This document shows, piece after piece, positions 1 through 17,026 of a stretch of 17,026 nucleotides of DNA. Origin of the DNA: Promethearchaeota archaeon. Lineage in GTDB: Archaea; Asgardarchaeota; Lokiarchaeia; Sigyniarchaeales; SOKP01. Each line of letters begins with the position of its first letter. Positions within the stretch are counted from its first letter, which is position 1. The position numbers and the translations under genes were made by a program. The DNA lies in contig JAEOTS010000172.1 in the NCBI GenBank assembly GCA_016839745.1, forward strand, positions 1 to 17,026. Reading direction: 5' to 3'. The notes beneath the pieces were generated by a model. The model was given only the letters and a program-made list of their open reading frames with translations. It did not search any database and was not told where the DNA came from.

Positions 1-1
1 A

Positions 2-967
2 TTTTCTGTTCTTTCGTATTTATGCTTATTTCTTAAAGGAGTTCCCGAAGATGGACTAGATTATTTAAAAAGAATTCAAAAAAAAGTGGATAAAGAATTT
101 TTCAAAGAAAATCCATTAATAAAGCTCGTTTCTGAAATTACGATTTCTCTAAGAGACAATCAAGTAAAATATGTGGAAAAAATTAAAGAAAATATAGGAC
201 TTTACAAATTCAGAGACGCTGAGATAAAGTTATTAAAAATGGTATTGCTATTAATAAATTTAAAAATGTTGATAGATTCATCATTTGAACTAGATAAAGA
301 AACTTATACCACTAATGAATCTATAAATCTAACTCTCAATTTTATTACATCAAGTTTACCACAGATTTTAAAAGATCCGTACTATCAATTTGAACTCCGC
401 GATTTTAACATAAATAAAATATCGGTTAACCTTACAGATAATTTGACTACGAGTAAAAAACCAGCTGTTCCTTTCGCTATTGATATTGGTAAAGAGACTC
501 GTTTAGAATTCGCAATTAAACCGCATTTTCAAGTTGATAATTCAATAATAGGTCCTTTGTTAATTACTTGTGAACTAAACAAAAATTTAACCTTTATATA
601 TGAAACTCAATCAATAATACCAAAGTTAACTTCACCTCCTGCTACATTATTAACATCAATTAAAAATCTAAGACCTCCCCTTATTGACCAAACTTTTCCT
701 TTAGAAATTTTGATTGAAAATAAGAGTGAAGGAGAAGCGTTAGATGTAAATATTAATGTCGAATTCCCTGAGAAGTTAAAAATTATGAGAGGTACCACGA
801 AGAAACAAATTTATTCATTAAGAACTAACGAGGACTTAAAATGGGAGGTTAACCTTAAACCACTTGAAGCAGGAGATTACATTATTAAAATAAACATAAA
901 ATTTATGGATCCAGACCAAAATAAAATAGAAGAAGTAAAAGAATTTCCATTTTCTGTCAAACTATAG
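2..967 (+). CDS. 5'-truncated hypothetical protein: helical region followed by C-terminal Ig-like beta-sandwich domain(s) (CARDB/BatD/TRAP-beta-like)
   Basis: Frame is open from position 2 (FSVLSYLCLFLKGVPEDGLDYLKRIQKK-VDKEFF...), so the track start at 86 is internal. The C-terminus (DQTFPLEILIENKSEGEALDVNINVEFPEKLKI...LKWEVNLKPLEAGDYIIKINIKFMD) has the alternating beta-strand pattern of Ig-like domains. TAG at 965-967. Confidence 0.6.
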   Translation, partial: FSVLSYLCLFLKGVPEDGLDYLKRIQKKVDKEFFKENPLIKLVSEITISLRDNQVKYVEKIKENIGLYKFRDAEIKLLKMVLLLINLKMLIDSSFELDKETYTTNESINLTLNFITSSLPQILKDPYYQFELRDFNINKISVNLTDNLTTSKKPAVPFAIDIGKETRLEFAIKPHFQVDNSIIGPLLITCELNKNLTFIYETQSIIPKLTSPPATLLTSIKNLRPPLIDQTFPLEILIENKSEGEALDVNINVEFPEKLKIMRGTTKKQIYSLRTNEDLKWEVNLKPLEAGDYIIKINIKFMDPDQNKIEEVKEFPFSVKL

Positions 968-980
968 AAAAATATAAGGT

Positions 981-2132
981 TTAAATTAGTATGGGAGATT
1001 TTGAGTTATAAGTAACTTTCTCACATTTATCTTTACCAACAATAATATCATCTTCTAATCTTATTCCCCATTTTTCTACCCAATATAGACCTGGCTCACT
1101 AGTATATACCATATTTTCTTTAAGCTTAAAATTATCAGGTACCTTCCAGCTCATCCTACTACCTATATCGTGAGCCTCAAAACCTAACGAGTGCCCGTAT
1201 CCATGGAAAAACAACTTCTCATGATCGTATCCTTTTTCTGCTAAATACTCGCGACACTTTTTGGCTGGTACATTATTTGGAGTACCATCAGTAAAGAATT
1301 CATGTGCAATTTCTTTCGATTCGAAGAGTGCATTATATGCGTCAACAAATTCATTCACAGGTTTTTTTCCAACCCAGAAAGTCCAGGTTATATCAGAACA
1401 CATCTCGTCTATTTGTAATCCGGTATCTACTAATAACACACCTGGCTCGATTTTCTTCATAGAAGTATTATGATGTGGATCTGCTGAATGAGCTCCAGTA
1501 CCCACTATTGCCGCAAACGAAGGCTTCCCTAATTTCATATATTCGCATTCTAATTTCGCTTTTACTTCGTTTTCGGTCATACCAACTTTAACCCAGTCTG
1601 GAAATGTCTCCAATAACTCTAAAGTTGCTTTGCATACATTTCGTAAGTCTTTTAATTCTTCTGAAGATTTAACGCTCCTTAATCTATCAATTATGGGTGC
1701 TGCTGATATAAACTCTGTTTGAGGCGCCAATTTTTTCATTGAGAAAAAATCTCCCGCACGAATCTGGTCAGCATATGCGGTTCCATTCGGATTTAAAATA
1801 TCCTCTCCGATATTTAAAGCTATACGCGGCATTTTTATCAGCGAACTTAGTAAGGTCCTTAATTCGCTCATTGAGCTATAGGAAACCACTTCAGCTTTGA
1901 TTCCTTTGTTCTTTAAAGAGCGTGCGATCATAGGAGCTTCCATTTCAACCGCGATTACTTTATGATTTCCATCAGCGGCAATATAAATGTAGTGTCGAGC
2001 GTGAGATGCGACGCCTAACATAAACCTAGAATTGATATCACTATCTTCAACGCATATTATTAACCAACCATCTCCATTTATTTCATGGAGGACATTTTGT
2101 GCCTTTTCGAACTTATTCATATTTCTAATCAT
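981..2132 (-). CDS. M24 family metallopeptidase (Xaa-Pro dipeptidase/aminopeptidase P-like)
   Basis: Pita-bread metal-ligand motifs LLVDTG, SDITWT, HGYGHSLGFEAHD, TSEPGLY, GIRLEDD; N-terminal creatinase-like domain and the LRSVKSSEEL linker. Confidence 0.92.
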   Translation of the reverse strand: MIRNMNKFEKAQNVLHEINGDGWLIICVEDSDINSRFMLGVASHARHYIYIAADGNHKVIAVEMEAPMIARSLKNKGIKAEVVSYSSMSELRTLLSSLIKMPRIALNIGEDILNPNGTAYADQIRAGDFFSMKKLAPQTEFISAAPIIDRLRSVKSSEELKDLRNVCKATLELLETFPDWVKVGMTENEVKAKLECEYMKLGKPSFAAIVGTGAHSADPHHNTSMKKIEPGVLLVDTGLQIDEMCSDITWTFWVGKKPVNEFVDAYNALFESKEIAHEFFTDGTPNNVPAKKCREYLAEKGYDHEKLFFHGYGHSLGFEAHDIGSRMSWKVPDNFKLKENMVYTSEPGLYWVEKWGIRLEDDIIVGKDKCEKVTYNSKSPILI

Positions 2133-2295
2133 TTAATGGTTTTTAATTAATTTTATTAAAATGAATAAATAAAATAATCGGAAAAATAAGAAATGATAGT
2201 AAATGACATCAAAAAGAGGAATTTAAAGAAATTTTAAGTAAATTTATTTATTCAAATGATCTAATTAATATTTAATTACATATCTTTTTAAAATT

Positions 2296-3834
2296 ATGAA
2301 GCTAAAAGTAAAAACAATAAATTTTGAGACGGGAAATACTAAAGATGTTGTTTTAAATATTAAGGATGCTCAGAAATTAGGGCAAAAGGCTGGGGACCGT
2401 ATATATATTAAAAACTTAGAATCTAAAAATGTTGAAGATAAATATTGGATTGCAATTTTACAAGTGGATTATTCTAATTCTCTTGTAGAGCCTGGAGAAA
2501 TTGGAATATTTTTAGACATCATTAAAGAAAAAATTGCACTTCAAAATGACATAATTTTATCTGTAAAACCGGCCGATCCTCCAGATTCTTTTAAATTTAT
2601 CCAGAAAAAAATAAAAGGAAATAAACTAACAACTGAAGAAATTAATAGTATTATCTCAGATGCAGTCTCAGGATCTTTATCAAGAATAGATTTAGCAGCA
2701 TTTATAACAGCTGTTTATATAAATGGTATGGATCATGAAGAGATGACATCATTAACATATGCAGAAGCCAGAAGTGGAGACATTTTCAATTTTGGTCCCG
2801 AAGTATATGATAAGCATTCGACAGGAGGAGTGCCAGGGAATAAAGTAACACTTATAATAGTTCCAATTGTTGCCGCTGCAGGTTTAACTATTCCTAAATC
2901 GTCGACCAGAGCTATAACTTCCCCCTCTGGAACTGCTGATTCTATGGAAGTTTTAGCACCGGTTAGTTTTGGAGCCGATAAATTGAAAAGTATCGTGTCA
3001 AAAGAAAACGCTTGTATTATTTGGGGTGGAGCTCTTAATACATCACCTGCGGATAACATATTAATCGAAATTGAACGCCCTTTACGAATGGATCCTATAG
3101 GTCTTATGATACCCTCGATAATCACCAAAAAATTATCTCTAGGAGTTAAAAAACTCGTGTTAGATATACCAGTTGGAGAGGGAACAAAATTTATTACACC
3201 GGATGATGGTAAACAATTCGCTTATATATTTAAAGAAATTGCAAAAAATGTTGGGATTCAAGCGGAGTGCGCTTTAACCCTTGCTCACCAACCTATTGGT
3301 CACGCGATTGGGCCGGGATTAGAAGCCAAAGAAGCATTAACCTTACTTATGGACTATTCTGTTGGTCCAAATTCCTTAATTGAAAAAGCCACAGATTTAG
3401 CAGGTATTTTACTTGAAATGGGAGGAAAAGCTCAAAAAGGAATGGGACAAAATTTAGCAAAGGAAATATTACGATCAGGAAAAGCATTTGAAAAAATGAA
3501 GAAAATTATTGGAGTTCAGGGTGGAAATCCTGAAATTAAACCGGAAGACGTTAAATTAGGGCCTCATATTAAAGAATTTTTTGCCACAAAATCAGGACAC
3601 ATTACTGGCGTAAACAACGCTATCATTAATCAAATAGCTAAAGCTACTGGTTGTCCTCATTCAAAACATTCTGGTGTTGAAATTTTCAAAAAACAAGGGG
3701 CACGAATAAAAGAAGGAGACTTAATCTTCAAAATGTATTCTGAGAGCCAAAACAAATTAAAAAAAGCAGAGAAAATTTACAATTCAACTGGTGGACCTAT
3801 AATTCTTGGCGGAATGATGATAGAAAGAATTTAA
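2296..3834 (+). CDS. deoA: AMP phosphorylase (archaeal thymidine-phosphorylase family, yields ribose-1,5-bisphosphate)
   Basis: 512 aa with the N-terminal extension typical of AMP phosphorylases; motifs DKHSTGGVPGNK, PKSSTRAITSPSGTADSMEVLAPV, QPIGHAIGPGLEAKEAL; C-terminal MMIERI. Confidence 0.92.
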   Translation: MKLKVKTINFETGNTKDVVLNIKDAQKLGQKAGDRIYIKNLESKNVEDKYWIAILQVDYSNSLVEPGEIGIFLDIIKEKIALQNDIILSVKPADPPDSFKFIQKKIKGNKLTTEEINSIISDAVSGSLSRIDLAAFITAVYINGMDHEEMTSLTYAEARSGDIFNFGPEVYDKHSTGGVPGNKVTLIIVPIVAAAGLTIPKSSTRAITSPSGTADSMEVLAPVSFGADKLKSIVSKENACIIWGGALNTSPADNILIEIERPLRMDPIGLMIPSIITKKLSLGVKKLVLDIPVGEGTKFITPDDGKQFAYIFKEIAKNVGIQAECALTLAHQPIGHAIGPGLEAKEALTLLMDYSVGPNSLIEKATDLAGILLEMGGKAQKGMGQNLAKEILRSGKAFEKMKKIIGVQGGNPEIKPEDVKLGPHIKEFFATKSGHITGVNNAIINQIAKATGCPHSKHSGVEIFKKQGARIKEGDLIFKMYSESQNKLKKAEKIYNSTGGPIILGGMMIERI

Positions 3835-3893
3835 TCTACTAATAATACACTATAACTACAAGATAAATCTTTATTTTATTCACATAAACTTCA

Positions 3894-3905
3894 GTTATAT
3901 ATAAC
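3894..3905. promoter_or_regulatory. Perfect palindrome GTTATATATAAC containing a TATA-like element upstream of acxA
   Basis: 12-bp perfect inverted repeat ending 53 nt upstream of the ATG at 3959; contains TTATATA. Confidence 0.4.
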
Positions 3906-3958
3906 ATTAGCTCTAATTATGAAATATATTTTTAAAAAAACGTTTGAGATGAAACAAT

Positions 3959-6145
3959 ATGGCAAAATCAATTAATGTTGATAAAACACATCTATTAAAA
4001 GCGATTGCATTAGATACTGGAGGTACTATGACTGATTCCTTTATTATCGATGAAAATGGTAGTTTTGCTGTAGGAAAAGCGCTAACAACTGGAAAGGAAG
4101 AATCAATTGGAATTTTAAACTCAATAGCAGATTCATTAAACGAATGGGGTAAAAATTTACAAGAAACTGGTTCTGGTGTAGAAGCTTTAGTTTATTCAGG
4201 CACAGCTATGCTAAATAGGCTTTTAGAACGAGAGGGAAATGATAACATTGGAGTTATCGTTAATGCTGGTTTTGAAGATCTCCATCGATTGGGTAGAGCT
4301 TTGCAATGCTGGATGTGGCTTGATTATGCAGGTAGGCTTCATGCTAGAGAACACGAGCACCCTCAACCCCTCATTCATAGAAATCAGTTTAAAGGCGTTC
4401 GAGGGAGAATTAATTTTTGGGGAGAGGAACTAATTCCTCTTTATGAGAAGGATGTAGAAAAAGTTGTAGAAGAGTTACTCGAGATGAATGTAGATTGCAT
4501 TTGTGTATGCTTACTCTGTTCTTTCATGAATTCAAGTCACGAAATGGAGGTTGAAAGAATCGCTAAGCAAGTTATGAAAGAAAAGGGAAGAGAAATTCCA
4601 ATAATACTTTCTTCTGAACACAATCCGGTAAGAGGTGAAACGCCACGATTGAACGCACTTCTAATTGAACAATATGCAGCAGAACCTTCAAGAAAACAAT
4701 TAATTGCGATCGCTAAAAAGCTTAAAGATGAAGGCGTGCCAGCTCCTCTTAGAATCTTAACATCCTATGGTGGAACGATGTCTCCTTACTCTAAGTCACT
4801 TATTCCCACCATGGTTTCAGGACCAATAGGGGGTATGATTGGTAGTAAATTCATTGCTGAAAAATATGGTATTCAAAACTTAGTTTCTTCGGACGTTGGA
4901 GGCACCAGTTTTGATGTAGGCTTAACTATGGAAAAATATGTGCCGACTAAATGGGAAAGTTCACTCGGAGGTTTTATCCTGAACATTCCAATGATAGCAT
5001 TAGATTCCATCGGAGCCGGAACTGGAATGTTTGTGCGATATAATGATATATCAAGCCGTTTAGAGTTTGGTCCTGAGAGTGCTGGCTATAAAATTGGAGT
5101 GTGTAATGAACAATCAGAAATTGAAACCGTAACAATGACCGATTGTAGTTTAATATTAGGTTACCTCAATCCAGATTATTTTCTTGGCGGAAAAGTTCCA
5201 CTAAATAAAAATAGGGCATTTACCTATATTGAGGAACAGATTGCTAAGCCATTTAAGGCTGATCCGTATGAAGCTGCCAGAGGAGCATTAGATTTAATAG
5301 AAATTAACATGAAAAATCACCTAAATGGAATGATTCAAGGACTTGGTTTTCGACCTGAAAACTACACTTTAATATCATTTGGAGGTGGAGGACCTCTTCA
5401 TGTAGCGGGATATTCAAGAGGATTATCCTTTCAAGACATTATGATACCAGAGTGGGCAGCAGCATTCTCTGCATACGGATGTGCTTGTGCTGATCATTCG
5501 TATAGGCACGAAATATCCGTTGATTTGCTTATCGATCCTGAAAGAAACATGAGCTCGTTTGTTGCATCTATGATCACTTCTACATGGAGAGATTTAAAAA
5601 TTAAAATTATGAACGAATTTGAAAAAGAAGGAAGGGACCCTAATGAAATGGAGTTCAGACCGTCACTTAAATTACAATATTTTGGCATGTTAGATGATTT
5701 AGAAGTGCAATCTCCCTATGAAGAATTAATAATTGAACATTCGGAAGAATTAGAACGCTTTGATTCAACTGAATTGAACGATCTTATTCTTAAGTATGAT
5801 GATCTTTTCGAAAAAATATTCCGAAGAGGTACCAAAAGTCCGGAACTTGGATATCATATAACTAAAGTAATAGGCACAGGAGTAGTGAGCGTACCAAAAC
5901 CTGAATTACCCGAACTCGAGTTGAGCAGTGAAAAACCAAATCAAGTAGCTTCTAAAGGGATACGGGAAATCTTTTGGAAAAAAAAATGGCATGATGCTTC
6001 AATTTGGGAGATGAGATTGCTCAAGGCGGGGAATGTCGTAAATGGTCCTGCGGTGATAGAAGCTCCAGCAACTACATTAGTAGTTCCACCTAGCTACCGA
6101 GTAAATCTAGATAAACACAGAATTTTTCATATGGAGGTTGTATAA
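3959..6145 (+). CDS. acxA: Acetone carboxylase beta subunit-like (hydantoinase A/oxoprolinase family, ATP-binding)
   Basis: Motifs ALDTGGTMTDSF, YSGTAMLNRLLER, SGPIGG, DVGGTSFDVG, SIGAGTG, GPESAG, FGGGGPLH, WAAAFSAYG, GPAVIEAPATTLVVP; first gene of a beta-alpha-gamma cluster. Confidence 0.88.
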   Translation: MAKSINVDKTHLLKAIALDTGGTMTDSFIIDENGSFAVGKALTTGKEESIGILNSIADSLNEWGKNLQETGSGVEALVYSGTAMLNRLLEREGNDNIGVIVNAGFEDLHRLGRALQCWMWLDYAGRLHAREHEHPQPLIHRNQFKGVRGRINFWGEELIPLYEKDVEKVVEELLEMNVDCICVCLLCSFMNSSHEMEVERIAKQVMKEKGREIPIILSSEHNPVRGETPRLNALLIEQYAAEPSRKQLIAIAKKLKDEGVPAPLRILTSYGGTMSPYSKSLIPTMVSGPIGGMIGSKFIAEKYGIQNLVSSDVGGTSFDVGLTMEKYVPTKWESSLGGFILNIPMIALDSIGAGTGMFVRYNDISSRLEFGPESAGYKIGVCNEQSEIETVTMTDCSLILGYLNPDYFLGGKVPLNKNRAFTYIEEQIAKPFKADPYEAARGALDLIEINMKNHLNGMIQGLGFRPENYTLISFGGGGPLHVAGYSRGLSFQDIMIPEWAAAFSAYGCACADHSYRHEISVDLLIDPERNMSSFVASMITSTWRDLKIKIMNEFEKEGRDPNEMEFRPSLKLQYFGMLDDLEVQSPYEELIIEHSEELERFDSTELNDLILKYDDLFEKIFRRGTKSPELGYHITKVIGTGVVSVPKPELPELELSSEKPNQVASKGIREIFWKKKWHDASIWEMRLLKAGNVVNGPAVIEAPATTLVVPPSYRVNLDKHRIFHMEVV
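6133..6138 (+). promoter_or_regulatory. Shine-Dalgarno site for acxB within the last codons of acxA
   Basis: GGAGGT ending 10 nt before ATG 6149. Confidence 0.7.
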
Positions 6146-6148
6146 ATA

Positions 6149-8365
6149 ATGTTTAAAAAACCAATTGGATGGAATGCAAAAACCATCAAAGAAATGTTGG
6201 AAGAAAGCGAGAAGCTTATAGAAGAAAAAAAGAGTTATTATGGCATAGAAAGATTGAGCTTAAAAGAAGAGGATCCTTTCAGATACGAGAGAGCGTATGC
6301 GAGTTTAAGAGGTGCTTTAGTATCAGCAAGAGAAACTGCATTGCACGTTGCGGCCTCACCAATTGTCACAGAAATTGGTGAACTTTGTTTCGCGCTCTAT
6401 ACTCCTGAGGGGGATTCAATAGTAGTATCAACAGGAATTTTAGTACATGTCCATACAATGAGCGAAGGAATAAAGTTCATGATTCGAGAAGGGTACGAGG
6501 AGGATCCTACCATAAATCAAGGAGATATTTTTCTTAACAATGACCCTCAGTGTGGTAATGTTCATACAACCGATGTACAAACTCTCATTCCGATTTTTTG
6601 GGAGGACGAATTAATTGGTTGGGCGGGGGGAGTTACTCATCAAATTGATATTGGAGGTATCACACCTGGTCATACTTTAGTTTCTTCAATTCAGAGATTT
6701 GATGATGGAGTTTATTATACTTGCAGAAAAATCGGTTCTAACGATAAAATCTGGCGCGATCATATGATTAGCGCAAAAAAATCGGTTCGGAGTCCGATGT
6801 ATTGGGAATTAGATGAGAAATGCCGGCTTGCAGGCAATCTAATGATAAGAGATGCTGTTTACGAATTTATAAAAAGAGAAGGAATTGAGTATTACAAAAC
6901 CTTTATGCGAGAAGCGATTGAAGAAGGAAGAAGAATCGTTATAGAAAGAGTGAAAGAGCGTTTAATTCCTGGTCGGTACAGAGCAGCTTCGTTTATGGAC
7001 CTTCCAATGAAAGATCAAGCATGGGTACCTAGAGCGAGAATAGATCGAATATCTAATCACCCTATGGAGATTGTAGTTAAGGGTGATGGAGGATTTTCAC
7101 TTTCCTTTGATGGTGCTAGCGCAGGAGGAGCAAATGCGTTTAATTGTGATAAAGGAGCGATGGAAGGAGGTCAATGGGTTTTATTAACACAAATCTTGAT
7201 TTATGGAGATAAAGTTAATGATGGAGCCTATTTTGCTGTAGAAAAAGATTATCCTTTAGGATCTTGGGCAAACCCTGGAGATCCATATCTTTCATATCAA
7301 GCGCCATGGGGTAATTTGATCCCTGCATATACAACAATGATGAAGTGCATGTCTTATGGACTGTTTTCTCGAGGATTCAGAGAAGAAGTTGTACCAGGAT
7401 ACGGCTTTACCGGAGATTCTATCCAAGGAGGAGGAATCTACTCTGCTGGACCTCTAAAAGGCGAACGATGGATGTTGTCGACATTTGAAATATCAGGACA
7501 AGGATTAGGCGCGAGTGCGGTAAGAGACGGTCTCAATTGGGGCTATGCAATGTGGAATCCTGAAGCCGATTTAGGGGATGTTGAAACTTGGGAACTCTTT
7601 CAAGGTGGTATTCCTTACTTATCTAGAAAAGTAAAACCAAACACACCTGGTCACGGTAAATATCGAGGTGGAGCAAATTATGCCGGTGTGGCCTATATAG
7701 CAAATTCTGAAAAGGTAGAATTCTTCGCAGGTAGAGAGGGGCTAGTATTTCATGGGTCTGGGGGTATGCATGGAGGATATCCTAATGCTACGAGTTATCG
7801 ATTAATCGCTACAAATACAAATTTAGAAGAGATTTTTCAAAATCGACAAGATTATCCAATCAGTGATACTGATCCTAACAATGGTGAATTTGAGAGATTT
7901 CTAAAAGCAGATATAATGAGAATACCAATAGGGACTATTTATCCAATTTCATTAGAGAATTTTGATATAATTCACTTCTCAGAGAGTGGTGGGCCTGGTT
8001 ATGGAGATCCTCTCGAGCGAAAATTAGAGAGTGTAAAACAAGACCTTGATGAGGGATTATATACGTCAGATATTGTGAAAAGTGTCTATGGTATTGTTGC
8101 TGATTATGATGATAATAATAAAGAATGGAAAATCAATATTGAAGCAAGTACAAAATGTCGAGAAGAGATTATGAAAGAAAGAAAAGAAAAATCTTTGACT
8201 TTTGAGGAATTTTGGGAACATGAAAGAAAAAAATTAACAGAAGAAAGACTATATGAATCGGTAAGTAGAATGTACTCAGAAAGTTTAAAGCTATCATCTA
8301 AATGGGGGAAAGAATTTCGTGAGTTCTGGAAGCTTCCTGAGGATTTCCAGATGGAGGTGAAATGA
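6149..8365 (+). CDS. acxB: Acetone carboxylase alpha subunit-like (hydantoinase B/oxoprolinase family, metal-binding)
   Basis: Motifs ARETA..AASPIV.E.GELCF, GNVHTTD, GGVTHQID, QRFDDG, WNPEADLGDVETWEL, GKYRGG, GGPGYGDPLER, EFREFWKLP. E78/H139/D142/H164 have the spacing of the Mn ligands of acetone carboxylase alpha subunits. Confidence 0.9.
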   Translation: MFKKPIGWNAKTIKEMLEESEKLIEEKKSYYGIERLSLKEEDPFRYERAYASLRGALVSARETALHVAASPIVTEIGELCFALYTPEGDSIVVSTGILVHVHTMSEGIKFMIREGYEEDPTINQGDIFLNNDPQCGNVHTTDVQTLIPIFWEDELIGWAGGVTHQIDIGGITPGHTLVSSIQRFDDGVYYTCRKIGSNDKIWRDHMISAKKSVRSPMYWELDEKCRLAGNLMIRDAVYEFIKREGIEYYKTFMREAIEEGRRIVIERVKERLIPGRYRAASFMDLPMKDQAWVPRARIDRISNHPMEIVVKGDGGFSLSFDGASAGGANAFNCDKGAMEGGQWVLLTQILIYGDKVNDGAYFAVEKDYPLGSWANPGDPYLSYQAPWGNLIPAYTTMMKCMSYGLFSRGFREEVVPGYGFTGDSIQGGGIYSAGPLKGERWMLSTFEISGQGLGASAVRDGLNWGYAMWNPEADLGDVETWELFQGGIPYLSRKVKPNTPGHGKYRGGANYAGVAYIANSEKVEFFAGREGLVFHGSGGMHGGYPNATSYRLIATNTNLEEIFQNRQDYPISDTDPNNGEFERFLKADIMRIPIGTIYPISLENFDIIHFSESGGPGYGDPLERKLESVKQDLDEGLYTSDIVKSVYGIVADYDDNNKEWKINIEASTKCREEIMKERKEKSLTFEEFWEHERKKLTEERLYESVSRMYSESLKLSSKWGKEFREFWKLPEDFQMEVK
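8353..8360 (+). promoter_or_regulatory. Shine-Dalgarno site for acxC within the last codons of acxB
   Basis: GGAGGTGA ending 8 nt before ATG 8369. Confidence 0.75.
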
Positions 8366-8368
8366 GCA

Positions 8369-8863
8369 ATGGATGTCGATAAAAAAACTCTGGAAAGAAT
8401 GATAGAAGGGAATTTAAAATGGGATGAACTTAAGCCAATTATAAGCGGGAGAAAAGATCAAAACAGATTCGACAAGATTATGGAGATATTGCAGGAAAAA
8501 GTGAAATTCGACGAAAAAATACTTCTTCCTCTACACGAACACCTCTATATCGTAGCTAAAGAGGGTCAAAGAATAGTTAAATGTGATTGTGGTTACGAAT
8601 TTGGGGATTACAAAATTAATTGGAAGACAAAATGTAGGATAAGAGTTAGAGATTCAATTGATTCCATTGAGGAACTTTACCCTAAATTTATGGGAAGCGA
8701 TCCAAAATGGGAGGAATTGCGAGAATATTTTTGTCCTAAATGTTTTACTCTTTTAGATGTTGAAGCAGTGCCCCCGGGATATCCAACGATCTTTAATTTT
8801 TTACCCGATATTGATACCTTCTATGAGAAATGGCTAGGAAGAAATCCACCAGATAAGGAATAG
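8369..8863 (+). CDS. acxC: Acetone carboxylase gamma subunit (Zn-binding)
   Basis: KD..RF motif, KILLPLHEHLYIV, CDCGYEFGDYKINWK (CxC), REYFCPKC (CxxC), DVEAVPPGYP, FLPDIDTFYEKWLG. Confidence 0.93.
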   Translation: MDVDKKTLERMIEGNLKWDELKPIISGRKDQNRFDKIMEILQEKVKFDEKILLPLHEHLYIVAKEGQRIVKCDCGYEFGDYKINWKTKCRIRVRDSIDSIEELYPKFMGSDPKWEELREYFCPKCFTLLDVEAVPPGYPTIFNFLPDIDTFYEKWLGRNPPDKE

Positions 8864-9026
8864 AGCTTAGAATTAATACATAGTAAATTGATGCAAATAT
8901 TTAGATAATTACATTCTTAGCCAATTTTCATGTTTATTCTTGAAAAATGTTAATATAATAGTGTTACAATAACAAATTTAATGGTCAATAATAATAAATT
9001 TAAAAAATTAACCCAAATTTCGAAGA

Positions 9027-10529
9027 TTGATGGAATTATCTCCTCAACTCATTAAAAAAAACTATGGGAATAAAAAATTAGATAAATTTTCGGCAATAAA
9101 TCAACTCACCTCAATTATAGAAAATAGTGAAGATTTACAAGCCAGAATTGAAAGTATTAGTGTTTTAGCTCAAATTAACGCTAATACTGAGAGTGTTTTC
9201 ACGCTATTAGAAAATTTATTAATTTCAGATTCGCACGAAATTATAAGATATACTGCCGCAACAGTAATAGAAAAAGTATTTTTGGACATCGCTCTTGAAC
9301 CATTAAAATGGGTTCTTAAACATGAAGAATCTTTAAGATGCCTGTTAACAGTCTCCAAGATCTTAGGAAAAATGGATTCCTTTCAATCAAAATCATTGTT
9401 AATAGATAGGATTGAAAGAATTTCAAATGAAAAAATAGCAGAAAATTTAAAATTCTTGTTCGAAAAAAGAAAAATTGAAAGCTTTTCTAGCCTTGAACTT
9501 TCAAATATTGTTGAGAATTATTTTATTATAACGGATTTGGAAAAAAAATTTGGTCAGATTAGTTATCAGGTGAAAAATGGACTAATATTTCAATTAGATT
9601 TATCTGATGTCAGTAGTCATGTTTTTGGATGGACAATTTTGAATAAGTTTCCTGAATTTATAAAATTTTTAACTTCATTAAATAACTTAGATTTAAAATT
9701 TAATAGGCTTACTGCGATTCCTGACACTATTAGCCTTTTACCTTCAATAACATATTTCGATTTGAGTTATAATAAAATTAAATCTCTTCCTGATTCTATT
9801 GGATCGTTAAATGTATTAAAATTTCTGAATTTAAGATATAATAAATTAAAAAACTTACCAGCATCTATTGGTTCTTTATCATCGTTAATACATCTAGATT
9901 TAAGAGCTAACGAATTATCTTCCCTGCCAAATACGATTAAAAATTTATCAAAATTAGAAATTTTGGATTTACACGGAAACAACTTGTGCAAACTAAATGT
10001 GTCTTTTAAAGGAATGAATTCTCTAAAACAATTAGAGTTAGGATTGAATAATATCGAGCATCTACCTAAGTGTATTAAATCTCTTAAGTCTCTAAAAAGA
10101 TTAGGTTTAGGAGGGAATAAATTGTCAGTCCTTCCTAATTGGATTGGGTCGTTCCAATCATTAAAATTTTTACATTTATTTGATAACCAATTAAGTCAGC
10201 TTCCTAATTCAATTGGTACGATTTCTAATCTTGAAGAATTAACCTTATGGAATAACCGTATAACCTCGCTACCTAAGTCATTCAGTGCCCTTAGTAAATT
10301 AAAGAAATTAAATTTAAGTTGGAATCGTTTCGAAAGTTTACCTAGTTGGATTGGATCGCTTAAGTCTCTTGAAACATTAAGTTTATGGGGAAACAAATTG
10401 AAATCGCTCCCCAATTCCCTAGAAAATCTCACATCATTGAGAATCCTCGATTTAAATTTTAACAACATCACAGAAATACCGAGCTTTTTGAGCGAATTAG
10501 AAAAAAGTGGATTAATAATCTATAAATAA
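9027..10529 (+). CDS. HEAT-like N-terminal domain + leucine-rich repeat protein (about 12 x 23-aa LRRs)
   Basis: N-terminal helical HEAT-like segment (LLENLLISDSHEIIRYTAA...ALEPLKWVLKHE), then about 12 repeats of LxxLxLxxNxLxxLPxxIxxLxx. Start is TTG 9027 or ATG 9030. Confidence 0.9.
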   Translation: MMELSPQLIKKNYGNKKLDKFSAINQLTSIIENSEDLQARIESISVLAQINANTESVFTLLENLLISDSHEIIRYTAATVIEKVFLDIALEPLKWVLKHEESLRCLLTVSKILGKMDSFQSKSLLIDRIERISNEKIAENLKFLFEKRKIESFSSLELSNIVENYFIITDLEKKFGQISYQVKNGLIFQLDLSDVSSHVFGWTILNKFPEFIKFLTSLNNLDLKFNRLTAIPDTISLLPSITYFDLSYNKIKSLPDSIGSLNVLKFLNLRYNKLKNLPASIGSLSSLIHLDLRANELSSLPNTIKNLSKLEILDLHGNNLCKLNVSFKGMNSLKQLELGLNNIEHLPKCIKSLKSLKRLGLGGNKLSVLPNWIGSFQSLKFLHLFDNQLSQLPNSIGTISNLEELTLWNNRITSLPKSFSALSKLKKLNLSWNRFESLPSWIGSLKSLETLSLWGNKLKSLPNSLENLTSLRILDLNFNNITEIPSFLSELEKSGLIIYK

Positions 10530-10542
10530 CTGAGGGATTAGT

Positions 10543-11925
10543 ATTACGAAACGTACACCTTCTAAAATTTTTGATGAACTAAATAAGAATATCTTGGATA
10601 AACAGTCTGCCGTTCAGCAATTAATCGCAATAATAGAAAACAGCACAAAAACTAAGTATAGATTAGAAAGTCTTCAAATTTTAAGAAAATTAAGCACCAA
10701 ATTCGAGAATTTCGGAGGAAATAAGGATTCCTTACTAAGTTTTTTTGAAAATTTACTTATTTCGGATACAGATGAAATAATCAGAAATGAAGCTGCTCTT
10801 ATTCTACGTCATGGATACAATTATAAAGCGCTGAATCCAATGAGGTGGGCTCTACATCACGAGGTATCTCCACTCTGTTTACAGACGATTTTTAAATCAT
10901 TGATAATAATAGTTAAAAATCTTGTAAAAAGAAATGAACCTATAGCTAAATTAATATTAGTTCATGAAATAAAGCAAATTAATGACAAAGATTTTAAAAT
11001 AGGTTTTGAAGTTTTAAAATCTACCAAAGAAACTGGAGAATTTACTACTAGAGAGTTATCTGATATTTTAATAAATTACTTTTCCATAATGTACTTAAAA
11101 AAATCTTATTGGAGATTGAAGTACACGATTCATCAATGTAAAGTCATAGAGTTAGATTTTATTTTCAAAGGTTTAACAAAATTACCTAGCGCTATACAAC
11201 ACCTTACAAACCTCAAAAAATTAACTTTACGATATAATCAAATTACCGAACTTCCTGATTGGATTGAATCTTTACATGGTTTAGAATCTCTAAATCTAAA
11301 TGTAAATAATATAAACAATCTTCCGACAACTATAGGATCTCTTTCTCATCTAAAAGAATTATTGCTATGGAAGAATGAACTTCAAGATCTTCCAAATTCT
11401 ATCTGCTCCTTACAGTCATTAAAATATTTAAATTTAAGATTAAACCAAATTAAACTATTACCTTATAATTTTGGGAATTTAATAAACCTTATAGACTTAA
11501 ATCTTCACGATAACAAACTAACCGAGATTCCAAAGTCAATATCATCTCTCAAATCCCTAAAGGCATTGAATTTGAGTTGGAACTTATTATCAACTCTATC
11601 CCCATCAATAACTAGTTTAGGCTCACTTATATCATTAGATCTTGAAAGAAATGAATTGATACAAATTCCAACATCAATTGGTTCTCTTAAGTCGCTAGAG
11701 ATATTGAATTTGGGGGATAATAAGATAGAAAAAATTCCAGAAACGATTGGAAGTTTAAAGAAGTTAAGAATTTTAAATATATCTAGAAATAAATTAAAAA
11801 ACCTCCCGGAATCACTATACTCTCTTGAGAATTTAGAAGAATTATATCTCAGTGAAAACTATCTTGATATAAGTTCTATATTTTTGAAGAAATTGGAGGA
11901 TAAGGGAGTAAAAATCTTTCTCTAA
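10543..11925 (+). CDS. HEAT-like N-terminal domain + leucine-rich repeat protein (about 10 x 23-aa LRRs), paralog of the upstream gene
   Basis: Same architecture (FFENLLISDTDEIIRNEAA...ALNPMRWALHHE, about 10 LRRs). Track start is TTG 10594, but the frame is open from 10534 and similarity to the paralog extends to 10543/10546; the start is uncertain. Confidence 0.88.
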   Translation: MTKRTPSKIFDELNKNILDKQSAVQQLIAIIENSTKTKYRLESLQILRKLSTKFENFGGNKDSLLSFFENLLISDTDEIIRNEAALILRHGYNYKALNPMRWALHHEVSPLCLQTIFKSLIIIVKNLVKRNEPIAKLILVHEIKQINDKDFKIGFEVLKSTKETGEFTTRELSDILINYFSIMYLKKSYWRLKYTIHQCKVIELDFIFKGLTKLPSAIQHLTNLKKLTLRYNQITELPDWIESLHGLESLNLNVNNINNLPTTIGSLSHLKELLLWKNELQDLPNSICSLQSLKYLNLRLNQIKLLPYNFGNLINLIDLNLHDNKLTEIPKSISSLKSLKALNLSWNLLSTLSPSITSLGSLISLDLERNELIQIPTSIGSLKSLEILNLGDNKIEKIPETIGSLKKLRILNISRNKLKNLPESLYSLENLEELYLSENYLDISSIFLKKLEDKGVKIFL

Positions 11926-11942
11926 ATTATGAATTCTCGCCT

Positions 11943-13700
11943 TTATTGAGATTCATAAAGGCTTCTAATTTCTTCAACTGTCGTTGCGTCCTCAGGACCT
12001 TTTTCAGGTCGGACTTTTTGGAAAACAGGGAATCGCATAGAATATCCTAATGTAAGAAATTTCTCGCTAACCGTTATTTCATCCCCAAAAATCTCAACTA
12101 CGACTTCCGGTTTAAACCAAACATCTGGAATATCTTCACAAATAACATTATTGTGTTTTTTTTCAGTTTTATAATTCTCCATTTCTTTTGTTAGGGTGTC
12201 TGATAATTCATCGGTCAATCCTGAAAAAAAACGAGTAAAAGCAACATATTTACCATTCATAGGATCATAAACTGCTCCAATATAAGTTCCATATACGCCT
12301 GTTCTTCGACCCTTACCATAAAAAGCTCCAACTAATACAACATCTACAGAATCCTTTAACTTTCCTCCTTCTAATCCCTTTAATTTTATCCATAAGAATC
12401 CTCTATTTCCTGCTTGATATATGGAATCTTCTTTAATTGATTTTGCCATAATCCCTTCATTCCCTTCTTTTCGAGCTGCATTAAAAAATTCTAAGAGTTC
12501 CTCTGTATCATGGATTAATTTCGATTTGACTAAACGTAGTTCATCTCTCTCAGATACAATTTCCTCTAGCTTTTGTCTACGTTCCATAAAATTTTTACCA
12601 ATAAAGGATTCGTTTTTATACTTTAATAAATCAAATAGGTATAAACAAACGGGTACTTCCTTCATAATTTCTTCAACATCATACTTTCGCCTTCTTTTAC
12701 TTAAAACCTGAAAAGGTAACATTTTTTCGTAAAAAGAGTCCATAGCAACCACTTCTCCCTCTATAATCACATCATCAATTTGAACATTTTCAATTATAGT
12801 TTCACAAACATCAGGATATTGATCAGATATTTCCAATAATCGACGAGAAAACAATTTTACTTCCTGTCCCTGTTTATGGATTTGGAGTCTTTCACCATCT
12901 AATTTATATTCTGCAGTAAGAGGAGTTCCAAGTTTCTCAACTATCTCACCATAAGGAACTCTCGATGCCAACATCATCCTTATTGGTATCCCATAGGTCA
13001 TTCCTATTTTTTCTACTTCAGTAATTCCTTTTTCTGCTAAGATTTTTGTGATATCCCCTAAATCCGGATGCAAATTATATGCTTTTTCAATAATACTCCT
13101 ATTTTCTTTGCTACCCGTAAAACCTAATGCTAAACCATCAATTATAGTCATAGTTGAGACTCCTACTCTTAAGGTAGAAGTGATTATTCGTAATAAGTAC
13201 TTATTTTCTAGAGGGGCGCATTTTCGCATTAATCCTCTTAAAATTCCTAGTTTAACATCTTGTGATCCCGCTCCTTCACTTAAAGCAATTTTTTGCAGAG
13301 CTAAATATAATTCTGAAATTTCTAAAGAAGGTTCTAATCCGCTTGGACTATCCTCAAAATCAAATAGAGACATCTGTGTCCTCCTGTTAGTTAAAATTAG
13401 TTCTGCAGTAGCTCCAATATCGCCTTTCTTTATTAAAATTTCTTTTATTTTTTTTTTATCGATGCCAGAATGTAGAGTTAACGCTTCAATTATCATTTTT
13501 TCTGCAAGGCCAATTTTAGGGAATTGCTTTATGTTTGAAACTAACTCTCCCTGTAACAAGTATATAATTTTATCTAAATCTTCATAATTATTGCTTCTTT
13601 TTACCTCTTCAAAAAAGGCAGATAAGAAATCTATCATTTCAAGCCTTTTTGCAGTAGATTCTAAATTTGAAAAAAGGGTTGCTAAGATTTTAAATTTCAT
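11943..13700 (-). CDS. lig: ATP-dependent DNA ligase (archaeal/eukaryotic LigI type)
   Basis: N-terminal DNA-binding domain; motif I EYKLDGERLQIHK, IIEGEVVA, LFDLL, EGIMAK, YQAGNRGFLWIKLK, DVVLVGAFYGKGRR, SMRFPVFQKVRPEK. Confidence 0.97.
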   Translation of the reverse strand: MKFKILATLFSNLESTAKRLEMIDFLSAFFEEVKRSNNYEDLDKIIYLLQGELVSNIKQFPKIGLAEKMIIEALTLHSGIDKKKIKEILIKKGDIGATAELILTNRRTQMSLFDFEDSPSGLEPSLEISELYLALQKIALSEGAGSQDVKLGILRGLMRKCAPLENKYLLRIITSTLRVGVSTMTIIDGLALGFTGSKENRSIIEKAYNLHPDLGDITKILAEKGITEVEKIGMTYGIPIRMMLASRVPYGEIVEKLGTPLTAEYKLDGERLQIHKQGQEVKLFSRRLLEISDQYPDVCETIIENVQIDDVIIEGEVVAMDSFYEKMLPFQVLSKRRRKYDVEEIMKEVPVCLYLFDLLKYKNESFIGKNFMERRQKLEEIVSERDELRLVKSKLIHDTEELLEFFNAARKEGNEGIMAKSIKEDSIYQAGNRGFLWIKLKGLEGGKLKDSVDVVLVGAFYGKGRRTGVYGTYIGAVYDPMNGKYVAFTRFFSGLTDELSDTLTKEMENYKTEKKHNNVICEDIPDVWFKPEVVVEIFGDEITVSEKFLTLGYSMRFPVFQKVRPEKGPEDATTVEEIRSLYESQ

Positions 13701-13806
13701 TTTATCATACTATAGTTTTATCTAAGATTAACGTTAAGTCACTATTGAAATTCTTATTATTTAAGAAAAAGGCTTAAAATTTAAACCCCAATATTTAAAA
13801 AATTAG

Positions 13807-13817
13807 AAAAAAAAAAA
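13807..13817 (-). terminator. Oligo-U archaeal terminator candidate after the gelsolin-domain gene
   Basis: T11 run on the minus strand immediately after the TAA stop at 13820-13818. Confidence 0.5.
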
Positions 13818-14717
13818 TTATAGAAATTTTGAAAGCTCTACAAATTTCTTCTGTATTTCCGTTTTAACATTGGTAGAAATTCCAGAAAAAGAATCTGAAG
13901 TAAATTTAATCTTACCATCGGAAATTGAGAATTCGCAGACTTTGCCGTCCATATGTTCGACAGAATACCCCCCATCCTCTTTCTTCGAAATCCATATGTC
14001 ATCGTAATGATCTAATACTCCAATAAACACAAATCCTATTTTTGCCTGAACAGCAAGATCCAATTTAGATTTGGGAGCGATAGATTGTTTTGGTATGGAA
14101 GCGGGGGTAGCTTTTACAATTATTTCCTCAACCGGCTCGCTTATTTTTGGAGTCTCAACTTTCATATCATATTCAGAAGCAGGTATCATTGTTGGTTGAG
14201 GTTGAGCTACTTGTTTAATGGGTTCTGGTTTGCTTATGGGTGTGGGTACAGATTCTGGTTTGCTTATGGGTTTGGGTACAGTTTCTGGTGTTACTTTTGG
14301 TTCAGGTTTAGTTGCTGGTTTGATTGCTGAAGGGAAATCTGCTTCTAATTCAAAAGTAACAGTATAATCATCTAAAGGTTTAAAATTTTTATTTAACAGT
14401 GTTTGGAGCTCGTCGTTTAATTCGTCGATTTCTAGTACTCTCCCAATTTTCCTTTGATCTATTTCTTTTAAATGTCTAATATCTCTTCCCACTATACTTT
14501 TACCCACTGAAAAACCATGCCCTTTTAACGATTCTGCCTGTCTGAGGGCGGTTCTCCTTGAAACTAAACCTTGATTAGCTCCATACCACAAATAAAGCGA
14601 AGATGATCCTTCATCTAAAATTATAATATTATTATCAGGCGTTAAATTATCTTTAGACCATTTAATAGGCTCACTTACGCCGCCTTCTAAAACCTGAAAC
14701 ATTATTGCGAATTCCAT
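13818..14717 (-). CDS. Gelsolin-like domain protein with Pro/Lys/Glu-rich linker and an unknown C-terminal domain
   Basis: N-terminal ~110 aa (LTPDNNIIILDEGSSSLYLWYGANQGLVSRRTALRQAESL) fits the gelsolin/villin repeat pattern L..D..ILD....hYhW.G.....+..A...A..L. A low-complexity linker follows, then ~80 aa of globular-looking sequence. Confidence 0.7.
   Translation of the reverse strand: MEFAIMFQVLEGGVSEPIKWSKDNLTPDNNIIILDEGSSSLYLWYGANQGLVSRRTALRQAESLKGHGFSVGKSIVGRDIRHLKEIDQRKIGRVLEIDELNDELQTLLNKNFKPLDDYTVTFELEADFPSAIKPATKPEPKVTPETVPKPISKPESVPTPISKPEPIKQVAQPQPTMIPASEYDMKVETPKISEPVEEIIVKATPASIPKQSIAPKSKLDLAVQAKIGFVFIGVLDHYDDIWISKKEDGGYSVEHMDGKVCEFSISDGKIKFTSDSFSGISTNVKTEIQKKFVELSKFL
14223..14312. 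repeat. 30-bp coding tandem repeat (2 near-identical copies + 1 degenerate)
   Basis: TTCTGGTTTGCTTATGGGTGTGGGTACAGA / TTCTGGTTTGCTTATGGGTTTGGGTACAGT / TTCTGGTGTTACTTTTGGTTCAGGTTTAGT; encodes TVPKPISKPE / SVPTPISKPE on the minus strand. Confidence 0.85.
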
Positions 14718-14872
14718 GAATTATCTTCTCAACAATAAATATTTATCATCATTAAATTATATTATAAAATTAATAGATTTCATACATTTAAAAATTGAGT
14801 TTTTTAATCTGTTTTTTTTAATAGTACTTAAAAAGCACAAAGACAAAAAATAAATGGTAGTAATTTGTTACC

Positions 14873-14900
14873 TTAAGTATTAACTGTTAAGGATTAACTG
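14873..14900. repeat. 14-bp tandem direct repeat in the divergent promoter region
   Basis: TTAAGTATTAACTG followed directly by TTAAGGATTAACTG (1 mismatch), ending 35 nt upstream of the hisC-like ATG. Confidence 0.6.
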
Positions 14901-14935
14901 GTAATTAAACCATTTCTAAAAACAAGGTAAGTAAA

Positions 14936-16027
14936 ATGGAAATTGAAAAGTTGTTCAGAGAAAATCTTCAAAAGTATAATTCGTATGAAACAGAAGAACA
15001 TCCAGAAGGCGATGGTTGGATAAAATTAAATGTTAATGAAAATGCATATCCCCCAATCCAAGAAATACTCGAGGATATAAATTCTGCTTTGAAAAATAAA
15101 GATTTATTGAGAAAATATCCCGATCCGCTTGCTCTTGAGCTTCGTAAAGCGATTCTAAATCAACTTTTAAGAGATAAAGACACATTAACTAATAGAAACA
15201 CAGTTTTTATAGGAAATGGCTCAGATGAAGTATTGGATGTTATCTTTAAAGTATTCGTTAATCCTGGCGATGAAGTAATCATTCTATATCCAAGTTTTAG
15301 TTTGTATAAGGTTTTAGCTACTCTTTACGATGCAAAAATAAATGAGATAAAATTAAACGACGATTTTTCTATACCAGAGAGCATTTATGACCAAAAAGGT
15401 AAACTAATGTTTATAAATTCTCCGAACGATCCAAATGGAAAATCGTTTGATAACGATGCGATACTTAAAATTTGCTACAATTTCCCCGGAATTGTCGTAG
15501 TAGACGAAGCGTATGCAGATTTTTCTGACTTTACATGTCTGCCATTATTGAAGGATGTTAAAAATTTAATTGTTTGCCGTAGTTTCTCAAAAACATTCTC
15601 AATGGCCTCTCTAAGAATTGGGTACGCATTAGCTGACGCAATAATCGTTAAAGAAATGAATAGAGTTAAGTTACCTTTTAATACAAATAATATTGCACAA
15701 TTTGCAGCTATCTCTTGTATTAAACATAGGAGTAAAGTATACGAACAAAATAAGAAAATTATTGCAGAGAGAAAAAGACTGACTGAAAAATTAAATATCT
15801 ATAATGGAATAAGTGTCCTTCCTTCAGATTCGAACTTTATATTTTTAAAATTTGATAATAAATCTACTACATTAAAATTCTTATGGGATTTAAAAGATCT
15901 CAAAATTTTGGTAAGACATTTCAGTAAACCGGACCTTTATAATTATATAAGAATCACTATTGGAACAAAAGAAGAAAATGATAAATTTTTAGAAGCATTT
16001 AATTCCATTGCTGATAAATATTTATAA
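14936..16027 (+). CDS. hisC: Histidinol-phosphate aminotransferase-like (PLP-dependent class I/II)
   Basis: Motifs KLNVNENAYPP, YPDP, GNGSDE, NSPNDPNG, DEAYADF, RSFSKTFSMASLRIGY (PLP lysine), PSDSNF, IRITIGT. Confidence 0.85.
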   Translation: MEIEKLFRENLQKYNSYETEEHPEGDGWIKLNVNENAYPPIQEILEDINSALKNKDLLRKYPDPLALELRKAILNQLLRDKDTLTNRNTVFIGNGSDEVLDVIFKVFVNPGDEVIILYPSFSLYKVLATLYDAKINEIKLNDDFSIPESIYDQKGKLMFINSPNDPNGKSFDNDAILKICYNFPGIVVVDEAYADFSDFTCLPLLKDVKNLIVCRSFSKTFSMASLRIGYALADAIIVKEMNRVKLPFNTNNIAQFAAISCIKHRSKVYEQNKKIIAERKRLTEKLNIYNGISVLPSDSNFIFLKFDNKSTTLKFLWDLKDLKILVRHFSKPDLYNYIRITIGTKEENDKFLEAFNSIADKYL

Positions 16028-16131
16028 ACCCAATATATTTATACAAAATTTTTTATTTTCTTCACATAATAATTAATTATTAGATTTAATTATCCAAAAC
16101 AAATTTAAATTGCTAGTGGAGTTGGTTTTGA

Positions 16132-17026
16132 ATTTCTAATCCTCTATTTTCGCCTAGGAGAGATCAAGTTGAATGTGAAAATTGTGGATATAAGATCGTA
16201 AAGCCTTATCCAAAAAACCAACTCTGCCCAAAATGTAATAAATTTTTGCCTAATCTTTTTAAATATGTTGATAACACAGAGGTTGAAACGAAAAAACTTG
16301 ATCCTGAAGAATTCAAACCGATAACTGAAACCGCATCCTCAAGAATACAAGGTGTAAGAAGAATAGAGGTGACAAACGCAATTTCTTTAGACGATGAAAG
16401 AATCGATCTCGGAGGAAATGAATACGTAAAATTTTGTGGGATAACTTCAGTTGATAGAACTCCATTGTATGCGAGTAACAAAAAACTCCTTTATTTATTA
16501 GAATTGACCAATAATTTAGATTTCATAGCTACCAGTATTTTAGGGGGGGATCTCGACAAGATGCTCCTCAAATCTGAAAACAACGAAACAGATAAATGTC
16601 AATTCTTTGAGAAGAACCATATCATTTACATCCTTTACGGGAAATTCCCCGATAAGAAAGGTAAATGGGTTCTTGAACAAATGGCGAAATATTTCTCCGA
16701 TTTAGTTAGTGGTAAAGACGTGAACAACTTAAGTAAAATTGATAAATTTAACATAGAAAAGGAGTTTATAGGGCGTCTCCTTTATATATTTAAAGAATAC
16801 AAGCAATTACAAACGGTGTTTTCAGATCAAGAGATTCCTTATGTAGAGGATTGGATTCGATTAGATTATGTTGGTTTGTCTTCCATGTCAATAGGTGTCA
16901 TATCAGTATTACTCGATGATGAAGAACAATTGAATGTTAAATTACCAGGAGAATTTGAGAATCCCGCCGAAGAGGTAGAAATGAAAGAATCGCGTCTGAC
17001 AGCGCAAGTGGAAGCGATTGCTGCAA
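16132..17026 (+). CDS. 3'-truncated hypothetical protein: N-terminal zinc ribbon + putative longin-like domain(s); not in the ORF track
   Basis: Manual translation is stop-free from 16132 to the window end: ISNPLFSPRRDQVECENCGYKIVKPYPKNQLCPKCNKFLP...EYVKFCGITSVDRTPLYASNKKLLYLLELTNNLDFIATSILGGDLDKMLLKSENNETDKCQFFEKNHIIYILYGKFPDKKGKWVLEQMAKYFSDLV...IRLDYVGLSSMSIGVISVLL... Confidence 0.75.
   Translation, partial: MSNPLFSPRRDQVECENCGYKIVKPYPKNQLCPKCNKFLPNLFKYVDNTEVETKKLDPEEFKPITETASSRIQGVRRIEVTNAISLDDERIDLGGNEYVKFCGITSVDRTPLYASNKKLLYLLELTNNLDFIATSILGGDLDKMLLKSENNETDKCQFFEKNHIIYILYGKFPDKKGKWVLEQMAKYFSDLVSGKDVNNLSKIDKFNIEKEFIGRLLYIFKEYKQLQTVFSDQEIPYVEDWIRLDYVGLSSMSIGVISVLLDDEEQLNVKLPGEFENPAEEVEMKESRLTAQVEAIAA

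Follow-up and report, generated by a model that had tools for sequence, protein, structure and literature searches.

The stretch of DNA analysed, hereafter called the window, comprises 17,026 nucleotides of a contig from the metagenome-assembled genome (MAG) of a Promethearchaeota archaeon of the class Lokiarchaeia. It contains three adjacent genes in the order beta-alpha-gamma, which, judged from their sequences, encode a ketone carboxylase that is driven by ATP and belongs to the acetone-carboxylase family (Table 1). Both intergenic spacers are 3 nt long (ATA and GCA), and GGAGGT-like sites resembling Shine-Dalgarno sequences are positioned 8-13 nt upstream of the ATG codons of the alpha and gamma genes. 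The AT-rich region preceding the beta gene contains the TATA-like stretches TTATATATAA at approximately 3897-3906 and ATATATTTTTAAAAAAA at approximately 3925-3940, and is a putative promoter of the operon. The region is collinear with that of related genomes, despite the presence of an additional cassette just upstream of it in the relatives. The added cassette is 2.3 kb long and encodes a ferredoxin and an aldehyde:ferredoxin oxidoreductase (AFOR). No tRNA genes or Rfam families were found in the window.

Table 1 Positions of the carboxylase genes and of the preceding non-coding region in the window
Feature	Positions	Strand	Description
AT-rich conserved upstream region	3850-3958	+	putative archaeal promoter and 5' leader
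beta gene (AcxB-like)	3959-6145	+	728 aa, intact ORF
alpha gene (AcxA-like)	6149-8365	+	738 aa, intact ORF
gamma gene (AcxC-like)	8369-8863	+	164 aa, intact ORF

The beta subunit contains the Pfam domains Hydant_A_N, Hydantoinase_A, and Hydant_A_C, the alpha subunit belongs to Hydantoinase_B, and the gamma subunit to Acetone_carb_G (PF08882, 8e-40), of which it is the only member encoded in this genome. The best matches among solved structures are 5svb_B for beta (2e-186), 5m45_A for alpha (7e-169), and 5svb_C for gamma (4e-45), and E-values of this size make a chance match impossible. For all three subunits, acetone carboxylase outscores every other solved relative by far. The beta subunit scores 625 bits against AcxB of Xanthobacter autotrophicus, compared with 331 bits against the gamma subunit of acetophenone carboxylase (Apc) and 207 bits against caprolactamase A. 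The corresponding values for alpha are 567 bits against AcxA, 130 bits against Apc delta, and 45-51 bits against hydantoinases and caprolactamase, whereas gamma scores 157 bits against AcxC and 30 bits against Apc beta. An acetone-carboxylase model is absent from the NCBIfam collection; only its Apc and Cap models match, and the Apc, CapA, and CapB models all score far under their cut-offs. The subunit set consists of exactly three genes, one each of the hydantoinase-A, hydantoinase-B, and PF08882 families, and neither a second hydantoinase-A paralogue nor a candidate epsilon subunit was found in the operon gene set. An enzyme of the heterodecameric acetophenone carboxylase/Acr type was rejected on the basis of the single hydantoinase-A gene, the missing epsilon candidate, and the low NCBIfam Apc scores. 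The three intact adjacent genes, with Pfam and PDB matches in agreement, confirm the original prediction of a complete acetone-carboxylase-type operon that is distinct from hydantoinase/oxoprolinase pairs.

The residues predicted to form the active site were borne out by alignments to the solved structures. In the alignment to the PDB match, Glu78, His139, Asp142, and His164 of the alpha subunit correspond to Glu89, His150, Asp153, and His175, the manganese ligands of the X. autotrophicus enzyme (PMC5543143). The motifs GELCF, GNVHxxD, and GGVTH are retained, and the metal-ligand motifs are maintained throughout the Asgard clade. Cys72, Cys74, Cys122, and Cys125 of the gamma subunit align with Cys74, Cys76, Cys124, and Cys127, which bind zinc in X. 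autotrophicus (PMC5543143). The beta subunit contains both ATPase motifs of the actin-like (ASKHA-type) fold, D19-TGGTMTD and S311-DVGGTSFD, and its Phe408 aligns with the adenine-stacking Phe405. Differences are found at Ser391, which is conservatively replaced by Thr394, and at Asn578, which is replaced by Asp579.

In phylogenetic trees, the Asgard proteins form a clade of their own, which is sister to the clade containing the characterised proteobacterial enzymes and is not nested inside it. A clade with SH-aLRT support of 100 unites the Asgard group with the one holding the biochemically characterised enzyme of Cupriavidus metallidurans CH34, the alpha subunit of which scores 1296 bits against that of X. 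autotrophicus. The Asgard and characterised enzymes share about 40% sequence identity (about 38-44%). The alignment contains 119 columns that are invariant in both clades, and in 113 of them the two clades have the same residue. However, second-shell motifs differ between the clades: GNVHTTDVQT versus GNVHPCDIxT, WGNLIPAYT versus WHFLVSSWT, and WGYAMWNPE versus HAAAIWNPE. Clade-specific positions include Y466, D423, and the WGNLIPAYT segment. Furthermore, Trp408 and Trp438 of X. autotrophicus are replaced in the alpha subunit. The trees include Apc-like sequences as a distant outgroup and were built without hydantoinase, oxoprolinase, and caprolactamase sequences; the separation from these hydrolases therefore rests on bit scores. 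The Asgard clade is much nearer to the characterised enzymes than to the Apc-like outgroup according to the trees, and than to hydantoinases according to bit scores. The named reference enzymes used for comparison were drawn from a plasmid collection, and a profile search of genome contigs, based on a six-sequence alignment, matched almost exclusively Solirubrobacterales relatives of the first sequence in the alignment.

The contig is native Asgard DNA, and the host was correctly predicted to be a Loki-type archaeon. The same contig encodes a DNA ligase that shares 84-89% identity with Lokiarchaeota ligases, and the operon adjoins the DNA ligase gene on a single contig in the genomes of five related species. 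The same gene order is found at 88-90% nucleotide identity in ENA, JGI, and NCBI assemblies, and all close homologues of the operon proteins are from Asgard MAGs. The genome is 89% complete, with an estimated contamination of 5.8%.

The PF08882 gamma family, which serves as a marker of the operon, occurs in 78 of the 400 species genomes of Asgards. In the genus to which the window belongs, half of the genomes contain it, with about 20 species carrying the operon and 21 lacking it. The Asgard alpha subunits are 73-98% identical to each other, while the identity of the neighbouring DNA ligases falls to 42-43%. The similarity of the operons does not track the relatedness of the organisms, which suggests transfer among Asgards. 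The operon is an unusually conserved, strongly constrained accessory cassette that appears to move between Asgard lineages. Every one of the homologue clusters is located on a contig of at most 0.92 Mb, and the closed genomes of cultured Asgard strains are larger than 4 Mb, which hints that the cultured strains lack the operon. The genes had been proposed to be unusual for Lokiarchaeia. This is correct with respect to the literature searched, in which no paper on these genes in Asgards and no expression or activity data for an Asgard homologue were found, but not with respect to genomes, in which the genes are common and already annotated in databases. The NCBI name for most of the Asgard homologues is "hydantoinase B/oxoprolinase family protein".

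No conserved neighbour of the operon is common to the four Asgard contexts that were compared. A gene for AMP phosphorylase adjoins the operon only in the window and its close relatives, and its adjacency is therefore treated as coincidence; a functional link between the two was rejected on the same grounds. The operons of the sister branch are followed by genes for AMP-forming CoA ligases or by those for beta-keto-acid cleavage enzyme (BKACE) and thiolase, which fits a beta-keto-acid product. One of these operons adjoins genes for BKACE, thiolase/DUF35, acyl-CoA dehydrogenase, and CoA ligase. The genome containing the window encodes 11 thiolase-like proteins, more than ten 3-hydroxyacyl-CoA dehydrogenases (3-HCDH), six BKACE proteins, and acyl-CoA ligases. 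In contrast, searches of the genome found neither a ScoAB/AtoDA-type transferase nor an acetoacetate decarboxylase. Its two CoA_trans proteins are weak matches, encoded non-adjacently among amino-acid biosynthesis genes. The best score of the acetoacetyl-CoA synthetase model on the genome is 290 bits, compared with a cut-off of 521 bits. An orthologue of the CoA ligase that trails the sister-clade operons was not found either, the paralogues in the genome being only about 30% identical. The proposed feeding of acetoacetyl-CoA and beta-oxidation pathways is not established: thiolases and 3-hydroxyacyl-CoA dehydrogenases are plentiful, but no acetoacetate-CoA ligase or transferase was found that is linked to the operon or is a clear orthologue. 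Acetoacetate has already been drawn as an intermediate in the metabolism of the cultured Lokiarchaeon MK-D1 (PMC7015854).

The locus is best explained as encoding a canonical, alpha2 beta2 gamma2-type ATP-dependent carboxylase of a small aliphatic ketone, most likely acetone and possibly butanone. Its role would more likely be in assimilation, salvage, or as an electron sink, and its genes would constitute a mobile but constrained accessory cassette. The probability of this explanation as a whole is estimated at about 0.6. If the enzyme works like that of Xanthobacter, the presumed site of ATP-dependent phosphorylation is the beta subunit, where ATP would be bound and both the enolised ketone and bicarbonate phosphorylated. 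The intermediates would then pass to the metal (Mn/Fe) centre of the alpha subunit, formed by Glu78, His139, Asp142, and His164. There, the carbon-carbon bond would be formed, yielding a beta-keto acid, presumably acetoacetate, with the release of AMP and two Pi. The small gamma subunit, found specifically in ketone carboxylases (PMC13677872), is a structural component with a Zn ribbon and would be stabilised by its zinc ion. Acetoacetate could enter the existing acetoacetate/acetoacetyl-CoA network of the genome through the thiolases, 3-hydroxyacyl-CoA dehydrogenases, BKACE proteins, and acyl-CoA ligases. The enzyme family is secure, whereas the substrate and the physiological role are not. 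The use of acetone or another ketone, as originally predicted, agrees with the family and the catalytic residues, but acetone itself is not established, as the Asgard clade is only a sister of the characterised one and differs from it in second-shell residues. Acetone is the leading guess, and the stoichiometry and product fate are likewise inferred.

It is possible, with a probability clearly below even, that the enzyme employs the same chemistry, ATP-dependent carboxylation beside a carbonyl group, on a substrate other than acetone. Longer methyl ketones or a small carbonyl compound from sediment fermentations would then be converted to a different beta-keto acid, which would be passed to BKACE-type enzymes or CoA ligases. 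The fixed and second-shell differences of the separate Asgard clade, the gene neighbourhood of the sister-branch operon with BKACE, thiolase/DUF35, acyl-CoA dehydrogenase, and CoA ligase, and the six BKACE paralogues in the genome are consistent with such a substrate. Substrate range varies within the superfamily: an Apc-like enzyme carboxylates acetone as well as C5-C6 ketones, and sequence class does not predict substrate (PMC13677872, 2026). However, acetone and butanone are the only substrates accepted by those canonical three-subunit enzymes that have been studied (PMC13677872), every named catalytic residue is unchanged, and the neighbours of the operon in the core Asgard clade give no pointer to a larger substrate.

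Two further explanations question the carboxylase or its archaeal origin. The placement of the large subunits in the Hydantoinase_A and Hydantoinase_B families, and the NCBI naming of the homologues, could indicate that an ATP-dependent hydrolase of the hydantoinase, 5-oxoprolinase, or caprolactamase type was mis-read as a carboxylase. This is highly improbable given the alpha bit scores (567 versus 45-51), the full-length gamma subunit, which is specific to ketone carboxylases, and the intact carboxylase metal-ligand set. The possibility that bacterial DNA entered an archaeal MAG through mis-binning or chimeric assembly derives from the composition of the operon, in addition to the estimated contamination of the genome. 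The GC content of the operon is 37.8%, compared with 32.3% for the genome, so that it ranks among the highest 1% of 4.9-kb windows. The tetranucleotide correlation of the operon is 0.90, compared with 0.99 for the flanks. However, the codon usage is native, with GC3 (0.26-0.27) and synonymous codon usage both at or above the genome median, indicating that the excess GC stems from the amino-acid composition of the proteins. Together with the synteny replicated in independent assemblies, the Asgard-only close homologues, and the Lokiarchaeota-like ligase, this led to the rejection of a chimeric or contaminant origin, the chance of which is close to nil.

Acetone carboxylation consumes 2-4 ATP equivalents, a costly route that is avoided by those strict anaerobes, sulfate reducers, that have been studied (PMC4103992). 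Searches of the 89%-complete genome detected neither COX1 of respiratory oxidase nor NarG of nitrate reductase. The cost, combined with this result, argues against simple energy-yielding catabolism of acetone. The canonical ketone carboxylase is thus more likely to serve in carbon assimilation, ketone salvage, or as an electron-sink route than in energy-yielding growth on acetone. A more speculative and rather unlikely proposal is that the Asgard enzyme does not serve catabolic growth on acetone, but provides energy-limited anaerobes with a tightly conserved step of carbon salvage and CO2 fixation that is shared by horizontal transfer. It would recapture acetone or a related ketone leaking from acetoacetate-producing fermentations (such as lysine/BKACE routes) or taken up from sediment, the product would be converted to acetoacetyl-CoA for butyrate-type electron sinks or mevalonate lipids, and AMP would be recycled via the adjacent AMP phosphorylase/RuBisCO route. 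If true, the costly carboxylase would here be used by an archaeon and without respiration for the first time. An enzyme active on acetone or another small ketone would provide many Asgards, Loki-type and others, with an O2-independent, CO2-incorporating entry to acetoacetyl-CoA, a ketone-carboxylation route that is not mentioned in the Asgard metabolic reconstructions in the literature searched. It is puzzling that so costly a step ranks with the most strongly conserved accessory cassettes of a lineage whose life is believed to be close to the thermodynamic limit.

The Xanthobacter enzyme has been produced in Escherichia coli. The operon shares the beta-alpha-gamma gene order and similar gene lengths with AcxABC of X. 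autotrophicus Py2 (PDB 5SVB, 5SVC, and 5M45; EC 6.4.1.6) and C. metallidurans CH34. The manganese ligands, the zinc cysteines of the gamma subunit, and the ATP motifs and Phe405 equivalent of the beta subunit are common to the X. autotrophicus and Asgard enzymes. However, two of the four tryptophans of the proposed metal filter of X. autotrophicus are replaced in the Asgard alpha subunit, and the switch pair alpha-Glu85/beta-Asn578 corresponds to Thr74/Asp579. The operon of Cereibacter adjoins a gene for a sigma-54 AcxR-type regulator, which the Asgard operon lacks. Furthermore, the Asgard host differs from X. autotrophicus and CH34 in being an anaerobic archaeon, and searches of its genome detected neither a respiratory oxidase nor a nitrate reductase. 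Apc of Aromatoleum aromaticum (PDB 5L9W) and the Apc-like Acr of Rhodococcus aetherivorans belong to the same superfamily, catalyse ATP-dependent ketone carboxylation, and include a small zinc subunit homologous to gamma. In contrast to the window, they have two hydantoinase-A paralogues and an essential epsilon subunit of approximately 30 kDa, and their scores are low (130 bits for alpha and 30 bits for gamma in the case of Apc). CapAB, N-methylhydantoinase, and 5-oxoprolinase share the Pfam domains of the large subunits, but lack a gamma subunit and catalyse hydrolysis instead of carboxylation. The same three-gene layout is present in uncharacterised Acx-type operons from haloarchaeal plasmids (Natronorubrum, Natrinema, and Halococcus) and from MAGs of anaerobes (Desulfobacteraceae, Anoxymicrobiaceae, and Solirubrobacterales). 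The Natronorubrum operon is followed by genes for a CoA ligase and a VOC-family (glyoxalase-fold) protein, both of which are absent from the window. The haloarchaeal and anaerobe proteins are 41-47% identical to those of the window in alpha and up to 59% in gamma, and share the motifs KEIGELCF, DVQT, IDIG, and LIPAFT with the Asgard clade, but group with the proteobacterial enzymes in the tree.

The acetone-carboxylase-type operon is real, intact and native, and belongs to an uncharacterised clade within a known enzyme family. The spacers between its three genes are 3 nt each, and GGAGGT-like sites are positioned 8–13 nt 5' of the start codons of the alpha and gamma genes. The solved structure that best matches all three subunits, by far, is that of X. 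autotrophicus acetone carboxylase. The beta subunit scores 625 bits against acetone carboxylase, 331 against acetophenone carboxylase (Apc), and 207 against caprolactamase. The corresponding scores of alpha are 567 for acetone carboxylase, 130 for Apc, and 45–51 for hydantoinase and caprolactamase, and those of gamma are 157 and 30, with no hydrolase match. Judged from sequence, the enzyme family is certain, and acetone is a putative substrate; substrate is not predictable from class in this superfamily (2026 study, PMC13677872).

Features of the contig and of related loci (G, Asgard genomes; C, contigs; L, loci compared)
Feature	Position	Strand	Annotation
ORF	2-967	+	no Pfam/NCBIfam match
AMP phosphorylase	2296-3834	+	
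Indel junction 1	3835-3850		intergenic, clean; cassette in relatives at L090 5403-7701
Beta subunit	3959-6145	same as alpha, gamma	Hydant_A_N + Hydantoinase_A + Hydant_A_C
Alpha subunit	6149-8365	same as beta, gamma	Hydantoinase_B
Gamma subunit	8369-8863	same as beta, alpha	Acetone_carb_G
Leucine-rich-repeat (LRR) protein	9027-10529	+	500 aa; N-terminal HEAT repeats
LRR protein	10594-11925	+	443 aa
Indel junction 2	11925-11942		intergenic, clean; cassette in relatives at L090 15777-16961
ATP-dependent DNA ligase	11943-13700	-	
ORF	13818-14717	-	no Pfam/NCBIfam match
ORF	16246-17025	+	no Pfam/NCBIfam match
RuBisCO large-subunit homologue	C20:1474-2316		same genome
L101 cluster	G000:C43:12000-20000	one strand	
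Ligase with in-frame stops	G249:C24:296180-297925		same genus

A chimeric contig, named in the original prediction as grounds for refutation, is not borne out. The 17,026-bp contig (C156 of a 3.53-Mb MAG with 89% completeness and 5.8% contamination) is collinear with three independent assemblies from ENA, JGI, and NCBI at 88–90% nucleotide identity, separated from them by two clean cassette indels, and the operon and ligase share a single contig in five related species genomes. The closest alpha homologues (73–98% identity) all belong to Asgard MAGs (Promethearchaeota, Lokiarchaeia, Thor-, Hod-, Hermod-, and Freyarchaeota), and the DNA ligase shares 84–89% identity with proteins labelled Lokiarchaeota or Promethearchaeota. 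The GC content is 37.8% in the operon versus 32.3% in the genome, and GC3 and synonymous codon usage are genome-typical. The Asgard homologues, the ligase, the replicated synteny, and the native GC3 and codon usage therefore lead to the rejection of chimerism and contamination.

The operon is self-contained in four Asgard contexts, among which no shared neighbours were found. AMP phosphorylase and DNA ligase flank the operon and the two LRR genes; they are adjacent and divergent in G118:C334, G120:C23, and G116:C4, from two other Asgard families. AMP is released by both DNA ligase and the carboxylase. With AMP phosphorylase and the RuBisCO large-subunit homologue, the genome may have the archaeal route of AMP salvage. 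In relatives, the first of the two cassettes missing from the contig lies immediately upstream of the operon and encodes a small ferredoxin together with an aldehyde:ferredoxin oxidoreductase of 634 aa; the second, which precedes the ligase, encodes a glycosyltransferase. No orthologue of the oxidoreductase was found elsewhere in the genome (top match 29%). The tandem LRR pair is kept in close relatives; its best NCBIfam names, the bacterial type III effectors XopAC, XopAE, and XopL, were rejected as generic LRR hits, all scores falling well short of the cut-offs. Two of the three ORFs lacking matches (260–321 aa), those at 2-967 and 13818-14717, are position-conserved in related assemblies. 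The operon-adjacent ligase of G249 (69% identity) has seven in-frame stops (2 TGA, 3 TAG, 2 TAA), which may reflect pseudogenization or poor assembly of the region.

The gamma family (PF08882) is present in 78 of 400 species genomes of the phylum, 70/134 in the family and 20/41 in the genus of the host, and is absent from several genomes scored 100% complete. Alpha identity levels off near 75% at any organismal distance, unlike that of the ligase, which declines from 78% to 42%. Alleles 85–90% identical to that of the contig occur in other genera and another family: G155 (genus g5; alpha 90%, second copy 78%, ligase 68%), G196 (genus g12; alpha 87%, ligase 72%), and G063 (family f16; alpha 86%, AMP phosphorylase 43%). 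G233 and G241, same-genus members that are nearer relatives by ligase (78%), have a 78% allele. These identities point to strong constraint together with transfer or paralogue sorting of the operon among Asgards. In some Asgard genomes from other families, there are one or two extra Acx-like alpha copies (G120 contigs C28 and C103, G119, G121, G122, and G116:C29) with only 42–44% identity to that of the contig, each with its own PF08882 gene; the phylum therefore harbours several distinct lineages of ketone-carboxylase-like enzymes.

Acetoacetate, the product envisaged originally, already figures as an intermediate in the scheme published for MK-D1 (PMC7015854). Of the enzymes proposed for its use, thiolases were recovered (11 thiolase-like genes), along with more than ten 3-hydroxyacyl-CoA dehydrogenase and six beta-keto-acid cleavage enzyme (BKACE) genes, but neither a clear 3-oxoacid CoA transferase nor a true acetoacetyl-CoA synthetase was found in the genome. 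Acetoacetate and acetoacetyl-CoA may be handled by cluster L101, a candidate module in which one of the six BKACE paralogues is encoded together with a 4HBT thioesterase, a bona fide thiolase, and a 3-hydroxyacyl-CoA dehydrogenase. Sister-branch operons have downstream of them either the gene of an AMP-forming CoA ligase (Natronorubrum and L095) or BKACE, thiolase/DUF35, and acyl-CoA dehydrogenase genes (L093), and both arrangements fit a beta-keto-acid product. No orthologue of these CoA ligases was found in the host genome.

Acetone carboxylation costs 2–4 ATP equivalents, more than the route taken by the sulfate reducers investigated to date (PMC4103992). Since neither haem-copper oxidase nor NarG was found in the 89% complete genome, this cost would make a simple energy-yielding acetone fermentation unlikely, and a role in assimilation, salvage, or as an electron sink appears more plausible. 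However, Acx-type operons also occur in MAGs of anaerobes (Desulfobacteraceae, Anoxymicrobiaceae), which cautions against too strong an energetic reading. Some Asgard proteins are already labelled as acetone carboxylase subunits in databases; no papers treating the enzyme in Asgard archaea were found in the searched literature. The interest of the operon is moderate and lies chiefly in the energetic puzzle and in the ease of a decisive enzyme assay.

Trees were calculated from 50%-identity representatives and Asgard sequences, to which plasmid-record sequences of named organisms (C. metallidurans CH34, P. denitrificans, C. sphaeroides, and Natronorubrum) were added as references. CH34 represents the characterised clade, since its alpha subunit scores 1296 bits against that of X. 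autotrophicus. FastTree and IQ-TREE agree on one clade with support of 100 that splits into A, containing proteobacterial enzymes with haloarchaeal, Actinomycetota, and Desulfobacteraceae sequences, and B, a tight Asgard clade with a few unnamed relatives. The Apc-like sequences fall outside the A + B clade, as do many further Acx-like clades. Refutation by grouping with hydantoinases or oxoprolinases therefore fails, as the Asgard enzymes pair with clade A, and their bit scores against hydrolases are far lower than those against acetone carboxylase. In these trees, the Asgard enzymes branch as sister to the studied enzymes, outside their clade, with about 40% identity.

The metal-site residues proposed initially were correct by alignment to X. 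autotrophicus: alpha E78, H139, D142, and H164 correspond to the Mn ligands Glu89, His150, Asp153, and His175, and gamma C72, C74, C122, and C125 to the Zn cysteines (PMC5543143). In beta, the two ATPase motifs of the actin fold (ASKHA type) are retained, as is the Phe that stacks on adenine (F408). In contrast, Ser391 of X. autotrophicus beta is replaced by Thr, and the switch pair Asn578/alpha-Glu85 by Asp579/Thr74. Among 119 alignment columns that do not vary inside either group, 113 have the same residue in the Asgard and characterised enzymes. The second-shell segments differ: GNVHTTDVQT, WGNLIPAYT, and WGYAMWNPE in Asgards replace GNVHPCDIxT, WHFLVSSWT, and HAAAIWNPE of the characterised clade.
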